A DNA stretch of 64,000 nt from a bacterium (GTDB lineage Bacteria > Chloroflexota > Chloroflexia > Chloroflexales > Kallotenuaceae). The stretch is from contig JADDQE010000117.1 in NCBI GenBank assembly GCA_016781525.1, forward strand, positions 4,039 through 68,038, read 5' to 3'. This document shows positions 1 through 64,000 of the stretch, one piece after another. A program made the translations under genes and the position numbers. How positions within the stretch are numbered: position 1 is the first letter of the stretch; every line of letters starts with the position of its first letter. The notes beneath the pieces are model-generated. The model made no database searches and was not told the origin of the DNA. It worked only from the letters and a program-made list of their open reading frames with translations.

Positions 1-143
1 ACTGTGACGGGCCGTACTAGTTCGGCCACTGTCAGCAGGCCGATGGTCCTCCGTCGTGATACGTCTGTGGTGTCAATGAGTCGAAGCTGGCGTTTCTCCG
101 TCAGGCTCGTGCTTCAACGAGTGCTACGAAACTTGGAAGGACA

Positions 144-173
144 AGCTACCGGTCTTCAGACCGTGTAGTAGCT
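144..173 (-). terminator. compound hairpin just 3' of cysH (AGCTAC..GGTC-tgaa-GACC..GTAGCT)
   Basis: inverted repeat read by eye, begins 5 nt after the cysH stop (178-180); only a weak U-rich tail. Confidence 0.35.
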
Positions 174-177
174 GACC

Positions 178-897
178 CTAGGCTGGCTCCACGTGTAAGC
201 CGCACTCAGTTTTGCCGAAGCCTGCCCAGCGCCCGGAGCGGGGGTCGTCGGTCGTCGGGAGCTGCGTACAGGTGTGACACCCAATCGAGTGATAGCCCAG
301 GTCAAGGAGCGGGTTATAGGGCACGTTATGTGCGTGGATGTAGCGCCAAACATCTTGCTCGCTCCAGAAGGCGAGTGGATTGAGTTTGACAAGGTTGTAC
401 TTCTTGCTCCACTCAACTACCTGCGTCGCGCTCCGGGTACTGGCGCTGCCACGCCGTACTCCCGTTACCCATGCATCGTAGGGCGCGAGGGCCTCGGCGA
501 GGGGCAGCACTTTACGGAGCCGGCAGCAGCGCTCGGGGTCACGCGACCATAATGCCTCTTCCTCTGCCTTTGCCTGCTCGGCCACGCTTTGCGCTGGTCG
601 AGCCACCCGAATCCGCAGCCCGTAGCGCTCCTGCACCCGAGCCGCAAGCTCGTACGTTTCGCGGAAGAGCAAGCCTGTGTCGATATAGAAGATGGCTGTA
701 GCCGGTGCAATCGTGGCTACCATATCCAGCAGTACCATTCCAGCCGGGCCGCTGAAGGAACAGGAGAGCGCCATATGCTTGCCCCACTGCTCGGTCGCCC
801 ACGCAAGTATCTTCTGTGGAGGTGCCGACTGGAAGCGTGCATTCCAGCTTGGAACTTCCGCCGCGATCGCCTGACATTCTGAATGGGTCATGCTCAC
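178..897 (-). CDS. cysH: adenylyl-sulfate / phosphoadenylyl-sulfate reductase (thioredoxin-dependent), Fe-S APS-reductase subclass
   Basis: 239-aa ORF; PAPS-reductase family sequence with C-terminal ECGLH motif; CC (RCCRLRK) plus CxxC (SIGCHTC) cysteines typical of the 4Fe-4S subclass; 85 nt downstream of sulfite reductase on the same strand. Confidence 0.9.
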   Translation of the reverse strand: MSMTHSECQAIAAEVPSWNARFQSAPPQKILAWATEQWGKHMALSCSFSGPAGMVLLDMVATIAPATAIFYIDTGLLFRETYELAARVQERYGLRIRVARPAQSVAEQAKAEEEALWSRDPERCCRLRKVLPLAEALAPYDAWVTGVRRGSASTRSATQVVEWSKKYNLVKLNPLAFWSEQDVWRYIHAHNVPYNPLLDLGYHSIGCHTCTQLPTTDDPRSGRWAGFGKTECGLHVEPA

Positions 898-982
898 CTC
901 AACTCTTCGGTCGCGACATCATCAAGGGATCGTGAAATGGGTGATGCCGCCCACGAGGGGAATGAACGGCATCCAACAGCTG

Positions 983-2713
983 TTACACGACGGGAGCTTC
1001 CGCCACGAGATTGGTAGACGCCCAGTCACCGAACGCTTCACCGGGTCGCCGCTGCGACCGCCACTGATCGAGGAGCTCGGCCAACGTATCCACCAGCGCA
1101 CTTGCGCGCACATCTGGCCGGTAGAGCCGCGCGAGCCGCGTTCCTTCAAAACTGCCCCCGACATAGACGTTGTATAGGCCCAGGCTTCGGCCGACAATGC
1201 CGACTTCGGCTGATGGCGGTCGCGAGCAGGCATTTGGGCAGCCGCTCATCCGGATCCAGACGCGCTCGTTGCCGTAACCGCGCTGTTCGAGCTCTGCAAC
1301 GACATCTGGCAGGTAGCGCTCGCTTTCGGCGACGGCCAATCCACAGGTGGGCATGGCAGGGCACGCCATCGCGTATCGGCGGAGCGTACTCAGAGGACCA
1401 TCCGCGGTTAACAAGCCATACTCCGCCAGCAAGCGTTCGACCTCCGGCCGAGCTTCCGGCGCGATGTGCGTGAGGATAATGTTTTGCTGCGCCGTCAGCC
1501 GCAAGCCCGGCTGGAACCGCTCGACGATCGACCGCAAGCCGGTCTTCGCCTGTCGTTCGGGCGTATCCTTGATGCGGCCATTCTCGATCCAGACGCCGAC
1601 CAACCACGAGCCATCCGCCTGTTGGTGCCAGCCGAGGTGATCGTCGACACCGTACGCGCCGACCTCGGCAGCTGGCTCGAGTGCGAAGCCCAACCGTCTT
1701 GCAAGCTCCTCCTGGAACCAAGCGACACCTCGATCCTCAAGTACGTACTTGAGACGGGCGTGCCGCCGATTTGAGCGGTCGCCCCAGTCACGGTAAATCG
1801 CGGTTGCTGCCTCAAGGACGGGCAGAGCCTGCTCCGTCGGCAAGAAACCGATGCGGTCGCCGAGGCGGGGAAAGGTCTCGGCCTTGCCGTGCGTGCTGCC
1901 TAATCCACCACCCGCGATCAGATTGAAGCCCTGTAGCTGCCCAGTGTCGTCTAGCACGGCTTCCAGGGCGAGGTCATTGGTAAACACGTCGATGCAGTTG
2001 TCGTGGGGCAGGCCGATCGCCATCTTGTGCTTGCGCGGCATATAGGTTGGGCCGTAGAACGACTCGTCGCGCTTGGGCTGGACCTTGATGCGCGTCCCGT
2101 CGGCGAGAAACTTTGTGCCATCTAGCCACAGCTCGTAGTAGGCCGTCGAGTCCGGCAGAAAGCGATCGCTAATCTCCTGGGCCAGCTGCTGATAGTTGAG
2201 GGCATGTCCTGGGAGCAGATCGGCAACCGGGCAGGTCAGCACATTGCGCGCAACATCACCACAGCCGCCGTAGGTCGTCATCCACCGCTCATTGAGCGCG
2301 CGGATCAACTGCTTCAGGTTACCCTTGCCGACGCCATGGAATTGAAAATCCTGCCGGGTGGTGATCCGCAGCGTGTTGTTGGCAAGCGTCGAGGCTAGCT
2401 CATCCGCGAGGAGATATTGTTCGCTGGTCAAGCGACCGCCGGGAAATTTTGTGCGGACCATGAACTGCCAGGCGCGGTCGAGCCCCTGCTGTTTTCGCTG
2501 CTTGCGTTCATCTCGATCGTCCTGCTGGTAGCTGCCATGGAACTTGATCAGCTGCGCCGCATCTTCCGACAGGCGGTCGCTCGTGGTATCGGTGATCTCG
2601 AGCGGGATGGTTCCCGCGAGACCAGTACTGGCCTGCTTGAGCTGCTCGTTTTTGCTCGGCGGCAGCTGCGTCTGGCCTGGTGCCTGGGTCTCCTCCAACG
2701 GTGCAATGCTCAT
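983..2713 (-). CDS. sir: assimilatory sulfite reductase hemoprotein (Sir/CysI family, siroheme-4Fe-4S)
   Basis: track ORF 983..2893 trimmed to ATG at 2713 (MSIAPLEE..) preceded by GAGGAGG; family-typical KFHGSYQQDDRD, MACPAMPTCGLA and SGCPNACS regions; no cysJ flavoprotein nearby, so the ferredoxin type is plausible but not proven. Confidence 0.9.
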   Translation of the reverse strand: MSIAPLEETQAPGQTQLPPSKNEQLKQASTGLAGTIPLEITDTTSDRLSEDAAQLIKFHGSYQQDDRDERKQRKQQGLDRAWQFMVRTKFPGGRLTSEQYLLADELASTLANNTLRITTRQDFQFHGVGKGNLKQLIRALNERWMTTYGGCGDVARNVLTCPVADLLPGHALNYQQLAQEISDRFLPDSTAYYELWLDGTKFLADGTRIKVQPKRDESFYGPTYMPRKHKMAIGLPHDNCIDVFTNDLALEAVLDDTGQLQGFNLIAGGGLGSTHGKAETFPRLGDRIGFLPTEQALPVLEAATAIYRDWGDRSNRRHARLKYVLEDRGVAWFQEELARRLGFALEPAAEVGAYGVDDHLGWHQQADGSWLVGVWIENGRIKDTPERQAKTGLRSIVERFQPGLRLTAQQNIILTHIAPEARPEVERLLAEYGLLTADGPLSTLRRYAMACPAMPTCGLAVAESERYLPDVVAELEQRGYGNERVWIRMSGCPNACSRPPSAEVGIVGRSLGLYNVYVGGSFEGTRLARLYRPDVRASALVDTLAELLDQWRSQRRPGEAFGDWASTNLVAEAPVV

Positions 2714-2772
2714 GGATGCCTCCTCAATCCTGCTTCGCGACGGTGAAGCATAAAGCTCGCAGTTCAACTCCA

Positions 2773-2806
2773 ATAACAAACGCCCCCATCCGAAAGGATG
2801 GAGGCG
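2773..2806 (-). terminator. intrinsic terminator of the S-box expression platform
   Basis: minus-strand GCCTCCATCC-uuuc-GGATGGGGGC followed by GUUUGUUAUU, between aptamer and sir start. Confidence 0.6.
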
Positions 2807-2850
2807 ATCACCAAAGCTGTACGACAGGCACACAGAGCAAGGGCGACGGC

Positions 2851-2962
2851 CTCTCATCTTCCAGAAAGCTCTGCCGGAGTTAGCACCAGTCACAGCCAGT
2901 CATTGCCTGTGTGGTTGCCGGGGTTTCATCGGGCCGGTCCCTCCACCCCTCTGGATAAGAGC
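2851..2962 (-). promoter_or_regulatory. SAM-I (S-box) riboswitch aptamer
   Basis: minus strand reads CTCTTATCCAGAGGGGTGGAGGGACCGGCCCGATGAAACCCCGGCAACC...GGTGCTAACTCCGGCAGAG...GAAGATGAGAG, matching the remembered S-box core nearly position by position. Confidence 0.9.
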
Positions 2963-2985
2963 GCTGCCTTAGGTTGTTGCGCGTC

Positions 2986-3014
2986 AATATAAGTTATGCA
3001 GTCAAGATTGTCAA
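2986..3014 (-). promoter_or_regulatory. sigma-70-type promoter for the S-box/sir/cysH unit
   Basis: minus strand TTGACA - 17 nt - TATATT, ending about 25 nt upstream of aptamer helix P1. Confidence 0.6.
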
Positions 3015-3292
3015 GTATGAATCTTGAGCCTCACAAACGAGCAGTCAGGCTCGATGAAAAACAATCGGCTTGTTGCGCATGGAACGCTCTTTGCAACGGC
3101 TTCGCCGGTTGAGGGCGGGATTGGGCTGATTGACCACATTCCGGTATGGGGACAGGAGCGTAGAACGACGATTGAATAGTCCAGAGGCGCCATGTACTCC
3201 ATCCGGTTTATTGACGTTAGGGCAATAGGTTAGGATGGGCGGGGTGGAGGAGATTGAGCTCCCGGTCGATTGCCCAACTCAGGAGGTACGGC

Positions 3293-3649
3293 TCATAAAA
3301 GGCTCTGGAGTGCTGCCACAAGATAGGCAAGACCTTCAGGGAGGAGATACACATTGGTCGCGCCTATGACGCCGATTTCCGTGTTGCGCCGGCTCGAGGA
3401 AAGAAAATAGACCGGCAGAAGCGGATTGCAAGCTCGTGCGAATTGTAGCAGCTCGCTGGCCGTCCCATCCGGAATCTGGTCGGTGCCGATCACCGCGGTG
3501 AGCGTGAAACTGTGGAGTGGCGCCCAGGCTTCACGCATGGAGTGAGCTTCCAGCAGCAGCGCATCCGAGCACCAGTGGTCAAGTGTCCGCATTACGACTT
3601 GGTGGAGCGGAGTATTCTCATTGACGACAAGAATAATAGGACGGTGCAT
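3293..3649 (-). CDS. stand-alone CheY-like receiver-fold protein with degenerate phospho-acceptor pocket
   Basis: track ORF trimmed to ATG 3649 (MHRPIILVVNE..) after GAGGAG; beta1 NE instead of DD, TD at beta3, LP instead of KP at beta5. Confidence 0.45.
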   Translation of the reverse strand: MHRPIILVVNENTPLHQVVMRTLDHWCSDALLLEAHSMREAWAPLHSFTLTAVIGTDQIPDGTASELLQFARACNPLLPVYFLSSSRRNTEIGVIGATNVYLLPEGLAYLVAALQSLL

Positions 3650-3924
3650 GACTCCTCGCACCCAGTGGCACTGATGCACGCAGTCTAGGACGTGAACCTT
3701 ATCTCGAAGCTTACTCGAATGGAGTGACGTATAACCCTGTAATTCTGTAATCGGTCCGCCATCTGGTAAATTCGATCGTCTACCATGGAGCGATCTCTGC
3801 ATAACACTTCGGACCGCGGGCGAAGCCATCCCACGTTTGGCAGGGGCCCACAGGCGGCAATTCGAGGTACGACCAGCAGGTTCCTTGAGTGCTCCAATAC
3901 CTTAGCAAGAGAAGGGATAGCTGT

Positions 3925-4899
3925 ATGACAAACTTAAAGACCCGCCGGCTTGGAAAAACCGGCATCGACGTGACGGAAATTGGGATGGGCTTGTGGGCGG
4001 CAGGCGGCGACGCCTGGGGGCCGACGGACGACCATGCGGTGCTAGAGGCAATTGAATATGCGCTTGAGGTCGGTATCAATTTTTATGACACTGCGGACGT
4101 TTATGGCTCGGGCCACAGCGAGGAGCTGCTGGGCCGGGCGATGCAAGGTCGCCGAGAGCGCTTCATTGTTGCCAGCAAGATCGGCTGGCAGAATTTTGAC
4201 CGGGATCGCAACCAGACGGCGTACGACACTGTGGAGAAGCTCATTGCGGGAGTGGAAAGCAACCTACGCCGGCTGCAAACCGACTACATCGACGTAATGC
4301 AAAGCCACATCGGCTATCGCGAGCCGACGATGGAAATTTTCCTTGAAGGCTTCCAGAAGCTGCAGGCGCAAGGGAAGATTCGCGCCTACGGGGTTAGCAC
4401 CAGCGACTTCGACTATCTCCAGCACTTCAACCACGACGGACACTGCTCGACCCTGCAGATTGACTACAGCCTCTTGAACCGTACACCTGAGGAAGAGATT
4501 TTTCCCTACTGCCAAGAGCACAACATCGGCGTGATCATCCGCGGGCCGCTCGCCATGGGGATTCTGACGGGTAAGTTCAACGCGGAGACGCAGTTTGCGG
4601 AAGGCGACTTCCGGCAAGCCTGGCAAAACGATCCTGAACAGCACGAGGTCTTTCACTCTGATCTGGAGAAAGTTGAGCGCTTGCGCACGTTGGCGAACGG
4701 ACGGAGTCTTGCCCAGCTCGCGATCCAGTTTGTTCTCGCCCACCCCGCCGTCTCGACGGTAATCCCAGGTGCGAAGAGCACGGAGCAGCTCCGCGAGACG
4801 GTCGCCGCCGGAGCGTTGCCGCCGTTGACTGAGCATGAGCTCGCCGAGATCGCAGCTATAACTCCGGTTGGCGGTGGCCGCAAGATTTGGCCAGCTTAA
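3925..4899 (+). CDS. aldo/keto reductase
   Basis: MTNLKTRRLGKTGIDVTEIGMGLW.. N-terminus and full-length AKR-like sequence; start moved to ATG 3925 behind GAAGGGA. Confidence 0.85.
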   Translation: MTNLKTRRLGKTGIDVTEIGMGLWAAGGDAWGPTDDHAVLEAIEYALEVGINFYDTADVYGSGHSEELLGRAMQGRRERFIVASKIGWQNFDRDRNQTAYDTVEKLIAGVESNLRRLQTDYIDVMQSHIGYREPTMEIFLEGFQKLQAQGKIRAYGVSTSDFDYLQHFNHDGHCSTLQIDYSLLNRTPEEEIFPYCQEHNIGVIIRGPLAMGILTGKFNAETQFAEGDFRQAWQNDPEQHEVFHSDLEKVERLRTLANGRSLAQLAIQFVLAHPAVSTVIPGAKSTEQLRETVAAGALPPLTEHELAEIAAITPVGGGRKIWPA

Positions 4900-5142
4900 T
4901 CAGGTAGCGTGACCCGCGGCTGTGAATGGGGCGATTGAGGCCGGGTGGATACCCGCTCGGTCTCCTCGCAAGGACATGAACGTAGCTCACATGCGTTGGG
5001 GCAATGTCGTTGGCACTGCTTCCCGACGTTGTGTTGCTACGTTCAGCCACTGCGCCAGAATCGCTCGGCAACGCCAGGCACTGTTCGCTGCTCGCGCAGT
5101 ATGGCGCTGGAAGCAACGCTTCCGGTACATCATCCGAGGCAG

Positions 5143-7005
5143 CTACAACTGATAATCAATCCGACCATGCTCGAAACGCGCAACGCTCTCAGTCAATCCC
5201 CCGGGGCGATTGCGCGCGAGCCACAGCTTTTGGTACTCCTGGATGATCTGCTGCAGCTCATGGTCAAGCTCCCGTCGCGTCGCAGCGCTGCCGGGTTGTG
5301 AAGGCGCAATCGCCAACAGTCCCCGGCGACAGGCATGGCGCATCAGCTGAGCCGTAAACTCCCATTCGCGGAGAACCAAGCTCGCGTCACGCCGCTCCAT
5401 CCGCGCCTTCGACAGGGGGCGTACGGCTTCGTCGATTGCCGCCAGCGCTGCCGAGAAGCTCTCCACGGTCGGGATTTGCCACGAACGCTCGTGTAGCTCA
5501 TCAAAGGTGAGCTGGAGCACCCAGAAGAGCATGGAGCCGTTGTGGACGGCCAGACCTGGAACCTGGTACACGTTTCCTAGCTCGACGGCGACACGGCCCA
5601 TCGTACCCGTCGGATCACGAAAGGCATGAATGCTTACAGCTTGGGCGATGTCCAGCTCCTTGTTTTCGTTCCAAGCCCAGGCGTAGGCGGCGCCCGCCAC
5701 GAAGCCAAGGTAGCTAACTGGCAGCATTTGCCAGTGGCCGCGGTCACCCCAGTCGGTGATTAAGTAGCCGGCTGCACCATTCCTGAGGCCGGAGCTCGCC
5801 GCTGAGCGAAGGTTTTCAACCGCATTATCAGTTCGCCCGGCGAGGCTACACCACGAGGACGTTCCGGGACATACATAGAATTGCAAACCGGACGCGGCGT
5901 ACTGCGGGCAGGTGGCCGCAAATGGATGATCGGCCTCATAACCCCACTCTAATGCAAGAATGTCACGAGGGAGCTCCGGCAGCAGCTCGGGATACTGCAC
6001 GATAATATCGCCCCAGAACTGCATGACACGATCGCGTCGTTTTACCGCTTCATAGACCTTCAGCAGGTAGTCGAGATAGACTCGGCCTGCGCCACGCTCT
6101 GCAACCGCGGTACGGCTGCGGCCCTGCCCTACATCAATTGTCTCATCGCATCCGACATTGAACAGACGACTCGAAAAATAGGGAAGGAGATCGTCGAATA
6201 CGCTTTCGACGAGCGCAAGGCTCCCAGGGTCAATCGGGCACAGGCTGAATGGGCCCTGCATCGTGATGCCCCAGGGCGTATTAAATGTGTCGTGTGTCTC
6301 GGCAAGCGCGGCGTATGGCGGATGCATCAACCAGCGTGTCATATGGCCGAATGTGTTTTGATTGGGGACCAGCTCTATATGTCGCTCGCGGCAATAAAGA
6401 TCGAGCAGCCGGATTTCCTCGCCGGTGAATGGTGACGAGTTGGCCCAGACGGCGGGATGATTGCGGTACGCAAATGTATGCTCCGTGTACAGTTGAAGCT
6501 GGTTGATCTTCCAGCTGGCGAGCATATCGACCAGCTCCAGCAGTGTCGTCATCGACGGTACTTTGTCACGACTGACGTCCAGCATGACGCCGCGGACTGG
6601 ATAGTCGGGCCAGTCGACAATATGCAGGCACGGCAGCTGCATACCCGCCTGCTCTACGATTTGGATCAGCGTGCAGACTCCATAAAACATGCCGGTCGAC
6701 GTGCTCGCCTCGATGACGATTTGTTGCGGCTCAATTCGGAGCTCGTAGCCCTGATCGTGCTTGATCCGGTCGTGTGTAATTCGCAAGCAAGCGCCACCCG
6801 GGTTCTCTCCCATAACGGATGCAGCTGCAATGTCCCAGACGATACCGGCATGATCGAGCAGAGCGGCCTGGAGGCGCTGAGCGGCGCCAACCAAGTCAGC
6901 GGCTGGCTCCGACTGCAGCAGAATGTGCTGCTGTGAGGTGAGGGTATGGCGTCCTGGCGTGGGGGTGCAGGAGCGCGGCCGTGGCAGTAGTGCAAGCGTC
7001 TCCAT
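5143..7005 (-). CDS. glycoside hydrolase family 20-like (beta-N-acetylhexosaminidase family)
   Basis: DWPDYPVRGVMLDVSRDKVP.. TIM-barrel start and NVGCDET catalytic-pair region; start ATG 7005 (METLALL..) behind GAGGAG, 7044 also possible. Confidence 0.75.
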   Translation of the reverse strand: METLALLPRPRSCTPTPGRHTLTSQQHILLQSEPAADLVGAAQRLQAALLDHAGIVWDIAAASVMGENPGGACLRITHDRIKHDQGYELRIEPQQIVIEASTSTGMFYGVCTLIQIVEQAGMQLPCLHIVDWPDYPVRGVMLDVSRDKVPSMTTLLELVDMLASWKINQLQLYTEHTFAYRNHPAVWANSSPFTGEEIRLLDLYCRERHIELVPNQNTFGHMTRWLMHPPYAALAETHDTFNTPWGITMQGPFSLCPIDPGSLALVESVFDDLLPYFSSRLFNVGCDETIDVGQGRSRTAVAERGAGRVYLDYLLKVYEAVKRRDRVMQFWGDIIVQYPELLPELPRDILALEWGYEADHPFAATCPQYAASGLQFYVCPGTSSWCSLAGRTDNAVENLRSAASSGLRNGAAGYLITDWGDRGHWQMLPVSYLGFVAGAAYAWAWNENKELDIAQAVSIHAFRDPTGTMGRVAVELGNVYQVPGLAVHNGSMLFWVLQLTFDELHERSWQIPTVESFSAALAAIDEAVRPLSKARMERRDASLVLREWEFTAQLMRHACRRGLLAIAPSQPGSAATRRELDHELQQIIQEYQKLWLARNRPGGLTESVARFEHGRIDYQL

Positions 7006-7136
7006 AAACTGCTTCTCTCCTCGGCTTGGGGGGATAGCTCCCAAGCGGTCGTCGATGCGAATGCTAAGAATGATTGACGATATGATATCAGAATAGATCT
7101 ACGCAAAGCGGTAACGGAGTACGGGTGCGGAAGCTA

Positions 7137-7745
7137 TTATGCGAGGTGCATACCAAAAGCGATCCATTCTTGATGCTCTTGGACTTTGTGGAATCCGACT
7201 CGCTCATAAAACTGAATAGCTCGATGATTTCGCGTTCCAACCCCAAGATGTACGGCTGGAACATCGAGTGCTCGTAGCTGTTTGAGAAATGTCTGTACCA
7301 GAGCTCGACCCCAGCCTTGCCCCTGTCCCTCAGGCAGGATGTCGATATGCAGGTGCGCCGGAAACTCCGTTAGTCCCTCGGGCGGGTGATATCCCGCATG
7401 GATTAGGCGCATCATCCGCGCATCAGGTGAGACATCATCGACGGGAGGGAGTGGGTAGCGCTCACGCAGCGGAGGGAACCAGTGATGCTCGCACCAGTCT
7501 ACAAAGGTCTTGGAGTCTCGTGTTCCAAGAATGTAGCCGCATGGCCTCCCATCGTTCGTCAGCACAAAGCAAAGGCTGGGTTCACCGACCGCGTACGGAG
7601 CCGCGTAATAGTGCCCTAGGATGTCGGGATCAAGATAGAGCTCACTCGCATCTTCGCCGCTTGCTCCAGTACGTAAACAGATACGGTACAGCTCAACGAG
7701 ATCACTCGGATGGTATGGGCGGATCGTGAATCCCATCGCGGTCAT
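7137..7745 (-). CDS. GNAT family N-acetyltransferase
   Basis: C-terminal Q/RxxGxG/A-like [10 protein letters not shown] and FYERVGF motifs; ATG 7736 is an alternative start with better SD spacing. Confidence 0.8.
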
Positions 7746-8115
7746 CCTCTCTCCATGCGAAGCCTATCGCTGCCAGAAGGTGGGCAGTACCTCGGGAAGC
7801 TCATGCTAGAAGTGGCTGACGTGGCCGGTTCCGATGAGACCACAGGGTATCGATAGGGGAAAGCAGTGCGGTAACAAGTGCGCCGCTAGCGTCACCGCCG
7901 GCAAGCAGGTCCATGATAAGGTATTGCACAAGTGAATTTCGTCTCGATCTTCCGGTGAGGCGCGATGCAAACAGCAAACTTGGCACCCGCTATGGATGCC
8001 TTCACCGTTTCGGGTCGTGGCGACGTGAGCGCTGAATATCAAGAAATTAATCTATTGCGCCGACGCGTTCTCGTTGGATATCCTGTCGGACACATGACTG
8101 GTGGTCTGCTACCTC

Positions 8116-9033
8116 TCAAAGCTGCCGCAATACATGCTGAGCCAACGCTTCCAGCCCGTCAATATCGTCTAGATCAAGCCAGCGCAGCATGATCCGTTGA
8201 ACGCCCGCCGCAGCGTACTGACCTAGCTGCTCGACCACGGCCGTCGGCGTGCCAATCACCGAGCCTTTCGCCCGCAGCTCTGCCTCGTTTCGCCCGGCCA
8301 GCCGACGACGCACCTCGGCGTCATCGCGTCCGAAGATTACCGTGGTCATCAACGAGCGCCGGACCATCCTGGGCTCGCGACCGAATGCGGCGAGCAGGGT
8401 GTTCAGGTGAGCATTTAGCTCGGCGAAGGCAGCCGGCGGAACGGAGACCGCATTCCACTCGTCGGCATAACGCGCGGCTAATGGTAAGCTGCGCCGCTTG
8501 CCCTTGCCGCCAATAAGAATCGGCGGACCGGCAGTGCGTGTTGGGCGTGGCAGTAGAGCCGCGTCGCGGAGTTGATAATAGTTGCCCTGGAAGGAAGCAG
8601 GCTCAGCGCTGCGCAGTAATCGGGTGATAACCTCCAGCCCTTCCTCGAACCGGGCGAAACGGCGCGGCACATCTAGCAGATCGAATCCGAAGTTATGATG
8701 CTCCCGCTCCTGCCAGCCTGCCCCCAGACCAAGTGTCAGCCGCCCGCCTGACAAGTCGTCGACCGCTGCCGCTTGGCGCACCATGATCGCCGGATGACGG
8801 AATGACAGGGGGGCAACCAATGGGCCAAACTCGATGCGCTTGGTATGGCTGGCGAGCCAGGCAAGGGAAATCCACAGCTCAAGGGAGGCTTGGTCGGGCG
8901 GCTCGCCATTCGTGAAATGGTCCGAGCGATATAATCCAACAAAGCCAAGCTCTTCCACGGCATGTGCAATACGTTGCCAGCGCTCCCAGGTCAGGCCCAT
9001 CTGGCCTTCAAGCATAATTGCAACTTCAATCAA
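8116..9033 (-). CDS. LLM-class (luciferase-like) flavin/F420-dependent oxidoreductase
   Basis: 305-aa ORF with luciferase-like monooxygenase family sequence (GFVGLYRSDHF.., LGLGAGW); TTG start 5 nt after GGAGGGG. Confidence 0.8.
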   Translation of the reverse strand: MIEVAIMLEGQMGLTWERWQRIAHAVEELGFVGLYRSDHFTNGEPPDQASLELWISLAWLASHTKRIEFGPLVAPLSFRHPAIMVRQAAAVDDLSGGRLTLGLGAGWQEREHHNFGFDLLDVPRRFARFEEGLEVITRLLRSAEPASFQGNYYQLRDAALLPRPTRTAGPPILIGGKGKRRSLPLAARYADEWNAVSVPPAAFAELNAHLNTLLAAFGREPRMVRRSLMTTVIFGRDDAEVRRRLAGRNEAELRAKGSVIGTPTAVVEQLGQYAAAGVQRIMLRWLDLDDIDGLEALAQHVLRQL

Positions 9034-9060
9034 CTGCCCCTCCGCTTAGCGAAGCTGAAG

Positions 9061-9582
9061 CTACCCGTTCTCTGCTTCGCCCTCGGATGGCCCGCCAAGT
9101 CCCTCGCGCGCGAGATGGCTCTCTACAAGCAGGAGGCCCGCATCCCCGGCACGTCGTACCATACCGAGCAGAAGCTCCATGCTCGCCATCTCCTCTAGCT
9201 GCTCGCTGATGAACCATTCTAGGACATTGCGCGCGATGTGATTGTTTTCCTTAATCGCGCGATCCATCAGTGCGTTAATCTGCTGGGTAACTGTACGCTC
9301 CCAATCCAACGAAAGCTGCACCGCTTCCTGTGCCGAGCTAAACTGGCTACGAGGAGCGGGGATTGCTGGAATAGCGAGGTTTCCATCTGCATCGACGATA
9401 AACTTGACGAAGCGCATCGCATGATCACGCTCTTCCGTCGCCTGCTGGTAGAAGTGCCGGGCAAGCACGGGCAAGTTATCGCGATCGAAGTACGCCGCGA
9501 TCGCCACGTATTGAAGCGAAGCTCCAAACTCGTGCCCAACCTGCTCATTCAAGGCGTTATTTAATTCTGCACTGAGCAACAT
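9061..9582 (-). CDS. ferritin (non-heme, Ftn type)
   Basis: LNEQVGHEFGASLQYVAIAAYF..EERDHAMRF ferroxidase-centre pattern; AAGGAAG SD. Confidence 0.85.
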   Translation of the reverse strand: MLLSAELNNALNEQVGHEFGASLQYVAIAAYFDRDNLPVLARHFYQQATEERDHAMRFVKFIVDADGNLAIPAIPAPRSQFSSAQEAVQLSLDWERTVTQQINALMDRAIKENNHIARNVLEWFISEQLEEMASMELLLGMVRRAGDAGLLLVESHLAREGLGGPSEGEAENG

Positions 9583-9703
9583 AAGAACTTCCTTTCAGCT
9601 ATACGATATGCGGCAAAAAAATCGAATATCACCAGTATCAACAGCGCACCTATCCCTCGAAAATTCCTGTCCAGGAATTCTCCCGCAGTTACAGTCTCTC
9701 CAT

Positions 9704-11575
9704 TCAGTGGTTATGCGGGGGAGGATTGCCCGCACGGTCCTCGCGCACGGACATCCGCTCAGACCACTCGTCGTTTTCGGCGAGCAGCAAGTTGCCCAGC
9801 AACGTATCATCGCCGCTCCGCTCTGCGTCCCCGTTCGTCGCTCCTGCTTTGCGTGCTTGCAATTGTTGCAAGATTTCTTCGACATCCTGGCTGTTGAGCT
9901 CGTCGCGCTTGATCAACTCTTCCGCGATCGCCTCGACCTCGTCGCGCCGTCGTTCGATTAGCGCCTTGACCTCGGCGTACTGCTGCTGGAGGAGCTCCTC
10001 GATCTTGACCTGCATCTGGGGGCTGACTTCCATTTGTGGTGAGAAGACGAATGGGTTCAGGATGTTACCCTCCATGCCCCACTGGAATAAATAGCGGGCT
10101 GCTTCTTGTGTTGCCGTGCCAAAGTCACCCCCGACTCCGCTCAGGCGCGTGCCAAGAAATACCTCTTCGGCGGCTCGGCTGGCAACCGAGATACGAATGC
10201 TGGCCAGTACTTCCTCACGTGTTGCCGCTCCACCGAATGTTTCCTCGGTCGGCTTGGTCGAGGAGAAGCCACCAACGCCCGATCCTAAGTTGCCGTAGCG
10301 CATCAGCGTCACCTTGGCAAAGCGATGGCGGGTAATCGGCGCGTACTCCAGCTGCGCGATGGTATGGCCGGCCTCGTGATAGGCAATCCGCCGCTTGTCG
10401 AGCAGTGACATCGCTTTGACGGGCTGGCGTAAGCCATATTCATGGGTGTCGCGGGCTCGTGTAAAATCTTCGTAGGTAATTGAGCGTCGTCCGTTGAAGT
10501 GCGCGTGGACCACGCTCTCATTGATTACATACTTGATGGCGACGGGCGTGTAGCCCTGGGTATCGTTGACCATCCGTTCGATGTCGATGTTGGGATCGTG
10601 CAGCACTTTGTTCAGATAGTAGTGCAGGACCTCACGGCGGCCTGCCGCGTCCGGAGCATCCACGCGAATCTTGCGATCAAAGCGGCCCGGTCGCAGCAGC
10701 GCGGGATCGAGCGATTCGGCAAGATTCGTCGCGGCAATCGTCAGCACCGGTGGCATATCCGCTTTGGCCCGGCGCAGACCGAGCCAGCGCAGAAAGCGCG
10801 CCCAGCGGCTTTGGTCAGCCGGCGGAGGATCCATCTGCATCAGCAGCTCGTTCAGAAGCCCGACACCGCCGCCCATGCCGCCAAGAAATCCACCAAAGAA
10901 GCCACCCTGGCCCTGTCCTTGCTGCCCGCTGCGGGCCATGCCAATCGCGTCAATCTCGTCGATGAACAGGATACAGGCGCCATACCTCCGCGCCATCTTG
11001 CGTGCCTTGCGATAGAGCGCCATCACCTTGAGGTTGCCGACACCAAGGAACATGCTTGTCATCGAGGGTGCGGATAGGTAGCCGAACGGCAAGCCCGCCT
11101 CGGTCGAGATCGCCTGCGCCAGATAGCTCTTGCCGGTTCCGGGCGGTCCCACCAGCAGCAAGCCGCGAATGTGCTCGCCACCCATCGCTTGAAACTCTTT
11201 GACCCCACGCAGCAGCACGACGATCTGCCGTGCCGCTTCGAGCACCTCGGGATTGCCCTTATAGTCTTTGAACCCAATGCCTGTCTCGCCCGGCATGACC
11301 CAGTAGGTGCGCCCACGCGCCAAGAACCAAAAGATCGCGACGAATTGGATGATCGCGAACAGCATCGCGAAGAGCAAGCGGAGGAGTAGTCCAATTAAGC
11401 CCAGCACGGGCGGACCCCAGACCGCTCGGGTCGGCCACAAGAAGATATAGAACGACACTGCTAATAGGCCAAGCGCGATGAGGAAGCGCCAGCGCTGCCC
11501 CATGGTGTCCAGAAAGCCTTCGAGTGCTTCGTCGATTTGCGCATCGAGTTCGCTGCGCTTGGTGTTGATAGCCAT
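9704..11575 (-). CDS. FtsH-family AAA+ zinc metalloprotease paralog
   Basis: Walker A GPPGTGKS, Walker B ILFIDEID, pore loop MFLG, PGRFDRKI, protease HEAGH; N-terminal TM helices; Gly-rich and basic insertions in the AAA module. Confidence 0.8.
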   Translation of the reverse strand: MAINTKRSELDAQIDEALEGFLDTMGQRWRFLIALGLLAVSFYIFLWPTRAVWGPPVLGLIGLLLRLLFAMLFAIIQFVAIFWFLARGRTYWVMPGETGIGFKDYKGNPEVLEAARQIVVLLRGVKEFQAMGGEHIRGLLLVGPPGTGKSYLAQAISTEAGLPFGYLSAPSMTSMFLGVGNLKVMALYRKARKMARRYGACILFIDEIDAIGMARSGQQGQGQGGFFGGFLGGMGGGVGLLNELLMQMDPPPADQSRWARFLRWLGLRRAKADMPPVLTIAATNLAESLDPALLRPGRFDRKIRVDAPDAAGRREVLHYYLNKVLHDPNIDIERMVNDTQGYTPVAIKYVINESVVHAHFNGRRSITYEDFTRARDTHEYGLRQPVKAMSLLDKRRIAYHEAGHTIAQLEYAPITRHRFAKVTLMRYGNLGSGVGGFSSTKPTEETFGGAATREEVLASIRISVASRAAEEVFLGTRLSGVGGDFGTATQEAARYLFQWGMEGNILNPFVFSPQMEVSPQMQVKIEELLQQQYAEVKALIERRRDEVEAIAEELIKRDELNSQDVEEILQQLQARKAGATNGDAERSGDDTLLGNLLLAENDEWSERMSVREDRAGNPPPHNH

Positions 11576-11632
11576 GCTTCCCTCCGCCGCCCCGTATTGG
11601 ACAGAATGCCGCGCACTTGCGAGAACTTGGCG

Positions 11633-12163
11633 TTATTCAATGTTGGTTATCTTACCGGTGGAGTTCAACGTGAATGTCCAAGGCGCTTGCATGGTGCGCG
11701 TGCCGTTCGACATCGACACAACCATGAGATGCACGCTGTTGCCGTCGTTGAGCGTGGAACCGCCGACATAGGTTGAGTCCGTGAACGTAATCCCGTTCAA
11801 CTTGGCATACGTAATGTTCCGTTCGGTGGTCGCAAACGCGTCCTGATCCTGCTTCAACGAGTCGTCCAAAGCTTCCCACATCAGCTCGATGTCGCCGTTC
11901 TTTTGGCCGTCGAGATACTTGGCAATCGCGTCCGGCCGGCCATCACTCGTTTGCACCGGCATACCGAGCCAGGCCAGTGGCACGCTGCCTGTCTCGATTG
12001 CAAGATAGCCACCAAGTAGCATCATGAGCAGAATAAGTGCAACAATCGGATGGCGGCGAATGGCGCGCCGTACCAAAATAATCCACTTGATGATGATGTG
12101 CAGGATCGCCTTGATGATTCGTCGAAGCGGATTGCGGCGACGGATGACGGCTGCTTGTTCCAT
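11633..12163 (-). CDS. single-pass membrane protein, unknown function, co-oriented 57 nt upstream of the FtsH paralog
   Basis: 176-aa ORF with basic N-terminus, one hydrophobic helix (IVALILLMMLLGGYLAI) and a soluble C-terminal domain; no family recognised. Confidence 0.5.
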   Translation of the reverse strand: MEQAAVIRRRNPLRRIIKAILHIIIKWIILVRRAIRRHPIVALILLMMLLGGYLAIETGSVPLAWLGMPVQTSDGRPDAIAKYLDGQKNGDIELMWEALDDSLKQDQDAFATTERNITYAKLNGITFTDSTYVGGSTLNDGNSVHLMVVSMSNGTRTMQAPWTFTLNSTGKITNIE

Positions 12164-12563
12164 AGACGCTACCCTTACTCACAGAACTAACCCGATCCAT
12201 GGAAAGTGGGGTCATGAATATCTCGTCAGAAGCGTTCGTTCAGCATTCCGCTTAAATGTCGAGTTGTCAATAGCGTATTGGAAGGGAGGCCCAGCGTTAT
12301 GCTGTGACCGACACCAAGCAAGAATGGAACCACCGTAACGGAAAAAGCTGGCTCTTCAAGCTATCCCGATATATTCGGCAGCAACCGATGTTCCCCAACG
12401 CTTGGACCCCCTGTCGCTGGCCTTTTCAGCTTATTGATCGGGCTGTTTGTCGCTAGTGGCTCACTGGAGCGGCTGGACCCCGCGGGATTTGCGCGAGCAG
12501 CCATGCGCCGAGTAGAATGGCCGCTAGGCAATGCGGCCGCGGATTTGGCCGGAGGAGGACAGA

Positions 12564-13640
12564 ATGGCATATGATGTAACGTTGATCCGAGGCGATGGTA
12601 CGGGACCAGAGCTCGTCGAGGCTACCCGGCGGGTGCTAGAGGCGACAGGCGTGGCTTTTAACTGGGACGTGGTCGAGGCCGGCGTCGATATTATGGAGAC
12701 GGCCGGTACGCCCCTGCCACCAAACGTCCTTGAAAGCATTCGGCACAACAAAGTTGCGCTCAAAGGCCCGATTACGACGCCAATCGGCACCGGCTTTCGC
12801 TCGGTCAATGTGGCGCTGCGCAAAGAGCTAGACCTCTACGCCTGTATCCGGCCATGTAAGCTGTATCAAGGCGTTCGGTCACGTTTTGACAACGTCGATG
12901 TGGTGATTGTGCGCGAGAACACGGAGGATCTGTACGCGGGTGTGGAGTTCCCAGTGGATAGTGCCGAGGCGAAGCAGATTATCGATATGGCCCCCGGCAA
13001 GATTCGGCAGGACGCTGCCATCTCGATCAAGCCTATCTCGCGCACCGGAACACGTCGTATCGTCAAGGCGGCTTTTGACTACGCCATCGAAAACAACCGG
13101 CGCAAAGTGACCGCCGTCGCCAAAGCCAACATCATGAAGTTTACCGACGGCCTCTTCTATGACGTGGCCCGTGAGGTGGCCCAGGAGTACGAGGGTCGCG
13201 TCGAGTACGACGAGTGGCTTGTGGACGCAATGTGTATGCAGCTTGTGCAGAAGCCCGAGAACTACGATGTGCTGGTGATGGGAAACCTGTACGGCGACAT
13301 TCTTTCGGACCTGTGCGCAGGGCTCGTCGGCGGCCTTGGCGTAGCACCCGGCGCAAATATTGGCGTGGACACGGCACTCTTTGAGGCAACCCACGGTTCT
13401 GCGCCGAAGTATAAGGGGCAGAACAAGGTCAATCCCACCGCGCTGATCCTTTCGGGAATGCTCATGCTGCGCTATCTCGGCGAGCGCGACGCCGCGGATC
13501 GGCTCGAGCAGGCAGTGGAAGCTGTGATCAGCGAGGGCAAGGATGTGACCTACGACATGAAGCCCAACCGCACTGATCCAACCGCCGTGGGTACTGCGGA
13601 GATGGCCGATGCGATCATCCGCCGGCTCCAAACGACATAG
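12564..13640 (+). CDS. isocitrate dehydrogenase, NAD-type (isocitrate/isopropylmalate dehydrogenase family)
   Basis: [16 protein letters not shown].., [17 protein letters not shown] motifs; start ATG 12564 behind GGAGGAGG. Confidence 0.85.
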
Positions 13641-13648
13641 TGCGCGAA

Positions 13649-13683
13649 GCTATCGATGGGCGCCCTCAGCGCCCATCGATAGC
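13649..13683. terminator. bidirectional hairpin between convergent genes
   Basis: perfect 15-bp stem GCTATCGATGGGCGC-cctca-GCGCCCATCGATAGC. Confidence 0.7.
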
Positions 13684-13699
13684 TCCTGCAGAGCTCTCA

Positions 13700-14260
13700 T
13701 CACTTCTTTCCCGACTTCCCTTTGCCCTTGCCTTTGCCCTTGCCTCGCCCCTCGTCGTTCTTGCGGTTATCCTCGTTCTCTTCGTCAGCTTCCGGCTCGC
13801 CGCCGCTATCCTCAGGCTGACCTGGTTCCTCGCTCGTGGGTGGAGCCTGCCCGGGTGCTCCATGTTCTAACTCTGGTTGAAGAGTCGGCAGCGTGGTAGC
13901 CGTTGGCGGAGCGGGTGGAGTTGGCGTGGCTCCGAGTACTGGAGCAATGGCTGACTCTGGACGTATTGATGGTGTTACCGCTGCGGTAGACGTCACGGTC
14001 GGCTCGTTAGCAGGTAGTGCCGGCGGAACGGCTCGCGCTAAGGCCGCCAGCGGCTGCCCAGTAGGTACGAACGTCGGAGATGGAGGCGGTGGAGTTGCTG
14101 TAGGCGCCTCTGCTGCAACCAGCCCTGCGTTCTCAGATGGTCGGTTAACCCCGTTGCTCTGGCCGGGGCGCCACATCGCCCAACCGAGTAGCGCGAGGAT
14201 CCCGACGGTGAGCAGAGCTGCAAGGCTGAGGTTGCGCAAGGTATGTAACCCTCTCATCAT
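13700..14260 (-). CDS. membrane-anchored Pro/Ala/Thr-rich low-complexity protein with KGKGKGKG tail
   Basis: ORF with one N-terminal hydrophobic helix (LSLAALLTVGILALLGWAMW) then PT-rich sequence; start uncertain (14260 or 14311). Confidence 0.45.
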   Translation of the reverse strand: MMRGLHTLRNLSLAALLTVGILALLGWAMWRPGQSNGVNRPSENAGLVAAEAPTATPPPPSPTFVPTGQPLAALARAVPPALPANEPTVTSTAAVTPSIRPESAIAPVLGATPTPPAPPTATTLPTLQPELEHGAPGQAPPTSEEPGQPEDSGGEPEADEENEDNRKNDEGRGKGKGKGKGKSGKK

Positions 14261-14334
14261 GGTCGTACGTCTAAGCAGAGAGTGTGCCCCGGCATAGGCC
14301 AGTGGTCGCAATGAATGTAGGTATAATGATCTTT

Positions 14335-14820
14335 ATGAGTGACGCAATTATTCTTTTTAGCCACGGAAGTGTGCTGTGCGGCGCCGGCCAGAACTTGGCA
14401 GAGCTCGCAGCGCGTATGGAGGCGCGCGGTGATGCCGCAATTGTTGATGTAGGTTATCTCAACTACACGGAGCCGCGTTTTCCAGAGACGGTCCGCCGCT
14501 GCGTCGAGCGCGGCGCGAAGCGCATCGCGGTGGTGCCCTACTTCCTGGTCGCGGGCAAGTTTGTGAAAGAAGATTTGCCCTCTTTTGTCGCTGCGGCGCG
14601 CGAAAAATATCCTGATGTCGAGATCCGCATGGCAGATGCTATTTGTTTTCATCCGACGCTCGCCGATGCACTGCTCGCCTGCGCCGACCGGGCACGCGAG
14701 CCAGGCGCATGGCGTGATACGAAAGCTCAGGCCGCGAGCTACTGTCGGGCGAGCGCACGCTGCCCTCTCTATGGCAGCGAGGACTGCCCGGCGACTCGTG
14801 CAGCGGAGGTTGTGGTATGA
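14335..14820 (+). CDS. cbiX: half-size class II chelatase CbiX/SirB, with Cys-rich C-terminal extension
   Basis: MSDAIILFSHGS.., VVPYFLVAGKF; C-terminal CADR..SYCRASARCPLYGSEDC (4 Cys); start ATG 14335. Confidence 0.75.
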   Translation: MSDAIILFSHGSVLCGAGQNLAELAARMEARGDAAIVDVGYLNYTEPRFPETVRRCVERGAKRIAVVPYFLVAGKFVKEDLPSFVAAAREKYPDVEIRMADAICFHPTLADALLACADRAREPGAWRDTKAQAASYCRASARCPLYGSEDCPATRAAEVVV

Positions 14821-15188
14821 AAAAGGCAATGCTTGTGATGGTGCACGGGTCGCCACGCCCGATTGCCAACACCGACATGTACTCGGTGGTAGACGTTGTG
14901 CGCGAACGCGGGCTCTACCCGGTCGTCGAGGTCGGCTTTATGGAGTGCAACGAGCCCTCGATTCCAGAGGCAATTGTCCGCTGTGTCGAGCAGGGCGCCC
15001 AGCGAGTGGTCGCAGTGCCCTACTTTTTGCACACAGGCAACCACGTAACTGATGACCTGCCAACCTTGTTGGAGCAGGCTCAGGCACAATATCCCAATGT
15101 AGAGTTTCTGATGGCTGACTATCTCGGCCACGATCCGTTGCTGGCCGATATTATCCTTGAGCGAGCTGCTCAAGCCCAAGTGGGATAG
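14817..15188 (+). CDS. cbiX: half-size class II chelatase CbiX/SirB (CbiX-S-like)
   Basis: LVMVHGSPR and VPYFLHTGNH motifs retain both catalytic His; ATGA overlap with the upstream paralog. Confidence 0.8.
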   Translation: MKKAMLVMVHGSPRPIANTDMYSVVDVVRERGLYPVVEVGFMECNEPSIPEAIVRCVEQGAQRVVAVPYFLHTGNHVTDDLPTLLEQAQAQYPNVEFLMADYLGHDPLLADIILERAAQAQVG

Positions 15189-15281
15189 GTTCTGGCGCAT
15201 CTACAATGCCGTCGCGGGGCTGCGCTAAAAAGTTCCCTTGCAGGCGCCTCAATTCCCGGAGACGAGAACCGGTAGCTGGAT

Positions 15282-15318
15282 GCGCCGTCGCATCAAGCGA
15301 CGGCGCCACTGGTTTTTG
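15282..15318 (+). terminator. intrinsic terminator after the cbiX pair
   Basis: GCGCCGTCGC-atcaa-GCGACGGCGC then cactGGTTTTTG. Confidence 0.7.
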
Positions 15319-15563
15319 CGTGTGCTTTCGGCTAGAACATTATCCTCACCCCGATCGTCTTGAGAGTAGTTGTGATTTTCCTGGTCGCCCGTAGCCCACA
15401 GGCGAGAGTTTCAGGGGCACAGCGGGGCAACTGGGCCAGGAGAGTGTTGCAGTAGCTGTGACTTACCCAGTGGCCTATAATAAAGGAAAATAGGTGCTCG
15501 AAAATTGTTGGCGTGCTCCAGTTAGCGGGAGCGGCAGATAGTACAAGAGGACTGCGAGATTTT

Positions 15564-16394
15564 ATGCATATCGTGCGTTCAAGACGAAAAGAGCTTACTT
15601 TGGTTGGTTTAACTGTTGTTGGCGCGCTTGTTCTGGGAATTGCGACGGCGAGCCTAACTGGGGGGAATGCTCCAGGCGCCGATGTTCAAATCACAACGTT
15701 CAACAGTAATACTGTTTCTCCCGCTACTACCGAAACAAGCACCGAGATCGGCGAAGTCGCTACGGAGCCGGCTGTTTCCGCCATGGAAACCCCAACACCA
15801 TCCGTAACCGCCACGCCTGTACCAGTTGCCGCAGAAACGACCGCTACCGCGCCCAGAGAAGAGCTATTTGTCCAGGAAACATTCGATGCGCCGGCTCCCG
15901 CCTTTCCCAGTCGCGAAACGACCAGGTGGAGCGTCGGCTATGTCGATCAGCGCTACCAGTTCAAGCTTAATGGGCAAACCTTGATTGGGGCATCTCTCGC
16001 GCTCCCTGCCGAAAATTATCGACTAGGCGTCGATGTTGCCGTGTCGCAGGGTGGTGCTGGGCTAGCCTTTTTGATTAGTCAACCCGCGACGCGCTACCAT
16101 ATCATTGTCAGCCCTGATGGTGCATACGCGATCGAACGGCTTGACAACAATGTTGCGACAAAAATTGTCGATTGGACCCCTAGCCCGGCCCTACAGAAGA
16201 AGCCTGGCGCGACCAATCGTCTGCAGCTGGAACGCCATGGTGATACCATCCGCTTTTTTGCAAATGATCAGCTGCTGACGGACTTCACGGTTCCAGCTGG
16301 CCAGTTCGAGCCTCAATTTGGTCTTGTGCTGACTTCGCGCACAGGGCAAGGTGAAGCTTCGTTTGATAACTTGCTTGGCGAGCGGCTGCCGTAA
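15564..16394 (+). CDS. membrane-anchored protein with C-terminal beta-sandwich (ConA/DUF1080-like) domain, function unknown
   Basis: ATG 15564 (MHIVRSRRKELTLVGLTVVGALVLGIA..), Thr/Pro/Ala linker, then about 170-aa domain; family assignment from general resemblance only. Confidence 0.5.
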   Translation: MHIVRSRRKELTLVGLTVVGALVLGIATASLTGGNAPGADVQITTFNSNTVSPATTETSTEIGEVATEPAVSAMETPTPSVTATPVPVAAETTATAPREELFVQETFDAPAPAFPSRETTRWSVGYVDQRYQFKLNGQTLIGASLALPAENYRLGVDVAVSQGGAGLAFLISQPATRYHIIVSPDGAYAIERLDNNVATKIVDWTPSPALQKKPGATNRLQLERHGDTIRFFANDQLLTDFTVPAGQFEPQFGLVLTSRTGQGEASFDNLLGERLP

Positions 16395-16471
16395 TCGCCC
16401 CACGCCAGCCGTCTCGCAGAATAATCCGCTTGCATTACCACCTAGATTCCAAAGAGCTGCCGAGCCTGTGT

Positions 16472-17257
16472 CTAGAAGCTGTGAACGGTCGTAGGATGCG
16501 ACCTGAGCTTGTCGGGGGCCGCTTCACGGATGAGGGCCCGCGCCAAGATGCCCGTCGGATCGATGAGCGGCAGTCCTTCAACCTCGTCACCGCCTAACGC
16601 CAGGGGTAGTTCCGTGCAGCCGACAATAATCGCCTCAGCGCCGCTTTGGCGAAGGTCCCCTACGATGGCTCGAAGTTCATGTTGCGCCTTCTCCCGGACT
16701 GGATTTGAATGAGTTTTGATACCATAGTCGGGATCATAGATCGCCGCGTGGACGCGTTCCTGCCCCGCATCGTCGGGGGTGATAACTTGGAAGCCGAGAG
16801 GCTCAAGGACCGCCTGATAGCTGCGCGCAGCATACGTCCCGCGGGTAGCAAGCAGCCCCAAATTTCGGTGATCTTGTCCCTGTTCAATTAAATAGCGTGC
16901 TACCTCTTCGATCAGGTGCAGTACCTGCACCTGTAGGCCCGCATCCGTAACTAGCCTACGAAGCTCATCAAAAATTTGCGGAGCATGCGCGGTGTTACAA
17001 GGCATGCCGATGATCGAGACGTCAAGCCGTATTAGCTCGCGTACGATTTCGAAAATTTCCTGCGCTGGGTTGACATTCGCTCGCCCTGCAATGTAGCCGG
17101 TTCGGTCTGGGATGCGCTGTGGGTATGACAGCAGGGCAACCGGAAGATGTTCGCTATCAGAGCTGGCTCGCGTCTCGTCAAAAATTTTTCGCGTCAGGTC
17201 TAAGCCTGCGTAGGGTCCCATGCCCCCGACGATGCCGATAATTTTCTTCTTTTCCAT
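16472..17257 (-). CDS. aspartate/glutamate racemase family protein
   Basis: IIGIVGGMGPYAG, GMPCNTAH and VGCTELPL catalytic-Cys motifs; start ATG 17257 behind GGAGA. Confidence 0.8.
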   Translation of the reverse strand: MEKKKIIGIVGGMGPYAGLDLTRKIFDETRASSDSEHLPVALLSYPQRIPDRTGYIAGRANVNPAQEIFEIVRELIRLDVSIIGMPCNTAHAPQIFDELRRLVTDAGLQVQVLHLIEEVARYLIEQGQDHRNLGLLATRGTYAARSYQAVLEPLGFQVITPDDAGQERVHAAIYDPDYGIKTHSNPVREKAQHELRAIVGDLRQSGAEAIIVGCTELPLALGGDEVEGLPLIDPTGILARALIREAAPDKLRSHPTTVHSF

Positions 17258-17580
17258 CGTCCTATCTCCATTGTTAGAAGCAGTCGGCTCAGCCAGGGGC
17301 TGTCTGCAATAATCAAGCCAGCTCGCCGCTAAAACTTGGCAATCAAGACACGTAATGTAAGCGAGCCGCAACGGCAAAATGGAGCGTTTATGAGGTTAAG
17401 CTGGGGTGTGGCAACAATGTCTTTAGACGTAGCCGACGTCAGTGTGATGATGCTATGGTGGGGCCAATTGACGAAAGGCCAGGTATCGCCACACGGAGGG
17501 TACGGCAAGCTGAAGTCGGGGTGGTAGTGCTAGCTGATGCAACGCTCTTGCGGTAATTCGTTCAGGAAACAGAACACGAA

Positions 17581-17608
17581 GCAGGGCGCGACAACCGTCG
17601 CGCCCTGC
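17581..17608 (-). terminator. hairpin 3' of Flp pilin 1
   Basis: perfect 12-bp stem GCAGGGCGCGAC-nnnn-GTCGCGCCCTGC, followed on the minus strand by UUCGUGUUCUGUUU. Confidence 0.6.
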
Positions 17609-17640
17609 TCCCGAGTAATAGCGATGGGGACGTCGAATTT

Positions 17641-17799
17641 TTACCTGCTGAGGCCGGAGTTGATCTGCGAGAAGACGGTCGAGACGCGCTTGCCGAGCAC
17701 CGACAGGATGCCGATGACGACGATAGCGATGAGCACCAGGATCAGTGCGTACTCAACCAGGCCCTGGCCTTCCTCACGAGCGAAAAAGTTGCGAAGCAT
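17641..17799 (-). CDS. flp: Flp/Fap family type IVb (Tad) prepilin, 52 aa
   Basis: not in ORF track (<60 aa); MLRNFFAREEGQGLVEYALILVLIAIVVIGILSVLGKRVSTVFSQINSGLSR; G/LVEY processing motif; AGGAGA SD 7 nt upstream. Confidence 0.85.
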   Translation of the reverse strand: MLRNFFAREEGQGLVEYALILVLIAIVVIGILSVLGKRVSTVFSQINSGLSR

Positions 17800-17975
17800 G
17801 AACGTTCTCCTAAGTGATGAATAATGGCAACTACCAATGCTTGTACTGTAACAAATACCGCGGAGCCCGTATAGTCAATCCTTGGTCACGCACAAACCCA
17901 GTACTGGGGGGTGGGCTGGGCAGGCAATTCTTCGGGACCGATGAGCTGTCCCGGCATCCGCCGCATGCATATAAA

Positions 17976-18014
17976 GAGACCGGAGTCCCCAGCACCTGCT
18001 AGGGTCTCCGGTCT
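17976..18014 (-). terminator. hairpin 3' of tRNA-Gln
   Basis: minus strand AGACCGGAGACCC..GGGACUCCGGUCU followed by CUUUAUAU. Confidence 0.5.
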
Positions 18015-18026
18015 TAATAATAAGCC

Positions 18027-18100
18027 TGGCTGGCGGACTAGGATTCGAACCTAGATTGACGGATCCAAAGTCCGCAGTCCTACCATTGGACGATCCGCCA
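18027..18100 (-). tRNA. tRNA-Gln (anticodon UUG), CCA encoded
   Basis: hand-folded cloverleaf: acceptor TGGCGGA/TCCGCCA, D arm GTCC-AATGGTA-GGAC, anticodon arm GCGGA-CTTTGGA-TCCGT, T arm CTAGG-TTCGAAT-CCTAG, discriminator G, CCA. Confidence 0.9.
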
Positions 18101-18253
18101 TCGCGGCTTTCCTGCGGTCGATGTGTAAAGCGTTTTCTTTGCGATGATCGCTGCAGGCGCATGGATTATACCAGAACCCAAACGCCCGATCAAATTCCTA
18201 GGTGCCACGGTGTATCAGCCCAAGTACTAGGGGCAGGCTGATCGCAGGTGTGA

Positions 18254-19417
18254 TTGCCTATTGACCCTATGCGGTGCTCGCTCTATCATTCGGGCCTGCC
18301 GCTCGTTAATCCCCTCCACGAGTGTTCTGTTAACCTGGAGCGACACGTTTATGATCTTGCACCGAAGCCTACTCCTGTCAATTCTTGCGCTCATCGTCGT
18401 TCTGAGAGTGGTGCCGCCGCCGGCCGATGCAACGCCGGCGCTCTGGAGCTGGTGCAGAAGGCTGGTCTGAGCTGGGTACGACAGCAGGTCCACTGGAAGG
18501 AGCACCAGAGCGCGGATGGGCAGATTGCTTGGGGTGAGCTTGATACGATTGTAGCTGCGGCCGAGGCACGCCGGGTCAAGCTCTTTTTATCGGTGCTCCA
18601 GGCACCTGATTGGGCGACCGGTGTGTCTGGGGTGGCAGGCCTGCCCGATCGTGATCACTTCGACGATTACGCCGCGTTTCTGGGTGCCTTAGCGCAGCGC
18701 TATCAAGGTCGCGTCCACGCCTATCAGGTCTGGAACGAAATTAATCTTTCAGCGGAAAACGGTGTTCAACCATTCCCTAGCCCTGATTACTACATCGAGC
18801 TGCTTGACCAAGCGTACGATGCGCTCAAAGCCGCAGATCCAAAGGCGTTGGTAATTTCCACCTCGCTCGCTCCCAGCGATTCGACCAACCCTGATCTTGC
18901 CGTGAGCGACCTTCAGTTTTTCCGTGCGCTCTTCGCCGATCAGCGCTTCTGGGCCCATGTCGACGCTGTCGGTGTCCACGTTTTTGGCTGCGCCAACCCG
19001 CCGGATACCCTCTGGCCAGCTAAGCCAGGTCCCGGGCTAGGCTGGACGACAAGCCGCGAGTTCTATTTCCGCAGAGTCGAAGATGTGCGACAGGCCATGG
19101 TTGAAAGCGGCCACGGCGACCGGCGGATTTGGATTACCGAATTTGGCTGGGCAACGGCGAATACTACGCCAGGCCATGAGTTCGGTAATCAGGTGAGCTT
19201 TCAGCAACAGGCGGATTATCTGGTGCAGGCTTTCACTATGGGGCGCCGTGAGTACTCCCCTTGGATCGCCGCGATGTTTGTGTGGAACCTTAATTTTGCC
19301 GTAACCTGGCAGGACGCAGGTGATCCACTGCACCAGATGGCAGCGTACGGCATATTGAACGGAGACTGGAGCCCGCGGCCCGCCTACGCGGCGCTTCAGC
19401 GTATGCCCAAGCCTTAG
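18254..19417 (+). CDS. clan GH-A-type (beta/alpha)8 glycoside hydrolase; N-terminus out of phase with its likely signal peptide
   Basis: YQVWNEINL (acid/base) and WITEFGWA (nucleophile) motifs; catalytic domain recognisable from about 18440; see frameshift finding. Confidence 0.65.
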   Translation: MPIDPMRCSLYHSGLPLVNPLHECSVNLERHVYDLAPKPTPVNSCAHRRSESGAAAGRCNAGALELVQKAGLSWVRQQVHWKEHQSADGQIAWGELDTIVAAAEARRVKLFLSVLQAPDWATGVSGVAGLPDRDHFDDYAAFLGALAQRYQGRVHAYQVWNEINLSAENGVQPFPSPDYYIELLDQAYDALKAADPKALVISTSLAPSDSTNPDLAVSDLQFFRALFADQRFWAHVDAVGVHVFGCANPPDTLWPAKPGPGLGWTTSREFYFRRVEDVRQAMVESGHGDRRIWITEFGWATANTTPGHEFGNQVSFQQQADYLVQAFTMGRREYSPWIAAMFVWNLNFAVTWQDAGDPLHQMAAYGILNGDWSPRPAYAALQRMPKP

Positions 19418-19788
19418 TCTCGACTGGGATTGCAGGGCGTACCTGAGTCGGAGAAAGGTGGCCCGGGACCCTCTCCGTTGCACCTACACCAGGTCTGCTG
19501 TGATAGGCGCATGCTTTCAAGCTGCGCCTTAACTTTTCCCGCATCGCCGCGCGGATGAGGCTGCCCTCCATCAGCGTCACGAGCTCTCGCATCCTGTGGG
19601 CCCAGCTTCCTTTGTTTTTCCGACGACCGAGTCTCCCGAACCATCCGGTGTCCTGGATTGGGACCACAGCGCTATCGTCGGTAGTCGGGTTCTTGCATAG
19701 ACTCGCAAGCGTGGCTCCAAAACCACACGTGCCTACACTTCGTGTTGTACATTCGATTAGCGCTCGATAACCTTGAGTGGAAGACGAT

Positions 19789-20586
19789 ATGTTCTTTGAT
19801 GATTCCCTTAAACAAGTGAACAAACGGGTGCTGCACGCGCTGCAGACGACGGCTCCCAGCCATCTTAGGTCAGATGATGCTCAGCTACGCCAGCTTGCCG
19901 GCAACATCACCGAAGCATGGCAGACATTCAGTGAACAGGTCGATGATGTTGCAGTACGTGCGGTTGGCCGTGAGCTGGCAGCTCAGGCATTTTGCTCACG
20001 GGCTTTGGTTGCAATTGGCCGTGCTTTAGCCGTCGAGCAGTCGTCCGAGATCGATACCAGCACCGATGCAGCCGCCGAGTATCAGAGCAGCCTGCTTGAA
20101 GGCTACATCGCCCAAACAAAGCAGGCGGCGGAGCAGGCAACGATTGCTGACATACAGGCGACGCGGCAACGTGAAGATCAGCTTCGCGCAGTCATCCAGG
20201 AGCTCTCGACCCCGATCATTCCAATTTATCAGGGTGTATTGGTTCTCCCGCTCGTCGGCACCATCGACTCGCTTCGCTCCCAGGAAATTACTGAGCGGCT
20301 GCTTGAAGAAATTGTTCGGCAGCAGGCGGATATCGTGATTATCGATATCACGGGTGTGGCCGTGGTTGATACGTCGGTCGCCAATCATCTCATCATGACG
20401 GCCCAGGCGGTCACGCTACTCGGCTCCCGAGTGGTCTTCACCGGCATAAGCCGCACGATTGCCCAGACCATTATCCAGCTTGGTATCAATCTCGGGGACG
20501 TAGTGACGCTGCGCAATTTACAGGTCGGGATGCAATTCGCTCTTGAACAGCTTGGTCTCGAGATCGCAGAAATTCCCGTCGGTTAA
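19789..20586 (+). CDS. STAS-domain protein (RsbR/anti-sigma-antagonist-like) with helical N-terminal domain
   Basis: C-terminal LPLVGTIDSLRSQEITERLLEEI..IIDITGV..DT STAS pattern; ATG 19789 behind GGAAGA preferred over GTG 19777. Confidence 0.7.
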   Translation: MFFDDSLKQVNKRVLHALQTTAPSHLRSDDAQLRQLAGNITEAWQTFSEQVDDVAVRAVGRELAAQAFCSRALVAIGRALAVEQSSEIDTSTDAAAEYQSSLLEGYIAQTKQAAEQATIADIQATRQREDQLRAVIQELSTPIIPIYQGVLVLPLVGTIDSLRSQEITERLLEEIVRQQADIVIIDITGVAVVDTSVANHLIMTAQAVTLLGSRVVFTGISRTIAQTIIQLGINLGDVVTLRNLQVGMQFALEQLGLEIAEIPVG

Positions 20587-20608
20587 TCCCCGTAGCTTGG
20601 CGTCCAGT

Positions 20609-20642
20609 GAGGACCGCAGGAGATAGTGATCCTGCGGTCCTC
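20609..20642 (+). terminator. intrinsic terminator after the STAS gene
   Basis: perfect 13-bp stem GAGGACCGCAGGA-gatagtga-TCCTGCGGTCCTC, then TCGCTTTCC. Confidence 0.65.
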
Positions 20643-20692
20643 TCGCTTTCCGCTTCCAGCCGCTCCCCATACTTTCATGTTAATATCCGACC

Positions 20693-22231
20693 ATGGTATA
20701 TCGACGTCACCTGCTGCCGGTTTCCGTTCTTGCGCTCCTCGCGCTGCTGATAACGCTGATTCCGGTCTATCCTAATGATCTCTGGTGGCACGTGCGTAGT
20801 GGTGAGGAGATCGTACGCCACGGGCGCATTCCGACCCACGATACCTACTCGTTCACCGGGTGGGGCCGCCCGTTCGTGTACTCTGGGTGGGCCAGCCAAG
20901 CGTTGCTGTATCTGCTGGAGAGCGTGGGCGGAGCGCCATTGCTCGTCATAACGCGCAACGTGGTAATCACCGCAGCATACACGCTCGTGCTGATTGGAGC
21001 GGCCAAGCGGAGCGGGAGCTGGACCATCGCGGCCCTTGCCACGCTGTGGAGCGGGCTGTTCTCGATCGAGTTCTGGCACATCCGGCCTCAGATTTTTGGC
21101 TACCTCCCGTTTGCTGCGCTGTTGTATGTCCTGTTGGGCTTTAGCGATGGATGGCTACGTGGACGCTGGCTCGTCGTCGTGCCGCTTGCCACTGCACTGT
21201 GGACCCATCTGCATGGAGGCTTTACCATCGCGCCACTCGTGGCAGTGCTGGTAGCGGGCGCAGCGACATTGGAGGCAGGCGTGCACCGCGAACTGCCACA
21301 AGCTACGCGTCGAATCGGGTTGCTCTGGCTCACGGCGCTGTCTACGGGTGTTGCCATGCTGATCAATCCATGGGGAGTTGGTATCAGCAGCGCCGTACGT
21401 TCGCTCCTTACCGATCAAGCGATCCAGATGTTTGTGGTCGAGTGGCAACCACCTCATCCTGGGTCCATCTTCCGCAACCTGTTTTACGGCTCCATTCTTC
21501 TTACCACGGCTGCGTTTGCAATCAGCCGCAGACGAGCAACGCTCCCGGAGCTGCTCGTTTTTGCTGGACTACTTTGGCAGGCTTGGACGGCTAGCCGCTT
21601 CATCATCTGGTACGGTCTAGCGTGGCCGCTGCTGGTCGCGCCAGCTCTCGCCGGATCGTTCCCGGTGCGCTATCGCAGGCGTCCTACTCTTGAAATTGGG
21701 ATATTCAATGTCGCGATTGCGCTCGTGCTAGTTGCACTGCCCCTGAGCCAGCAGCCGACATCGCCGTTCCGACGCCTGCTTCCAGACGCGTACCGAAACA
21801 TGTTGATTGCGGACCCTGGCGGCGAGCCCCTCATAATCAATTCGACACCGGTCAACGCAGTGGCGTACCTCGCGGCACATCCGCTGCCGGCCAATGCGCG
21901 CCTTTTCAACGAGACCGGCGCCGGAAGCTACCTGATTTGGGCGTGGCGCGATGGGCTTGTCTTTGTTGACCCACGCTACACGACGCAGCCGCTGCAGGTT
22001 TGGCTCGACTACCGCCAAATCAGTGCCGGCTGTGAGTACAATACCCTGCTCGATCGTTACGGTATTACGCATGCGCTGGTCGACCACCAGTTACAATCCG
22101 GCTTGGCCGAAGCTCTTGCCGTCGACACGAGCTGGCGCAAGCTGTGGGGCAACGAGATGACGACATTATACGAGCGTACCTCCGCAGCCGCGGAGGATCC
22201 TTTGTGCCAGGCAGCGTCGCCGAGTAGCTAG
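20693..22231 (+). CDS. polytopic membrane protein, GT-C-like fold suspected, function unknown
   Basis: 512-aa ORF with many hydrophobic segments; N-terminal PNDLWWHVRSGEEI motif; soluble C-terminal region. Confidence 0.55.
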   Translation: MVYRRHLLPVSVLALLALLITLIPVYPNDLWWHVRSGEEIVRHGRIPTHDTYSFTGWGRPFVYSGWASQALLYLLESVGGAPLLVITRNVVITAAYTLVLIGAAKRSGSWTIAALATLWSGLFSIEFWHIRPQIFGYLPFAALLYVLLGFSDGWLRGRWLVVVPLATALWTHLHGGFTIAPLVAVLVAGAATLEAGVHRELPQATRRIGLLWLTALSTGVAMLINPWGVGISSAVRSLLTDQAIQMFVVEWQPPHPGSIFRNLFYGSILLTTAAFAISRRRATLPELLVFAGLLWQAWTASRFIIWYGLAWPLLVAPALAGSFPVRYRRRPTLEIGIFNVAIALVLVALPLSQQPTSPFRRLLPDAYRNMLIADPGGEPLIINSTPVNAVAYLAAHPLPANARLFNETGAGSYLIWAWRDGLVFVDPRYTTQPLQVWLDYRQISAGCEYNTLLDRYGITHALVDHQLQSGLAEALAVDTSWRKLWGNEMTTLYERTSAAAEDPLCQAASPSS

Positions 22232-22269
22232 ACGACGCTGTTCTTGCGTGAATGAATTTGAGGATTGCT

Positions 22270-23001
22270 ATGCGACCGCTTATCGGAATTTCCAGCAAGC
22301 TTACAAACGACAGCACCTGGAGCCCCCCGGTCGTCGGGGTACGCGAGGGCTATGTGAATGCCATTATCGCAGCCGGTGGTATCCCTGTGCTCATCCCGCC
22401 GCATGTTGACGCCGAGGCGCTCCGTCATATCTATTCATTGGTTGGAGGTATCGTGCTTTCAGGCGGCGCGGATATCGATCCCGTGCTCTACGGCGAGGCT
22501 CCACATCCAAAGCTTGGCCAGATCGAGCCTCTTCGTGATGCCATCAAGCTCCCGCTTGCGCGCTGGGCTGTCACGGATGGTAAGCCACTGCTCGCTATTT
22601 GCCGTGGAATACAGGTGCTCAATGTAGCTCTTGGCGGCACGCTGTATCAAGATATAGACAGCCAGTATGAGACAAGCTTCGACCACGATGCGGGATCCAC
22701 CGCACGTTCCTGGACCAACCGGGATCATTCTATCCGAATGGAGCCGACATCCAAGCTAGCCGAAATCCTTGGTACGAGCGAGTGCTACGTCAATTCGCTC
22801 CATCACCAAGCGCTGAAGGACCTGGCCCCGGGGCTACAGGTGGTGGCACGAGCGCCTGATGGTATTATTGAAGCGGTCGAAGGCGCAGGTGATGCTTTTG
22901 TGATCGGCATACAGTGTCACCCTGAGCAGCTTTGGCAGCAAGCCGATCAGCGCTGGCGAGGTCTCTTCCGTGCCTTTGTCGCCGCTGCAGCGAACAGCTA
23001 G
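22270..23001 (+). CDS. class I glutamine amidotransferase, peptidase C26 / gamma-glutamyl-GABA hydrolase family
   Basis: LLAICRGIQVLN nucleophile-Cys motif and GIQCHPE; start ATG 22270 (MRPLIGISS). Confidence 0.8.
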   Translation: MRPLIGISSKLTNDSTWSPPVVGVREGYVNAIIAAGGIPVLIPPHVDAEALRHIYSLVGGIVLSGGADIDPVLYGEAPHPKLGQIEPLRDAIKLPLARWAVTDGKPLLAICRGIQVLNVALGGTLYQDIDSQYETSFDHDAGSTARSWTNRDHSIRMEPTSKLAEILGTSECYVNSLHHQALKDLAPGLQVVARAPDGIIEAVEGAGDAFVIGIQCHPEQLWQQADQRWRGLFRAFVAAAANS

Positions 23002-23105
23002 TGCTGGAAGTGGCTTTAGGCTGACGAAAAACACCAGGCGATGCGCTTGCATGGTCTGGTGGTGGATATGCTCATGCCCTGCATACACCGCAGTTTCCGT
23101 TAAAT

Positions 23106-23138
23106 GATCAACGAGGTCGCTTTCGCGGCCTCGTTGAT
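23106..23138 (-). terminator. hairpin 3' of Flp pilin 2
   Basis: ATCAACGAGG(T/C)CGC-loop-GCGG(C)CTCGTTGAT inverted repeat 17 nt after the stop; weak U tract. Confidence 0.45.
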
Positions 23139-23154
23139 CTGGAAGCAGCTCAGC

Positions 23155-23316
23155 TTAAGGCTGAGTAAGCCCAGAGTTAATCTGCGAGAAGACGGTCGAG
23201 ACGCGGTTGCCGAGTACTGACAGAATGCCAATAACAACAATAGCAATCAAAACGAGGATCAGTGCATACTCGACGAGGCCTTGACCTTCCTCACGTGCGA
23301 AGAAGTTGCGTAACAT
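23155..23316 (-). CDS. flp: Flp/Fap family type IVb (Tad) prepilin, 53 aa, paralog of 17641..17799
   Basis: not in ORF track; MLRNFFAREEGQGLVEYALILVLIAIVVIGILSVLGNRVSTVFSQINSGLTQP; GGAGGTG SD. Confidence 0.85.
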   Translation of the reverse strand: MLRNFFAREEGQGLVEYALILVLIAIVVIGILSVLGNRVSTVFSQINSGLTQP

Positions 23317-23669
23317 TGGATTCACCTCCTTTTAGCGGAACTGCTCGGTGACCATATAGCGGAAGTGTACCGACTCTGATGTATAAGCGCAAGGCACCAA
23401 TAGTACTGGTAGCCTCTAGGACCAAGACTCGCTCTTTTGCCCGCAAAAGTACGCCTAACCGTAGCCGCCAACCAACGTTTTAACCTTACACGAACTAAGC
23501 ATGCTCATTCGTATACAGCGCGCCTCCCAAGGGGATGACCGTGCTAAAATACAAGTGAGCAAACGCATCTTCGATATCACCCATTTGGCCTAATATGCGC
23601 CTGCTCCAAGCGGTCCATGTTGGATAGGGCTATTTTGTCTCGTCGCTTTTTACGACACGTTGTAATATT

Positions 23670-24092
23670 ATGTTAAAGCGGGTAGACCATATCGGAATTG
23701 CTGTACACGATCTTGATGCGACGATCGCGCTCTACCGTGACACCTTCGGCGTGGTCGAGTGGGAGCGTCTTAGCCTCGTCGAGCGCCACATGGACGTCGC
23801 CATTTGCCGGGTTGGCGACACGCTGCTCGAGTTTATCACCCCGACTTCGAACCAAGCGGCCTTCGCGAAGTTCTTACAGGAGCGTGGCGAAGGAATTCAT
23901 CACATTGCGTACGAAGTCGAGGAATTAGACGATGCACTGCGGACGCTAACAGGCAAAGGGGTGCGGCTGGTCGACGCTCATGGTCGTCCAGGTATCCACA
24001 ACACATGCGTCGCTTTTTTGCATCCGAAAGCGACGCAAGGCGTGCTCACCGAGCTCGTCCAGCTTCCTGATCATGAAGAGGCCAAGGAGTAA
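23670..24092 (+). CDS. mce: methylmalonyl-CoA epimerase (VOC/glyoxalase fold)
   Basis: MLKRVDHIGIAVHDLD.., GEGIHHIAYEV, VAFLHPKATQGVLTELVQ; directly upstream of the mutase. Confidence 0.85.
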   Translation: MLKRVDHIGIAVHDLDATIALYRDTFGVVEWERLSLVERHMDVAICRVGDTLLEFITPTSNQAAFAKFLQERGEGIHHIAYEVEELDDALRTLTGKGVRLVDAHGRPGIHNTCVAFLHPKATQGVLTELVQLPDHEEAKE

Positions 24093-24098
24093 GGCAGC

Positions 24099-25670
24099 AT
24101 GGCACAGAGCAGTGAGTCGTCAACGGCTGGGAAACCCAAGGCAGTGTACGAACCGGAGGATGTGCAGAGCCCGCCCCCGCCTCCCGGCACCTACCCTTAC
24201 ACTCGCGGCATCTATCCCACGATGTACCGCGGTCGGCTTTGGACGATGCGCCAGTACGCTGGGTTTTCGTCTGCTCGAGAGACGAACGAGCGTTTTCGCT
24301 TTTTGCTCCAGCAAGGTGTGATGGGCCTCTCGACGGCCTTCGATCTTCCTACTCAACTCGGCCTGGACTCTGACGACCCACGCTCCGAAGGTGAAGTTGG
24401 TAAGGTTGGTGTGGCCATTGATACCGTCGAAGATATGGCGCGGCTGATGGAGGGTATCCCGCTCGATCGGGTCTCCACGTCGATGACAATCAATGCGCCG
24501 GCATCACTGCTCCTGTTGATGTACGAGCTTGTTGGTGAGCGACAGGGCGTAGCGTCCACGCAGTTGACGGGAACGATTCAGAACGATATCTTGAAAGAAT
24601 ATGCGGCACGAGGCACTTACATCTTTCCACCGCGGCCTTCCATGCGGCTCATCACCGACACCTTTGCCTACTGTCAGGAGCGCATCCCCAAGTGGAATAC
24701 GATCAGTATCTCGGGCTATCACATTCGTGAGGCAGGGGCTACCGCCGCGCAAGAGCTTGGGTTTACGCTGGCTGATGGCATCGCCTATGTTCAAGCGGCG
24801 CTAGATGCCGGGCTGAAGGTCGATCAATTTGCGCCGCGAATCTCATTTTTCTTCAACGCGCACGCGAACTTCTTCGAAGAGATCGCCAAATTCCGGGCGG
24901 CCCGCCGTATGTGGGCGACGATTATGCGTGAGCGCTTCGGAGCCCGGGACGAGCGCTCGCTCCAGTTGCGCTTCCATACGCAGACAGCCGGTTCGACGCT
25001 TACCTCGCAGCAACCGCTTAACAACGTCGTGCGCACCACAATCGAGGCGCTGGCAGCGGTGTTAGGCGGAACGCAATCACTGCATACCAATGGCTATGAC
25101 GAAGCGCTCTCACTACCTACCGCGGAAGCGGCCACCCTTGCACTGCGCACCCAGCAAATCATTGCGTTCGAGAGCGGTGTGCCTGCTGTCGCCGACCCAC
25201 TTGGAGGTTCGTATTTCATCGAGGCCTTAACGGACTCTATTGAAGCAGAAGCGCTCAAGCTGATCATGCAGATCGACGAGCTTGGCGGCGCGGTACAGGC
25301 AATCGAGGAGGGCGTGATTCAGGCGCAGATTGCGGAGGCGGCGTGGGAAACCCAGCAAGCGATCGAGCAGGGCGACCAAATCGTGGTAGGCGTTAATAAG
25401 TTCGGCAACGCCGACGCTCAACCGGTGCCCGTTTTCTACCCCAATGCAGCGGTTGCAAGCGAGCAAGCGGCTGCGCTGGCAGAAATTCGTGCCCGGCGTG
25501 ATCCCGGCGGGGTCGAGGCCTCGCTGGCGGATGTACGACGTGCGGCGGCTGGCAGCAGTAATTTGTTGCTACCGATGCGGGAGGCGCTACGCCATCATGC
25601 GACGCTCGGCGAAATCTGCGGTGCGCTCCGTGAAGAATGGGGCGAGTACCGTCCCAATGTCGCTGTCTAG
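24099..25670 (+). CDS. methylmalonyl-CoA mutase family, catalytic (large, N-terminal) subunit without B12-binding domain
   Basis: [51 protein letters not shown] family motifs; 523 aa ends before any B12-binding domain. Confidence 0.9.
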
Positions 25671-25673
25671 CGT

Positions 25674-25952
25674 ATGTATCATGTAGAGCAGCAGTCCCAT
25701 CCAACACGATCTATGTTTCACTGGCTGCTAAATCTGCCATTCATGCTGCTCTGGAACGTCGGCTACATCGTAGTCCGGCTGCTGATCGTGCTGCGGCGCT
25801 GGCTATCGCCAGGGCTGTTACTTATGTTGTTGGTGATCGTGCCGCTGCTGCTGTTCTTGTTGCCTCGGCTCGACCGCATTGGGAGCTATATCTTGATCAG
25901 TGGGGCAGTTGCGCTTGCGTTTATTGCGGGTACACTATCTCGGCAACGCTAG
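25674..25952 (+). CDS. small membrane protein (2-3 TM), unknown function
   Basis: 92-aa ORF, 3 nt after mutase stop, strongly hydrophobic (LLLMLLVIVPLLLFLLP). Confidence 0.4.
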   Translation: MYHVEQQSHPTRSMFHWLLNLPFMLLWNVGYIVVRLLIVLRRWLSPGLLLMLLVIVPLLLFLLPRLDRIGSYILISGAVALAFIAGTLSRQR

Positions 25953-25973
25953 CCGCAATGGAGGAGGCCGTCG

Positions 25974-27263
25974 ATGACCAGCCGCGCCAGAACCGACCTG
26001 TCACGCTATCGAGCCGATTTCCCTGCCCTAACCATGAAGCAGGACGATCGTCCGCTTGTGTTTTTTGATAATCCTGGGGGTACACAGGTAAGCCTTGCGG
26101 TTGCCGAGGCCATGCAGCGCTATCTGCTCACTGCCAACGCCAACGTGCATGGTCCGTTCCTGACGTCCCGTCGCACTGATGTGGTGCTGGAGGAAGCTCA
26201 CGCCGCGATGGCGGATTTGCTGAATGCCTCCGGTCCTGACGAGATCGTGTTCGGTCAGAACATGACCTCGCTTACCTTTGCGTTCGCGCGTTCGCTTGGG
26301 CGCGAGATGGGCGCCGGCGATGAAATCGTCGTGACGACGCTCGACCATGACGCTAATATCGCCCCGTGGCTGGCACTCCAGGAACGTGGTGTCGTCGTCC
26401 GCTGCGCCGATATCGATCCCGCCGACTGCACGTTGGACTACGCCAACCTCCATGGGCTGATCAACGAGCGAACAAAGCTTGTCGCAGTTGGCCTAGCCAG
26501 CAATGCTGTGGGCACGATTAACGATGTCCGGCAGGTTGTGCGGATGGCTCGCGAGGTTGGCGCGCTGGTGTACGTCGATGCCGTACAGGCCGTGCCGCAC
26601 TTCCCCGTGGACGTCCAGGCGCTCGGCTGCGACTTCTTAGCGTGCTCGGCCTACAAGTTCTTCGGCCCCCACCAAGGCATCGTGTGGGGCAAGCGTGAGC
26701 ATCTCGAGCGACTGACCGCATACAAGGTACGGCCGGCTTCAAACGAGCTTCCTAGCAAATGGGAGACTGGCACGCAAAGCCATGAAGGCCAGGCTGGAAC
26801 ACTCGCTGCAGTCAACTACCTCGCCTCGGTCGGTCGTGACCACATGGAGCACTATCAAGATGAGCTCAAGCTCCTCGACGGGCGCCGTGCTGAGCTACGA
26901 GCGGCAATGTTGGCAATCCGAGACTATGAGCAAACCTTGTCGCGCCATTTTCTTGCGGGCATGCAGACCGTGCCAGAGCTAACCCTGTATGGGATTGCCG
27001 ATCCGCAACGAGTTGCCGAACGTGTCCCAACATTTGCCGTTACCGTGCCAACCTGGACTCCTCAGCAGTTATCAGCGGCGCTTGCCGAGCGTGGGTTTGC
27101 TACCTGGGCTGGGCATTACTATGCGCTTGCTTTGGTCGAGCGGCTTGGACGACTCGAGGGTGGTGGGATGTTGCGCATTGGCTGCGCGCACTATAACACT
27201 GCCGCCGAGCTCGACGATCTGTTTGCGGCACTGCAAGAGATCGTCACGATAAATCCAAGCTAG
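25974..27263 (+). CDS. aminotransferase class V, cysteine desulfurase-like family protein
   Basis: FFDNPGGTQV.., HDANIAPW, SAYKFFGPHQG (PLP-Lys) pattern. Confidence 0.8.
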   Translation: MTSRARTDLSRYRADFPALTMKQDDRPLVFFDNPGGTQVSLAVAEAMQRYLLTANANVHGPFLTSRRTDVVLEEAHAAMADLLNASGPDEIVFGQNMTSLTFAFARSLGREMGAGDEIVVTTLDHDANIAPWLALQERGVVVRCADIDPADCTLDYANLHGLINERTKLVAVGLASNAVGTINDVRQVVRMAREVGALVYVDAVQAVPHFPVDVQALGCDFLACSAYKFFGPHQGIVWGKREHLERLTAYKVRPASNELPSKWETGTQSHEGQAGTLAAVNYLASVGRDHMEHYQDELKLLDGRRAELRAAMLAIRDYEQTLSRHFLAGMQTVPELTLYGIADPQRVAERVPTFAVTVPTWTPQQLSAALAERGFATWAGHYYALALVERLGRLEGGGMLRIGCAHYNTAAELDDLFAALQEIVTINPS

Positions 27264-27486
27264 GATCGTCGTCCCACTTTGATGACCCGGCGAGATGCGC
27301 GTGGCAGCCTGCCGCGCGCGCACTATTTAATCGCGCACCAAGTGGACAATCACAAATAGCTATCTGGCAAGGGCTGCACCAGCGGCGCGAGCCGATCGAG
27401 TTGAGCAGGTCTTGGGTAGCCTTGTCGATGCCGCGATACGAGGGCAGGAGGAGCTTCTACGAGCCGCTCTCTGGCCCTAAAGCTCA

Positions 27487-27515
27487 TTGACATCGCCCCA
27501 ACGCGCGCGTAAAAT
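27487..27515 (+). promoter_or_regulatory. sigma-70-type promoter
   Basis: TTGACA - 17 nt - TAAAAT, 52 nt upstream of ATG 27567. Confidence 0.55.
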
Positions 27516-27566
27516 CCGCGCGGTGTCCAAGGTACTGCTGACGGTTCTGCCACACAACGAGGTTAT

Positions 27567-28472
27567 ATGAGCGGTCCACGTTTTGACCGGATAGTCCCAC
27601 TGGTTACGCTAGTCCTCGTGGGGCTTGGCGTTGTTTTCCTGCTTGAGCTAAATACCAACCTGCTTATTGTCGAGCTTGGGGAAAATGTGCCTTCCTTCTC
27701 GGTCGCTTGGGCACTGATCGCCGCCCTCGCATTGATTACCGGCGTTGGCGTGGAGCTCATTGCGCGGGCAGAGCCGCATCTGTATTCCTCTGGGTGGCTC
27801 GCCGAGCTCACCGTCGGGCAGCGGCGCCTTGAGCTTGGCTTACCGCTGTGGGGCCTGCCGATGCTGACGCCCGTGGCAATCTTTGCCTTTTTCCGCCTCT
27901 TCCGCGGCGCACTCGTGACCAATGCCTATTTGCTTGTACTTGTGGCTACTGGTCTGTTGCTATCAGTCGTTCTGGTAGCCCAACATTACCTTATCGAAGG
28001 TAATCCCCGCGCGCGGCAGATCGCTCGCAACACCCTAGCCGTGATTGCGTACGCTCTCTCGTTCGCGCTCTTCAGCGCGGTGACCTTCAACCGCTATCGT
28101 ACGCTGTACGCGATCGCCCTGATTTTTCCGTCGACGTTGTTGCTTGTCGCAGATTTGTTACGGGGACACGTGACTGCACTCTGGACGACAGCAGGCGTGA
28201 TTGCGCTCGTTATAATCGAGGCATATTGGACGCTCAACTATTGGCCGGCGCCCTTCTGGTTCAACAGCGTCGCGCTGCTCGTAGTGTTGTATGTCCTTAT
28301 CGGTCTAGCGCAGACAGCAGGTGGAACGGATGGTCCGGGTGGAAATGCGCAAGCGGCGCTGACACGTCGAGGAATGATTGAGTATGGGCTTGTCGGGGGT
28401 GGCGCGATGGTCGCGCTTGCGATTGCCGCGGCAATCGCACGGACACAAAACATCGACTTGCGCGGGCCTTAA
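27567..28472 (+). CDS. polytopic membrane protein, unknown function
   Basis: 301-aa ORF, about 8 hydrophobic segments; no family recognised. Confidence 0.55.
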   Translation: MSGPRFDRIVPLVTLVLVGLGVVFLLELNTNLLIVELGENVPSFSVAWALIAALALITGVGVELIARAEPHLYSSGWLAELTVGQRRLELGLPLWGLPMLTPVAIFAFFRLFRGALVTNAYLLVLVATGLLLSVVLVAQHYLIEGNPRARQIARNTLAVIAYALSFALFSAVTFNRYRTLYAIALIFPSTLLLVADLLRGHVTALWTTAGVIALVIIEAYWTLNYWPAPFWFNSVALLVVLYVLIGLAQTAGGTDGPGGNAQAALTRRGMIEYGLVGGGAMVALAIAAAIARTQNIDLRGP

Positions 28473-28495
28473 GCAAACCAAGGCGTAGCTTAACG

Positions 28496-30781
28496 CTAGT
28501 GGGAGGCTGGCAGCACCGGTGCCCTGCGTAGGGAGCTAACAACTGTCCGAATCGCGTCAAGCGTAAATGGCTTCTCGATCACCGCGCTTACGCCCAAGGC
28601 CTGAACTCGCTCGATCTGTCGTGCATCGGCATGGCCCGTGACCACGACCTGCAACGCCTCGGGTACGCGCTGCTTTGCCCGCTGGAGAAGCGTCACACCA
28701 TCCATCTCAGGCATCATCAGATCTGCAAAGATAACGTCGACCGGCGCCTGGCTGATCGCCTCGAGGGCCTTGACCGGCTCGGTGAACCACTCCGCCGCGT
28801 GACCCTCCTTCGTTAAAAGGCCGTGTAATGATTTGGCAATCAACGGCTCGTCGTCCACAATGATCATGCGGAGGGGCTCAAGCTGCGCTTGCGGTGCCAG
28901 CACGACTTCAGCTGGTGCTGCCTTGAGGGGGAGCCTGATGGTCATCGTCGTGCCACGACCTTCTTCGCTCTCGATATCAATCGTTCCATCATGTTCGGCG
29001 ATAATGCCATAGGAGATGGCGAGCCCAAGCCCTGATCCGCCGTGGAGTTTGCCATCGTTTGAGGTCTTCGTGCTCACAAAGGGTTCGAATATTCGATCCC
29101 GAACGTGACTGGGAATACCACAGCCGGTGTCACCGACTGCAAGTCGAATATGTTCCGCTTCCTCAGCTAGCTCGATGGTGAGCACGCCGCCCGTGGGCGT
29201 CATAGCGTCGATTGCGTTGGTGACCAGGTTGAGCATCACTTGAGCTAGCGTGCCAATATCGCAGAGCACCGGGCGTACCGGCGTGATACGCTGCTCGACT
29301 CGGATATTTCCGCGGCGAAACTCTGCCTGAAGCATCGATAAGACGGGGTCGATCGCGCTCCGTAGATCGGCGGGCTCCCGTTTTGGCTCCAAGTGCCGCG
29401 CGAAGGTGAGCAGGCCACGTGTGATGCTACCGCCATGCTGAGCCGACTTTGCCACGGTATCAAGAGCTGATCGATAACCGCCGGGCTCGTCCTCGAGCAG
29501 GGCGAGCTGTGAGATACCACTTATGCCGGCGAGGAGGTTATTGAACTCGTGCGCGACGCCCGCAGCCAGCGTACCGATAGCTGCCAGCCGCTCCGACTGC
29601 ACGACCCGAACTTGCGATGATTTAAGCTTGGTGATGAGGCGTGCCTGGTAAATAGCAAGCGCGGCTTGAGCCGCGAAGGTCTCGATAAGCCGCTCGCCTT
29701 GCTCGTCCAGCGTAAACGTGCTGTCGGTCACAAGCACCATGCAGCCGACGACATCGTCCGGTGTTACAAGTGGCACCAGCATGACAGGCTGCCCGGTCAT
29801 GACCTTGCGCACAAATTCATGGTCTAGGTGGACAAGCCTCCGTGCTTCACAAACACGCCGAAGATTAAGGCTCCAATCGCGGATTGGCAGCTCGGGAGTA
29901 CACGTCCCTCTTGAAACAACCTGATCCTGCTCATTGCCCTCGCCCCACAGCAAGACACTTGAATGCGTGACGGGAAAGACTTCCATGATGTATTTCATCA
30001 TGGTGTCGATCTGACTGTGGATATCCACGGATGAGAGCAGCGACGTCGTCGCTTCATGAATTTGCCGTTGCTGCTGGGTAAGACGTCGGGAAGCTTCTTG
30101 CTCGTTGATAAGACCGGCATGTACGGCGAATGAGTGTTGAATGGCGACGAGCGGCAGCAGACCTACAAAGAAAAGCCAAGGATTGGCCTGCCACATCCAT
30201 GCCAGCATTAGACCGTAGGGAAGTAGCGACAGGTCGTAGGAACTAAAAACCGTTACGGCATCACGCCATCCTCTAAGAATTTTCTCCCCAGTCGCAACCG
30301 CAATCAGCACTCCCATGATTGTTGTTGCCAGAATAAAATAAAGCGACAGCACAGAAAGAATGCGGAGAAGATCAGCGGAATCAATAAAGGAGAGTGAATA
30401 GATGCCGAGTTCATGAGCAAGTAAAGCGGGTAAGCCTGCTGTTATAGTCCTGTGCGCAGCATTAAAAAGCGTCTTGTACCACGTTCTGCGGAGATATATA
30501 TCAGAGGCGAGACTACCGCCGCTTGTAATGATAATGGTCGCGGAAGGAGGAAAAATAAAGATAGAAGCGACTGCGATAGCCGTACTAACGGTCTGTGTAA
30601 CGTTTTGGTTATATCTGATCGGCTTGAATTCGGTTAAGCACACCAGGAGACAGAACAAGCCCGCTGCCAGATAGTCATTCGGTAGTAGCGGCCTTATGCC
30701 CGAAACCATAATCAGGACAGCAATAGCGCATATCCAGATGGTTACTACGTACCACTTAAGCGCTGCAGGTAAATCTTGCAT
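28496..30781 (-). CDS. hybrid sensor histidine kinase (multi-TM sensor, GAF-like, HisKA, HATPase_c, C-terminal receiver)
   Basis: H-box AAGVAHEFNNLL, N/G boxes (NLVTNAIDA, DTGCGI, GGSGLGLAI), receiver IIVDDEP..FADLMMPEMDG..KPF. Confidence 0.85.
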   Translation of the reverse strand: MQDLPAALKWYVVTIWICAIAVLIMVSGIRPLLPNDYLAAGLFCLLVCLTEFKPIRYNQNVTQTVSTAIAVASIFIFPPSATIIITSGGSLASDIYLRRTWYKTLFNAAHRTITAGLPALLAHELGIYSLSFIDSADLLRILSVLSLYFILATTIMGVLIAVATGEKILRGWRDAVTVFSSYDLSLLPYGLMLAWMWQANPWLFFVGLLPLVAIQHSFAVHAGLINEQEASRRLTQQQRQIHEATTSLLSSVDIHSQIDTMMKYIMEVFPVTHSSVLLWGEGNEQDQVVSRGTCTPELPIRDWSLNLRRVCEARRLVHLDHEFVRKVMTGQPVMLVPLVTPDDVVGCMVLVTDSTFTLDEQGERLIETFAAQAALAIYQARLITKLKSSQVRVVQSERLAAIGTLAAGVAHEFNNLLAGISGISQLALLEDEPGGYRSALDTVAKSAQHGGSITRGLLTFARHLEPKREPADLRSAIDPVLSMLQAEFRRGNIRVEQRITPVRPVLCDIGTLAQVMLNLVTNAIDAMTPTGGVLTIELAEEAEHIRLAVGDTGCGIPSHVRDRIFEPFVSTKTSNDGKLHGGSGLGLAISYGIIAEHDGTIDIESEEGRGTTMTIRLPLKAAPAEVVLAPQAQLEPLRMIIVDDEPLIAKSLHGLLTKEGHAAEWFTEPVKALEAISQAPVDVIFADLMMPEMDGVTLLQRAKQRVPEALQVVVTGHADARQIERVQALGVSAVIEKPFTLDAIRTVVSSLRRAPVLPASH

Positions 30782-31039
30782 AAAATGTTTTCACTGCTAT
30801 CTACGGGTGAGGGATCAGTAGATAGAACGGCACTCGTGTAAAAAAGGTTCGGCTATCTTTCAATGTTCGTTAAATGGGGCTCGTCCACGGCTTTGATTGC
30901 GGCGTCTTGAACGCTTCGTGCAGCTTCAAGATAAAGCAGAACTTTGCTTTACCATCAGAGGGCTGTTTATTAGAGAGCCCCTTGCTCAAACATTTACCCT
31001 AAGGGAGTTGCTCTGGCTAGTACACCTTAGCGCATTTTG

Positions 31040-32641
31040 CTATCTTTGTGATGATAGTGAGTAGTACTTCTGTCCCGTGGTGATGCCGCCTGCCGTCAGC
31101 GAGGATCTGCACACAAGCCCGATTCCAACGAATGCAACGCCGATCAACGTCAGCACTGTTGAAACTCTCCCTTGTCCAATACCGGTCAATAGGGCTCCAA
31201 GCGCAAATCCAAGGCCCGCCGCAGTACCATAAACGCTTACGACACGTCCTAACACCTCGCGAGGCGTTTGCTCTTGTAATACCGTGCGAATACTGGCGAA
31301 AATTAGACTGTTCGCCGCGCCGGTGAGCCACACAAAAGGCAACGCGAGGAAGAGAAGGGTGGTCCAGGGACCGCTGTTAGGGATTGGAGATGATAAATTA
31401 GCATACTGGCCGAGCACCGGCACCAACCCTTGTAATATTAAGGCCAGCCCATTGAGGAGGATGCCATACCATAGAAGGGCCGCACGAGGTACGTGCTGAC
31501 CCCATCGGCCAAGTGCCAGAACTCCAGATGCAATACCAAAGACCATTACCCCTTCAAGCACCGGGAAGCCTATGTCTTCCGTACTTCCAAGCGCCTCAAT
31601 CACATAGGGTAGCTGAAGCGTATTGAATAAGGATATGAGCAGGGGCATGATCAGGCTAAGCATGACAATCTTACGCACCAAGGGCAGCTGCCGGACGGCG
31701 TTTAGACCTTCAACAATGTCACTTAAGATTGAGGCGTCACCTTTTACTTCGCGAGCAATATACTGTGTGCGCACATGGAGTAGCAGGAGGGCGGATACAA
31801 AAAAGGTTACGGCATCGATGAGGAACGCTCCTGATGTACCCAGGAAGACGAGCGCGAACGCAGCCAACGGGTAGCTTGCCAACTCTGCAAAGGTCGTCGT
31901 TGCCTGATCGAGTGAGTTGGCTGCAAGCAGCTCTGACTCTTCTACGACATCGGCCAAGATGGCAACCCGCGCAGGATTGAACATCTCACGTACAAGGGCG
32001 GCTGCAAAATTAATAAGATAAATAGCGGCAAGCTTGATAGGCAGTGTTAACGGGAAGGTTACGAGCGCAAGCAGCACAAGTACGAGAAGCCCATTTGCGA
32101 CGTCCGCAGCGATCATCGTACGGCGCGGATTCCAGCGATCAACTAACGCACCGGCGATGAGGCCAAAGAACAATGATGCAACCAGGGATGAAAAGGCAGC
32201 CAACCCCAGCTGAGTATAGGAACTCGTCAAACTAAAAACGTATATCGGGAGCGCAATTCGTGTAAAGTAGCTACCAAACGTGGATATTGCTTCGCCCAGC
32301 CACAACCACCGGAAGTTCGGATTCCGTAGCAATGACCGGTAGGTCACGACGTGCGTCGTAGGTGGCACTACTTCCGGATTTTCGCTAGATTGGCCGAGGG
32401 ATTGGCTTTGGCCAAGTAAAGCTTGACCTGCGGCTTTCCAGCTATTGTCTGTCACCCCTTGTACAGTTGGAGAGGGCTCGATATCTCCGGCTAGCGCTCG
32501 TACCTGTTGGTGGCCATTCCAAATTGCACGACATCCTCCACACAGCGCCAAATGAAACCCGAGCTCTGGATTGCCTTTGCGCGGTGTACCAGGTTGGGCT
32601 CCCTCACCGAGGAGCGAGCGCGCTTGAACACATGTCATCAT
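31040..32641 (-). CDS. MFS transporter (MFS_3/EntS-like) with in-frame N-terminal zf-HC2 anti-sigma-like domain
   Basis: N-terminus MMTCVQARSLL..HLALCGGCRAIW (C..H-x3-C-x2-C); from about residue 100 YRSLLRNPNFRWLWLGEAIS.. and about 12 hydrophobic helices. Confidence 0.75.
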   Translation of the reverse strand: MMTCVQARSLLGEGAQPGTPRKGNPELGFHLALCGGCRAIWNGHQQVRALAGDIEPSPTVQGVTDNSWKAAGQALLGQSQSLGQSSENPEVVPPTTHVVTYRSLLRNPNFRWLWLGEAISTFGSYFTRIALPIYVFSLTSSYTQLGLAAFSSLVASLFFGLIAGALVDRWNPRRTMIAADVANGLLVLVLLALVTFPLTLPIKLAAIYLINFAAALVREMFNPARVAILADVVEESELLAANSLDQATTTFAELASYPLAAFALVFLGTSGAFLIDAVTFFVSALLLLHVRTQYIAREVKGDASILSDIVEGLNAVRQLPLVRKIVMLSLIMPLLISLFNTLQLPYVIEALGSTEDIGFPVLEGVMVFGIASGVLALGRWGQHVPRAALLWYGILLNGLALILQGLVPVLGQYANLSSPIPNSGPWTTLLFLALPFVWLTGAANSLIFASIRTVLQEQTPREVLGRVVSVYGTAAGLGFALGALLTGIGQGRVSTVLTLIGVAFVGIGLVCRSSLTAGGITTGQKYYSLSSQR

Positions 32642-32824
32642 ATTGTAGGTGACCTTTCACAGGTAGCACAAGCAGGAAAGACCTATTTATTTACAGAACG
32701 CCTTCAATCACCGGGGCGTAGTTCATCGAAAGGGTACTGACGGGGCCTGGAACGGGCGTCATCGTGACCAGCATCCCTTGTAGTTAAGGGTGGCATGCGA
32801 TGAGGTCTAACCAGAAGGAAAAAG

Positions 32825-33052
32825 AGCGCCAGTGTGAGAAGTTGACTAGGAGCTAATTACCCCCATTTTAGTGGTTGAAACATCGTCTGTGTGGGCGTAG
32901 TTGTTCCGACGGCGGCAATCTGTACACGCGAAATGATGGTTTGCCACTTCATACAGGGGCTCCTTCCAACTGACAACAACAAGGTTGGTTGATAGAGACC
33001 CCTCAACTCCGCTCGTGCCCAATCAGACGAAAACCCTCCTCACACTGGCGCT
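32825..33052 (-). repeat. 14-bp perfect inverted repeat closing a 228-nt RNA module, followed by a U-rich tract
   Basis: AGCGCCAGTGTGAG at 32825-32838 and CTCACACTGGCGCT at 33039-33052; on the minus strand the 3' arm is followed by CUUUUUCCUUCU. Confidence 0.6.
32857..32952 (-). CDS. 31-codon ORF (MKWQTIISRVQIAAVGTTTPTQTMFQPLKWG) inside the inverted-repeat module; coding status uncertain
   Basis: ATG 32952 preceded by GGAAGGAGC; not in ORF track; an anti-SD GCTCCT lies just after its stop codon, so it may be structural RNA instead. Confidence 0.3.
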   Translation of the reverse strand: MKWQTIISRVQIAAVGTTTPTQTMFQPLKWG

Positions 33053-33061
33053 ACCAGCAGG

Positions 33062-33733
33062 CTATGCGACAACCAGCCGTGAGGCTGGAGCATGCTGCTG
33101 ATCGGGAAGCCAGCCAGCCAACCGTCGGTTGGTAGCCGCAAGAACGGAGCGGGCTGCCGCCTCGGCAACGCTGCTCCGTACAAATGTTGTTCCAAGGACG
33201 TGCTCCAGGGCCATATCCTGGTACGTCACGTAGGTAGTAATTACTTCGCGCGCGCCAAAGGTCGTGCATTGAACACCCGCGAGCTCCAAGGGTGCCTGCG
33301 GAGCAAACATGCCGTTGAGGGCTGCAACGGTTGCTTTAGCCGCCGCCTCAGCTGTATCTGGGCCAACGACGCAGCGCCCTGTGTAACGCTGCTGGCCGTT
33401 GAGCAAGTCGACCTCGATGTAGGTGCCGTCTGGCTGCTGAACTTGTTCGACACGGTCGAGGCTAACGCGGTCGACGGTTGCGCCTTCCGCAAGCTGCACG
33501 AGGCTGATGCGGCGATAATCGATACGGTAGTTAAACCGCACCACGAGCACACTCTCGATGTCGCGAACGATCTTTTTAAGGGCTCGGCGTGGGGAAGCAA
33601 TAATATGTACTTCGCCGATATCGGTATCGCTGGCCCGTAGGATGCGGGCGCCGCGGACTCCGGGGACGGTTAGCAAGGTTTCTTCGATCATTGTTGTGTC
33701 GGGCAAGGACACAACATCAGCGCGCTTCGCCAT
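33062..33733 (-). CDS. hypothetical protein with internal tandem repeat, no family recognised
   Basis: 223-aa ORF, GGAGACC SD; repeats TAEAAAKATVAALN / VAEAAARSVLAATN. Confidence 0.55.
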   Translation of the reverse strand: MAKRADVVSLPDTTMIEETLLTVPGVRGARILRASDTDIGEVHIIASPRRALKKIVRDIESVLVVRFNYRIDYRRISLVQLAEGATVDRVSLDRVEQVQQPDGTYIEVDLLNGQQRYTGRCVVGPDTAEAAAKATVAALNGMFAPQAPLELAGVQCTTFGAREVITTYVTYQDMALEHVLGTTFVRSSVAEAAARSVLAATNRRLAGWLPDQQHAPASRLVVA

Positions 33734-33928
33734 GGAAGGTCTCCGTTTGGTGAGTCAGCGAACGATACGACGGCTCAAACTGCGGGCTAAAGAAATTAAC
33801 CCAGCAGCGGCAGAGCCTGGATATGACAGTGTAGTGGAAATTGATATGCGTTTGTGACCACCTATAGCATACCTCAACTTCGCCCAGAGTGTCGTAAACG
33901 GGGAGTAGTACAAAGGTCCCGGCTTGGG

Positions 33929-35137
33929 CTAGACCCCAGAGGCAGGCTCAATTTGCAATCCGAGTACTAGTCCGATTTTGCGTAGCGTGCGTTGTGCCGA
34001 GGTGACATTCTGCTCGGTGGCCGCCGCGATGATTGTGTAAGCAAGCTCAGCCAGAGCACCAATTGCCGCCGGGGTGTCAAAGTTGTCATCCAACGCGTGG
34101 AAAAACTGGCTCTGTGGGGCATCGTCGTCGAGGTGGCGCTCGCTTGCAGGAGATGGTGTTCGGAGGGCGCTGTGCAGCAGCTGGACTTGCTGCTCGGCCT
34201 CGGCGACCCGCTCGTCACTATATTCGAAGGGCTCGGCATAGGGGTAGCTTAGGATTGCCAGTCGCAGAGCGTCGGGCGAGTAGTGTTTGAGTATGTCGTC
34301 CACAAAGACCATGTTTCCTAGCGACTTAGACATTTTTGTGCCGCCGAGAGCGACGAGGCCCGTATGCATCCAGCAGCGTACAAATGGGGCAACGCCGGTT
34401 GCCGGCTCCGCCTGCGCAATTTCACACGCGTGATGCGGAAAGATGAGATCCGCGCCTCCGCCATGGATATCGACCTGTGGACCTAGATACTCAGTTGCCA
34501 TCGTCGAACATTCTATATGCCAACCTGGCCGGCCTGGGCCCCATGGGCTTTCCCAGGCGGGCTCATCCGGCTGCGAGGGCTGCCAGAGCACGAAGTCCAA
34601 CGGATCACGCTTACCCGGATCGTCGGGATTGTTGCCCATCTCGTTGGCCATCGAGAGCAACGTGGGGTAGTCGGCGTGGGCTAGCTCTCCATAATGCTCG
34701 AAGGAGGCCGCGTGATAGTACACAGTACCGCGGCTGACATAGGCGTGGCCGGCCTCCAGCAGCCGCGCAATCGTTGACTGCATCTGCTGGATAACACTGG
34801 TCGCGAGTACATAGTGCTCCGGTTTAGCCACGTTGATGCGCGCCAGCGAGGCAAGATAGCGCTTGGTCTCCTGGTCCCCCAACGCTCGCCAGTCGACGCC
34901 GTCGCGGCGGGCTCGCTCGAACAAGGGCTCATCAATATCAGTGACGTTTTGGACATAGCGCACGCGCAGCCCCTGGCTTTCCAGGTACCGCCGCAGAGTG
35001 TCGTACACGACGCCAACGCGGGCATGGCCAAGGTGGCTCGTATCGTAGGGTGTAACTCCACAAACATAGAGCTTAACCTCCCCGGATGGGAAGCTAAGCT
35101 CTTCTACGCGCTGGGTTAAAGTGTTGTACAGTCGCAT
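33929..35137 (-). CDS. class I cysteine ligase, MshC-like (CysRS catalytic core, no C-terminal anticodon-binding extension)
   Basis: HLGH and KMSKS motifs; Zn ligands (YVCG, WHIECS, HH..E); YVQNVTDIDEPLFERARRDGVDWRALGD matches my recollection of mycobacterial MshC better than CysRS; about 400 aa; start ATG 35137 (MRLYNTL). Confidence 0.75.
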   Translation of the reverse strand: MRLYNTLTQRVEELSFPSGEVKLYVCGVTPYDTSHLGHARVGVVYDTLRRYLESQGLRVRYVQNVTDIDEPLFERARRDGVDWRALGDQETKRYLASLARINVAKPEHYVLATSVIQQMQSTIARLLEAGHAYVSRGTVYYHAASFEHYGELAHADYPTLLSMANEMGNNPDDPGKRDPLDFVLWQPSQPDEPAWESPWGPGRPGWHIECSTMATEYLGPQVDIHGGGADLIFPHHACEIAQAEPATGVAPFVRCWMHTGLVALGGTKMSKSLGNMVFVDDILKHYSPDALRLAILSYPYAEPFEYSDERVAEAEQQVQLLHSALRTPSPASERHLDDDAPQSQFFHALDDNFDTPAAIGALAELAYTIIAAATEQNVTSAQRTLRKIGLVLGLQIEPASGV

Positions 35138-35217
35138 AACCAATTCAGGATGAATGATCAATCACTGTTCCTAACCGCTCAGTCCCGGCAATTAGTCGAT
35201 TGATCAAGGCTCATTGT

Positions 35218-35670
35218 TTAGATGCTACACTGCATCGAAATCGCTTGCAACCAGCCATCGATCTCAGAGGCATTGGGTAAGAGAGTGACGTCGGCACTTA
35301 ACCACTGGTGGTACAGAGCACCGTATCGATCGCAGGCAAAGATACCCGCGCTTGCCGCTTGCGGCAAGAATCGCTCTCGGACACGTCCGTTGGGGTCGAC
35401 CAGGACAGTGAAAGGCAGCGCTCCCAAAGCACCCGCCGTATCCTCACTAGGTACGACGACGATACCGCGCGCCGGTAGCTGCTTCCACTCGTCCGCGTGC
35501 ATGGCAAGGCTGTGCAGGTACGCTTCGGGCTGTGCAGCGGGGCCGAAGATCATGAGCAACAGATGGTCACGCCCGCGCCGCTTCGCCAAATTATGCGTCT
35601 CGCCGTACTTATCCAGCAACGTAAACAGCGGCACGGGTTTATGCAGCGGCAGCTTGGGTTCAAGATCCAT
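35218..35670 (-). CDS. thioredoxin-fold (AhpC/TSA/BCP-like) protein lacking the peroxidatic Cys
   Basis: redoxin-like layout (PLFTLLDKYGE..LLLMIFGP..VVVPSED..PFTVLVDPNG) but GPAAQPEA where the CxxC/PxxxTxxC site would be. Confidence 0.6.
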   Translation of the reverse strand: MDLEPKLPLHKPVPLFTLLDKYGETHNLAKRRGRDHLLLMIFGPAAQPEAYLHSLAMHADEWKQLPARGIVVVPSEDTAGALGALPFTVLVDPNGRVRERFLPQAASAGIFACDRYGALYHQWLSADVTLLPNASEIDGWLQAISMQCSI

Positions 35671-35742
35671 ATGGCTATCCTCCGCTCACGTTACGGGTCT
35701 TTACACCTCGATTATACTGCAAGTCGCTAGCCAGGAGGTCGT

Positions 35743-36540
35743 ATGCGCGACAACTATGCCCTAGACGCCGAGCTGTACGATATTGTGTATGCTGATTACG
35801 TGGACGATATCGGGTTTTATGTGGACGAAGCCGTGGCTGCAGACGGCCATTGCCTAGAGCTGGGCTGTGGTACTGGCCGCGTGTTGCTGCCTGTAGCGCG
35901 AGCAGGGGTTACCGTAACGGGTTTGGATGTCTCCAAGCCGATGCTTGCACGGCTGGGGCGCAAAGTTGCCGCACTTCCCGACGACATTCGGTCGCAGGTT
36001 ACAGTGGACCATGGTGATATGCGCTCATTCAAGCTGGATCCGCAGTTTGCGCTGATCTATGTCCCGTTTCGGGCGTTTCTACACCTGATGCAGGTTAGTG
36101 ACCAACTTGATGCGCTGCGAAACATCTATCGGCATCTGCGTCCTGGCGGACGGCTTATCCTGAACTTCTTCGATCCGTCGCTGGAGTATATTGTCGCGCA
36201 TAGCGGGCCGATTGGCGGCGCGCTGCACACGACTGGCGAGTCGTTTATCGACCCGCGCACCGGACGCTTGCTTGTCGAGTGGGCGACAATCCAATACAGC
36301 CAGCACCTACAGCGAATCGATCAGTATTATGTGTATGACGAGGTGGACCAGCGCGGGCGAGTCGTGGGGCGCTTGTACCGGAATCTGCAGATGCGCTATA
36401 TCTTCCGCTGGGAATTCGAACATCTGCTGGCACGCTGTGGTTTCGAGCTTGTGGCATTGTACGGCACATTTGACCGCCAGCCATTTATTCAGTCAGGGCA
36501 AGAGCTCATTTGGGTAGCACAGCGACCTGTAGCGGGCTAG
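35743..36540 (+). CDS. class I SAM-dependent methyltransferase
   Basis: motif I LELGCGTGRV, post-I LDVS, motif II-like region; divergent from the redoxin gene across a 72-bp spacer. Confidence 0.8.
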   Translation: MRDNYALDAELYDIVYADYVDDIGFYVDEAVAADGHCLELGCGTGRVLLPVARAGVTVTGLDVSKPMLARLGRKVAALPDDIRSQVTVDHGDMRSFKLDPQFALIYVPFRAFLHLMQVSDQLDALRNIYRHLRPGGRLILNFFDPSLEYIVAHSGPIGGALHTTGESFIDPRTGRLLVEWATIQYSQHLQRIDQYYVYDEVDQRGRVVGRLYRNLQMRYIFRWEFEHLLARCGFELVALYGTFDRQPFIQSGQELIWVAQRPVAG

Positions 36541-36611
36541 CGGGAAGGGCTCAGCTCCCTCTAGCACTGTGCGGCTGGAGCGGCCGAGGAAGTTTGCATA
36601 CGGCATTTAGC

Positions 36612-36797
36612 ATGGAAGAGCTTAGGCAGGCTGACTGGACAACGCTTGTCGTCGCAGCTTCAGTGGTTATTGGTGTTCTATTAACACCGTATGAGCTGCT
36701 ACTGGTGGTGCAGCGGCGTTGGGAGCAGCAACGCCGCGAGGGTCCGGTACGCGGCGAAGGGCTGCCGGCTGCTCAGGACGACGAAGCCATCGACTAA
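36612..36797 (+). CDS. possible small single-TM protein
   Basis: ATG 36612 (MEELRQADWTTLVVAASVVIGVLL..), weak SD; could be non-coding. Confidence 0.25.
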   Translation: MEELRQADWTTLVVAASVVIGVLLTPYELLLVVQRRWEQQRREGPVRGEGLPAAQDDEAID

Positions 36798-36860
36798 GCG
36801 GCGACGGCCTGCCCTTCGCACACGATCTTCCACTTCACGGCAACCCTCTTGGCAGGAGTA

Positions 36861-37025
36861 CTATGCTACCCACTGGCCATAGCGTGCGCGCAGCAGCTCC
36901 ATCACGAGCTGATCAAGCACAGCCTCGGCCTCAAGATACGACGGAGCGTAGCCGACAAGAGCCCCGTCAAGATAGATCGCGAAATCACGCGTGTCTCGAC
37001 TATACATAATCATTCGTTGCATCAT
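36861..37025 (-). CDS. possible 54-aa protein, unknown function
   Basis: ATG 37025 (MMQRMIMYSRDT..) 7 nt after AGGAG; no family recognised. Confidence 0.3.
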   Translation of the reverse strand: MMQRMIMYSRDTRDFAIYLDGALVGYAPSYLEAEAVLDQLVMELLRARYGQWVA

Positions 37026-37103
37026 CACGCTGCTCCTGTTCATAGATTTCACTCTTACTCGTCGGTATTTTAGCACGCTTGTTCTGTTTAATCAAGTGGT
37101 TCA

Positions 37104-37132
37104 TTGACAAAAAACAAGCGCCTCGTTATGAT
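37104..37132 (+). promoter_or_regulatory. sigma-70-type promoter
   Basis: TTGACA - 17 nt - TATGAT; predicted start falls at the base of the GGCAGCGC-ttcg-GCGCTGCC hairpin (37139-37158). Confidence 0.6.
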
Positions 37133-37182
37133 CCACTTGGCAGCGCTTCGGCGCTGCCGTATTTGCGAAAGAGAGCTGCGCA

Positions 37183-38244
37183 TTGCGCTCGTGGAAATTT
37201 TGGCTCGGCGTCGGCGTGAGCGCCGTCTTTGTATGGCTGACTGCGCGTGGATTAGAATGGCATGCTTTTAGCTCTGCCGTGAGTGACGCGCAGTATGTTT
37301 GGCTGCTGCCGGCAGTCGCGGTGTATTTCGCGGCTGTGTGGGCGCGGACATGGCGCTGGCACTACATGTTGCGCCACATGAAGCACATCAGTGTGGCTGA
37401 GCTCTTTCCAGTGGTTGTGATCGGCTACATGGGCAACAATGTTTATCCTGCCCGGGCCGGCGAAGTTATCCGCTCCTATGTCTTGAAGAAAAAAGCAGGT
37501 GTGAGCGTCTCTGCATCACTCGCAACCGTTGCACTAGAGCGCCTGTTTGATGGTTTAGTGATGTGCGCCTTTGTTTTTGCAACGCTGCCGTTCGTGCCGT
37601 TGCCTACATTGTATGCCTCGATCGTTGTCGGCTTCAGCGTCCTGTTCTTCGCTGTGCTGGTTGTCTTTTTGTTGCTCGCGGCCAACCCCGATCGTACCGA
37701 TGCGCTTGCGGCACGAATGATTGCGCTTACTCTGCCTCATCGCTTCCGGCCGCGTGCGACGACCTTGGCGAGTAAGTTCCTGGTCGGGCTTCATGCCCTC
37801 CGCTCGCCCCGGGAGCTGGCAATGATTTTGTTCACATCGACGGCGATCTGGTTAACGGAGACCGGTAAGTATTGGGTTATTGCCCAAGCGTTTCCTGCCC
37901 TTGAGGTCAACTTTGCGGTCTTGATGCTGATGACGGCCGTTGTGAATCTTGCGACGACGCTGCCATCCGCTCCCGGCTACGTCGGCACCTTTGACAAGCC
38001 CGGTATCGAGATACTGAAAGCGTTTGGGCAGCCGGCAAACGTTGCCGCAGCGTACACAATTGTGCTGCATGTCGCGCTGTGGCTGCCGATTACGCTGCTC
38101 GGATTTGTATTTATGGCTAAGGAAACCCTGCGCTGGCGTGAGCTTCAGCAGCTATCAGGTGAAGGCCCCGTGGGCAAAGAGGCACGGGGCAAGCCACACG
38201 AAATGACCTCGGCTACCTCAGAGCTTGAGCCCTGGAAGTCATAG
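37183..38244 (+). CDS. UPF0104 / lysylphosphatidylglycerol-synthase-TM-region family (flippase-like) membrane protein
   Basis: TTG start; MRSWKFWLGVGVSAVFVWL.. and GNNVYPARAGEVIRSY family-typical motif; about 8 TM. Confidence 0.7.
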   Translation: MRSWKFWLGVGVSAVFVWLTARGLEWHAFSSAVSDAQYVWLLPAVAVYFAAVWARTWRWHYMLRHMKHISVAELFPVVVIGYMGNNVYPARAGEVIRSYVLKKKAGVSVSASLATVALERLFDGLVMCAFVFATLPFVPLPTLYASIVVGFSVLFFAVLVVFLLLAANPDRTDALAARMIALTLPHRFRPRATTLASKFLVGLHALRSPRELAMILFTSTAIWLTETGKYWVIAQAFPALEVNFAVLMLMTAVVNLATTLPSAPGYVGTFDKPGIEILKAFGQPANVAAAYTIVLHVALWLPITLLGFVFMAKETLRWRELQQLSGEGPVGKEARGKPHEMTSATSELEPWKS

Positions 38245-38247
38245 ACT

Positions 38248-39570
38248 ATGCACATTGCGATCATCGGCGGCGGCTTCGCTGGCCTTACGGCGGCCCATGA
38301 GCTGCGGGCTGCCGGGCAGCAAGTAACGGTGTTCGAGGCGGGACCGCAGCTTGGCGGTCTTGCCGCCGGCTTTAAGGCGCCCGGCTGGGATTGGGCGCTT
38401 GAAAAGTTCTATCACCATATTTTCCAAACTGATAAAGCAATCATCGGCCTGGCCAAAACCATCGGCGCGGGTGAGATGCTCTTCTTCAACCAGCAGACGA
38501 CCGCGTTCCTATGTCCCGAGCACGGGGCGCACCCAGTCAGCATCCCCGGCATTCTCACTTTCCCGCATCTGCCGTTGATTGACCGCCTGCGGTATGGGCT
38601 AACACTGGCGCAATTCAAGCTCCGACGCGACTGGCAGCGGCTGGAGCAAACGACGGCCGAGCGCCATCTACGGCGATGGTCGGGCGACCGCGCGTACAAG
38701 CAGTACTGGGAGCCGCTGCTCGTAGGTAAGTTTGGACCGTATGCTGGCGAGGTAAACGCCGCATGGATCTGGGCTCGGATCAAGACCCGTTCGTTTAAGC
38801 TCGGGTATTTTAAGGGAGGCTTCCAAGCCTTCGCGGACGCGCTTGGCTCATATATCGAGCGCCAGGGTGCAACGATTCACTTAGCGCAGCCGGTACAGCG
38901 CGTCGAGCGGGCTGATGATGGGACCTGGACGGTTGATGCCGGTGGCGCTCCAAGGCGCTTCGATCGGGTGATTGTTGCATCCGCACCCGGCGTGTTGACC
39001 AAGCTTGTACCAAGCCTGCCACGTGACTACACTGCCCGTATGACGGCACTGAAGTCGATGGGTGCGGTGGTGATGGTCGTTGCGCTGCGGCAACAGCTGC
39101 TCACGAACGGGGTCTACTGGTACATGCCGCCTAAAGAGCACTTTCCGTATCTGGCGCTGGTGGAGCATACCAATATGATCTCGCCTCAGCATTATGGCGG
39201 AGATCGGCTGATCTACTGTGGCGACTACCTCCCGGCGGACCATCGCTACTTCACCATGCCGGACGAGGATGTTAAGCAGGAATGGCTATCGGCACTTCCA
39301 CAAGTAAATCGGGATTTCCACCCTGGCTGGATTAAGCAAAGCTGGCTCTTCCGCGAGCGTTATGCTCAGCCGGTCGTTCCTGTCGACCATTCGCGCAATG
39401 TACCGTCGCTGCGAACGCCGTTAGACGGTCTTTACTTTGCCAGCTTGGCGCACGTTTATCCTTGGGACCGGGGGACAAATTTCGCGGTCGAGCTTGGGCA
39501 GCGCGTGGCGCGTGAGGTGCTAGAACAAGAGGCTAGGGGCGAGAACAAAGAACAAAGGACAGAGATCTGA
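38248..39570 (+). CDS. FAD/NAD(P)-dependent oxidoreductase, amine-oxidase/phytoene-desaturase-like
   Basis: MHIAIIGGGFAGLTAAHEL..VFEAGPQLGG dinucleotide fold; 3 nt after upstream stop; last 16 or so codons lie in a heptamer array. Confidence 0.8.
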   Translation: MHIAIIGGGFAGLTAAHELRAAGQQVTVFEAGPQLGGLAAGFKAPGWDWALEKFYHHIFQTDKAIIGLAKTIGAGEMLFFNQQTTAFLCPEHGAHPVSIPGILTFPHLPLIDRLRYGLTLAQFKLRRDWQRLEQTTAERHLRRWSGDRAYKQYWEPLLVGKFGPYAGEVNAAWIWARIKTRSFKLGYFKGGFQAFADALGSYIERQGATIHLAQPVQRVERADDGTWTVDAGGAPRRFDRVIVASAPGVLTKLVPSLPRDYTARMTALKSMGAVVMVVALRQQLLTNGVYWYMPPKEHFPYLALVEHTNMISPQHYGGDRLIYCGDYLPADHRYFTMPDEDVKQEWLSALPQVNRDFHPGWIKQSWLFRERYAQPVVPVDHSRNVPSLRTPLDGLYFASLAHVYPWDRGTNFAVELGQRVAREVLEQEARGENKEQRTEI

Positions 39571-39631
39571 CAGCTGGCGGCTGAGTACTGAGCGCTAAGA
39601 GCTGATGACTGATACCTGAAGCCTGACAGCC
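39520..39631. repeat. heptanucleotide tandem array (about 16 units, AGAACAA / AGNNCTG type; CTGA every 7 or 14 nt)
   Basis: in phase from 39541: gagaaca aagaaca aaggaca gagatct gacagct ggcggct gagtact gagcgct aagagct gatgact gatacct gaagcct gacagcc. Confidence 0.8.
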
Positions 39632-39660
39632 ACCGCCCACTGTCTCCGACTGGAAATGAT

Positions 39661-41019
39661 ATGCCTGAGGAGTCTGTTTCAACGGGAGGGCTTCTCCTCC
39701 GCCTCTTCGCCGTTCTGCTGCTGGTGGGCCTGAACGGCTTCTTTGTCGCGGCTGAATTCGCTCTTGTCGGAGCACGAGCCTCACGCTTGGAGCAGATGGC
39801 GGAGGAAGGCCGGGGCGCAGCACGGTTGGCGCGGCACATGCAAGATCATCTCGATCGATATATTGCCGCATCTCAACTGGGCATCACTGTAGCTAGCCTG
39901 CTGCTTGGCGTTCTCGGCGAGGAAACCTTTGCGCTCTTAATCGAGCCCCCGGTCGCACATGCGCTTGAGTTTGTCCTTGGTGATATCCCCGCGCTCGCCA
40001 TGTACGCGCGCACCATCAGCACCACCGTCGGTTTTGCCTTCGCGATCTTTATCGTGACCACGCTGCACATCGTGCTAGGCGAGCAGGCGCCCAAGGTATT
40101 CGCGATCCGTGCCGCCGAGCAAACGGCGCTGTTTGTGGCGCGGCCGCTCCAGCTTTTCAACCGGACCTTTGGGCTGATTATCCGCTTCCTGGATTGGTTG
40201 ACGAATGGAGTGCTCCGCATCTTTGGAGTTCGCGGCCAAACCGGCCATTACGGGGCTCCAACGCTTGAGGAGCTGCGGATGATGATCCAGGCCAGCGGTA
40301 AAGAGGGCGTGCTGCACGAGGATGAACGGGAGCTGCTGATCAACGTGTTCGACTTTGGATCGCGGGCGGGGTACCAAGCGATGGTTCCACGGACCGATGT
40401 GAAGACGATCGCCGAAGATGCCACGGTGCGTGAGTTTTTGGAGCTTTTTCGCGAAACCGGGCATACCCGATTTCCGGTGCTGGGCACGGGCGGCGTCGAC
40501 GATGTTCGGGGCATTATCTCGGCCAAAGAGCTGCTTGTCGCTCTCAGTGAAGGCAATATTAACTTCGACCAGCCGATCGAGGCGCTCATTCGCCCGGCGT
40601 ACTTTGCGCCATCTACGAAGCGTGTGAGCGATCTCATGCACACCATGCAGCGCGAGCGCCAACGGATGGCGATCCTGATCGACGAATATGGGGGCATGGC
40701 GGGCATTATCACCCAGGAAGATCTGGTTGAAGAGATTGTGGGCGAGCTAGACGACGAGCTGGACACCAATCCCGACGACATTCAGTCGATCGACGCGCAG
40801 CACGCGGTTGTGGAAGGTGGCGCGCGCATCGAGGATGTCAACGACGAGCTTAACCTTGAGCTGCCTAGTGGCGAGTACGAGACAATCGCGGGTTTTATCC
40901 TGGAACAGCTTGGGCGGCTGCCCACGCCAAATGAGACGCTCCAGCACGACGGGGTGGTGCTGACGGTGCTGGAAATGCAAGGGCCGCGCATTGCACGCGT
41001 CGAAATCCGCCGAGTCTAG
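39661..41019 (+). CDS. CNNM/HlyC/CorC family transporter (DUF21, CBS pair, CorC_HlyC)
   Basis: LLVGLNGFFVAAEFALV, RTDV..CBS pair.., IDEYGGMAGIIT.EDLVEEIVGE motifs. Confidence 0.85.
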   Translation: MPEESVSTGGLLLRLFAVLLLVGLNGFFVAAEFALVGARASRLEQMAEEGRGAARLARHMQDHLDRYIAASQLGITVASLLLGVLGEETFALLIEPPVAHALEFVLGDIPALAMYARTISTTVGFAFAIFIVTTLHIVLGEQAPKVFAIRAAEQTALFVARPLQLFNRTFGLIIRFLDWLTNGVLRIFGVRGQTGHYGAPTLEELRMMIQASGKEGVLHEDERELLINVFDFGSRAGYQAMVPRTDVKTIAEDATVREFLELFRETGHTRFPVLGTGGVDDVRGIISAKELLVALSEGNINFDQPIEALIRPAYFAPSTKRVSDLMHTMQRERQRMAILIDEYGGMAGIITQEDLVEEIVGELDDELDTNPDDIQSIDAQHAVVEGGARIEDVNDELNLELPSGEYETIAGFILEQLGRLPTPNETLQHDGVVLTVLEMQGPRIARVEIRRV

Positions 41020-41066
41020 CAGCGTGCAGCGCGTTCCGGCATACGACCAGGGAGCAAACAGCAACT

Positions 41067-41714
41067 GTGGATGTGGAACCGGAAATGATCAGGCAGCGGC
41101 TCAGTGACCCGACGGTCGATGGGCTGTGGCTACGTGAGCGGCTGATGCCGCGCTGGACGGACGGCAGCGAGGGGCGTCCGATTGCTCCACCAGCCGATGC
41201 GCCACCGCCTCGCATCGGGGCGGTGCTTTTGCTGCTGTATCCGCACAATGACGCGGTCTACCTGCCGCTAACGCTGCGCACGGCGGCGCTCCGTACACAT
41301 TCTGGTGAAATCTCGCTTCCAGGTGGGCGCTACGACGATGCCGACGGAGATCTGAGCCAAACCGCGCTCCGAGAAGCATGGGAAGAGCTCGGGATCACGC
41401 AGAATGCCGTCACGCTTTGGGCGGCACTCACGCCTGTCTGGATCCCTGTCAGCAACTTCCAGATCACGCCCTTCGTCGGCTGGTCGGAGCAGCGTCCCTC
41501 ATTTGCTTCAGCGCCTGACGAGGTAGCCGAGCTGATCGAAGCGCCGTTACAGCTCCTGCTCCACGCTGACACTATTCGGAGTGAGATGCGCGAGCTACGC
41601 GGTAACCTGATGTACGTTCCGTTCTTCGCGCTCGGCGAGCACAAGGTTTGGGGGGCGACCGCCCTGGTGCTTGCTGAGGTGGTGGGCAAGCTAAGCAAGC
41701 ACCGACCGCATTAA
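41067..41714 (+). CDS. Nudix hydrolase, CoA pyrophosphatase (NudL-like)
   Basis: GTG start; LPLTLRTAALRTHSGEISLPGG..ALREAWEELGI Nudix box with upstream CoA-ase-type motif. Confidence 0.75.
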   Translation: MDVEPEMIRQRLSDPTVDGLWLRERLMPRWTDGSEGRPIAPPADAPPPRIGAVLLLLYPHNDAVYLPLTLRTAALRTHSGEISLPGGRYDDADGDLSQTALREAWEELGITQNAVTLWAALTPVWIPVSNFQITPFVGWSEQRPSFASAPDEVAELIEAPLQLLLHADTIRSEMRELRGNLMYVPFFALGEHKVWGATALVLAEVVGKLSKHRPH

Positions 41715-41780
41715 CGCAAAGACGCGCAGCTTGCATGCAAGCGTGCGTGCCCTGCGACCTTCCCTGCTCGTTGCGTGGCG

Positions 41781-44700
41781 CTACCCTGCAACTCCTACAA
41801 TATCCTCCGCTGCCCGCTCACGAGTGCTGCCGCCAATCGAGAAGTACGTTGCCTGCGGATGGTGGACGACGATCGCGGCTGTGCTCTGCTCGGGCACAAT
41901 CTGGAATGACGAGGTTAGCGTCGCGCCGATCTCTTCTGCCGGCAGGAGCCGCCAGACCTGGGCGTGCTGGTCGAGATCTGGAATGGCGGGATAGCCCCAC
42001 GAGTATCGCTTGCCGCGCTTGGCATCACTCGCGATACCCAACGCCTTGCGCACAATCTGGTTAGTGTATTCGGCAAGACCCTCGGCGGCTGTTACACTGA
42101 GACCATGGGCGAAGTACGAGGCGCTATAGTCGCCCTGGGCTTGCAGCGCATCGACGTGGTCGGTGGCGGCCTGTCCCAGTGTTACCACCTGAAACACGGC
42201 GACGTCCATACGCTCGCTGTCGACACTGGCGAAGTAGTCGGCGAGGCACAGCCGCTCACGCTCAGGTTGGCGTGGGAAATGGAAGCGCGTCAGCTCGGGT
42301 AGAAACTCCGGCTTGAACTGGCCTTTGCCGGCAGCCCAGGCACCCGGATCGTAGACGATCAGGTCGTTGCCTTCGCTCTGCACGGGGAAGTAGCCTAGGG
42401 CGACCGCAGGCCGGAGCCAGCCGCGCTCCTTGGCATCCCGCTGCAGCTCGCGCAGGCGCGGCATAAACTCCTCGTCGATCAGCCGCTGGTACTCCTCCCC
42501 CTTGGCATTCTTGGCACCCCACTGGAGCCGGAAGAGTGTGTTCAGGTCCATGTGCGCCCAGACATCCTCGAGCCGGATGCGCGTCGACGTCTTGGCGCCC
42601 CAAAAGGGCGGTGTCGGGATCGCGATATCCGTGCGGACATTGGAGCGGATCCGAGCGGTGTTGGCCTCTTTGCCAAGCTTTTCTAGCATGGTCCGACCAC
42701 GCTCAGGCTCTTCGAGCGCCTTGTATGCGCCGGCAATTACCTCGTCCACAAAGTGGCTGTGCCTTTTGGGATCGACGAGTTTGTCGACCGTTTCGAGGCC
42801 CTCGAAGGCATCCTTGCAGTAAAAGACGCCCGACTCGTAGGCCTTTCCAGGCTCGACAAACAGGATCCGCTGGCCATACTGCCGGTTGATCGCCGCACCG
42901 CCGACGATCAGCGGGAACTTGAGGCCGCGGCGATGGAGCTCCTGCACACACAAGGGCATTTGCTTCGAGGTGCTGACCAACAGCGCGCTCAGGCCAATCG
43001 CATCGGCGCCGACCTCGACCGCTTTCTCGATGATCGTGTTGAGCGGCACCTGCTTACCGAGGTCGTAGACCGTATAGCCGTTGTTGGATAGGATTGTGTT
43101 GACGAGATTCTTGCCGATGTCGTGGACGTCGCCATAGACCGTCGCCAAGACGACCTTGCCCTTGGTCGCGCCCTCCTGCTTGTCGAGGTACTGCTCAAGG
43201 TGGGCAACGGCCTTTTTCATCACCTCGGCCGACTGCAGCACGAACGGCAGGATCAACTCGCCCGCGCCGAACTTATCGCCGACCTCCTTCATGGCCGGCA
43301 GCAACACGTCGTTGAGAGTGGCAACTGCCGCCTCACCACGTGGGAGGCCTGTATCCATGCGGGTCTGGAGCGTTGTGTCGATGTCCGCCTCGATCGCTTC
43401 TTTCTTGCGATGGACGATCTTCCAATGAATACGCTGGTCGACGCTCAATCCCTCAGTCGGATCGGCCTTCTCTTCTTTTTCGGCCGCTGTCGTGTTCTCG
43501 TAGAACTGGATGAAACGCGCGAGGGCGTCCTCACGGCGGTTGAAGATCAGGTCTTCGCAGATCTCGCGCTGGTCCACCGGAACGTCGGCGTAGGGCGTGA
43601 CATGCGCCGGATTGATGATCGCCGCGTCGAGGCCGGCCTTGACGGCGTGGTACAAGAAGACCGAGTTGAGCGCGCCGCGTGCGTGCGGAGCGACGCCGAA
43701 GCTCAAGTTCGAAACGCCGAGGGTTGTGAAGCAGCCTGGAATCTCCTGCTTGACCGCGCGAATCCCGTCGAGTGTCTCGACCGCCGCGCGGCGCAGCTCT
43801 TCCTGACCCGTGGTGATCGGGAAGGTCAGCACGTCGAAGATCAAGGCCTCATTGGGTACGCCGAACTCGTCGTTGGCGATTTGAGCGATGCGATTGGCGA
43901 CCTCGAGCTTTTTGGCGGCGGTATGGGCCATGCCCTCTTCGTCGATGGTCATCGCCACGGTTGCCGCGCCATAGCGTGCCACCAGGGGCATGATGCGGTC
44001 GAGCTTTTCGCCGCGCCCACCTTCAAGCGACAATGAGTTGACGATCGCACGTCCCGGATACATCGCGAGAGTCGCCTCCTGGACATCCGCCTCGGTCGAG
44101 TCGATTACCAGCGGCAGCTCGATGTTCATGGTCAGCTTCTTAACGAGCTTGACCATCTGCTCCCGTTCGTCGGGACGCTCGGTCATGGCCACGCCGACGT
44201 CGAGCACGTGCGCGCCGCTGTCCTGCTGCTCGCGCGCTACCTCCACCACTCCATCATAGTCGTCGCCGAGCAGCAGCCGCTTGACCTTGCGCGAGCCCAG
44301 CGTATTGACGCGCTCTCCGATCATGAGCGGTGCCGGCTCCTGAGCCAGCGGCACGGCCTTCACGCCCGAAGAAACACTTGGAATATGCTCGATCTCACGT
44401 GGCTTGGGTGCGCGATCGTAGCCTAGCAGCTCGCGCAGCTTGGCGATATGTGTAGGCCGGGTACCGCAGCAGCCGCCGACCACGCCCACCCCGAAGTCGC
44501 GCACAAACTCGGCGACAATGCGGGCGAAGGGCTCGGGCTCCATTGGGTAGACCGTCTCGCCGTTGACCTCGATTGGCAGGCCAGCGTTGGGGATACACGA
44601 GATCGGCAGGCGCGAGTGCTGCGTCAGGAGGCGAATGGCATCCCGCATCAGCTCGGGGCCCGTCGAGCAGTTGAGGCCGATCACGTCGACGGGCATCGCC

Positions 44701-45407
44701 TCCAGGGTCGCAATCACGGCGGGAATCTCGGTCCCAAAGAGCATCGCGCCGGTCTCGGGCATAATCACGACTTGAGCCTGAACGGCGACGTCGTGGCGGT
44801 TCAGCTGCTGCTTGGCACGGCGGATACCGTCGAGCGCCGCTTTGACCTCAAGGATATCAAAGCTGGTCTCGACAAGGAGCACGTCCACGCCACCTTCAAT
44901 CAGGGCTGCGGCCTGCTCGCAGTAGGTATCCGAGATCTGGTCGAAGGTCACGTCCGAGAGCGCCGGATCGTCCGATGAGGGAAGCTTGCCGGTCGGGCCG
45001 ATCGAGCCTGCGACGAAGCGCCTGCGCCCATCCTTAGCCGCGTACTCATCCGCGACTGCACGAGCGAGCCGCGCGGCGTTGGCGTTAAGCTCGTGCGTTC
45101 GATCCCCGAGATCCCATTCTTCCAGGCGCATCCGCGTCGACTGAAAGGTGTTGGTTTCCAGGACATCCGCTCCGGCCTCCATAAACGAGGCGTGAATCTC
45201 GCGAATAATATCTGGACGGGTGTACGCCAGATAGTCGCGGTTGCCCTCGGTACGCTGGCCGCCAAAGTCGTCGACCGTTAGTGGATACAGATCGAGGCTC
45301 GTGCCCATCGCGCCGTCATAGATCAGCACGCGCTCGGCAAGCGCCGCGAGATACGCAGAATGGTTTGTTGTATGTGTCACAGGCAATCCTTTGCGAAAGC
45401 TAGTCAT
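41781..45407 (-). CDS. metH: cobalamin-dependent methionine synthase
   Basis: 1208 aa, all modules present (Hcy-binding, pterin-binding, B12 cap and DVHDIGKN-type B12 domain, AdoMet activation domain). Confidence 0.95.
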   Translation of the reverse strand: MTSFRKGLPVTHTTNHSAYLAALAERVLIYDGAMGTSLDLYPLTVDDFGGQRTEGNRDYLAYTRPDIIREIHASFMEAGADVLETNTFQSTRMRLEEWDLGDRTHELNANAARLARAVADEYAAKDGRRRFVAGSIGPTGKLPSSDDPALSDVTFDQISDTYCEQAAALIEGGVDVLLVETSFDILEVKAALDGIRRAKQQLNRHDVAVQAQVVIMPETGAMLFGTEIPAVIATLEAMPVDVIGLNCSTGPELMRDAIRLLTQHSRLPISCIPNAGLPIEVNGETVYPMEPEPFARIVAEFVRDFGVGVVGGCCGTRPTHIAKLRELLGYDRAPKPREIEHIPSVSSGVKAVPLAQEPAPLMIGERVNTLGSRKVKRLLLGDDYDGVVEVAREQQDSGAHVLDVGVAMTERPDEREQMVKLVKKLTMNIELPLVIDSTEADVQEATLAMYPGRAIVNSLSLEGGRGEKLDRIMPLVARYGAATVAMTIDEEGMAHTAAKKLEVANRIAQIANDEFGVPNEALIFDVLTFPITTGQEELRRAAVETLDGIRAVKQEIPGCFTTLGVSNLSFGVAPHARGALNSVFLYHAVKAGLDAAIINPAHVTPYADVPVDQREICEDLIFNRREDALARFIQFYENTTAAEKEEKADPTEGLSVDQRIHWKIVHRKKEAIEADIDTTLQTRMDTGLPRGEAAVATLNDVLLPAMKEVGDKFGAGELILPFVLQSAEVMKKAVAHLEQYLDKQEGATKGKVVLATVYGDVHDIGKNLVNTILSNNGYTVYDLGKQVPLNTIIEKAVEVGADAIGLSALLVSTSKQMPLCVQELHRRGLKFPLIVGGAAINRQYGQRILFVEPGKAYESGVFYCKDAFEGLETVDKLVDPKRHSHFVDEVIAGAYKALEEPERGRTMLEKLGKEANTARIRSNVRTDIAIPTPPFWGAKTSTRIRLEDVWAHMDLNTLFRLQWGAKNAKGEEYQRLIDEEFMPRLRELQRDAKERGWLRPAVALGYFPVQSEGNDLIVYDPGAWAAGKGQFKPEFLPELTRFHFPRQPERERLCLADYFASVDSERMDVAVFQVVTLGQAATDHVDALQAQGDYSASYFAHGLSVTAAEGLAEYTNQIVRKALGIASDAKRGKRYSWGYPAIPDLDQHAQVWRLLPAEEIGATLTSSFQIVPEQSTAAIVVHHPQATYFSIGGSTRERAAEDIVGVAG

Positions 45408-45440
45408 CGGGTCTTAGGCGTGGTTACCGCCGACCGAGGG

Positions 45441-46076
45441 TTACATCCATACGGCTTGGGAGAGCGTGCCTTGCCAGTAGCGAAATGCATCGGGAATCCG
45501 CTGTGTATGACCGGGCGAGAGTGGCGGCAGGCTATCCGTGGAGAACCAGCCAACATCTAAGGTTTCGTCACTCACGACTGGCATAGGATTGGGGTCGCAT
45601 GGACGGCACAGGAAGACAAACTGGTACAAATGCGCCGTCGAAGAACTGCCACAGAGCCGCGAGTCGTAGACACCGATAAGTGCGAGTGCCTCCACCACGA
45701 CTCCAGTCTCTTCCCACGCCTCACGACAGGTACCCTGTGCGGGCGTCTCACCAACCTCGAGTAGACCGCCTGGCATTGCCCAAAGCTGGTCGTCCTTGCG
45801 TTGAATCAGCAGTATCTCGCCCGCGGCGTTGAAGATTGCAGCATCCCCGCCGGGATACGGCGCGACATGTGTCAGGTCCGCGCTCCACCTTTGCTCGAGG
45901 GTATCGGCATCACGAAGATCCTGCGCCGCAAAAAGCTCGGCGGCTACTCGTCGGATACGCGCAAAGCGCTGCTGATGGTAAGGATTATCAGCGCTCCAGC
46001 GTAGCCCATCGTTCGCGACCGCTCGTAGCTCATCCGCCCAGAGCTGCAACCGTTGTCTCAGATTAAGGGTCACCAT
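45441..46076 (-). CDS. Nudix hydrolase with Nudix_N-type N-terminal helical domain
   Basis: Nudix box GGLLEVGETPAQGTCREAWEETGV; N-terminal LWADELRAVANDGLRWSADNPYHQQRF; ATG 46076 preferred over TTG 46085. Confidence 0.8.
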   Translation of the reverse strand: MVTLNLRQRLQLWADELRAVANDGLRWSADNPYHQQRFARIRRVAAELFAAQDLRDADTLEQRWSADLTHVAPYPGGDAAIFNAAGEILLIQRKDDQLWAMPGGLLEVGETPAQGTCREAWEETGVVVEALALIGVYDSRLCGSSSTAHLYQFVFLCRPCDPNPMPVVSDETLDVGWFSTDSLPPLSPGHTQRIPDAFRYWQGTLSQAVWM

Positions 46077-46080
46077 CTGC

Positions 46081-46110
46081 AACAAAAAACCTCCACACAG
46101 CCTGTGGAGG
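46081..46110 (-). terminator. S-box terminator overlapping the Nudix SD
   Basis: minus strand CCUCCACA-ggcug-UGUGGAGG-UUUUUUGUU; the 3' arm contains the only GGAGG ahead of ATG 46076. Confidence 0.75.
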
Positions 46111-46123
46111 AGCTCCCGCAGCT

Positions 46124-46281
46124 CCTCATCTGTCAGACCACGTCTGGCGGAATTGGCACCCTTCTCGAAAAGTGAAGGAGGAGCGCTAAAGGATGCATGT
46201 GTCTTCAGCCTTCCGCCTTCATCGTTTCGTCAGGGTTGCCGGGGCTTCATCGGGCCGGTCCCTCTGCCCCTCTGGATGAGG
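46124..46281 (-). promoter_or_regulatory. SAM-I (S-box) riboswitch aptamer
   Basis: minus strand CCTCATCCAGAGGGGCAGAGGGACCGGCCCGATGAAGCCCCGGCAACC...GGTGCCAATTCCGCCAGA...GATGAGG; near-identical core to the copy at 2851-2962. Confidence 0.9.
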
Positions 46282-46299
46282 TTTATTCGATTTTGATGC

Positions 46300-46328
46300 A
46301 CTATACCAAGCGGGTGCCGCCACGTCAA
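46300..46328 (-). promoter_or_regulatory. sigma-70-type promoter of the S-box/Nudix/metH unit
   Basis: minus strand TTGACG - 17 nt - TATAGT, about 20 nt upstream of helix P1. Confidence 0.6.
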
Positions 46329-46400
46329 TCGGGTGTTAGCTACGACATGTCGTCATCTATGCTCTGTTACAATCGGTCACGATAATCACGAGGAAGACCT

Positions 46401-47402
46401 ATGCCCAGCCGTATTAACGTTGATGTTATCAGCAGCAGCGTGCTCGCCGACAATCCGTTGGGCGATCCGCATGTCCGTACCCTGCCAATCTATCTGCCGC
46501 CCAGCTACGACGCCGAGCCGGAGCGGCGCTATCCAGTTGTGTGGATGCTCACCGGCTTTACCGGCCGCGGCCAGATGCTGCTCAACGATAATCTGTGGAC
46601 GCCCACGATCCAGCAGCAGCTCGACGCGCTCATTGCGGCCGGCATGCCCGAGGTGATCATGCCGCTGCCCGATTGTGCGACGCGTTACGGAGGCTCGCAG
46701 TACATCAACTCGGCCGCGACGGGTCGCTACGAAGATCATCTCATCTCAGAGCTAGTGCCGTTTGTCGATGGGCGCTACCGAACCCTGCCCAGTGCGCAGC
46801 ACCGCGCGGTCATGGGCAAGAGCAGCGGCGGCTACGGTGCGATCATCCACGGGATGCGCCATCCTGACGTCTTCAGCGCGGTGGCGTGTCACAGCGGTGA
46901 CATGTATTTCGAGCTCGCGTACAAGCCGGACTTTCCAAAATTCTGCAACCGAATCGCACGCAATGACTACAATCCGGAAGCGTTCTTAACGGAGTTCGAA
47001 GCGAAGCCGAAAAAAAGCGGCTCGGATGTTACGGCCCTGAACGTGCTGGCGATGGCCGCCTGCTACTCGCCCAATCCGGACCAGACGGGCCTGCCGATCG
47101 ACTTTCCCATGGATCTCCGTACCTGTCAGCTTCGCCCCGAGGTGTGGTCACGCTGGCTCCAGCACGATCCGGTTGAGCTGGTACCCCCCTACGCCGACAG
47201 CTTGAAGCGCCTGCGGCTGCTCTTTGTGGACTGCGGCACCCGCGACGAATACAATCTCCATTACGGCGCGCGGATTTTGGTAGAGCGGCTCCAAGGGTGC
47301 GGAGTTGCCTATGAGCACCAGGAGTTTGACGACGATCACCGCTCGATCTCGTACCGCTACGATGTATCACTGCCGAAGCTGGCACAAGCGATCGCAGGCT
47401 AG
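46401..47402 (+). CDS. putative esterase family (alpha/beta hydrolase, esterase D / enterochelin-esterase-like)
   Basis: YPVVWMLTGF.., GKSSGGYGA nucleophile elbow (GxSxG), HSG later. Confidence 0.7.
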   Translation: MPSRINVDVISSSVLADNPLGDPHVRTLPIYLPPSYDAEPERRYPVVWMLTGFTGRGQMLLNDNLWTPTIQQQLDALIAAGMPEVIMPLPDCATRYGGSQYINSAATGRYEDHLISELVPFVDGRYRTLPSAQHRAVMGKSSGGYGAIIHGMRHPDVFSAVACHSGDMYFELAYKPDFPKFCNRIARNDYNPEAFLTEFEAKPKKSGSDVTALNVLAMAACYSPNPDQTGLPIDFPMDLRTCQLRPEVWSRWLQHDPVELVPPYADSLKRLRLLFVDCGTRDEYNLHYGARILVERLQGCGVAYEHQEFDDDHRSISYRYDVSLPKLAQAIAG

Positions 47403-47421
47403 CTCAAGAAGGAAGGCTCAG

Positions 47422-48048
47422 ATGCTGTTTCAACCGCAGCAAAAGATACTTTTTGTCGGCGATAGCATTACCGACTGTGGAAGAAGGGGCCCGGCAGCGC
47501 CCTACGGCAACGGTTACATGAGCCTTGTGCGCAGCTTACTTATGGCGTGCTATCCACACCTCGAGCTGCGTTTTGTGAACCGTGGTGTATCGGGCGACAC
47601 CAGTCGCGACCTGCAGGCCCGCTGGGAGCGAGATATCCTTGCGGAGCAACCCGACTGGCTGTCGGTAATGATCGGCATCAACGACGTGTGGCGTGCCTTT
47701 AGCAGCAACCCCCACGAGGCGGTGCCGCTGCCGGAGTACGAAGCTACACTCCGGGCGCTGCTGACCAGCGTGCGCGAGCAGGGTGCACGGTTGATCGTAA
47801 TGACGCCCTACATGATCGAGCCGGATCCACAGGTGCCGATGCGGCGGCAAATGGATTGGTACAGCGCTGCCGTAGAGTGCATCGCGGCTGAGCAAGACGC
47901 AGTGCTGGTTCATACGCAGCAGGCCTTCGACATCGTGCTGCGAGAAACCGCGCCTGAGGACTGGGCTCCCGACCAGATTCATCCTAATCAACCGGGTCAC
48001 GCAGTGCTTGCGCTTGCGTGGCTACGAGCAGTTGGTTTTGAGCTTTAG
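47422..48048 (+). CDS. SGNH/GDSL hydrolase
   Basis: ILFVGDSITDCG block I, GIND block, DQIHPN block V; start ATG 47422 behind GAAGGAAGG. Confidence 0.8.
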   Translation: MLFQPQQKILFVGDSITDCGRRGPAAPYGNGYMSLVRSLLMACYPHLELRFVNRGVSGDTSRDLQARWERDILAEQPDWLSVMIGINDVWRAFSSNPHEAVPLPEYEATLRALLTSVREQGARLIVMTPYMIEPDPQVPMRRQMDWYSAAVECIAAEQDAVLVHTQQAFDIVLRETAPEDWAPDQIHPNQPGHAVLALAWLRAVGFEL

Positions 48049-48214
48049 CCTGGAGCGCCTGCCTAGCCTTGCCACTAGTGGGGTCACCCCATCAGCATCA
48101 AAGACCAGTCTCGCTGCCATTCTGGCTGTCGATGCTGAGATTGTACGCGCGGTACTTGGCGTTTAGCGTGCGGGCACAAGACGTGCAGCAGAGCGCTTAA
48201 CCCAGGAGCGAGAA

Positions 48215-48972
48215 ATGCCTAATCAGTTCGATCTGGTCGTAATTGGTGGTGGAAGCGCGGGTGTGACCGCCGCAATGAAGGCGGTTCAGCTAGGGGTGAA
48301 AACGGCGCTGGTGGAGCGTAGTGGTCGGTATGGCGGCACATGTCGCTACGTTGGGTGTGTGCCTTCAAAAACGCTGCTCCACACCGCGCAAACGTTGCAT
48401 ACCATGCGCCAGCACGCGGCCAAGCTTGGCTTGCCTGCGAGCGATCCCGCGGTGGACTTCAGCGCGGTGATCGTCACAAAGATGACATCATTCGACGGCT
48501 TGGCGAGGAGGATGGCTACGATGCGCCCAGTGAATTTTATGCAGCCGGGGGCGTGACCTTCACTGGTGGGGCTCGCTTTCGGAGCCGGACAGAGGCTCAG
48601 GTTGGCGACAATGTGTTGCGTTCAGAGCGTTGGATTATCGCTACCGGGGCGCGCCCACGTATTCCTCCGATCGAGGGTCTGGCAGACTCGCCCTACCTCA
48701 CCTGGGAGACAATCTTCAACCTAAAGGCTGTACCGTCGTCGCTCATCATCATTGGCGGCGGTCCCTTGGCCATCGAGTTTAGCCAGATGTTCCGGCGCTT
48801 CGGGAGCGAGATCGTTGTGCTGGAAGTGGCGGAGCAGGTTCTGCCGCACGCCGACGAGAGTGCTGCTAAGGCACTCCGCGAAATATTGGCGACGGAGTGG
48901 CTCAGAAGCTGGCGGATCAGCTTGACGAGAGCGAGCTACGGGGCTCCGTACAGCTGTAGCGCGGGAAGCTAA
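48215..48972 (+). pseudogene. frameshifted and 3'-truncated class I pyridine nucleotide-disulfide oxidoreductase (Lpd/MerA/GorA-like)
   Basis: DLVVIGGGSAG, redox-active GGTCRYVGCVPSK in frame 1; homology continues in another frame from about 48478 (KDDIIRRLG..IIATGARPRIPPI..IIIGGGPLAIEF); family sequence stops after ..LREILATE, dimerisation domain absent. Confidence 0.7.
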
Positions 48973-49256
48973 ATGTGAGGACTCGAGCGCGCGTCGCCCG
49001 CATCAGGACAGTGCACCGCGTGGGAGCCTCGGTTCGTGTGCATGATGTAGCGCTGCCCGGCGTGCTCCAGGGTAATGCGATAGCCCGGCGTAATCACCTG
49101 CATATACATCATTCCGGGTTGTGGACAGCCGAGTGAGCTATCACTCCACTCGACCTCCTCAACCTTGTCGACAAGGATCGATGACGGCTCGCAGCCTAGC
49201 TCGTGGGCCAGCCGATTGCGCGCGACAGCGACCGCGGCTGGTGAAGACTCCTCCAT
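48969..49256 (-). CDS. 95-aa protein sharing a Cys-containing domain with the adjacent lipoprotein
   Basis: EWSDSSLGCPQPGMMYMQVITPGYRITL..Y..H aligns with the C-terminus of 49322..49807; no signal peptide. Confidence 0.55.
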   Translation of the reverse strand: MEESSPAAVAVARNRLAHELGCEPSSILVDKVEEVEWSDSSLGCPQPGMMYMQVITPGYRITLEHAGQRYIMHTNRGSHAVHCPDAGDARSSPHI

Positions 49257-49321
49257 CGATACGCTCCTTACAAGGGATAAGGCCGGCTCGCTGGGGCCGA
49301 CCTCATGCGATTAGCTGCTGA

Positions 49322-49807
49322 TTAAGGCTGTGGGATCTGCTTTGGGCTCCCGTTCTCGCACCAGACCACCGAGTTGCCTTCGGTGTCGGTATGCACGTCA
49401 TAGGTCCGAGTGCCGTCGTTGAAGGTCAGCTTATAGCCCGGCACAATTGCCTGGGTGTACATCATGTCGGGTGCCGGACAGCCGAGGCTGCCATCGCTCC
49501 ACTCGGTCTGCTCCCTGCTCACAAGCTTGAGCGACTCTGGCTTCGCATTGAGGTGCGCAGCAAGCATAGCGCTCGCTTGAGTTTCGACCGATTTACCCGC
49601 CGTACCACCTGTGGAGAGCTCCCCGCCGCTGGAGTTGCTGGGAGCCGAAGCTTCGCCGACGGGCGAAGGTGCGGTTGATGACGCAGGCATGGTTGACGTG
49701 ACGGGCGAGGGCGCGGTAGCACCAGTTGAATCGGTACCTGTGCTGGGTGTGGCACTGCCGCAGGCAGTGAGGGCGATAAGCATTATCGCAATGGTAATCT
49801 TTCGCAT
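49322..49807 (-). CDS. lipoprotein with C-terminal W-D-SLGCP domain
   Basis: MRKITIAIMLIALTAC lipobox after GGAGGAG SD; Ser/Thr/Pro-rich linker; EWSDGSLGCPAPDMMYTQAIVPGYKLTF domain. Confidence 0.65.
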   Translation of the reverse strand: MRKITIAIMLIALTACGSATPSTGTDSTGATAPSPVTSTMPASSTAPSPVGEASAPSNSSGGELSTGGTAGKSVETQASAMLAAHLNAKPESLKLVSREQTEWSDGSLGCPAPDMMYTQAIVPGYKLTFNDGTRTYDVHTDTEGNSVVWCENGSPKQIPQP

Positions 49808-49876
49808 GACAGGCTCCTCCAAGAAGCTGGTAAAATGCGTTAGCTTATTGACGTACAAGCATAACGGAAAGTTCCC

Positions 49877-50659
49877 ATGGTACCAACGATCGATGTCGCA
49901 GCCGCAATTGCTCGTGAGTCCGGCGTTCTCCTACGCGAAGGCTTTGGTCGCAAACGGCAGCTCGACTTCAAAAGCAGAGCCGAACTTGTCACCGATATGG
50001 ATCTGGCAAGCGAGCGGCTGATCGTCGAGCGCATAGCTGCGCACTATCCAGACCACCAAATCATAACCGAAGAAGGCGGCGGGCGCGAGGAGCAATCACG
50101 GTTTGTCTGGTTGGTCGACCCGCTCGACGGCACAAATAACTACGCCCACGGCAATCCCTTCTTCACCGTGTCAATTGCGCTGCTGGAAGATAACGAGCTT
50201 CAGCTGGGCGTGGTGTACGCGCCAATGCAAGATGAATGCTTCACTGCAGTTCGTGGCGGCCCGGCGTTACTGAACGACAAGTCCGTGCAGGTTTCGGAAA
50301 TCACTGAGCTGCGCTATGCACAGGTCTCCACCGGCTTTCCCTACAGCCGGTGGACCGACGGCGTCACGAACGTGCCGGAGACTGCCGAGATGATCATGCG
50401 CTGCCAAGATGTGCGGCGCATGGGCTCGGCTGCGCTTGATCTATGCTATGTGGCGGCTGGGCGGCATGACGCCCACTGGGAGCTCGTGCTCAAGCCGTGG
50501 GATAGCGCGGCCGGCGCGCTAATTGTGATGATGGCGGGTGGTCAGGTGAGCAGCTGCGCCGGTGAGCCATATACTCCATTTGAAGGCGGGATCGTCGCCG
50601 CTAACCCCGGCTTACACGGGGCGATCGTCGGTGTGCTCGCCGAAGCAGGCAGACAATAG
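49877..50659 (+). CDS. inositol monophosphatase family protein (SuhB/ImpA-like)
   Basis: WLVDPLDGTNNYAHG and WDSAAG motifs. Confidence 0.85.
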   Translation: MVPTIDVAAAIARESGVLLREGFGRKRQLDFKSRAELVTDMDLASERLIVERIAAHYPDHQIITEEGGGREEQSRFVWLVDPLDGTNNYAHGNPFFTVSIALLEDNELQLGVVYAPMQDECFTAVRGGPALLNDKSVQVSEITELRYAQVSTGFPYSRWTDGVTNVPETAEMIMRCQDVRRMGSAALDLCYVAAGRHDAHWELVLKPWDSAAGALIVMMAGGQVSSCAGEPYTPFEGGIVAANPGLHGAIVGVLAEAGRQ

Positions 50660-50662
50660 CTT

Positions 50663-51745
50663 ATGACTACGTATGTTGAAGAGCGATTGCCCGGTCGGGC
50701 GCTGAGCGCACGGCGGCCCTTCGCTAACGACCTGTTCTTGTCGAACTACCTGCTGGCGACGTACGGCGGCTGCGAGTTCGCATGTCAGTACTGTGACCTG
50801 GCGACCACTACTATTCGGCCGCTCGGCGAGACGACGCACGTATTCGTCGACGTCCCGCAGCGCCTGGATCGCGAGCTGGAGGAGATCGATCCAGGCGACG
50901 TGGTCGGGCTGATCTTGAGCGAGGCGTACCAGCCAGCGGAGCGCGAGCATCGTTTAACACGTCAAACGCTGCAAGTGCTGGCCCAGCTCGGGCAGCCTAC
51001 GGTGATTCTTACAAAAAGTCCGCAGATTCTGGATGATTTGCGCTTGCTCGAGGTAATCCACAAGCGGTCATTATGTGTCGTCATCTTCAGCTTGCCGACT
51101 ACGGACCATGGTTTGAGCGAGAAGCTGGAGGGTCGGGCGCCAGCGCCACAGCTGCGGCTCGACGCGGCGCAAATGCTGCACCGCGCCGGCATTCCGGTAG
51201 GCTTTGCCCTGCTACCAATCGTGCCATATGTGACCGACCCGACAAACCATCTGTCGCGGACACTGAGCAAAATGGCTGCAACGGGTGCCGAGTTCGTCGT
51301 GTGGGATTATCTGGGCATCCCGAACGAGCGGCATAATGAGCGGATCACTGACATGCTCGGCTATATCGCACGCATGCCCAGCTCCTACTATCGTGATATC
51401 TATGGCTCCAAGCCATACCCCGGGCTCGACTACCGTACCAAAATCGACGAAGAGCTGATCCGGCGCTGCGATATGCTTGGGCTAGATGTTCGCGTGCCTC
51501 ATCGGGTTTACCATCGGCGCATCTCGCCTAGCAACGAGATCAGCCTCCTCTTGCGGCATCAAGCGTTTCGTGATCGGGCGCAAGGTCGCGAACGGTTGGC
51601 GCAGCTGCATCGGTCGCTAGCAGAAGAGGCCTACCTTGGCCGTTTCGACCAGGTTCGGATGATGCAAAGCCCGCTCTGGACCACAATCCATGGCATTCTG
51701 AATCCTCCAGCAAAGCAGGAAAATGAAGACGACGGTGGAGTTTAG
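50663..51745 (+). CDS. radical SAM protein (COG1533 / SplB-like family)
   Basis: CEFACQYC (CxxxCxxC) cluster motif near the N-terminus; 3 nt after IMPase stop. Confidence 0.7.
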   Translation: MTTYVEERLPGRALSARRPFANDLFLSNYLLATYGGCEFACQYCDLATTTIRPLGETTHVFVDVPQRLDRELEEIDPGDVVGLILSEAYQPAEREHRLTRQTLQVLAQLGQPTVILTKSPQILDDLRLLEVIHKRSLCVVIFSLPTTDHGLSEKLEGRAPAPQLRLDAAQMLHRAGIPVGFALLPIVPYVTDPTNHLSRTLSKMAATGAEFVVWDYLGIPNERHNERITDMLGYIARMPSSYYRDIYGSKPYPGLDYRTKIDEELIRRCDMLGLDVRVPHRVYHRRISPSNEISLLLRHQAFRDRAQGRERLAQLHRSLAEEAYLGRFDQVRMMQSPLWTTIHGILNPPAKQENEDDGGV

Positions 51746-51779
51746 ACCAGCACAGCGGTTCGTATTTTCAGGTTAGTTG

Positions 51780-51808
51780 TAGACAAACTGAGGCTCATAA
51801 CGTATAAT
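51780..51808 (+). promoter_or_regulatory. sigma-70-type promoter of greA
   Basis: TAGACA - 17 nt - TATAAT. Confidence 0.65.
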
Positions 51809-51918
51809 AGGCAAGCGGCAGGCACTCCCTGCCGTTTGTGCGCACTGATGCTGCGCAACTTGGCAAAGCTGGGAGGTAGCCTCTCAGTTTTCTAATTTTT
51901 CCCACCCGAGGACGACCG

Positions 51919-52386
51919 ATGACCGACAAGCCTGTCTACTTAACCCGTGAGGGTAAGGCTCAACTCGAAGCAGAGTTGAAGCACCGCATCGAAACTGAGC
52001 GGCCTGCGATTGCGGAAAGCATCAAGCAAGCCAAAGATCTCGGCGACCTATCCGAGAACTCGGAGTATGAAGCTGCGAAGAACGCCCAAGCGTTTAACGA
52101 GGGTCGTATTCGCGAGTTGACGTACATGATCAATAACGCGCAGCTTATTGAAGACAGTAATGGTGCTAAAGAAGTACGCATCGGCTCGACTGTAACGGTG
52201 CGTGATGATGACGGCGATGAAATGACTTATACAATCGTCGGATCGTCCGAGGCAAAGCCAGCCCAAGGCCGGATCAGCAACGAGTCGCCGGTCGGTAAGG
52301 CTTTGCTTGGTAAACATGCGCGGCAAAAAGTGGTTGTCGAGACCCCCGGGGGCTCGTATAAACTGATGATTATGAAGATAAAGTAG
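51919..52386 (+). CDS. greA: transcription elongation factor GreA
   Basis: 155 aa, LTREGKAQLEAEL..DLSENSEYEAAK..ISNESPVGKALLGK. Confidence 0.95.
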   Translation: MTDKPVYLTREGKAQLEAELKHRIETERPAIAESIKQAKDLGDLSENSEYEAAKNAQAFNEGRIRELTYMINNAQLIEDSNGAKEVRIGSTVTVRDDDGDEMTYTIVGSSEAKPAQGRISNESPVGKALLGKHARQKVVVETPGGSYKLMIMKIK

Positions 52387-52412
52387 CATACGCTAGTTGA
52401 TATCTACGCGAA

Positions 52413-52482
52413 AGAACAAAGGCTAGCGCAGGCTACGACCTTTGTTCTTTCTTTTTGTTTGTTCTTTCTTTTTGTAGAACAA
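52413..52482 (+). terminator. greA terminator built from AGAACAA-type units
   Basis: AGAACAAAGG-16 nt-CCTTTGTTCT (52413-52448), then T-rich direct repeat GTTCTTTCTTTTTGT x2 (52444-58, 52461-75). Confidence 0.7.
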
Positions 52483-52503
52483 CCAAGCTTGTGTGGAGCG
52501 TCC

Positions 52504-53994
52504 ATGGACCTGAATGAATTACAGCAAACTCGGCTTGGCAAGCTCGAGCGATTGCGCGCGGCCGGCATGGAGCCCTTCCCGCCGCGTGTAGAGCGCACAC
52601 ATACTGCAGCTCAGGTGCTTGCCAATTTTGATAGCTTCGCCGAAAGCCAAGCGCAGATCGCGCTAGCCGGTCGGATTATGCTGCGACGTGTGATGGGTGG
52701 CTCGTCATTTGCGCATATCGCTGACGAGAGCGGACGAATCCAAATATTCTTAAGCAAGAAGGATCTGGGCGCGGAGAGTTACAAGCTTTTCGCCGACACC
52801 ACCGACTTGGGCGACATTGTCGGCGTTCAAGGCTATGCCTTCCGCACAAAGACCGGCGAGCCCAGCATCTTTGTGCAGCGCTGGACGATGCTCGCGAAGG
52901 CGCTGAATCCACTACCTGAGAAGCACGCGGGTCTGAGCGACATCGAGACGCGGCTTCGCCAACGCTATGTGGACCTGATTGTTAACGAGGAGGTGCGTGA
53001 GACCTTTAAGCTGCGTTCCCGCCTCATCTCGGCGATGCGGCGCTTCATGGACGAGCGTGGCTTTATCGAGGTCGAGACGCCGATGCTCCAGCCGATCTAT
53101 GGCGGCGCCGCGGCCCGACCCTTCACAACGCACCACAACCAGCTGCACCAGGACCTCTTTTTGCGTATCGCGCCGGAGCTCTACCTCAAGCGCTTGATCG
53201 TGGGCGGCTTCGAGCGGGTCTATGAGATCGGTAAGGCGTTTCGCAATGAGGGCGTTGACCGCTTCCATAATCCTGAGTTTACCATCTTCGAGTGCTACCA
53301 GGCCTACGCCGACTACAACGATATCATGGCATTGACGGAGCAGATGATCGCCTACATCGCGCGTGAGCTCACCGGCGGCACGACCATCACCTTTGGCGGG
53401 CATACGGTCGATGTCACGCCGCCTTGGCCGCGGATTGCCATGCGCGACGCGATTATGGAGCGCACAGGCATCGATATTGCAAAGGCGACCACCCTGGAAG
53501 CGCTGGTAGCGGAGATCAAGGAGCATAATGTGACGGTGGATCGGCAGCCGACGTGGGCTAAGCTGGTGGACGAGCTGCTCAAGACCTATGTGCGGCCGAC
53601 GCTGGTAGAGCCGCACTTTGTCATCGACTATCCGCAGCCGCTGTCGCCGCTGGCCAAGCGTAAGCCCGACGACCCGAGCTTTGTCGAGCGCTTCCAGCCG
53701 TTCATGTTTGGCTCCGAGCTTGGGAACGCCTTTACCGAGCTGAACGATCCGCTCGACCAGGAGCAGCGCTTCTTAGAGCAAGGACGTGCCGAAGCAGCTG
53801 GTGACGACGAGGCGATGCAGATGGACCTCGATTTCTTGAACGCGCTCATGACCGGCATGCCGCCAACTGGTGGCCTAGGTCTTGGCGTGGATCGCCTCAC
53901 AATGTTGTTTAGCGGCCAGGAGACGATTCGCGAGGTGCTGCTCTTCCCGCATCTCCGACGGATCGAAACCGACGATCAGCGGCCCGCATCTTAG
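52504..53994 (+). CDS. lysS: lysine--tRNA ligase, class II
   Basis: full-length LysRS sequence; start ATG 52504 ([14 protein letters not shown]) behind GGAG. Confidence 0.95.
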
Positions 53995-54052
53995 GACGTG
54001 GTTGCTGCGTATTAATTGAATAACAGAGTGTAATGCTAGGAATGGGATTCGT

Positions 54053-54268
54053 ATGCCTAAAGCATTGATTATCGAGCGCGAAAATTTACCGGCGGTCGTT
54101 CAAGGCTGGCTCAAAGCTGCCGGTCTCGAAGAAGCCGAGCAGGTTGAGCTCGTATTTACCGAGCGCGAGGTGTTGCTGCGCCGCCCGACTGATCCAAAGC
54201 TGCGCGAGTGGACCAACAGCGTAACCGATGAATACGATAAAGCATTTCGCAGGATTCTAGGGCTCTAA
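54053..54268 (+). CDS. AbrB/SpoVT-like small protein, putative antitoxin partner of the Doc-family gene
   Basis: 71 aa; LPAVVQGWLKAAGLEEAEQVELVFTEREVLLRR resembles the swapped-hairpin AbrB/MazE motif; position upstream of doc-like gene. Confidence 0.5.
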   Translation: MPKALIIERENLPAVVQGWLKAAGLEEAEQVELVFTEREVLLRRPTDPKLREWTNSVTDEYDKAFRRILGL

Positions 54269-54271
54269 AGC

Positions 54272-54323
54272 AGAGCCGAGAACCAAGCATAGAGATCAAA
54301 GAACCAACCTTTGTTGGCTCTGC
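54272..54323. repeat. heptamer array (AGAGCCG AGAACCA AGCATAG AGATCAA AGAACCA) inside hairpin GCAGAGCC..GGCTCTGC
   Basis: AG at 54272, 54279, 54286, 54293, 54300 (period 7); arms at 54270-77 and 54316-23. Confidence 0.55.
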
Positions 54324-54355
54324 GGCCTCTACCCTTTATTCGGGAAGGAATGCGT

Positions 54356-54751
54356 ATGAACTATTTGACCCAAAACGATATCCTTGATCTGCATACGCTT
54401 GCGATTGAGCGCTACGGTGGACGCCTCGGCATCAAAAGCCAGGATAAACTGCAGGGCGTTATCGCAGCACCGCAGCAAATCTTTTTTGGGGCTGAGCTCT
54501 ACAGTGATGTTGCGAGTAAAGCCGCGGTTATTGGCTTCCAAATGCTGAAGAATCGGCCATTTCTTGCCGGCAATGAAGCGACCGCACTATTGGCAGTGCT
54601 GCGGTTTCTGGCGCTCAATGATGTGGCGCTGAACCCTCGGATGGCTGAGGAGGTAGCGGATCAACTCCACGCTGTACTGCGCTCCAACTTGGATCGTGAC
54701 GGTTTGGCGGATTGGCTGCGCGACCGGCTCGAGGTTGGGGTAAACGAGTAG
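54356..54751 (+). CDS. Doc (death-on-curing)/Fic-fold family protein with degenerate active-site motif
   Basis: MNYLTQNDILDLHTLAIERYGG.. Doc-type N-terminus; Fic motif position reads RPFLAGNEATAL instead of HxFxD(A/G)NKRTA. Confidence 0.7.
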   Translation: MNYLTQNDILDLHTLAIERYGGRLGIKSQDKLQGVIAAPQQIFFGAELYSDVASKAAVIGFQMLKNRPFLAGNEATALLAVLRFLALNDVALNPRMAEEVADQLHAVLRSNLDRDGLADWLRDRLEVGVNE

Positions 54752-54817
54752 CGGGCCTTCGATAAAATGTGCAGCGTGCGTAGTGACATGCGCCACCCTG
54801 CATCCTCTTCACAAAAT

Positions 54818-54849
54818 AAAGACGCGTCGCAAACCGGCGACGCGTCTTT
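54818..54849. terminator. bidirectional terminator between convergent genes
   Basis: perfect 13-bp stem AAAGACGCGTCGC-aaaccg-GCGACGCGTCTTT with A/T runs on both sides. Confidence 0.75.
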
Positions 54850-54858
54850 ATCATTTAA

Positions 54859-55839
<981 letters not shown>

Positions 55840-56194
55840 ACATGCCTCGATTACTTTGTGAAATCATCCACATTTCTTAATTGCAAGGGTACCGGCAACA
55901 TCGATAAAAGTCAATCAGGCCCTGGCCTGATGCGTTCTACAAAGCAAACCGGATGCCAGTGCATTGCAGGGCGTACGGGAGAACGGATTTGCAGAGCTGC
56001 AGGTGGTTTTTGTCCTGCTCGCAGCCTGTATGGAGGCTCTGGGAAACATCCTAATCGTAAACCTCTTACCGTCCACAGCTGTATGACGCTCTCCTGTCGG
56101 CGCCATCTCGGCGATAGGAGCGCCGCTCACGAATGGGGGCGCTGCTGGCTCCACCTGCACGTCCAGAGTAATCTCCACTTGGGAACGTGTTCGG

Positions 56195-56437
56195 CTAGGG
56201 CGCCATCGTGCCGCGCTGGTACTCGTCAGGAAAGCGATAGATATCTAGACCATCCTCTGCCACCTCGCGCACAACCAGTCGATGGGACAGGAGCTCTTCC
56301 AAGTGCGCGGCAAGCTCATCGGCTGCTAATCCCGTCTCGTTTGAAAGGGCGGCGAGCGTCATGTGTACTCCCGGGTTATCGCGCAGGGTGTTAATGATCA
56401 GCTCGGCACGATCTGATGTTAGCTTTGTTCGCTCCAT
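56195..56437 (-). CDS. small winged-helix-like protein, unknown function
   Basis: 80-aa ORF (..HMTLAALSNETGLAADELAAHLEELLSHRLVVRE..), SD AAGGAG; fold assignment is a guess. Confidence 0.5.
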   Translation of the reverse strand: MERTKLTSDRAELIINTLRDNPGVHMTLAALSNETGLAADELAAHLEELLSHRLVVREVAEDGLDIYRFPDEYQRGTMAP

Positions 56438-56580
56438 GATCCACTCCTTTTTGTTACAGCACGACGTTGCATTGCAGCAACCTTCATACCAATCGCCCGG
56501 CGGCTGTGGTGGTGCGCGTGCCCGAAGGCTTCCCCCGATTTAAAACCCTGATTTAGCGCATTTTGATGCCCAAATATTGG

Positions 56581-56609
56581 TTGACGCCGCATCACTTTAA
56601 TGCTATATT
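56581..56609 (+). promoter_or_regulatory. sigma-70-type promoter of infC-rpmI-rplT
   Basis: TTGACG - 17 nt - TATATT. Confidence 0.6.
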
Positions 56610-56691
56610 ATGTTTCCTATACGTCCCCCTGCCATGTGGACTGGCTGGCGGGATTTCGTTTTGTTCACACGATTGGCTCAGGAGAACTGCC

Positions 56692-57288
56692 ATAAGGAAT
56701 CAGAAAGCACGTATCAACCGGCGCATTCGCGTCCCGCAGGTGCGTCTAATCGACGAGGAAGGTGGGCAGGTCGGCGTTATCAGCACCCAGGAGGCGCTGA
56801 TGATGGCCGAAGAGCGTGGCCTGGATCTCGTCGAAGTTGCGCCCAACTCTGATCCGCCTGTCTGCCGGCTGATGGACTACGGTAAGTTCCTGTACGAGCA
56901 GAACAAGAAAGCACGCGAAGCGCGCAAGAACCAAAAGATCGTTGAGATCAAAGAGGTCCAGATCCGGCCGAGCACCGACGATCATGATATTGAGGTGAAG
57001 AGTAACCGGGCCCGCGAGTTTCTTGCCGAGGGTCACAAGGTAAAATTCAACATGCGCTTCCGTGGGCGGCAGCTCGCACACCAAGATATCGGCGTCCAGA
57101 TGTTGGAAGAAATCGCCGAGAAGATGCGCGACGTTGCGGTGGTTGAAGTGCGGCCGACCTCTGAGGGCAGAACAATCACGATGGTCGTCGCGCCACAGCC
57201 CGCCAAGGGTGGTGGAGGTGGTGGGAAGCCACGCGCTGATCGTCCGGCAGCGGCAGCTGAAAAGCCAAGCGAACCATCAGAAGCATAA
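56692..57288 (+). CDS. infC: translation initiation factor IF-3, ATA start codon
   Basis: IRNQKARINRRIRVPQVRLIDEEG.. begins at in-frame ATA 56692, 6 nt after AGGAGA; track ORF start 56563 lies upstream of the predicted promoter. Confidence 0.85.
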   Translation: MRNQKARINRRIRVPQVRLIDEEGGQVGVISTQEALMMAEERGLDLVEVAPNSDPPVCRLMDYGKFLYEQNKKAREARKNQKIVEIKEVQIRPSTDDHDIEVKSNRAREFLAEGHKVKFNMRFRGRQLAHQDIGVQMLEEIAEKMRDVAVVEVRPTSEGRTITMVVAPQPAKGGGGGGKPRADRPAAAAEKPSEPSEA

Positions 57289-57303
57289 AGGATACGTATT
57301 CCA

Positions 57304-57507
57304 ATGCCAAAGCTGAAGACCCACAAAGGAGCGCAAAAGCGCTTCAAGGTGAACGGTGCGGGCAAGCTAATGCGGCCCAAGGCGATGAAGAGCCACTTCC
57401 GCCGCCGCCGCTCGACCCGTGTCAAGCAGCAGCTCGACAAGATGCTGCTTGCAGATACCTCAGTCGTGAAGCGGCTGAAGAAGAAAGTCCTGCCGTACGG
57501 CGTCTAG
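57304..57507 (+). CDS. rpmI: 50S ribosomal protein L35
   Basis: MPKLKTHKGAQKRFKV.. Confidence 0.95.
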   Translation: MPKLKTHKGAQKRFKVNGAGKLMRPKAMKSHFRRRRSTRVKQQLDKMLLADTSVVKRLKKKVLPYGV

Positions 57508-57679
57508 CTGGATGCGGTAAGGGTCGGTAATTCATCGGTAATTGGTGCTGCACGACGGCAATGCAAACAAGACGTATGTGGTCTGGCCGGTCGAGCACAC
57601 AACGTTCATCACCGGACGGAGCGACCCCGTGGGGGTTGGCTCACTCCTACTCGGGATGAGTGTCTAAAAGGAGACAACC

Positions 57680-58039
57680 ATGGCTCGCGTTAAGCGCGGT
57701 ACGATGGTGCGCAAGCGCCATAACAAACTACTTCGTCAAGCTAAAGGCTATCGCGGCAATCGTAGCCGCAACTACAAGGTCGCGCATGAGCAGGTGATGC
57801 GCTCGCTGGCGTACGCGTACCGCCACCGCCGCACCAAGAAGCGCGATATGCGCCGGCTCTGGATCGTGCGCATCAATGCGGCTGCCCGGCAGCATGGCTT
57901 GAGCTATAGCCGCTTCATGAGCGGCCTCAAGCTGGTCGGCATCGCCATGGATCGCAAGCAGCTCGCGGATCTCGCGGTCCGTGATGCGACGACCTTTGGT
58001 CAGCTCGCGACTCAAGTGCAACGAGTGATCAGCGCCTAG
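57680..58039 (+). CDS. rplT: 50S ribosomal protein L20
   Basis: [26 protein letters not shown].. Confidence 0.95.
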
Positions 58040-58040
58040 G

Positions 58041-58103
58041 AGAAGATAGAACAAAGAACATAGACCGGCGACAGCTCGTCTGTTCTATGCTCTTTGTTCT
58101 TCG
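58041..58103 (+). terminator. rplT terminator hairpin built from inverted heptamer half-arrays
   Basis: AGAAGAT AGAACAA AGAACAT AGACCGG .. TCTGTTC TATGCTC TTTGTTC; long imperfect stem. Confidence 0.6.
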
Positions 58104-58106
58104 CAT

Positions 58107-58895
58107 GTGATCAGTAGTCTCAAAAATCCCTCCATCAAACGTCTCCGCTCGTTGATGACCAACCGCAAGGATCGTCGTCACGAGCGGTTGTTTGTTATCG
58201 AGGGCGTGCGGCTGGTCGAGGAGGCTGTGCGCTCCGGTGCGAGATTCGCCCTGACCGTGTATAATCCGGAGCAGTTAGGGACGACTGACCGGGGAGCGGC
58301 GCTCCAAGCGGCTCTAAGCTCCATGCCCAATACCTACGCTGCACCGGCCGAGGTGATCGAGGCGATCACAGACACGGTCTCTCCGCAGGGTGTTGTGGCG
58401 GCGGTCGGATGGCCCGAGCTGGAGCCCGGCCGTAGCGGTGTGCAGCTGGTCTTAGATGCCGTGCAAGACCCTGGGAATGTCGGCACGCTGCTTCGCACGG
58501 CAGAGGCGACGGGAGTCAGCCAGGTCATCTGTTTGGCAGGGTCGGCCGATGTGTACAGCCCCAAGGTTGTCCGAGCGGCAATGGGCGCGCATTTTCGCCT
58601 CCCAATCGTGCAAGATGTGGACTGGGATGAGGCTCCTAGTTTGCTGATCGCCGCCGACAATGTGTATGCCGCGGTAGCCAACGCGACGATGCCCTACTAC
58701 GCGGCAGACTGGCGACAGCCGTCCGCTCTGGTAGTTGGGAACGAGGCAAATGGTGTCAGCGACGTGGGCTTGGCAGTGGCGACAAAGCACATCAGCATTC
58801 CGATGGTTGGGCCCGTCGAATCATTGAACGCGGCAGTCGCCGGCAGCGTCATTTTGTTCGAGGCGCTCCGCCAGCGCAAGCTAGGCCGAAGTTAG
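58107..58895 (+). CDS. TrmH/SpoU family RNA 2'-O-methyltransferase (RlmB-like)
   Basis: GTG start; LVLDAVQDPGNVGTLLRTAEA, LVVGNEANGVS, IPMVGPVESLNAAVA motifs. Confidence 0.85.
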   Translation: MISSLKNPSIKRLRSLMTNRKDRRHERLFVIEGVRLVEEAVRSGARFALTVYNPEQLGTTDRGAALQAALSSMPNTYAAPAEVIEAITDTVSPQGVVAAVGWPELEPGRSGVQLVLDAVQDPGNVGTLLRTAEATGVSQVICLAGSADVYSPKVVRAAMGAHFRLPIVQDVDWDEAPSLLIAADNVYAAVANATMPYYAADWRQPSALVVGNEANGVSDVGLAVATKHISIPMVGPVESLNAAVAGSVILFEALRQRKLGRS

Positions 58896-58899
58896 AGCG

Positions 58900-59178
58900 A
58901 GGCATCAGGCTCCAGGCGTGAGGTATCAGGGGACCGAATGCTGCCTGAGACTGGAGCCTGTTACCTGAAAGCTGAAACTTATACAGGCATTGACGAAGCG
59001 AGGATAGCAGGTAGGCCGCCAGAGAGCGCGAGGCCAGAGGCTGAAAGCCAGCGCCGGGACCGCCACTATCCGTTCCCTTCCGAGCCGACGAGTGAACACG
59101 GGAAAAGAACACAGAAGAGGGAACGCAGAACAGGAAGCACCAAGCTGTTCTATGTTCGCTGCTCTCTGCTCTCCTCGT
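58900..59178. repeat. about 280 nt of locally phased heptamer blocks
   Basis: AGGCATC AGGCTCC AGGCGTG AGGTATC AGGGGAC (58900-34); CTGGAGC CTGTTAC CTGAAAG CTGAAAC (58951-78); GCGCGAG GCCAGAG GCTGAAA GCCAGCG (59026-53); AGAACAC AGAAGAG GGAACGC AGAACAG (59106-33); CTGTTCT ATGTTCG CTGCTCT CTGCTCT (59145-72). Confidence 0.75.
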
Positions 59179-59194
59179 TACTAGCTCGCTCCGG

Positions 59195-59310
59195 TTGCCC
59201 GCCGTTATTGGGCTTCGAGAGCGCATGGAACCGCGATGAGCAGTCTGTGCGCTAAACCAGGGTGGTACCGCGGGCCGCACCTCGTCCCTGACGAGCGTGC
59301 GGCTTTTTGT
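59195..59310 (+). promoter_or_regulatory. T-box leader, 3' half (F-box, Stem III, T-box sequence, terminator) controlling pheS
   Basis: CCGTTA at 59202-07; AGCGCA..TGCGCT stem; AAACCAGGGTGGTACCGCG at 59254-72; terminator GCCGCACCTCGT-ccctg-ACGAGCGTGCGGC-TTTTT (59274-59308). Confidence 0.8.
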
Positions 59311-59370
59311 ATTAAGAATCAAGGGCTCGAGCTGCTATTCTCAGCCCTCAGCCGATGACGAGGAGGAAGC

Positions 59371-60408
59371 ATGATCGAACAGCTAGAACTCGCGGAAAAG
59401 CAGGCGCTGGCCGAGCTTGGCGGCGTCAGCAACCTTGACGCACTACGCGCGTGGAAAAGCACGTATCTGGCCAAATCGGGGCCGCTCGCCGAGATTAGTC
59501 GGGGGATGGGTAAGCTGAGTGCCGAAGAGCGGCCACAGGTAGGCCAGCGAATCAATGCGGCCAAGCAAGCGCTGCAGCGGTCGTACGATGAGCTAGAGCA
59601 ACGGCTGACGAGCGAAGCCCGCGTGGCAGAGCTGGAGCGGGATCGCGTCGACGTAACATTGCCTGGGCGACCGGTACACGCGGGCCGGCTGCATCTTGTG
59701 ACGCAGGTGTTGCGCGATATCGAGCGCGTCTTCGGGACGATGGGCTTCACGGTGTGGGAAAGCCCCGAGGTTGAAACTGACGAGTACAACTACGGGCTGC
59801 TTAACTTCCCCGAGGACCATCCCGCGCGCGATATGCAGGATACCTTCTTCGTCAAGATGCCTCCCGGAAGCCCAAAGGTTGTGCTGCGCTCACACACCTC
59901 CCCTGGCCAGATTCGGGCGATGCATCGCTTCGCACCGGAGCCGGTGCGGGTGTTGCTGCCCGGTAAGTGCTATCGCTCCGAGCAAGTCACGGCGCGCCAT
60001 GAGATGCAGTTTACCCAGTTCGAGTTCTTAGCGGTCGGGCGCAATATTACGATGGGTGATCTCAAGGGAATGCTGGACGCCTTTGCCAAGGGGATCTATG
60101 GCGCCGAGACCGAGGTGCGCCTACGGCCAAGCTACTTCCCGTTCACCGAGCCGAGCGCCGAGATGGACGTGTCGTGCAACTTATGCAAGGGCAAAGGCTG
60201 CCGGATGTGTAAGTACACCGGCTGGCTCGAGATTGGCGGCTGCGGAATGGTTCATCCGGTTGTGCTGCGCAACGGCGGATACGATCCCGCCGAGTTCAGC
60301 GGCTTCGCCGGCGGCTTCGGTCCCGAGCGCATCGCCATTATGAAGTATGGCATCGACGACATTCGCTGGTTCAACAGCGCTGACCTGCGCTTTTTGGAGC
60401 AATTCTAG
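59371..60408 (+). CDS. pheS: phenylalanine--tRNA ligase alpha subunit
   Basis: 345 aa full-length PheS; SD GAGGAGGAAG. Confidence 0.95.
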   Translation: MIEQLELAEKQALAELGGVSNLDALRAWKSTYLAKSGPLAEISRGMGKLSAEERPQVGQRINAAKQALQRSYDELEQRLTSEARVAELERDRVDVTLPGRPVHAGRLHLVTQVLRDIERVFGTMGFTVWESPEVETDEYNYGLLNFPEDHPARDMQDTFFVKMPPGSPKVVLRSHTSPGQIRAMHRFAPEPVRVLLPGKCYRSEQVTARHEMQFTQFEFLAVGRNITMGDLKGMLDAFAKGIYGAETEVRLRPSYFPFTEPSAEMDVSCNLCKGKGCRMCKYTGWLEIGGCGMVHPVVLRNGGYDPAEFSGFAGGFGPERIAIMKYGIDDIRWFNSADLRFLEQF

Positions 60409-62232
60409 TTGGTACGTGCAATCCACAGCCGGCAGATTGACCTTCGTTCCGGGCGTGCACTTCACGCCGCGCGATGGCTGCTCTGTGCCATCGCAGGCGC
60501 CCACGTCGGGTTAGCTTTGTGGTGGAGCCTCGTCGTGCCGCTGGGCGAAGGGCCGGATGAGCCAGGGCACTTTCGGTATGCCTTGTTCTTGGCGCGTCAC
60601 GGGCAGATACCGGTGCAGCATGACGATCCGCACCAGAGCGACGTTCCGGGGGAAGGCCACCAGCCCCCGGTCGCGTACTGGCTCATGCAGCCGGCCGTAC
60701 GCTGGTTACCGCCTGCGGAGCAAGTGCTGGAGATTGGACCTGATGCGCGGTTTTTGCACGCCGGCGGCGACCGGCCAAATGCCTACTTCCGCTCATCGGC
60801 AGATATCTGGCCATATCATGGTGCTGCACGGGCCTGGCATCTTGTGCGTGCCATCTCGGCCTTGCTCGGCGGTATCACCGTAACTGTGACCTATGCCCTC
60901 GCTCGACGCTGCTTCGGCCAAGGGATGCAAGATGGTGGGTGGGTCGCGCTTGCCGCGGCTGCTCTAGTTGCGCTTAATCCCCAGTTCATTTTCGCCCATG
61001 CGCTTGCGTCAAACGACCCGCTGCTGATTGCCCTGTCGAGCATGTTGCTGTATGCATGCGTAAGCATTGTGACTGAGGCAGGCCATGGTCGTCGATGGGT
61101 GATCGCGTCTGGTCTGTTGCTTGGCCTGATGCTGATAACCAAGCAAAGCGCCCTCGCGCTCGTGCCGCTGCCATTTCTAGCGCTCATCCTCCGCGGCAAC
61201 CTCGGGCGAGCTGTAGTCGACGGGCTGATTGTGGCGGTCCTTGCCGTGGTGCTTGCAGGTTGGTGGTACCTGCGCAACTTTCGGCTCTACGACGACCCGC
61301 TCGGCTTAGCTGCGTTCCAAGAGGTTTTTGCCACGGGCGATTTCCGTCTGTCATCGTGGCAGCACTGGCGGAGCGGTCTATGGAGCTTGCTGCGCTCGAG
61401 CTGGGGTAACTTCGGTTGGCTAAGCCTGCCACTCAACGACGGAGCGTACTATGTCGTTGCGACGTTTCTAGTGCTTGGGTTAATCGGGCTTGTGGTCACC
61501 GTCGGCCGCGGATGGTGGACGGGTCGTGGCCGGATTGCCCTCCTGCTCGTCACGGCGATTGTACTTGTCTTTGTGTGGACAGTCGTCTTCGCGCGAGTGG
61601 CGGGCATGGTTGCGTGGCAGGGTCGTTTCCTGTTCCCCGCCGTCTCGGCGTTCGCCCTGCTGTTGGCCTGTGGCTTAAGCGTGATTCTCCCTGGACGAGC
61701 TGCACTTTGGTCATTTGTGGGTCTGCTTGGCGTCCTAGCCATCACCTTACCACCGGCCTTCGTTAGCCGCGCCTACCCAAGCTATGTCGAGCCGACACAG
61801 ACCCCCGATTTCGGCAACGTCTACGGGCGCTTCGACGTCGGCTGGAAACGTGGCGTCGAGCTGCGAAATGTCGAATTTCCAGACGAGGCGATGACAGGGG
61901 CTACGATCGACGTCGTGCTTACCTGGCACGCGCTAGAGCAGATGGATCGACGCTGGAGCGTCTTTATTCATCTCGTCGACGATGCGGAGAACATCATCGC
62001 CGAGAGTAATGCTCAGCCACTGCAGGGCACCTTTCCGACCAGCAGCTGGGTCCGCGGCGACTGGATTCGCGATTCGCACCAGCTTGATCTCGAGAGTACA
62101 CCTCCAGGCCAATATCGGCTCTGGATCGGCCTTTGGGATCCCGCTTCAGGAGCTCGTCTGGGCATGTATGACCGCACGAATACGCCTGCAGGTGACCGTG
62201 TCGAAGTCAGATCAATAACGATTAGGGACTAG
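60409..62232 (+). CDS. GT-C-fold membrane glycosyltransferase-like protein (GT39/ArnT/PMT-like) with C-terminal soluble domain
   Basis: 607-aa ORF, many TM helices, EGPDEPGHFRYALFLARHG loop; TTG start abuts pheS TAG; no in-frame ATG/GTG before the first TM helix. Confidence 0.7.
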   Translation: MVRAIHSRQIDLRSGRALHAARWLLCAIAGAHVGLALWWSLVVPLGEGPDEPGHFRYALFLARHGQIPVQHDDPHQSDVPGEGHQPPVAYWLMQPAVRWLPPAEQVLEIGPDARFLHAGGDRPNAYFRSSADIWPYHGAARAWHLVRAISALLGGITVTVTYALARRCFGQGMQDGGWVALAAAALVALNPQFIFAHALASNDPLLIALSSMLLYACVSIVTEAGHGRRWVIASGLLLGLMLITKQSALALVPLPFLALILRGNLGRAVVDGLIVAVLAVVLAGWWYLRNFRLYDDPLGLAAFQEVFATGDFRLSSWQHWRSGLWSLLRSSWGNFGWLSLPLNDGAYYVVATFLVLGLIGLVVTVGRGWWTGRGRIALLLVTAIVLVFVWTVVFARVAGMVAWQGRFLFPAVSAFALLLACGLSVILPGRAALWSFVGLLGVLAITLPPAFVSRAYPSYVEPTQTPDFGNVYGRFDVGWKRGVELRNVEFPDEAMTGATIDVVLTWHALEQMDRRWSVFIHLVDDAENIIAESNAQPLQGTFPTSSWVRGDWIRDSHQLDLESTPPGQYRLWIGLWDPASGARLGMYDRTNTPAGDRVEVRSITIRD

Positions 62233-62292
62233 GCTGAGGGACTAGAAATTAGGGAGGAGCAGCTTGGCTCTCGTCCCTAGCTCCTAGCTCCT
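62223..62292. repeat. heptamer array across the stop codon of the GT-C gene
   Basis: TAGGGAC TAGGCTG AGGGACT AGAAATT AGGGAGG AGCAGCT TGGCTCT CGTCCCT AGCTCCT AGCTCCT. Confidence 0.6.
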
Positions 62293-62307
62293 CTATATGG
62301 AGGTATT

Positions 62308-64000
62308 ATGCGTGTTCCTTTATCCTGGCTCAAAGAATATGTAGAGCTTGTCGTGTCGCCAGAAGAGCTGGCCGACCGGCTTACTCTCGCGGGCATGGAG
62401 GTTACCAGCATCGACTACGTTGGGGCCGAAGCACCCGCAAACTCAGCCTGGTCGCCAGATTTAAGTGGTCCCGTTCCCCCGGAGCATATTCCCTGGGACC
62501 CTGAACGGGTGCTCGTCGGCGAGATTGTCGAGGTCAATCAGCATCCTAATGCAGACCGTTTGACCGTTCCGGTAGTTGGATATGGTGATGGTCGCACCAT
62601 TGCCGTGGTTACGGGCGCGCCCAACATCAAAGTCGGGATGTGCGGGCAGAAGGTAGCGCTCGCCTTAGCAGGTGCCAAGCTCGTCGACGGTCATAGCGAG
62701 ACACGTAAGTGGGTAACGCTTAAGCCTACGAAGCTGCGCGGCGTAGCATCCGAAGGCATGGTTTGCTCGGAGCTTGAGCTAGGCTTGTCAGAAGAACACG
62801 AGGGCATTTTGTTCTTGCCGGACGACGCTCCAGTTGGCACTCCGCTGCGTGACTACCTCGGCGATGTTGTGCTCAACATTGACCTGACGCCGAATCTGTC
62901 GCGCGCGCTCTCGATTGTGGGCGTGGCCCGCGAAGTCGCGGCGCTGACCGATCAACCGCTCAAGCTACCGGAACCCGAGGTTGCGGCGGAGGGTCCGAGC
63001 ATCGAGGGGCGGGCACGCGTCACAGTAACCGATCCCGAGGACTGTCCGCGCTTCACCATTGGCTTGATCGAAGGCATAACCGTTGGTCCATCGCCGGCGT
63101 GGCTGCAGCAGCGTCTTCGATTGGCTGGTATGCGCCCGATCTCCAACGTCGTCGACGTTTCCAACTATGTCATGCTGGAATGGGGGCAGCCGTCGCACGC
63201 GTTTGACGCCGATCGAGTGGTCGACCGACACCTGATCGTCCGGCGCGCCCACGAAGGGGAAACCTTGCGGACGCTTGACAACCAAGAGCGCAAGCTGAGC
63301 CCGGCCCACATCGTCGTCGCGGACCCGAGCGGCGCCGAGTCCTTGGCCGGTGTTATGGGCGGCCTCGAGACGGAGGTCACCGACGCGACGAAGAATATTT
63401 TGCTGGAGGCGGCTATCTGGAATCCGGCTCAGATCCGGCGCACTGCTCAGGCATTCAAGCTTCCCAGCGAAGCATCGCGGCGCTTCGAGCGTGGCGTCGA
63501 TCCGGGGCTGCCGCCATTGGCCCTGCGACGGGCACTCGAGCTTATGCGCCAGGTCGCCGGTGGCACTGTGGCGCAGGGCCTAGTTGACGTCTACGGCCGG
63601 CCATGGGAACCACGGCGGCTGGAGCTAACAAGCGCCGAGGTGCGCCGGCTGTTAGGCGTCGAATTAAGTGCCGCACAGATTGCCGAGCTTCTTGGGCGGC
63701 TGGGCTTTGAGTGTGAGATCGGTCTCGACAGTGTGCTGGTGCTGGTGCCGTCCTACCGGTTGGACGTCTCTATCGTGGCGGATTTGGTAGAAGAAGTGGC
63801 GCGGCTGTATGGCTACGATCAGCTGCCGTCCACCCGGCTGGCGGACGAGCTGCCGCCGCAGTACACCGACGAGCTTCGCCTTGGCGAAAGCTTTGTTAAG
63901 GATACACTCGTGGCGTGTGGCCTCCAGGAGGTCATAACCTATTCGCTAACAAGCCTAGAGACAATCAGGCTCTTCGATGGGACGCAGCCGGATGCGAGTG
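62308..64000 (+). CDS. pheT: phenylalanine--tRNA ligase beta subunit (5' partial, runs off the window)
   Basis: ATG 62308 after TGGAGG; MRVPLSWLKEYVELVVSPEELADRLTLAGMEV.., tRNA-binding domain VNQHPNADRL; frame open to the window end; absent from ORF track because no stop. Confidence 0.9.
   Translation, partial: MRVPLSWLKEYVELVVSPEELADRLTLAGMEVTSIDYVGAEAPANSAWSPDLSGPVPPEHIPWDPERVLVGEIVEVNQHPNADRLTVPVVGYGDGRTIAVVTGAPNIKVGMCGQKVALALAGAKLVDGHSETRKWVTLKPTKLRGVASEGMVCSELELGLSEEHEGILFLPDDAPVGTPLRDYLGDVVLNIDLTPNLSRALSIVGVAREVAALTDQPLKLPEPEVAAEGPSIEGRARVTVTDPEDCPRFTIGLIEGITVGPSPAWLQQRLRLAGMRPISNVVDVSNYVMLEWGQPSHAFDADRVVDRHLIVRRAHEGETLRTLDNQERKLSPAHIVVADPSGAESLAGVMGGLETEVTDATKNILLEAAIWNPAQIRRTAQAFKLPSEASRRFERGVDPGLPPLALRRALELMRQVAGGTVAQGLVDVYGRPWEPRRLELTSAEVRRLLGVELSAAQIAELLGRLGFECEIGLDSVLVLVPSYRLDVSIVADLVEEVARLYGYDQLPSTRLADELPPQYTDELRLGESFVKDTLVACGLQEVITYSLTSLETIRLFDGTQPDAS

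Follow-up and report, generated by a model that had tools for sequence, protein, structure and literature searches.

An anti-sigma-like, putatively zinc-binding head fused to an MFS transporter in Chloroflexia and shared with cell-wall ligases

Introduction

Does a gene that joins an anti-sigma-like Cys/His motif to a full membrane transporter encode a regulator of transcription, or has the motif been put to some other use at the cytoplasmic face of the membrane? The question is raised by a soil Chloroflexia bacterium in which a zinc-head/MFS fusion is encoded on one polypeptide. The gene lies in the 64-kb window considered here, that is, the whole stretch of DNA that was analysed. The initial annotation, made from the letters of the sequence, read the gene as a zf-HC2-like N-terminus followed by a linker and a 12-TM MFS transporter, and proposed that transport could be coupled to the release of a sigma factor encoded elsewhere. 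Public records label these proteins just 'MFS transporter' or 'hypothetical protein'.

Results

The fusion gene and its translation start

According to the ORF list, the complete reading frame (31040–32641, minus strand) encodes 533 aa comprising the zinc module, the linker and the MFS transporter; it begins with an ATG at 32639–32641 and ends with a stop codon at 31040–31042. The identical 533-aa product is predicted by the gene caller in a public assembly, and the protein has 46 close homologues with E < 1e-100. The in-frame arrangement proposed initially is borne out by this single ORF and by 15 orthologues that retain it. In the translation-start context (32642–32659, minus strand), read directly from the sequence, a purine-rich GAAAGG (32653–32658) overlaps a TGA (32657–32659), and this in-frame stop, 15 nt 5' of the ATG, pins down the start codon. 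Of the five orthologous loci compared, four have the ATG in the same place, with the fifth called 13 codons further upstream, and a purine-rich stretch is present 5' of the ATG in the compared orthologous loci (n = 5). Rfam, promoter and terminator scans of the gene flanks gave no matches, and an expression-data look-up recovered the sequence in DNA metagenomes only.

A conserved Cys/His module at the N-terminus

Invariant ligands, an AlphaFold2 (AF2) model and HMM/profile matches together delimit a divergent zf-HC2/ZAS-like module at residues 1–51 (32489–32641, minus strand). The N-terminus reads MMTC(4)...H(30)LALC(34)GGC(37) and provides four candidate zinc ligands, C4 (32630–32632), H30 (32552–32554), C34 (32540–32542) and C37 (32531–32533), spaced as C4-x25-H30-x3-C34-x2-C37 within a 41-residue module. 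All four are invariant in the MFS-type orthologues (15/15) and in the full set of aligned module sequences (60/60); to judge from these alignments, the Cys/His motif is not a chance occurrence. The DNA pattern derived for the module has one match in the window, at 32529–32632, against 0 expected, and matches 9/13 loci of the MFS, LCP (LytR-CpsA-Psr) and LysM types.

Three helices are predicted for the module (residues 4–12, 25–33 and 35–51; pLDDT 70–95), with H30 falling where helix 2 ends and C34/C37 where helix 3 begins. In the AF2 model, helix 1 spans just 9 residues, and a conserved G-x2-P-G-[ST] loop comes after it; in the 60-sequence alignment, helix 1 is well conserved as C-x-[EQ]-A-R-x-L-L. 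The consensus of the head, M-x-C-x-[EQ]-A-R-x-L-[LI]-x2-G-x2-P-G-x8-L-G-F-H-[LI]-x2-C-x2-C-R, is found at the very N-terminus of the present membrane protein. Among the 15 full-length orthologues, the module has a mean pairwise identity of 65% and a fixed length of 41 aa, compared with 57% mean pairwise identity for the MFS part. By this measure, the purifying selection acting on the module is no weaker than that on the transporter core.

Relation to zinc anti-sigma domains

To which family does the module belong? PF13490 (zf-HC2) gave no match at E ≤ 10 for the whole protein, for residues 1–103 or for residues 1–54, and the only direct match, NCBIfam NF052368 ('antisigmaE'), is sub-threshold, at 17.7–23.8 bits against a cut-off of 50. 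Because of these two results, the zf-HC2 assignment rests on profile and transitive evidence. NF052368 matches 15/15 module sequences (best E 3e-5) and PF13490 matches 43/60 (best E 1.1e-6), with one relative, P0128, passing the PF13490 gathering cut-off (27.9 versus 22.2 bits, model positions 1–35 of 35). Searching a profile of the module against 1.84e9 proteins recovered 48 N-terminal modules, with E-values of 1e-8 to 1e-3. The hhalign alignment to RsiW is in register (22–49 to 22–49), weak PDB profile matches were obtained to RslA (3hug_B), DdvA (8rlz_A) and RsiW (5wuq_C), and RsiW was the best Foldseek match of the module, albeit a non-significant one (E 0.52). Nothing was recovered when the 15-sequence module alignment was used in a word-index protein search. 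Designed ankyrins, the only matches of a PDB search with a narrow alignment, were rejected as convergence on a short motif and attributed to the ARxLLxxGxxPG stretch. On these comparisons, the module is a divergent member of the zf-HC2/zinc anti-sigma (ZAS) fold family. The initial family assignment is thus retained in its transitive form, through the HMM, hhalign and PDB profile matches, but not as a direct PF13490 match.

The ZAS arrangement has its His where helix 2 ends and its CxxC where helix 3 begins, and class I anti-sigma domains use helix 1 to contact sigma-4 and a fourth helix, which follows a flexible linker, to bind sigma-2 (PMC7406223). A conserved fourth helix was not found in the AF2 model and orthologue alignment, where the ~50 residues after the three-helix bundle are disordered and unconserved.

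Linker, transporter core and topology

Residues 52–99 (32345–32488, minus strand) constitute a Gln/Ser/Pro-rich linker that is predicted to be disordered (pLDDT < 50 at residues 56–89). In the 15 orthologues, the linkers range from 59 to 108 aa and share a mean identity of 21%, and they are always in frame. The remaining residues, 100–533 (31043–32344, minus strand), form a DHA3/MFS_3-like, 12-TM MFS core according to Pfam, AF2 and Foldseek. Both Pfam models exceed their cut-offs, MFS_1 (PF07690) over residues 113–483 (E 1.4e-32, 113.4 bits versus 33.4) and MFS_3 over residues 105–503 (E 4e-15, 55.6 bits versus 27), in agreement with the initial assignment to the MFS. AF2 predicts 12 TM helices with a mean pLDDT of 87, and the best Foldseek match of the core is MdfA (E 3.5e-8). 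At the subfamily level, TIGR00900 matches with E 2.3e-51 and 175.3 bits, below its cut-off of 319.6, while the EntS and MefA models yield 69 bits versus 324 and 55.9 bits versus 675, respectively; since these scores fall far below the curated subfamily cut-offs, the substrate of the transporter cannot be inferred.

Motif A, GALVDRWNPRR (residues 164–174), is located between TM2 and TM3, and its G164, D168 and R169 are invariant. Lys and Arg residues number 14 inside versus 2 outside. From this count and the position of motif A, the N-terminal head faces the cytoplasm, the orientation on which the initial proposal depended; the C-terminal tail is likewise cytoplasmic.

The head is shared with LCP and LysM proteins

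Across GTDB species genomes, the module pattern was detected at 60 loci, all from the class Chloroflexia, comprising 46 LCP, 1 LysM and 1 MFS gene, all complete, and 12 truncated genes. The single-pass LCP cell-wall ligases accordingly make up 46 of the 48 complete genes. The LCP and LysM domains of the head carriers were confirmed by Pfam, and these relatives have the head inside, one TM helix and an extracytoplasmic domain. Genes of the MFS type and the LCP type (L033, L060) coexist in one MAG. Judged by this distribution, the module is a portable, lineage-specific head that occurs in the class Chloroflexia only and usually caps LCP ligases, and some LysM proteins. The LCP-type proteins carry a conserved LLxxLL stretch 8–14 residues past the CxxC; a similar stretch occurs in just 3/17 MFS-type proteins, 33–40 residues past the CxxC. 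Approximately 29 close homologues are devoid of the module and have short, unrelated N-termini. The module is also known from short stand-alone proteins.

Neighbouring genes and the search for a sigma factor

The upstream neighbour, a gene for a 223-aa protein (33062–33733, minus strand), adjoins the zf-MFS gene in five independent loci; its product has no Pfam, NCBIfam or PDB match, and it is absent from LCP-type loci. The downstream neighbour, 258 bp away, encodes a multi-TM GAF-HisKA-HATPase-REC hybrid histidine kinase, as defined by Pfam domains (28496–30781, minus strand), and holds the same position in orthologous loci. Both were rejected as candidate partners of the head because their synteny is limited to the MFS type and does not extend to the module family. 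The neighbours of LCP-type genes are mostly high-GC shadow ORFs, the sole recurrent real one being an SH3/NlpC-P60 gene. A link to RsiW-type proteolysis through the PrsW protease was likewise rejected, the adjacency having been seen only once.

No ECF sigma gene was found anywhere in the 64-kb window by Pfam searches of 20 mid-size ORFs, precomputed Pfam assignments within ±10 kb and tblastn/phmmer searches with RpoE and SigW, extending to the entire window the initial remark that no sigma gene lies nearby. Similarly, tblastn/phmmer with RpoE and SigW revealed none in 73 related loci, which include five orthologous loci with ±8–10 kb and 60 genome loci, 46/60 of them with 1 kb or more of upstream sequence; the positive control of the sigma search reached 1e-26.

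Discussion

A docking head on a transporter

The zf-HC2-head/MFS fusion is real, and the combination appears undescribed, with both parts drawn from known families. Indeed, the literature searched contained no description of a zinc-finger or zf-HC2 head on an MFS protein. As the best explanation of the locus as a whole, we lean, at slightly better than even, towards a zinc-stabilised cytoplasmic docking head on this MFS clade. An old fusion put a Chloroflexia head onto the MFS clade, and the flexible ~50-aa linker ties the cytoplasmic head to TM1 of the DHA3-like transporter. According to the docking model, the head itself would offer a zinc-stabilised surface for a soluble cytoplasmic partner, and we infer that this partner may also be used by LCP and LysM proteins in the same cell. 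The transporter would thereby be tied to the same cell-envelope regulatory or assembly circuit. Going by homology, a sigma-70-family protein, bound via helix 1, might fill this role. That the head docks a partner of some kind seems reasonably probable; that this partner is a sigma factor is possible but doubtful. Against the docking model, the candidate partner, the binding and the zinc occupancy are all predictions made from sequence, and autoinhibition or gating of the head's own transporter would explain the conservation of the head equally well. Moreover, LCP, LysM and MFS proteins may carry the same head because it stabilises or targets them in some general way, with no partner in common.

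Alternative explanations

The protein might instead be a true membrane anti-sigma factor, from which an ECF sigma encoded elsewhere would be freed by transport, by a change in transporter conformation or by proteolysis of the linker (a 'trigger transporter'). The homology to ZAS anti-sigma factors, the ligand register shared with them, the cytoplasmic N-terminus and the classic anti-sigma layout of the LCP/LysM relatives all fit such a role, as does the good conservation of helix 1, the element that contacts sigma-4 in class I domains, and orphan anti-sigma domains are believed to occur (PMC7406223). We nevertheless consider this somewhat unlikely: the window, the five orthologous loci and the 60 genome loci yielded no ECF sigma, helix 1 has only 9 residues, no conserved helix 4, the element responsible for sigma-2 binding and specificity, was found, and the TM helices of surveyed anti-sigma factors number 1, 2, 3, 4 or 6, with no 12-TM transporter among them (PMC7826278). 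Lacking both helix 4 and a linked sigma gene, the system is not regarded as a canonical ECF/anti-sigma pair. The coupling of transport to sigma-factor release proposed in the initial annotation gained nothing beyond homology, given a module that resides mainly on LCP ligases, 0/73 loci with an ECF sigma and no helix 4. It is also unlikely that the head functions as a minimal anti-sigma domain, with the MFS part as the membrane sensor for an unlinked sigma and the LCP/LysM proteins competing for, or co-regulating, the same factor; if true, a single portable head would underlie an envelope-sensing network specific to Chloroflexia.

An autoregulatory or sensory head that gates efflux with no external partner, through redox or zinc sensing or by docking on its own transporter, is improbable. 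Soluble ZAS proteins do act as thiol-zinc redox switches (PMC7406223), the ~50-aa flexible linker would let the head reach the cytoplasmic gate, and the head is as well conserved as the transporter. The same head is, however, carried by LCP/LysM proteins, which it cannot gate directly because their functional domains lie outside the cell, beyond a single TM helix, and zinc plays a structural part in RsiW and other membrane-bound ZAS proteins (PMC7406223). The presence of GTG codons just before the MFS core, together with the ~29 module-free homologues, might hint at an annotation artefact, in which the module would be a separate small product or untranslated and the transporter would start near residue 95–100. 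This is highly improbable, considering that 15/15 orthologues keep the module in frame, with no stop, through linkers that differ in both length and sequence, that the module is more conserved than the transporter and that independent gene calls give the fused product. An internal start could also yield a second, shorter isoform.

The wider result is a 41-residue zinc head common to Chloroflexia LCP ligases, LysM proteins and a transporter clade, none of them sigma-linked. One reading is that these are orphan anti-sigma domains connecting envelope enzymes and a transporter to transcription; the other, that the ZAS fold has been redeployed for general docking in the cytoplasm. Either reading would refine the interpretation of zf-HC2 annotations and open a way into envelope regulation in a phylum that has received little study; the practical importance is moderate.

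Comparison with known systems

The closest parallels to the head are RsiW, the anti-sigma-W factor of Bacillus subtilis (PDB 5WUQ/5WUR), with ligands C3/H30/C34/C37 compared with C4/H30/C34/C37 here, and other class I ZAS domains (PF13490; RslA, 3HUG; DdvA, 8RLZ). Like them, the head is N-terminal, cytoplasmic and membrane-tethered, with the His at the end of helix 2 and the CxxC at the start of helix 3. It differs in its short helix 1 (9 aa) and the conserved G-x2-P-G-[ST] loop that follows, in that neither a conserved helix 4 nor an adjacent sigma gene was found, and in the 12-TM transporter that replaces the one TM helix and extracytoplasmic domain of those proteins; the similarity of the 533-aa protein to the class I ZAS models is sub-threshold. 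The transporter part, in turn, shares the 12-TM fold and motif A with the DHA3/MFS_3 transporters (TIGR00900 2A0121, the EntS enterobactin exporter and the Mef macrolide pumps), its best family-level matches, yet none of the matches to the EntS, Mef and TIGR00900 models reaches the first ~100 residues of the protein.

The Chloroflexia LCP proteins with the head (for example, P0133 and P0124; cluster 'Ch' of PMC2632651) have a homologous N-terminal module (profile E 1e-8 to 1e-4) and share both lineage and N-in topology with the MFS type, the two types being present in one MAG, but they have one TM helix and an extracellular LCP ligase domain. As a concept, a polytopic membrane protein or transporter that controls a transcription factor has precedents. 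CarR and NrsF are multi-pass anti-sigma factors, and LysP/CadC and FecA-FecR-FecI are trigger transporters or relays. In the ECF classification, groups of multi-pass anti-sigma factors have 2–6 TM helices (PMC7826278). These systems employ separate proteins or smaller membrane domains with a genetically linked regulator, whereas here the regulator is not linked and the head and the transporter form one chain.

An in-frame fusion of a cysteine/histidine head to an MFS transporter

The zf-MFS gene is one open reading frame on the minus strand, read from an ATG at 32641 to a stop codon at 31040-31042, and gene prediction on a public soil-metagenome assembly gave the same 533-aa product. An in-frame TGA, 15 nt before the ATG, fixes the start. 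Of five orthologous loci, four have their ATG at this position and one has a start called 13 codons farther 5'; all five show a purine-rich stretch just 5' of the start. The N-terminus, MMTC4...H30-LAL-C34-GG-C37, contains the candidate zinc ligands. The head occurs in 17 of the 46 closest homologues (E < 1e-100; from Chloroflexota in every case where the source is named), two of the 17 having truncated start calls. In the 15 full-length orthologues, the head has a constant length of 41 residues and 65% mean pairwise identity, compared with 21% for the following linker of 59-108 aa and 57% for the transporter part. That the frame is maintained across these variable linkers in all 15 proteins argues strongly that a single polypeptide is translated and that the head is under selection; that the apparent fusion is an annotation artefact is extremely improbable. 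When the transporter cores are compared in a neighbour-joining tree, head-bearing proteins mostly form one clade, indicating that the fusion is old.

The transporter part matches Pfam MFS_1 over residues 113-483 (E = 1.4e-32; 113 bits, cut-off 33) and MFS_3 over residues 105-503. The nearest NCBIfam group is DHA3, with TIGR00900 (E = 2.3e-51) followed by EntS and Mef, all with scores far under the curated cut-offs. AlphaFold2, run on a 46-sequence alignment, yielded a confident 12-helix MFS model (mean pLDDT 87), with MdfA as the best PDB fold match. The in-frame fusion to a 12-TM transporter described in the initial annotation is upheld. The Lys+Arg bias (14 residues predicted inside versus 2 outside) and the location of the invariant motif A (G164, D168, R169) between TM2 and TM3 place the N-terminus in the cytoplasm, as a working head was expected to require. 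The GC content falls to 0.506 over positions 30001-32000, covering the transporter gene and downstream spacer, against ~0.55-0.62 over most of the window.

In two sibling transporters from this MFS clade, the cytoplasmic N-terminus instead bears an XRE-type helix-turn-helix: P0029 (locus L008:6001-7590) matches HTH_31 (E = 1.2e-3) and HTH_3 (E = 2.8e-3), and P0005 matches HTH_25 (E = 0.15). Regulator-like heads seem to have been gained repeatedly by this clade.

Relationship to zinc anti-sigma domains

The zf-HC2 identity proposed for the N-terminus would fail on direct evidence alone, since the Pfam scan with PF13490 gave no match to the zf-MFS protein even at E <= 10, and is rescued by profile evidence. 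PF13490 matches 43 of 60 aligned heads (best E = 1.1e-6). One relative, P0128, exceeds the gathering cut-off of 22.2 with 27.9 bits and a match to all 35 model positions. NCBIfam NF052368 ('antisigmaE') matches all 15 MFS-type heads at 17.7-23.8 bits, under its cut-off of 50. An HMM built from these 15 heads retrieved 50 proteins at E <= 1e-3 from 1.84 billion representative sequences, with the match at or near the N-terminus in 48. A broader head profile gave weak PDB matches to three anti-sigma factors, RslA (3hug_B, E = 0.065), DdvA (8rlz_A, 0.24) and the anti-sigma-W factor RsiW (5wuq_C, 0.69). Using an RsiW sequence identical to 5WUQ chain C, hhalign placed head residues 22-49 on RsiW 22-49 with H30, C34 and C37 coinciding; the first ligand is C3 in RsiW and C4 here. 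In the AlphaFold2 model of the head alone (pLDDT 83; helices 4-12, 25-33 and 35-50), the His ends helix 2 and the CxxC starts helix 3, the arrangement of zinc anti-sigma (ZAS) domains (PMC7406223); the top Foldseek PDB match, not significant, was RsiW (E = 0.52, TM 0.49). From sequence profiles and predicted structure, we conclude that the head is a divergent, minimal member of the zf-HC2/ZAS fold family.

The helix 1-loop stretch ARxLLxxGxxPG (residues 7-18; 32590-32623, minus strand) resembles the ankyrin-repeat consensus, and the designed ankyrins 4GMR and 5EIL were the top PDB profile matches of the head (E = 0.008-0.016). Two long proteins, P0140 and P0156, were matched by the head HMM over this short stretch only. 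Kinship with ankyrin repeats was rejected, the stretch being taken as a convergent motif.

Distribution and genomic context of the head

A degenerate DNA pattern derived from the invariant head residues, checked on the window (one match, zero expected) and on known loci, matched 60 loci in 185,579 species genomes, all within the class Chloroflexia (Roseiflexaceae, Chloroflexaceae, Herpetosiphonaceae, Oscillochloridaceae and Kouleothrix). Of 48 complete genes, 46 encode a LytR-CpsA-Psr (LCP) protein, one a LysM protein and one an MFS transporter, the LCP and LysM domains being verified with Pfam; the head is therefore a portable cytoplasmic cap, mainly on single-pass cell-wall glycopolymer ligases, and was gained secondarily by the MFS clade. 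The metagenome-assembled genome CMU.bins.106 carries one MFS-type and one LCP-type gene. In public records these proteins appear under no name other than 'MFS transporter' or 'hypothetical protein', and for the Chloroflexi cluster a 2008 survey of LCP proteins noted no more than a 'short cytoplasmic domain' (PMC2632651). An LLxxLL stretch lies 8-14 residues past the CxxC in 49 of 56 LCP/LysM-type proteins (e.g. P0124 and P0129; loci L014-L073), and a similar stretch, 33-40 residues past it, in only 3 of 17 MFS-type proteins; in the former it may be a helix 3 extension or a short binding motif.

Synteny around zf-MFS is conserved in five independent loci: a 150-aa protein (35218-35670, minus strand), cysS, a 223-aa protein (33062-33733, minus strand), zf-MFS, a hybrid histidine kinase and DUF5656. 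The 223-aa and 150-aa proteins have no match in Pfam, NCBIfam or PDB. None of these neighbours occurs beside LCP-type genes, which are often followed by a gene for an SH3 + NlpC/P60 peptidoglycan hydrolase. Such a gene shares the locus in L012, L013, L018, L019, L022, L025, L028, L031, L049, L058, L063 and L066, and is directly downstream in L012/L013, pointing to a cell-wall context. A PrsW-family protease adjoins one LCP-type gene (L009) and is not recurrent. Elsewhere in the window, a 146-aa Fic/DOC-family protein (54311-54751, plus strand; Pfam E = 9.8e-14) is unrelated to zf-MFS.

Possible function of the head

In zf-MFS, a flexible linker connects a conserved, ZAS-like head of three helices on the cytoplasmic side to a DHA3-like transporter, and envelope enzymes of the same lineage have this head too. 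We propose that the head, stabilised by zinc, would offer a docking surface to a soluble partner in the cytoplasm that the head-bearing membrane proteins share; this would bring the transporter into the same envelope-related circuit. The zinc of RsiW and other membrane-bound ZAS proteins is structural (PMC7406223). A partner-docking role of some kind is reasonably likely. A purely autoregulatory or redox-sensing head is very unlikely and hard to reconcile with the presence of this head on proteins that have their active domains outside the cell.

Within a docking role, the partner could be a sigma factor encoded elsewhere, as the initial annotation suggested; we consider this rather doubtful, and a working anti-sigma domain controlled by the transporter unlikely. 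In class I anti-sigma domains, a bundle of helices 1-3 is followed by a fourth helix, helix 1 contacting sigma-4 and helix 4 sigma-2, and the genes usually adjoin their sigma gene (PMC7406223, PMC7826278). No conserved helix 4 was found after the head, residues 56-89 being predicted disordered and unconserved. As first noted for the neighbourhood, the 64-kb window yielded no ECF sigma gene, and neither did the five orthologous zf-MFS loci (8-10 kb flanks) or the 60 genome loci (46 of them extending 1 kb or more upstream of the gene). The searches were Pfam on 20 mid-size window ORFs, precomputed Pfam for public-assembly loci, and tblastn/phmmer with RpoE and SigW sequences; in a control with unchanged database size, RpoE retrieved SigW at 1e-26. 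These results speak against transport-coupled sigma release; the docking surface for a shared partner remains our preferred reading.

Anti-sigma factors in the ECF classification have 1, 2, 3, 4 or 6 TM helices, none being a 12-TM transporter (PMC7826278), and no zf-HC2 domain joined to an MFS or LCP domain is described in the literature searched. The zf-HC2-like head on an MFS transporter appears to be an undescribed architecture assembled from two known domain families, its head a lineage-specific portable unit with a putative docking role.

Follow-up and report, generated by a model that had tools for sequence, protein, structure and literature searches.

A row of CTGA motifs at 7-nt intervals runs from the stop codon of an oxidoreductase gene towards the start codon of a CNNM-family gene in an uncultured soil Chloroflexota. 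How did this tract come to encode the end of a protein, and does it serve the gene that follows? The locus lies in a 64-kb stretch of DNA, referred to here as the window, whose position numbers are used throughout. The features concerned, with the basis of each assignment, are as follows.

38248-39570, + strand: NAD(P)/FAD-dependent oxidoreductase gene, Amino_oxidase/DAO family, 440 aa (open reading frame and family annotation)
39523-39567, + strand: codons for the C-terminal tail, EQEARGENKEQRTEI, which is not conserved (open reading frame, orthologue alignment and a relative's stop)
39539-39566, + strand: AGAACAA-type heptads GCGAGAA, CAAAGAA, CAAAGGA and CAGAGAT, translated into the last residues of the oxidoreductase tail (Tandem Repeats Finder and register)
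39567-39629, + strand: CTGA-core array of nine in-phase heptads with 3-nt variable spacers (motif positions and column conservation)
39568-39570, + strand: oxidoreductase stop codon TGA, supplied by the first CTGA heptad (open reading frame and motif positions)
39569-39644, + strand: possible 5+5 bp pairing that would loop out the array (fold z = -0.64; absent in the closest relative)
39630-39660, + strand: repeat-free last part of the spacer, containing a GGAAA (39652-39656) that weakly resembles a Shine-Dalgarno sequence (sequence and comparison with the closest relative)
39661-41019, + strand: CNNM-CBS-CorC_HlyC family gene, 452 aa, downstream (open reading frame and family annotation)

The oxidoreductase and CNNM genes are co-directional and separated by a spacer of 90 nt, in which the array is sense-oriented and ends 31 nt upstream of the CNNM start codon. 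Together with the neighbouring LPG_synthase_TM and NUDIX genes, they apparently form one operon. The spacer yielded neither a promoter-like nor a terminator-like site, and the search for a sigma-70-like promoter was negative there and in the adjoining sequence. The oxidoreductase is annotated by sources as protoporphyrinogen-oxidase-like.

A two-part heptad tract in one register

The nine units of the array are, in order, CTGACAG, CTGGCGG, CTGAGTA, CTGAGCG, CTAAGAG, CTGATGA, CTGATAC, CTGAAGC and CTGACAG. Exactly as the first-pass annotation had described, seven CTGA sites (39567, 39581, 39588, 39602, 39609, 39616 and 39623) share one register, and the two skipped slots hold CTGG (39574) and CTAA (39595) on the + strand. 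The AGAACAA-type sub-array directly abuts the CTGA-core sub-array in the same 7-nt register. The annotation's view that the array extends upstream into the gene held as far as register and translation are concerned, but the translated heptads are AGAACAA-like and are not CTGA units. Tandem Repeats Finder reported the AGAACAA part (39542-39565, score 34, ~3.4 copies); the CTGA part is too degenerate for this program and was not reported by it at the array.

The periodicity of the CTGA part is nevertheless highly significant, even though its units share just 4/7 positions. With at most one mismatch allowed, CTGAN3CTGAN3CTGA matched 8 times in the window, 7 of them inside the array, against an expectation of 0.27 from shuffled sequences, in 0/100 of which 8 matches were reached. 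The array region also gave the strongest period-7 self-match of the whole 64 kb (33/49; the window averages 12.3, SD 3.3). Conservation of the columns was bimodal. In the CTGA core (columns 1-4) 34/36 positions are kept (2/36 mismatches), whereas in the unit spacers (columns 5-7) only 12/27 are kept and 15/27 depart from the column majority (binomial p = 2e-10; 1.5e-9 after correction for seven registers). There are 8 distinct unit types among the 9 units, and every unit (9/9) keeps the C of CTGA. The CTGA core therefore appears, from its sequence, to be under constraint while the unit spacers drift.

Several more heptad tracts with other cores are present in the window, and heptad tracts elsewhere in it form the arms of hairpins that are significant (z = -2.4 and -3.4). 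Across all intergenic DNA of the window the period-7 excess is slight (0.260 versus ~0.25). Besides the one strong CTGA array, the window contains one weaker CTG-type array, an arm of a hairpin.

The array in independent assemblies and in relatives

Contigs from three runs of one soil study aligned to positions 39300-39900 without a difference or gap, and over 39547-39815 a contig from a different study differs by two substitutions and has no indel. The runs concerned are DNA runs, and no RNA run carrying the locus was listed. One substitution of the second strain falls in a unit spacer, at position 39587. The array is thus present in four independent metagenome assemblies from two studies; it is genuine and not the assembly artefact that the annotation had named as a concern.

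Copy number, which the annotation had proposed to compare among related genomes, does differ. The closest relative (L001, 87% amino acid identity) has the same two sub-arrays in other copy numbers, all of them non-coding. Its AGAACAA-type tract comprises 10.3 copies compared with ~3.4 in the window, and its CTGA part, (CTGAAAG CTGATGC)x2, comprises 4-5 units compared with 9. Recent perfect duplications of 14 and 40 nt are visible in L001, and its last ~17 nt of spacer before the CNNM start are conserved with the window. Further array variants occur in co-occurring strains of the same soil. In two other relatives, L002 (82%) and L525 (76%), the gene order is identical and the array is absent, which indicates that the array is dispensable. 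It is largely shown by these comparisons that the array is lineage-specific and that units are gained or lost by slippage or tandem duplication. The CNNM gene is itself a lineage-specific insertion between the oxidoreductase and NUDIX genes, and the spacer is therefore young.

At 14 loci with CNNM orthologues of 49-61% identity, no CTGA arrays were found upstream. These loci have their own TGGTATACT promoter followed by a different conserved leader, and the TGGTATACT promoter is absent at the array locus. A leader specific to CNNM/CorC genes was ruled out by these array-less orthologue loci together with the syntenic L002 and L525.

Origin of the oxidoreductase tail

The oxidoreductase reading frame (38248-39570) ends at 39568-39570, in agreement with the earlier observation that its stop is the TGA of a CTGA unit. 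In an alignment of orthologues the conserved core ends with ...RVAREVL, beyond which 0 to ~25 unrelated residues follow; as the annotation had anticipated, the tail is specific to the lineage and its length varies. In the window it has 15 residues; the reading frame of L001 ends at a TAG where the window reads GAG, and the last nine codons of the window's tail come after that point. Among the compared loci the position of the stop shifts stepwise (VLE*, VLQG*, VLEPGVRG* and VLEQEARGENKEQRTEI*).

Comparison of these sequences largely establishes loss of the stop (TAG to GAG) into the repeat tract as the probable origin of the tail. Because the repeats of L001 are non-coding and L002 and L525 have no array, the tail can be regarded as a young, unconserved extension. 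The suggestion that repeat expansion had been captured as coding sequence is borne out by the comparison with L001, but the capture amounts to an incidental stop-loss read-through of nine codons. Judged from the alignments, the tail owes its existence to the chance position of the repeat, is not a designed feature and shows no sign of conservation or function.

CTGA-core arrays in other genomes

CTGA-core arrays were listed from Acidobacteriota, Chloroflexota, Verrucomicrobiota, Planctomycetota and Gemmatimonadota, among others. Orientation was evaluated in a sample of 150 CTGA-core arrays listed from species genomes. Gene calls in foreign loci followed crude ORF rules, and greedy ORF calls are biased by start-codon assignment; a strand-symmetric test was used in their place, scoring the first ATG that opens at least 150 codons within 30 nt. 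Such an ATG followed 27 of the 150 arrays in the sense direction and 5 in the antisense direction (p = 5e-5). For single-arm degenerate arrays, the type to which the present one belongs, the corresponding counts were 15/59 and 2/59 (p = 0.001). About one third of the CTGA arrays in the species-genome sample have an inverted TCAG partner, and in these hairpin-type arrays the polarity is 5'-TCAG...CTGA-3' in 49 cases versus 3.

CTGA is not a uniquely special core, since among the matches listed AGTC and GCTA arrays were equally easy to find and gave the same spacer-diversity statistics. Because these control cores behave alike, the appearance of a conserved core with variable spacers in database matches is partly a selection effect. 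Among 222 unselected arrays, CTGA/TCAG was the top core (23/222). In unselected related loci, 12 arrays had period 7, the commonest period that is not a multiple of 3, versus 0, 3, 0 and 1 at periods 5, 8, 10 and 11.

Possible roles of the array

We are highly confident that the locus carries a turnover-prone, two-part heptad tract into which the oxidoreductase lost its stop. As an explanation of the whole, we consider a lineage-specific degenerate heptad tract with a putative RNA-level role to be, on balance, probable. The functional part by itself, namely that the array acts at the RNA level in the leader or translation-initiation region of the CNNM mRNA, is put forward tentatively, as possible rather than probable. 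It is proposed because the CTGA core is held and because arrays of the class are sense-oriented near start codons. Slippage or tandem duplication adds and removes units in both sub-arrays. With its former stop lost, the oxidoreductase frame now runs for nine more codons through the AGAACAA heptads until the CTGA heptads offer a first TGA. In the proposed scheme, selection would hold the CTGA core while the unit spacers drift. On the mRNA, a largely single-stranded row of CUGA sites spaced by 7 nt would then stand in the CNNM leader, where a single-stranded RNA binder with a heptamer footprint (a cold-shock-domain or S1-type OB fold) or the ribosome itself may load and modulate CNNM translation; the same row would also terminate ribosomes in every frame. 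Several observations argue against an RNA-level role: close relatives do without the array, it is unconserved upstream of distant CNNM orthologues, and its distance of 31 nt from an ATG preceded by a weak Shine-Dalgarno-like GGAAA is unlike the typical TAACTGA repeat described below. Moreover, there is no indication of a CTGA regulon in the window, since outside the array 3 CTGAN3CTGA doublets occur in the 64 kb compared with 2.3 expected.

The array may instead be a neutral, functionless heptanucleotide repeat prone to slippage and tolerated in a recent gene junction, with the CTGA periodicity as a by-product of the duplication of a small seed. We give this explanation some credence, short of considering it probable. 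According to the account of Mrazek (2007) given in PMC4679880, no class of long simple sequence repeats is commoner in prokaryotes than heptamers, which are attributed to slippage of the polymerase. The predominance of period 7 in unselected related loci, the heptad tracts with other cores in the window, the perfect duplications in L001, the array-less L002 and L525 and the youth of the spacer all agree with it. Duplication and point mutation, however, should affect all seven columns alike, yet four are near-invariant and three are randomised (p ~1e-9), and the cross-phylum sense bias towards start codons is unexpected of neutral DNA.

According to a second alternative, which the first-pass annotation had worded as a stop-codon-dense insulator, a TGA every 7 nt was selected to prevent read-through or to enable termination-reinitiation coupling. 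The TGAs at 39568, 39582, 39589, 39603, 39610, 39617 and 39624 do fall in all three frames, as had been noted, because 7 mod 3 = 1; the first unit does terminate the upstream reading frame, and the core variant CTAA retains a stop. Each unit of the TAACTGA repeats contains two stops, and in 13 sets the repeat overlaps an upstream stop codon (PMC4679880). On the other hand, nine units are present where three would suffice for the three frames, the C that is irrelevant to a stop is invariant in 9/9 units, and close relatives manage without the array. At the level of the class the idea was unsupported: all-frame stops are unenriched in start-proximal heptad arrays of any core (22/59, 37%, versus 147/491, 30%; p = 0.30). 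We regard a stop-codon barrier as unlikely.

Omega-type operators of plasmid pSM19035 consist of contiguous 7-bp sites over a promoter, with one ribbon-helix-helix dimer bound per heptad. By analogy, the nine contiguous 7-bp units with their kept core might form sites for a cooperative protein that binds double-stranded DNA and controls a CNNM promoter. The likeness lies in the 7-bp contiguity, and the two differ in that no promoter-like site was found at the spacer. SARP-type regulators likewise bind heptameric direct repeats. Such repeats are known as DNA-binding sites in Streptomyces (PMC5930380), and the reported effects of Nostoc repeats on LexA and NtcA (10.1101/2022.06.06.494920) point in the same direction. 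Against an operator, no sigma-70-like promoter was found in or beside the spacer, the TGGTATACT promoter of the distant CNNM orthologues is missing, no candidate regulator gene was found adjoining the array, and the strand-specific, start-proximal placement of the class fits RNA better than duplex DNA. An operator is consequently very unlikely.

Folding was relevant both to a structured element and to a single-stranded one. The spacer folds gave z values of +1.03, about 0 (-0.05) and -0.64 against shuffles, i.e., no significant RNA structure, which is compatible with a single-stranded platform. Selection for unstructured RNA was unsupported at the array, which at z ~0 is as structured as the shuffles. 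The closing hairpin of the annotation can be drawn, and its arms (GACAG/GGCGG at 39569-39580 with CCGCC/CTGTC at 39633-39644) pair in centroid structures, but at z = -0.64 it was matched by 49/200 shuffles and it has no counterpart in L001; the pairing was judged to be due to chance. In Rfam 15, no family matched at the array at the gathering threshold, and the only two matches on 39450-39720 at E<=10 were nonsensical eukaryotic lncRNAs. Although other heptad tracts of the window and about a third of the sampled CTGA arrays do belong to hairpins, a structured element that loops out the array (a terminator, attenuator or riboswitch-like leader) is largely refuted and scarcely credible, given folds equal to shuffles, an unconserved pairing, a spacer in which no terminator-like site was found and the failure to find a complementary TCAG or TTGTTCT arm near the array.

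Returning to the putative RNA-level role, its widest form would make (CUGANNN)n a cross-phylum cis-element of mRNA leaders, read by a conserved single-stranded RNA binder or by the ribosome, that sets downstream translation. We consider this generalisation rather improbable. If it were true, the TAACTGA repeats would be a special case of it, the 49 versus 3 polarity would reflect the same sense-strand requirement, and the present locus would be a fresh instance, still expanding and overrunning the stop of the upstream gene. Should a binder exist, the arrays would be a simple, portable element of translational control; should there be none, they would offer a clean natural example of slippage tracts remodelling gene ends. 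For the locus alone little is at stake, the tail being accidental and the array dispensable in close relatives.

Comparison with known heptad repeats and binding sites

Some RNA-binding proteins read short cores at a fixed period. HutP RNA sites contain UAG triplets spaced by 4 nt, giving a 7-nt period in 2 x 3 sites, and TRAP binds 11 G/UAG repeats. Systems of this type have NAG triplets at fixed spacing, adjoin a terminator or antiterminator, and are read by a ring protein with a cognate gene. The array resembles them in its short core at a fixed period in an unstructured leader, and HutP shares the 7-nt period. It differs in its core (CUGA instead of NAG), in its nine contiguous sites and in its phylum. 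Furthermore, neither a terminator nor an antiterminator was found in the spacer, and no hutP- or mtrB-like gene was found in the neighbourhood.

Proteins with a cold-shock domain or S1-type OB fold are another candidate: if each covered 7 nt of single-stranded RNA, the 7-nt spacing of the sites would follow. The known preference of cold-shock proteins is T/U-rich and not CUGA. According to MacGregor (2015, PMC4679880), CspB is reported to bind single-stranded nucleic acid as one protein per heptamer, and cold-shock and S1 OB-fold proteins were put forward as candidate binders of the TAACTGA repeats.

Heptamer repeats just upstream of starts have been seen repeatedly, as cyanobacterial STRRs, as TAACTGA in Beggiatoaceae and at Nostoc recF/recO. 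In Nostoc they lie ~30-100 nt from start codons or promoters, with effects on the action of LexA and NtcA at the promoter (preprint 10.1101/2022.06.06.494920). The array resembles these LSSR/STRR repeats in its unit of 7, its intergenic position and a copy number that varies between close relatives, consistent with slippage. Those repeats are near-perfect copies of one heptamer, in contrast to the degenerate array with its bimodal column conservation.

The closest counterpart is the TAACTGA repeat of marine Beggiatoaceae, Cyanobacteria and some Bacteroidetes, which is mostly intergenic, in forward orientation and directly upstream of start codons (MacGregor, 2015, PMC4679880). In ~5,330 genes 169 sets were reported, often replacing the Shine-Dalgarno sequence. 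The sets typically have 2-6 units at a modal distance of 1 nt from the start, are sometimes interrupted by related heptamers, and provide stops in all frames; secondary structure is not predicted, and single-base variants are rarely repeated in the genome studied (PMC4679880). The array shares the 7-nt period, the CTGA (TAACTGA is CTGATAA in another register), the sense orientation upstream of a start, the all-frame stops and the overlap with the stop of the upstream reading frame. It differs in that 0/9 units are CTGATAA, the nearest being CTGATAC, with a 4-nt core kept and three positions free; in its nine units, the 31 nt before the ATG and the weak Shine-Dalgarno-like GGAAA; and in its GC-rich (~59%) host from Chloroflexota, a phylum unreported in PMC4679880. 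The locus and its class add to the earlier descriptions an apparent constraint on a 4-nt core, phyla beyond those reported, and the combination of sense start-proximity with inverted-pair polarity. The array belongs with the widespread, already described heptamer repeats just ahead of start codons, and its CTGA-only core is a variant of them.

Sequence and authenticity of the heptad array

The array lies in the spacer between two genes.

Genes adjoining the array
38248–39570, plus strand: ORF upstream of the array, encoding an NAD(P)/FAD-dependent oxidoreductase of the Amino_oxidase/DAO type (440 aa)
39661–41019, plus strand: CNNM-CBS-CorC_HlyC protein gene, downstream of the array

On the plus strand from 39567, the array reads CTGACAG CTGGCGG CTGAGTA CTGAGCG CTAAGAG CTGATGA CTGATAC CTGAAGC CTGACAG, in exact agreement with the first-pass annotation, and the heptads GCGAGAA CAAAGAA CAAAGGA CAGAGAT precede it in register. 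A search of the window for three successive CTGA units, one mismatch permitted, gave eight matches (0.27 expected), seven of which fall in the array; CTGAN3CTGA doublets elsewhere in the window showed no excess (3 vs 2.3 by chance). The period-7 self-match at the locus (33/49) is the highest in the 64 kb (mean 12.3, SD 3.3). Tandem Repeats Finder reported the AGAACAA part only (39542–39565, score 34) and left the CTGA part unreported because its units agree at only 4 of 7 positions. Soil-metagenome contigs from three runs of one study were identical to the window over 39300–39900. A contig from a second study (39547–39815) showed two substitutions, one of them at the array spacer position 39587, and no indel. 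The presence of the array in these independent contigs rules out an assembly artefact.

Gene order and the C-terminal tail of the oxidoreductase

The oxidoreductase has its named relatives in Chloroflexota MAGs (Herpetosiphonaceae with 68–70% identity, Oscillochloris and others). The oxidoreductase/CNNM pair sits between genes of the LPG_synthase_TM and NUDIX families, all four being on the plus strand. Since no promoter-like or terminator-like site was found in the oxidoreductase–CNNM spacer, the four genes look like a single operon. In the more distant relatives L003, L004, L526, and L527, the NUDIX gene directly follows the oxidoreductase gene, and a CNNM/CorC gene is interposed only in the sub-lineage of the window and its relatives L001, L002, and L525. 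This distribution marks the CNNM gene as a lineage-specific insertion and the spacer carrying the array as a young junction.

Comparison of 60 oxidoreductase orthologues indicated that the conserved core stops at ...ELGxRVAREVL and is followed by 0 to about 25 unrelated residues, so that the tail is lineage-specific and variable in length; no sign of tail conservation or function was seen among them. By falling relatedness, the ends are ...VLEQEARGENKEQRTEI* in the window, ...VLEPGVRG* in L001 (87% identity), ...VLQG* in L002 (82%), and ...VLE* in L525 (76%). The window ORF terminates at the TGA contained in the first CTGA unit, as previously noted from the sequence and consistent with the ORF end at 39570. 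A GAG codon in the window is TAG at exactly the same position in L001, in which the AGAACAA-type heptads are non-coding; from this comparison we take the last nine codons of the window ORF to be a stop-loss read-through into the repeat tract. The proposed capture of repeats as coding sequence thus holds insofar as these codons read the tract, but only as an incidental extension. [quoted passage not shown]

Turnover of the tract and constraint on its core

The homologous tract of L001 contains 10.3 AGAACAA-type copies, among them a 40-nt stretch duplicated perfectly, and continues with (CTGAAAG CTGATGC) x 2.2, likewise free of mismatches. Loose-end variants from co-occurring strains read, for example, CTGACAC CTGACCG CTGACCG or CTGATAC CTGATAC. 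L002 and L525 keep the gene order and have an unrelated, non-periodic spacer. Since the copy numbers are very different between the window and L001 and the tract is missing from L002 and L525, the tract is recent, confined to a narrow sub-lineage, and expanding and contracting in the way that slippage or tandem duplication would produce. This turnover is what the main rival explanation, a slippage tract without function, would give. Duplication and mutation should spare no column, yet columns 1–4 are near-invariant among the nine units (C9, T9, G8, and A8); we regard this explanation as possible but less likely than not. Columns 5–7 are nearly uninformative (0.11, 0.25, and 0.56 bits), with eight distinct unit types among the nine. 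Given the spacer divergence, the probability of two or fewer core changes in 36 is 2e-10 (1.5e-9 corrected for seven registers). The CTGA core is constrained, and because duplication with point mutation should affect all seven columns equally, we take the uneven columns as evidence for maintenance of CTGA at 7-nt spacing beyond mere inheritance.

CTGA arrays as a class

Exact matching of four CTGA heptads against one genome per species gave at least 120 stretches with at least 150 arrays. The matches listed include Acidobacteriota, Chloroflexota, Cyanobacteria, Verrucomicrobiota, Planctomycetota, Gemmatimonadota, Bacteroidota, and Proteobacteria; among the 150 arrays listed, two thirds are at least five units long, and in 99 at least three different spacers occur. 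Proximity to genes was scored strand-symmetrically as the first ATG past the array edge that opens at least 150 codons. Among the arrays listed, such an ATG lay within 30 nt on the sense side in 27/150 and on the antisense side in 5/150 (p = 5e-5); for single-arm degenerate arrays, the type to which the focal array belongs, the values were 15/59 and 2/59 (p = 0.001). The focal array fits this widespread class with sense-strand closeness to start codons.

An inverted TCAG-type partner accompanies about a third of the arrays listed, and among the listed pairs the order 5'-TCAG...CTGA-3' prevails (49 vs 3 reverse). In one stretch (L008, 6650–7240), three TCAG...CTGA hairpin modules flank a small xseB-like gene. 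In another (L035, about 2247–2300, plus strand), the array GTGATAA CTGATGA CTGATAA CTGATAA CTGAAAC ends 4 nt before GGGGCTGTGGCTCAGATGGATAGAGCA, a putative tRNA 5' end rather than a protein start.

Five-unit heptads with CTGA, AGTC, and GCTA cores were all abundant among the matches listed from IMG/VR viral contigs, which shows such arrays to be of general occurrence. Spacer-diversity statistics for the control cores AGTC and GCTA equalled those for CTGA among these matches, and database-found arrays are preselected for a conserved core; both points temper the class-level results. Viral loci with one heptad array usually had several, with different cores, at a density near one per 9 kb among the matches listed. 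Among 222 unselected heptad arrays, CTGA/TCAG ranked first as core, with 23 arrays, and its neighbours AGCT, CAGC, and ACTG came next. Start-proximal arrays of any core show a slight excess of A on the sense strand and are not enriched in three-frame stops (22/59 vs 147/491, p = 0.30). This result speaks against the earlier suggestion of a stop-codon-dense insulator, and a stop barrier is a less likely reading of the array.

Other heptads, RNA structure, and CNNM leaders

Several intergenic regions of the window carry heptads with other cores, and in two of them the heptads build the arms of statistically significant hairpins.

Other repeats and RNA elements in the window
58036–58110, plus strand: hairpin of an AGAACAA-type and a TTGTTCT-type arm, right after the rplT stop codon (z = -3.4)
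58893–58982, plus strand: hairpin of AGGC (AGGCNNN) and GCCT/CCTG heptads, right after the stop codon of a TrmH-family methyltransferase gene (z = -2.4)
58981–59292, plus strand: T-box leader upstream of pheS (start 59371); Rfam RF00230, 50.6 bits, below the family gathering score of 93, E = 3.4e-10
2851–2961 and 46123–46282, minus strand: SAM-I riboswitches (86 and 78 bits)
18030–18100, minus strand: tRNA gene
52441–52475, plus strand: perfect 17-nt tandem repeat TTTGTTCTTTCTTTTTG x 2.1 (TRF score 70)

The T-box leader has a canonical GGGTGGTACCGCG box at about 59261 and, at 59102–59172, an AGAACA/TGTTC arrangement resembling the heptad hairpins. The TTTGTTCTTTCTTTTTG repeat corresponds in type to the AGAACAA heptads read in reverse complement and lies at the start of an ORF called at 52459.

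Both hairpin tracts have a complementary arm; the focal tract has none. Rfam gave no family match at the focal array, and predicted structure did not exceed that of shuffled sequences for 39520–39680 (z = +1.03), the array (about 0), or 39562–39652 (-0.64). The closing hairpin described earlier is predicted within the last interval without significance and is missing in L001. A structured RNA is a less likely reading of the array, as is a DNA operator.

At 14 loci with CNNM orthologues of 49–61% identity, no CTGA array was found; these loci possess a TGGTATACT promoter of their own together with a leader different from that of the window, and a regulator tied to the CNNM family was rejected on these grounds. 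In L129, L131, L140, and L155, the extended -10 promoter TGGTATACT is conserved about 60–110 nt ahead of the start of the CNNM orthologue, and a conserved leader, GGCGCAGAACGGCGCTGCCAYGCATT..CGCCTGCTGTTCC, without Rfam match, lies 3' of it. This leader may represent a cis-regulatory element of Chloroflexota CNNM/CorC genes that has not been described before.

Interpretation and comparison with known heptamer repeats

We are confident that this is a genuine heptad tract of recent origin and variable copy number, placed in a spacer within an apparent operon, and that it overran the upstream stop to give an incidental tail. The first-pass reading is supported only in part, its sequence observation being confirmed. 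A function at the RNA level is the likeliest role but a tentative suggestion: within the leader of the CNNM mRNA, the array would form a row of single-stranded sites spaced by 7 nt, which an OB-fold-type binder or the ribosome might read, with termination in all three frames as a by-product. The locus by itself is of moderate to low significance, which would rise only if the class has a dedicated reader.

As cited in PMC4679880, Mrazek et al. (2007) described heptanucleotides as the commonest prokaryotic long simple-sequence repeats and proposed polymerase slippage. In Nostoc, heptamer repeats situated close to start codons or promoters were assigned a putative regulatory effect (preprint, 10.1101/2022.06.06.494920). 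Our literature search found no later publication settling their function. TAACTGA repeats are mostly forward-oriented and directly upstream of start codons, place stops in all frames, and have little predicted structure; S1, cold-shock-domain, and CsrA-like proteins were discussed as candidate binders (MacGregor, 2015, PMC4679880). Read in another register, TAACTGA is CTGATAA, so that CTGA is common to these repeats and the focal array. What sets the focal array apart is that its spacers are degenerate, that it occurs in a Chloroflexota host, and that its nine units stop 31 nt short of the start codon; it is a variant of this known, so far unexplained kind of heptamer repeat.

What the first reader, a model, noticed from the sequence alone, without database searches (positions are those of the whole stretch)
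58900..59178. About 280-nt tract of locally phased heptanucleotide repeats fills the trmH-pheS spacer
Cutting the spacer into 7-mers from 58900 gives runs of units that share fixed positions.
- AGGCATC AGGCTCC AGGCGTG AGGTATC AGGGGAC: AGG at 58900/07/14/21/28.
- CTGGAGC CTGTTAC CTGAAAG CTGAAAC: CTG at 58951/58/65/72.
- GCGCGAG GCCAGAG GCTGAAA GCCAGCG.
- AGAACAC AGAAGAG GGAACGC AGAACAG.
- An inverted half-array CTGTTCT ATGTTCG CTGCTCT CTGCTCT after an 11-nt gap, which can pair with the AGAACAG block.

The conserved part is 2-4 nt and the rest of each unit varies, so an ordinary repeat finder would probably miss it. The same unit type (AGAACAA / AGNNNNN / CTGANNN) recurs at 39.5, 52.4, 54.27, 58.04 and 62.2 kb, always starting within a few nt of a stop codon. 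I saw none at the intergenic sites I checked in the first 39 kb. The only comparable thing I know is the STRR heptamer family of heterocystous cyanobacteria, and this gene content does not look cyanobacterial. Possible roles are modular terminators or RNA stabilisers, protein-binding arrays, or slippage-prone spacers.
Basis: seen in the sequence. Interest (0 to 1): 0.7.

Follow-up and report, generated by a model that had tools for sequence, protein, structure and literature searches.

The report
Heptamer repeats around a T-box riboswitch
The 7-base periodicity is real, but the spacer is mainly a phenylalanine-sensing T-box riboswitch controlling pheS, with slippage-prone heptanucleotide repeat arrays in front of it and inside one of its stems; both are known kinds of element.

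Summary
Lag-7 self-identity in 58900-59178 is 0.42 against 0.26 in dinucleotide shuffles (z = 6.2), and no other lag stands out except 14.

The signal comes from two blocks only:
- The 85 nt after the trmH stop: AGGNNNN x5 plus an inverted CTGNNNN x4.
- A hairpin at 59106-59172: AGAACAN-type x4 against its complement x4.

The leader has a UUC specifier, the AGGGUGGUACCGCG box and a terminator with a U-run, and it is conserved with covariation in 11 Chloroflexota orthologues. The AGAACAN hairpin is the apical extension of T-box Stem II.

The arrays are real simple-sequence repeats. Two assemblies that encode the same PheS differ by two exact 7-nt indels, both inside the arrays. A sister MAG has a very different unit number at the 39.5 kb array. 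More distant relatives lack the arrays.

This is therefore a new member of a known kind in a Chloroflexia MAG. Whether the arrays have a function is untested.

The parts
58900..58934 (+). Heptamer array AGGNNNN x5, starting 5 nt after the stop codon (58893-58895) of the SpoU/TrmH-family methyltransferase gene
   Evidence: 58896-58980 lag-7 z = +5.6. Hypervariable among orthologous spacers.
58951..58978 (+). Heptamer array CTGNNNN x4, an inverted partner of the AGG array. CUGGAGCCUG pairs with CAGGCUCCAG.
   Evidence: fold -31.9 kcal/mol, z = -2.0. In L084 versus L085 the orthologous array differs by exactly one unit, ACCTGAT.
58986..59086 (+). T-box Stem I, with AG bulge at 59021-59025, distal loop GGCUGAAAGCC at 59039-59049 and specifier codon UUC (Phe) at 59073-59075
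   Evidence: RF00230, full-length match. UUC is invariant in 11 orthologues, and 6 pairs show compensatory changes. No period-7 signal (z = +0.1).
59087..59189 (+). T-box Stem II, a 103-nt hairpin with a conserved base and an apex built from heptamer arrays
   Evidence: -35.9 kcal/mol, z about -2.8. Lag-7 z = +5.7. Orthologues all have a 94-112 nt Stem II.
59106..59133 (+). Purine-rich arm: AGAACAC AGAAGAG GGAACGC AGAACAG
   Evidence: (Tandem Repeats Finder (TRF), period 14), 13, 61
59145..59172 (+). Complementary arm CTGTTCT ATGTTCG CTGCTCT CTGCTCT, after an 11-nt loop
   Evidence: The orthologous arm in L085 carries one extra unit, TTCTCGG, relative to L084.
59190..59253 (+). T-box Stem IIA/B region (59190-59207) and Stem III (59217-59253)
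   Evidence: Stem III has 7 pairs with compensatory changes in 6 orthologues.
59259..59310 (+). T-box sequence AGGGUGGUACCGCG (59259-59272), with the antiterminator overlapping an intrinsic terminator, GCCGCACCUCGUC/GACGAGCGUGCGGC plus UUUUU (59274-59310)
59371..60408 (+). pheS, the regulated gene
   Evidence: (PF02912, PF01409)
39521..39632 (+). Strongest array in the window: 16 units in a single phase (TAGAACA...AGAACAA x2...then CTGANNN-type x9). It encodes the last 15 codons of the amine-oxidase ORF and carries its stop codon.
   Evidence: maximum lag-7 identity 0.74; Pfam domain ends at residue 425 of 440; unit number very different in L090, absent in L092
52410..52475 (+). greA 3' hairpin AAAGAACAAAGG/CCUUUGUUCUUU followed by a U-run, plus a 17-nt direct repeat
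   Evidence: (z = -4.2). The stem is conserved in L084 and L095.
58045..58102 (+). Hairpin directly after the rplT stop, with arms made of AGAACAA-type heptamers
   Evidence: (-26 kcal/mol, z = -3.9; z = +4.7). An orthologous heptamer hairpin is present in L084.
62229..62300 (+). Hairpin overlapping the stop of the PMT_2 gene, with arms of (A)GGGACT / CCTAGCT heptamers
   Evidence: z = +3.2

Best explanation
The tract is a composite of two known kinds of element.

**1. A Phe-specific T-box riboswitch (58981-59310).** It controls pheS by transcription attenuation. Uncharged tRNA-Phe reads the UUC specifier in Stem I, and its acceptor end pairs with the UGGU bulge of the T-box sequence. That stabilises the antiterminator over the terminator at 59274-59310.

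**2. Degenerate heptanucleotide simple-sequence repeats.** They occupy the two parts of the spacer that are free to vary:
- the 85 nt between the trmH stop and the T-box, as an inverted AGGNNNN/CTGNNNN pair;
- the apex of T-box Stem II, as an inverted AGAACAN/NTGTTCT pair.

The arrays grow and shrink by 7-nt slippage and then decay by point mutation. That is why only 2-4 positions per unit stay fixed and the phase is only local.

What is shown:
- the periodicity;
- the T-box anatomy and its conservation;
- the 7-nt unit-number polymorphism;
- the rapid turnover among relatives;
- the ability of the inverted arrays to fold.

What is inferred:
- Slippage is a replication event.
- The two arms are kept complementary by selection for the hairpin or by arm-to-arm template switching.
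- The post-stop-codon hairpins act as terminators or 3'-end protectors.
- The Stem II extension is tolerated because it points away from the tRNA-contacting base of Stem II.
For: **T-box**
- RF00230 matches 58981-59292 over the whole model (1-219), E = 3.5e-10.
- The AGGGTGGTACCGCG box is exact.
- UUC is invariant in 11 orthologous leaders.
- Compensatory pairs occur in Stem I (6) and Stem III (7), and the terminator is conserved.
- 5 of 7 Chloroflexota relatives score 100-106 bits, above the gathering score, directly upstream of pheS.

**Periodicity**
-.

**Slippage**
- L084 and L085 encode the same PheS and are 99.7% identical over 3239 columns. They differ by 10 substitutions, all in coding DNA.
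- They also differ by 3 indels, all in the arrays of the trmH-pheS spacer: 7 nt (ACCTGAT), 7 nt (TTCTCGG) and 1 nt.
- At 39.5 kb the window has 16 phased units. The sister MAG locus L090 has a phased tract of about 175 nt with a 35-nt higher-order duplication. L092 has a 29-nt spacer with no array.

**Hairpins**
- One search gives fold z-scores of -2.0 to -4.2.
- The Stem II apex is a long hairpin in all orthologues. In L095 it is built from a different unit, GGATGNN.

**Literature**
- Heptanucleotide repeats are the most abundant class of long simple-sequence repeat in most prokaryotic genomes, and polymerase slippage has been proposed as the cause (PMC4679880 and PMC4692102, both citing Mrazek et al. 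2007).
- Inverted heptamer arrays are noted in Xanthomonas (PMC4692102).
Against: - The window's T-box scores 50.6 bits, below Rfam's gathering score of 93. This is because of the 79-nt Stem II insertion. Close relatives score 40-48 bits.
- The Stem II 3' strand reads ACUAG where relatives have AGUAG, so the S-turn may be weakened.
- No sigma-70-like promoter was found between trmH and the T-box, so the transcription start is unknown.
- No transcript data exist for any hairpin. Apart from the T-box terminator (59274-59310), only the greA hairpin has a U-run.
- The 39.5 kb array does not fold better than shuffles (z = +0.5).
- The unit AGAAC(A/C)N recurs in four spacers of the window and in relatives at other spacers. 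Slippage of arbitrary local heptamers does not by itself explain this.
- Arrays are absent from all 26 spacers in the first 39 kb, which is unexplained.
- Copy-number differences come from metagenome assemblies. The arrays are shorter than a read, but read-level confirmation was not possible.
Confidence: 0.8

Rival explanations
1. The arrays are selected functional RNA modules. On this view the post-stop-codon hairpins are terminators without a U-tract or 3'-end stabilisers, the heptamer phasing is a by-product of how they are built, and function rather than mutation bias explains where they sit.
For: - Arrays begin 0-25 nt after stop codons.
- Four of them fold significantly better than shuffles.
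- The greA hairpin has a U-run, and its AGAACAAAGG stem is conserved down to relatives with 75% PheS identity.
- A heptamer hairpin sits at the orthologous rplT-trmH position in L084.
Against: - Relatives with 81% PheS identity lack arrays at rplT-trmH and PMT-pheT.
- L092 has no array at all in its 29-nt spacer.
- The 39.5 kb array does not fold.
- The hairpins lie inside what looks like one operon (infC-rpmI-rplT-trmH-pheS-PMT-pheT), where full termination would be harmful.
- There are no transcript data.
Confidence: 0.3
2. The AGAACAA/TTGTTCT hairpins are a dispersed REP-like or MITE-like family that spreads by transposition or recombination, rather than arising locally.
For: - AGAACA is about 3-fold enriched in spacers, and 8 of its 9 intergenic copies lie in arrays in four different spacers.
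- AGAACNN arrays also appear at a different spacer in the 80% relative L092.
Against: - The copies share no flanks, terminal inverted repeats or target duplications.
- Units differ between arrays: AGGNNNN, CTGANNN, GGGACTA, and GGATGNN in L095.
- Differences between close relatives are exact 7-nt or 35-nt steps within an array, not presence or absence of a whole element.
Confidence: 0.1
3. The arrays are binding sites for a protein that reads 7-nt steps. Candidates are cold-shock proteins on single-stranded RNA or a ribbon-helix-helix repressor of the omega type on DNA heptads.
For: - CspB binds heptamer direct repeats, one protein per heptamer (as summarised in PMC4679880).
- Arrays of direct and inverted heptads are known operators for the omega repressor (own knowledge, not tested here).
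Against: - The conserved part of the unit differs from array to array, so no single sequence-specific reader fits.
- Arrays turn over rapidly among relatives.
- No candidate regulator is encoded next to them.
Confidence: 0.07
4. The pattern is chance, a compositional artefact, or the imprint of a protein-coding ORF. The public record annotates a 105-aa gene at 58938-59255.
For: An ORF of 105 aa on the + strand and one of 157 aa on the - strand span the tract.
Against: - Lag-7 z = 6.2 against dinucleotide shuffles, with no lag-3, lag-6 or lag-9 signal.
- The ORF has no Pfam match.
- 7-nt and 1-nt indels between near-identical strains would frameshift it.
- The region is a conserved T-box with covariation.
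Confidence: 0.01

Closest known systems
T-box leader (Rfam RF00230), Phe-specific, upstream of pheS(T)
   Same: - Stem I with a UUC specifier.
- A Stem II / IIA-B / III layout.
- The exact AGGGUGGUACCGCG box with a UGGU bulge.
- Competing antiterminator and terminator with a U-run.
- Location directly 5' of an aminoacyl-tRNA synthetase gene.
   Different: - Stem II is about 100 nt long, with an apex made of inverted heptamer arrays. This drops the Rfam score to 50.6 bits, below the gathering score of 93.
- The Stem II S-turn reads ACUA instead of AGUA in this genome.
- The base after the specifier is C rather than the usual purine.
   Same: - Tandem period of 7.
- Intergenic location, often next to start or stop codons.
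- Several unit types per genome.
- Sometimes arranged as inverted arrays that can form stem-loops.
- Length varies between close relatives.
   Different: - The host is a Chloroflexia MAG. A search for 'heptamer repeats' with 'Chloroflexi' found no paper.
- Units are much more degenerate, with only 2-4 of 7 positions fixed.
- The dominant unit is AGAAC(A/C)N, not a cyanobacterial or TAACTGA unit.
- One array pair sits inside a riboswitch stem.
REP/BIME-type extragenic palindromes and intrinsic terminator hairpins
   Same: Imperfect hairpins directly downstream of stop codons between co-oriented genes. One, at greA, has a U-run.
   Different: - There is no conserved family-wide palindrome sequence.
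- The arms are internally periodic at 7 nt.
- Most lack a U-tract.
- They are not conserved at orthologous sites in relatives with about 80% PheS identity.

Membership tests
T-box leader (RF00230) | Match to the covariance model at or above Rfam's gathering score (93 bits) | tested here: not met
   The window scores 50.6 bits with E = 3.5e-10, full-length over model positions 1-219. The shortfall is explained by a 79-nt insertion in Stem II. More distant Chloroflexota orthologues score 100-106 bits. Close relatives score 40-48 bits.
T-box leader (RF00230) | Specifier codon in the Stem I loop matches the amino acid of the downstream gene | tested here: met
   UUC (Phe) lies at 59073-59075, upstream of pheS. 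It is invariant in 11 orthologous leaders.
T-box leader (RF00230) | Conserved 14-nt T-box sequence with a UGGN bulge complementary to the tRNA 3' NCCA | tested here: met
   AGGGTGGTACCGCG lies at 59259-59272. UGGU fits an A73 discriminator base. The tRNA-Phe gene is not in the window, so the discriminator could not be checked.
T-box leader (RF00230) | Mutually exclusive antiterminator and terminator helices | tested here: met
   The terminator at 59274-59310 has a U-run. Its 5' strand overlaps the 3' strand of the antiterminator.
T-box leader (RF00230) | tRNA-dependent antitermination | not testable with these tools
   This needs in vitro transcription with uncharged tRNA-Phe.
Heptanucleotide simple-sequence repeat (long SSR) | Head-to-tail period of 7, above chance | tested here: met
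   Lag-7 z = 5.6-6.2 and only lags 7, 14 and 21 are raised. TRF detects parts of the arrays.
Heptanucleotide simple-sequence repeat (long SSR) | Unit-number polymorphism between close relatives | tested here: met
   Two exact 7-nt indels separate L084 and L085. Window and L090 differ by many units, including a 35-nt duplication.
Cyanobacterial STRR family (sensu stricto) | Canonical STRR unit sequences in a heterocystous cyanobacterium | tested here: not met
   The units here are AGGNNNN, CTGANNN and AGAACAN. The host is class Chloroflexia: PheS is 77% identical to Herpetosiphonaceae and 74% to Kallotenue. The resemblance is in kind, not in membership.
Intrinsic terminator | G+C-rich hairpin followed by a U-run at a transcript end | tested here: inconclusive
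   A U-run follows only the greA hairpin and the T-box terminator. The consensus scan misses both and reports nothing at the other arrays. No transcript data are available.

The most novel reading that the evidence does not exclude
Hairpins whose two arms are each phased arrays of degenerate heptamers may be a widespread and so far uncatalogued class of self-extending intergenic element. On this reading they grow by 7-nt slippage plus arm-to-arm template switching and preferentially colonise the apical loops of existing RNA hairpins.

Supporting observations:
- In this lineage they sit in T-box Stem II (with different units in the window, L084 and L095) and in P3 of a SAM riboswitch (46160-46236).
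- Among 80 unrelated pheS loci, period-7 segments are 2.5-3 times more frequent than periods 4, 5, 8, 10, 11 or 13. About a quarter of them have an inverted partner nearby.

If unit number changes the kinetics of riboswitch folding, the arrays would give heritable, reversible tuning of pheS attenuation.
Probability: 0.15. Interest if true: 0.65.

Novelty: new member of a known kind. Interest (0 to 1): 0.35.

Why it matters
- **Annotation.** A conserved Phe T-box falls below Rfam's threshold in this Chloroflexia clade because a repeat-built extension inflates Stem II. The public record instead carries a spurious 105-aa gene across it.
- **Repeat biology.** This extends the unexplained excess of heptanucleotide repeats to Chloroflexia. 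It also gives clean examples of exact 7-nt indels between near-identical strains, and of arrays living inside structured regulatory RNAs.
- **Limit.** It does not explain why the period is 7.

Tried and rejected
- **Rfam at gathering threshold** found no T-box in the window. The E-value scan did.
- **The consensus promoter/terminator scan** found nothing useful in the spacer and missed both the T-box terminator and the greA hairpin. It says nothing either way about the hairpins.
Closer relatives came from the protein search plus exact-protein look-ups.
- **The Kallotenue PheS look-up** found no record.
- **The any-frame ORF mask** used to classify segments in the 80 loci as intergenic left only 5% as non-ORF. 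The intergenic counts from that call are unreliable, and only the per-lag totals are used.
- **The coding-ORF and chance explanations** were rejected, as set out under the rival explanations.
- **A metagenome pattern scan for AGAACNN arrays** was considered and not run, because the hits would carry no taxonomy.
- **A genome-wide test on the other contigs of GCA_017884265.1** was not possible with these tools.

Full report
**Setting.** The window comes from contig JAGEKZ010000022.1 of MAG GCA_017884265.1. PheS is 77% identical to a Herpetosiphonaceae protein, 74% to Kallotenue papyrolyticum and 67-69% to Chloroflexaceae. The organism is therefore an uncultured member of class Chloroflexia. The local gene order is greA, lysS, orf71, fic, (ispB), infC, rpmI, rplT, SpoU/TrmH-family methyltransferase, pheS, a PMT_2 glycosyltransferase, pheT. 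The spacer in question runs from 58896 to 59370, which is 475 nt.

**Checking the observation.**
- Over 58900-59178 the fraction of positions identical to the base 7 nt downstream is 0.423, against 0.261 +/- 0.026 in 1000 dinucleotide-preserving shuffles (z = 6.2).
- Lags 14 and 21 are also raised (z = 4.0 and 2.2). No other lag from 2 to 20 exceeds z = 1.8.
- The signal is not uniform. It is z = +5.6 in 58896-58980, +0.1 in 58981-59088, +5.7 in 59089-59190 and +2.2 in 59191-59370.
The block GCGCGAG/GCCAGAG/GCTGAAA/GCCAGCG is not.
- Across the 43 spacers of the window, lag-7 z exceeds 3 in five and is 2.3-2.7 in three more, all between 39.5 and 62.3 kb. None of the 26 spacers before 39 kb exceeds 1.7. 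Control lags 4, 5, 8, 10 and 11 give 0-1 spacers above 3.
- Two of those eight spacers, 41020-41066 and 54752-54858, are not convincing arrays on inspection.
- The strongest array is at 39521-39632: 16 units in one phase, with a maximum local lag-7 identity of 0.74.

- A scan of the spacer against Rfam at a permissive threshold finds a full-length T-box leader at 58981-59292 (RF00230, model positions 1-219, 50.6 bits, E = 3.5e-10). It has a 79-nt insertion in the Stem II hairpin.
- The exact T-box sequence AGGGUGGUACCGCG is at 59259-59272.
- A strong terminator, GCCGCACCUCGUC...GACGAGCGUGCGGC followed by UUUUU, is at 59274-59310. Its 5' strand overlaps the antiterminator.
- The specifier position carries UUC, the Phe codon, at 59073-59075.
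- Five of seven more distant Chloroflexota relatives have a T-box above Rfam's gathering score (100-106 bits) directly upstream of pheS.
- UUC and the T-box sequence are invariant in all eleven aligned orthologues.
- Six Stem I pairs and seven Stem III pairs show compensatory changes, and the terminator is conserved.
- The AGAACAN/CTGTTCT hairpin is the apex of Stem II (59087-59189; -35.9 kcal/mol, z about -2.8).
- The 105-aa gene annotated over this region in the public record has no Pfam match and is spurious.

**What the arrays are.** Syntenic loci from relatives were recovered at 93% (L083), 86% (L084, L085), 81% (L086-L088) and 75% (L095) PheS identity. In the alignment of the trmH-pheS spacers the T-box core is nearly invariant, and the heptamer blocks are the hypervariable parts.

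The most informative pair is L084 and L085, which encode the same PheS:
- Over 3239 aligned columns they differ by 10 substitutions, all in coding DNA.
- They also differ by three indels, all inside the arrays of this spacer.
- One indel is a 7-nt unit, ACCTGAT, in the 3' arm in front of the T-box.
- One is a 7-nt unit, TTCTCGG, in the 3' arm of Stem II.
- The third is a single base.

The 39.5 kb site shows the same turnover:
- The window has three AGAACAA-type units followed by nine CTGANNN units.
- The sister MAG locus L090 (93% identical CNNM protein) has a phased tract of about 175 nt with a 35-nt (5 x 7) higher-order duplication and fewer CTGANNN units.
- L091 (87%) has almost nothing.
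- L092 (80%) has a 29-nt spacer.

In the window this array supplies the last 15 codons and the stop codon of the amine-oxidase ORF, whose Pfam domain ends at residue 425 of 440. These are the properties of slippage-prone simple-sequence repeats that then decay by point mutation. That explains the local phasing with only 2-4 fixed positions per unit.

**Hairpins.**
- The arrays often come as inverted pairs.
- The segments 58038-58108 (after rplT), 52405-52480 (after greA, with a U-run), 59086-59190 (Stem II) and 58896-58985 fold better than shuffles, with z = -3.9, -4.2, -2.9 and -2.0.
- The 39.5 kb array does not (z = +0.5).
- Every orthologue has a long Stem II of 94-112 nt. In L095 its apex is a near-perfect hairpin built from a different unit, GGATGNN/NNCATCC. 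The Stem II apex is therefore a recurrent home for such arrays.
- The greA hairpin stem AGAACAAAGG/CCUUUGUUCU is conserved down to 75% relatives.
- AGAAC(A/C)N is the preferred unit of the lineage. AGAACA is about 3-fold enriched in spacers, 8 of its 9 intergenic copies lie in arrays, and it recurs at another spacer in L092.

**Mechanism.**
- Shown: the periodicity, the T-box anatomy with covariation, the 7-nt polymorphism and the turnover among relatives.
- Inferred for the T-box, from established knowledge of T-box riboswitches: uncharged tRNA-Phe binding to the UUC specifier and to the UGGU bulge stabilises the antiterminator and allows transcription into pheS.
- Inferred for the arrays: they arise by replication slippage.
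- Also inferred: arm complementarity is kept by selection for pairing or by template switching between arms.
- Also inferred: the Stem II extension is tolerated because the functional S-turn and pseudoknot contacts are at the base of Stem II.
- Open: whether the post-stop-codon hairpins terminate or protect transcripts. No promoter-like site was found between trmH and the T-box, so the leader may be read from the infC operon.

**Comparison with what is known.**
- Over-representation of heptanucleotide repeats among long simple-sequence repeats in most prokaryotic genomes has been reported, with the suggestion that 7 nt reflects the polymerase-DNA contact. This is Mrazek et al. 2007 as summarised in PMC4679880 and PMC4692102.
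- Specific families include the tandem heptanucleotides of Calothrix and other cyanobacteria, Xanthomonas GGGAATC (with inverted pairs noted), Beggiatoaceae TAACTGA and Geobacter four- or five-unit heptamer elements (PMC4692102, PMC4679880, PMC2700814).
- A search for 'heptamer repeats' together with 'Chloroflexi' returned no paper.
- The present arrays are the same kind of thing with different, more degenerate units in a new lineage.
- They are not members of the cyanobacterial STRR family in the strict sense.
- T-box regulation of pheS is ordinary.

**Verdict.** The object is a Phe T-box riboswitch decorated with heptanucleotide repeat arrays, which makes it a new member of a known kind. The most interesting residue is the repeated appearance of heptamer-phased hairpins at the apices of structured RNAs and across unrelated phyla. 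That deserves a systematic survey.

Noticed in passing
window 46123-46282 (- strand), especially 46160-46236: A second riboswitch, SAM-I at 77.7 bits, carries a 71-nt insertion at the apex of P3. The 5' arm of the insertion reads UGAAGGC GGAAGGC UGAAGAC. Lag-7 z = +2.8 and lag-14 z = +3.1, and TRF reports CTTCAGC x2.7. This parallels the heptamer-built Stem II extension of the T-box.
   Followed up: partly
L003-L082 (80 pheS loci from many phyla), e.g. L053 14394-14548 and 19508-19655, L054 9719-10015, L041 9873-9994, L005 9914-9986, L080 3590-3723, L043 18958-19067: Hairpins whose two arms are phased arrays of degenerate heptamers occur in Desulfobacterota, Nitrospirota, Bacteroidota/Ignavibacteriota, Gammaproteobacteria and Anaerolineae. 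Each locus has its own unit, and several lie just upstream of pheS. Period-7 segments number 58, against 17-25 for periods 4, 5, 8, 10, 11 and 13. Fifteen of the 58 have an inverted partner nearby.
   Followed up: partly
window 58938-59255 (+); L001 9568-9885: The public record annotates a 105-aa hypothetical protein across the T-box leader. It has no Pfam match and would be frameshifted by the indels seen in relatives, so it is probably a spurious gene call.
   Followed up: yes
window 38248-39570 (+): The amine-oxidase ORF is 440 aa here and 430 aa in relatives. Its last 15 codons and its stop codon are supplied by the heptamer array, so array expansion has altered a protein C-terminus.
   Followed up: partly
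window 60409-62232 (+): A PMT_2-family glycosyltransferase gene sits between pheS and pheT and starts at the base after the pheS stop. This arrangement is conserved in all relatives down to 75% PheS identity.
   Followed up: no
window 1-39000 versus 39500-62300: All convincing heptamer arrays lie in the last 25 kb, between co-oriented + strand genes. None of the 26 spacers in the first 39 kb shows the signal, including several between co-oriented genes. No explanation was found.
   Followed up: partly
L092 (and L093, L094): The same window-based scan gives 113 windows with strong lag-8 identity in L092, against 21 for lag 7. This suggests an octamer array in an 80% relative. Its position was not examined.
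   Followed up: no
window 2851-2961 (-) and 18030-18100 (-): A second SAM-I riboswitch (86.4 bits) and a tRNA whose anticodon loop reads CUUUGGA (anticodon UUG, Gln). No tRNA-Phe gene is in the window.
   Followed up: no
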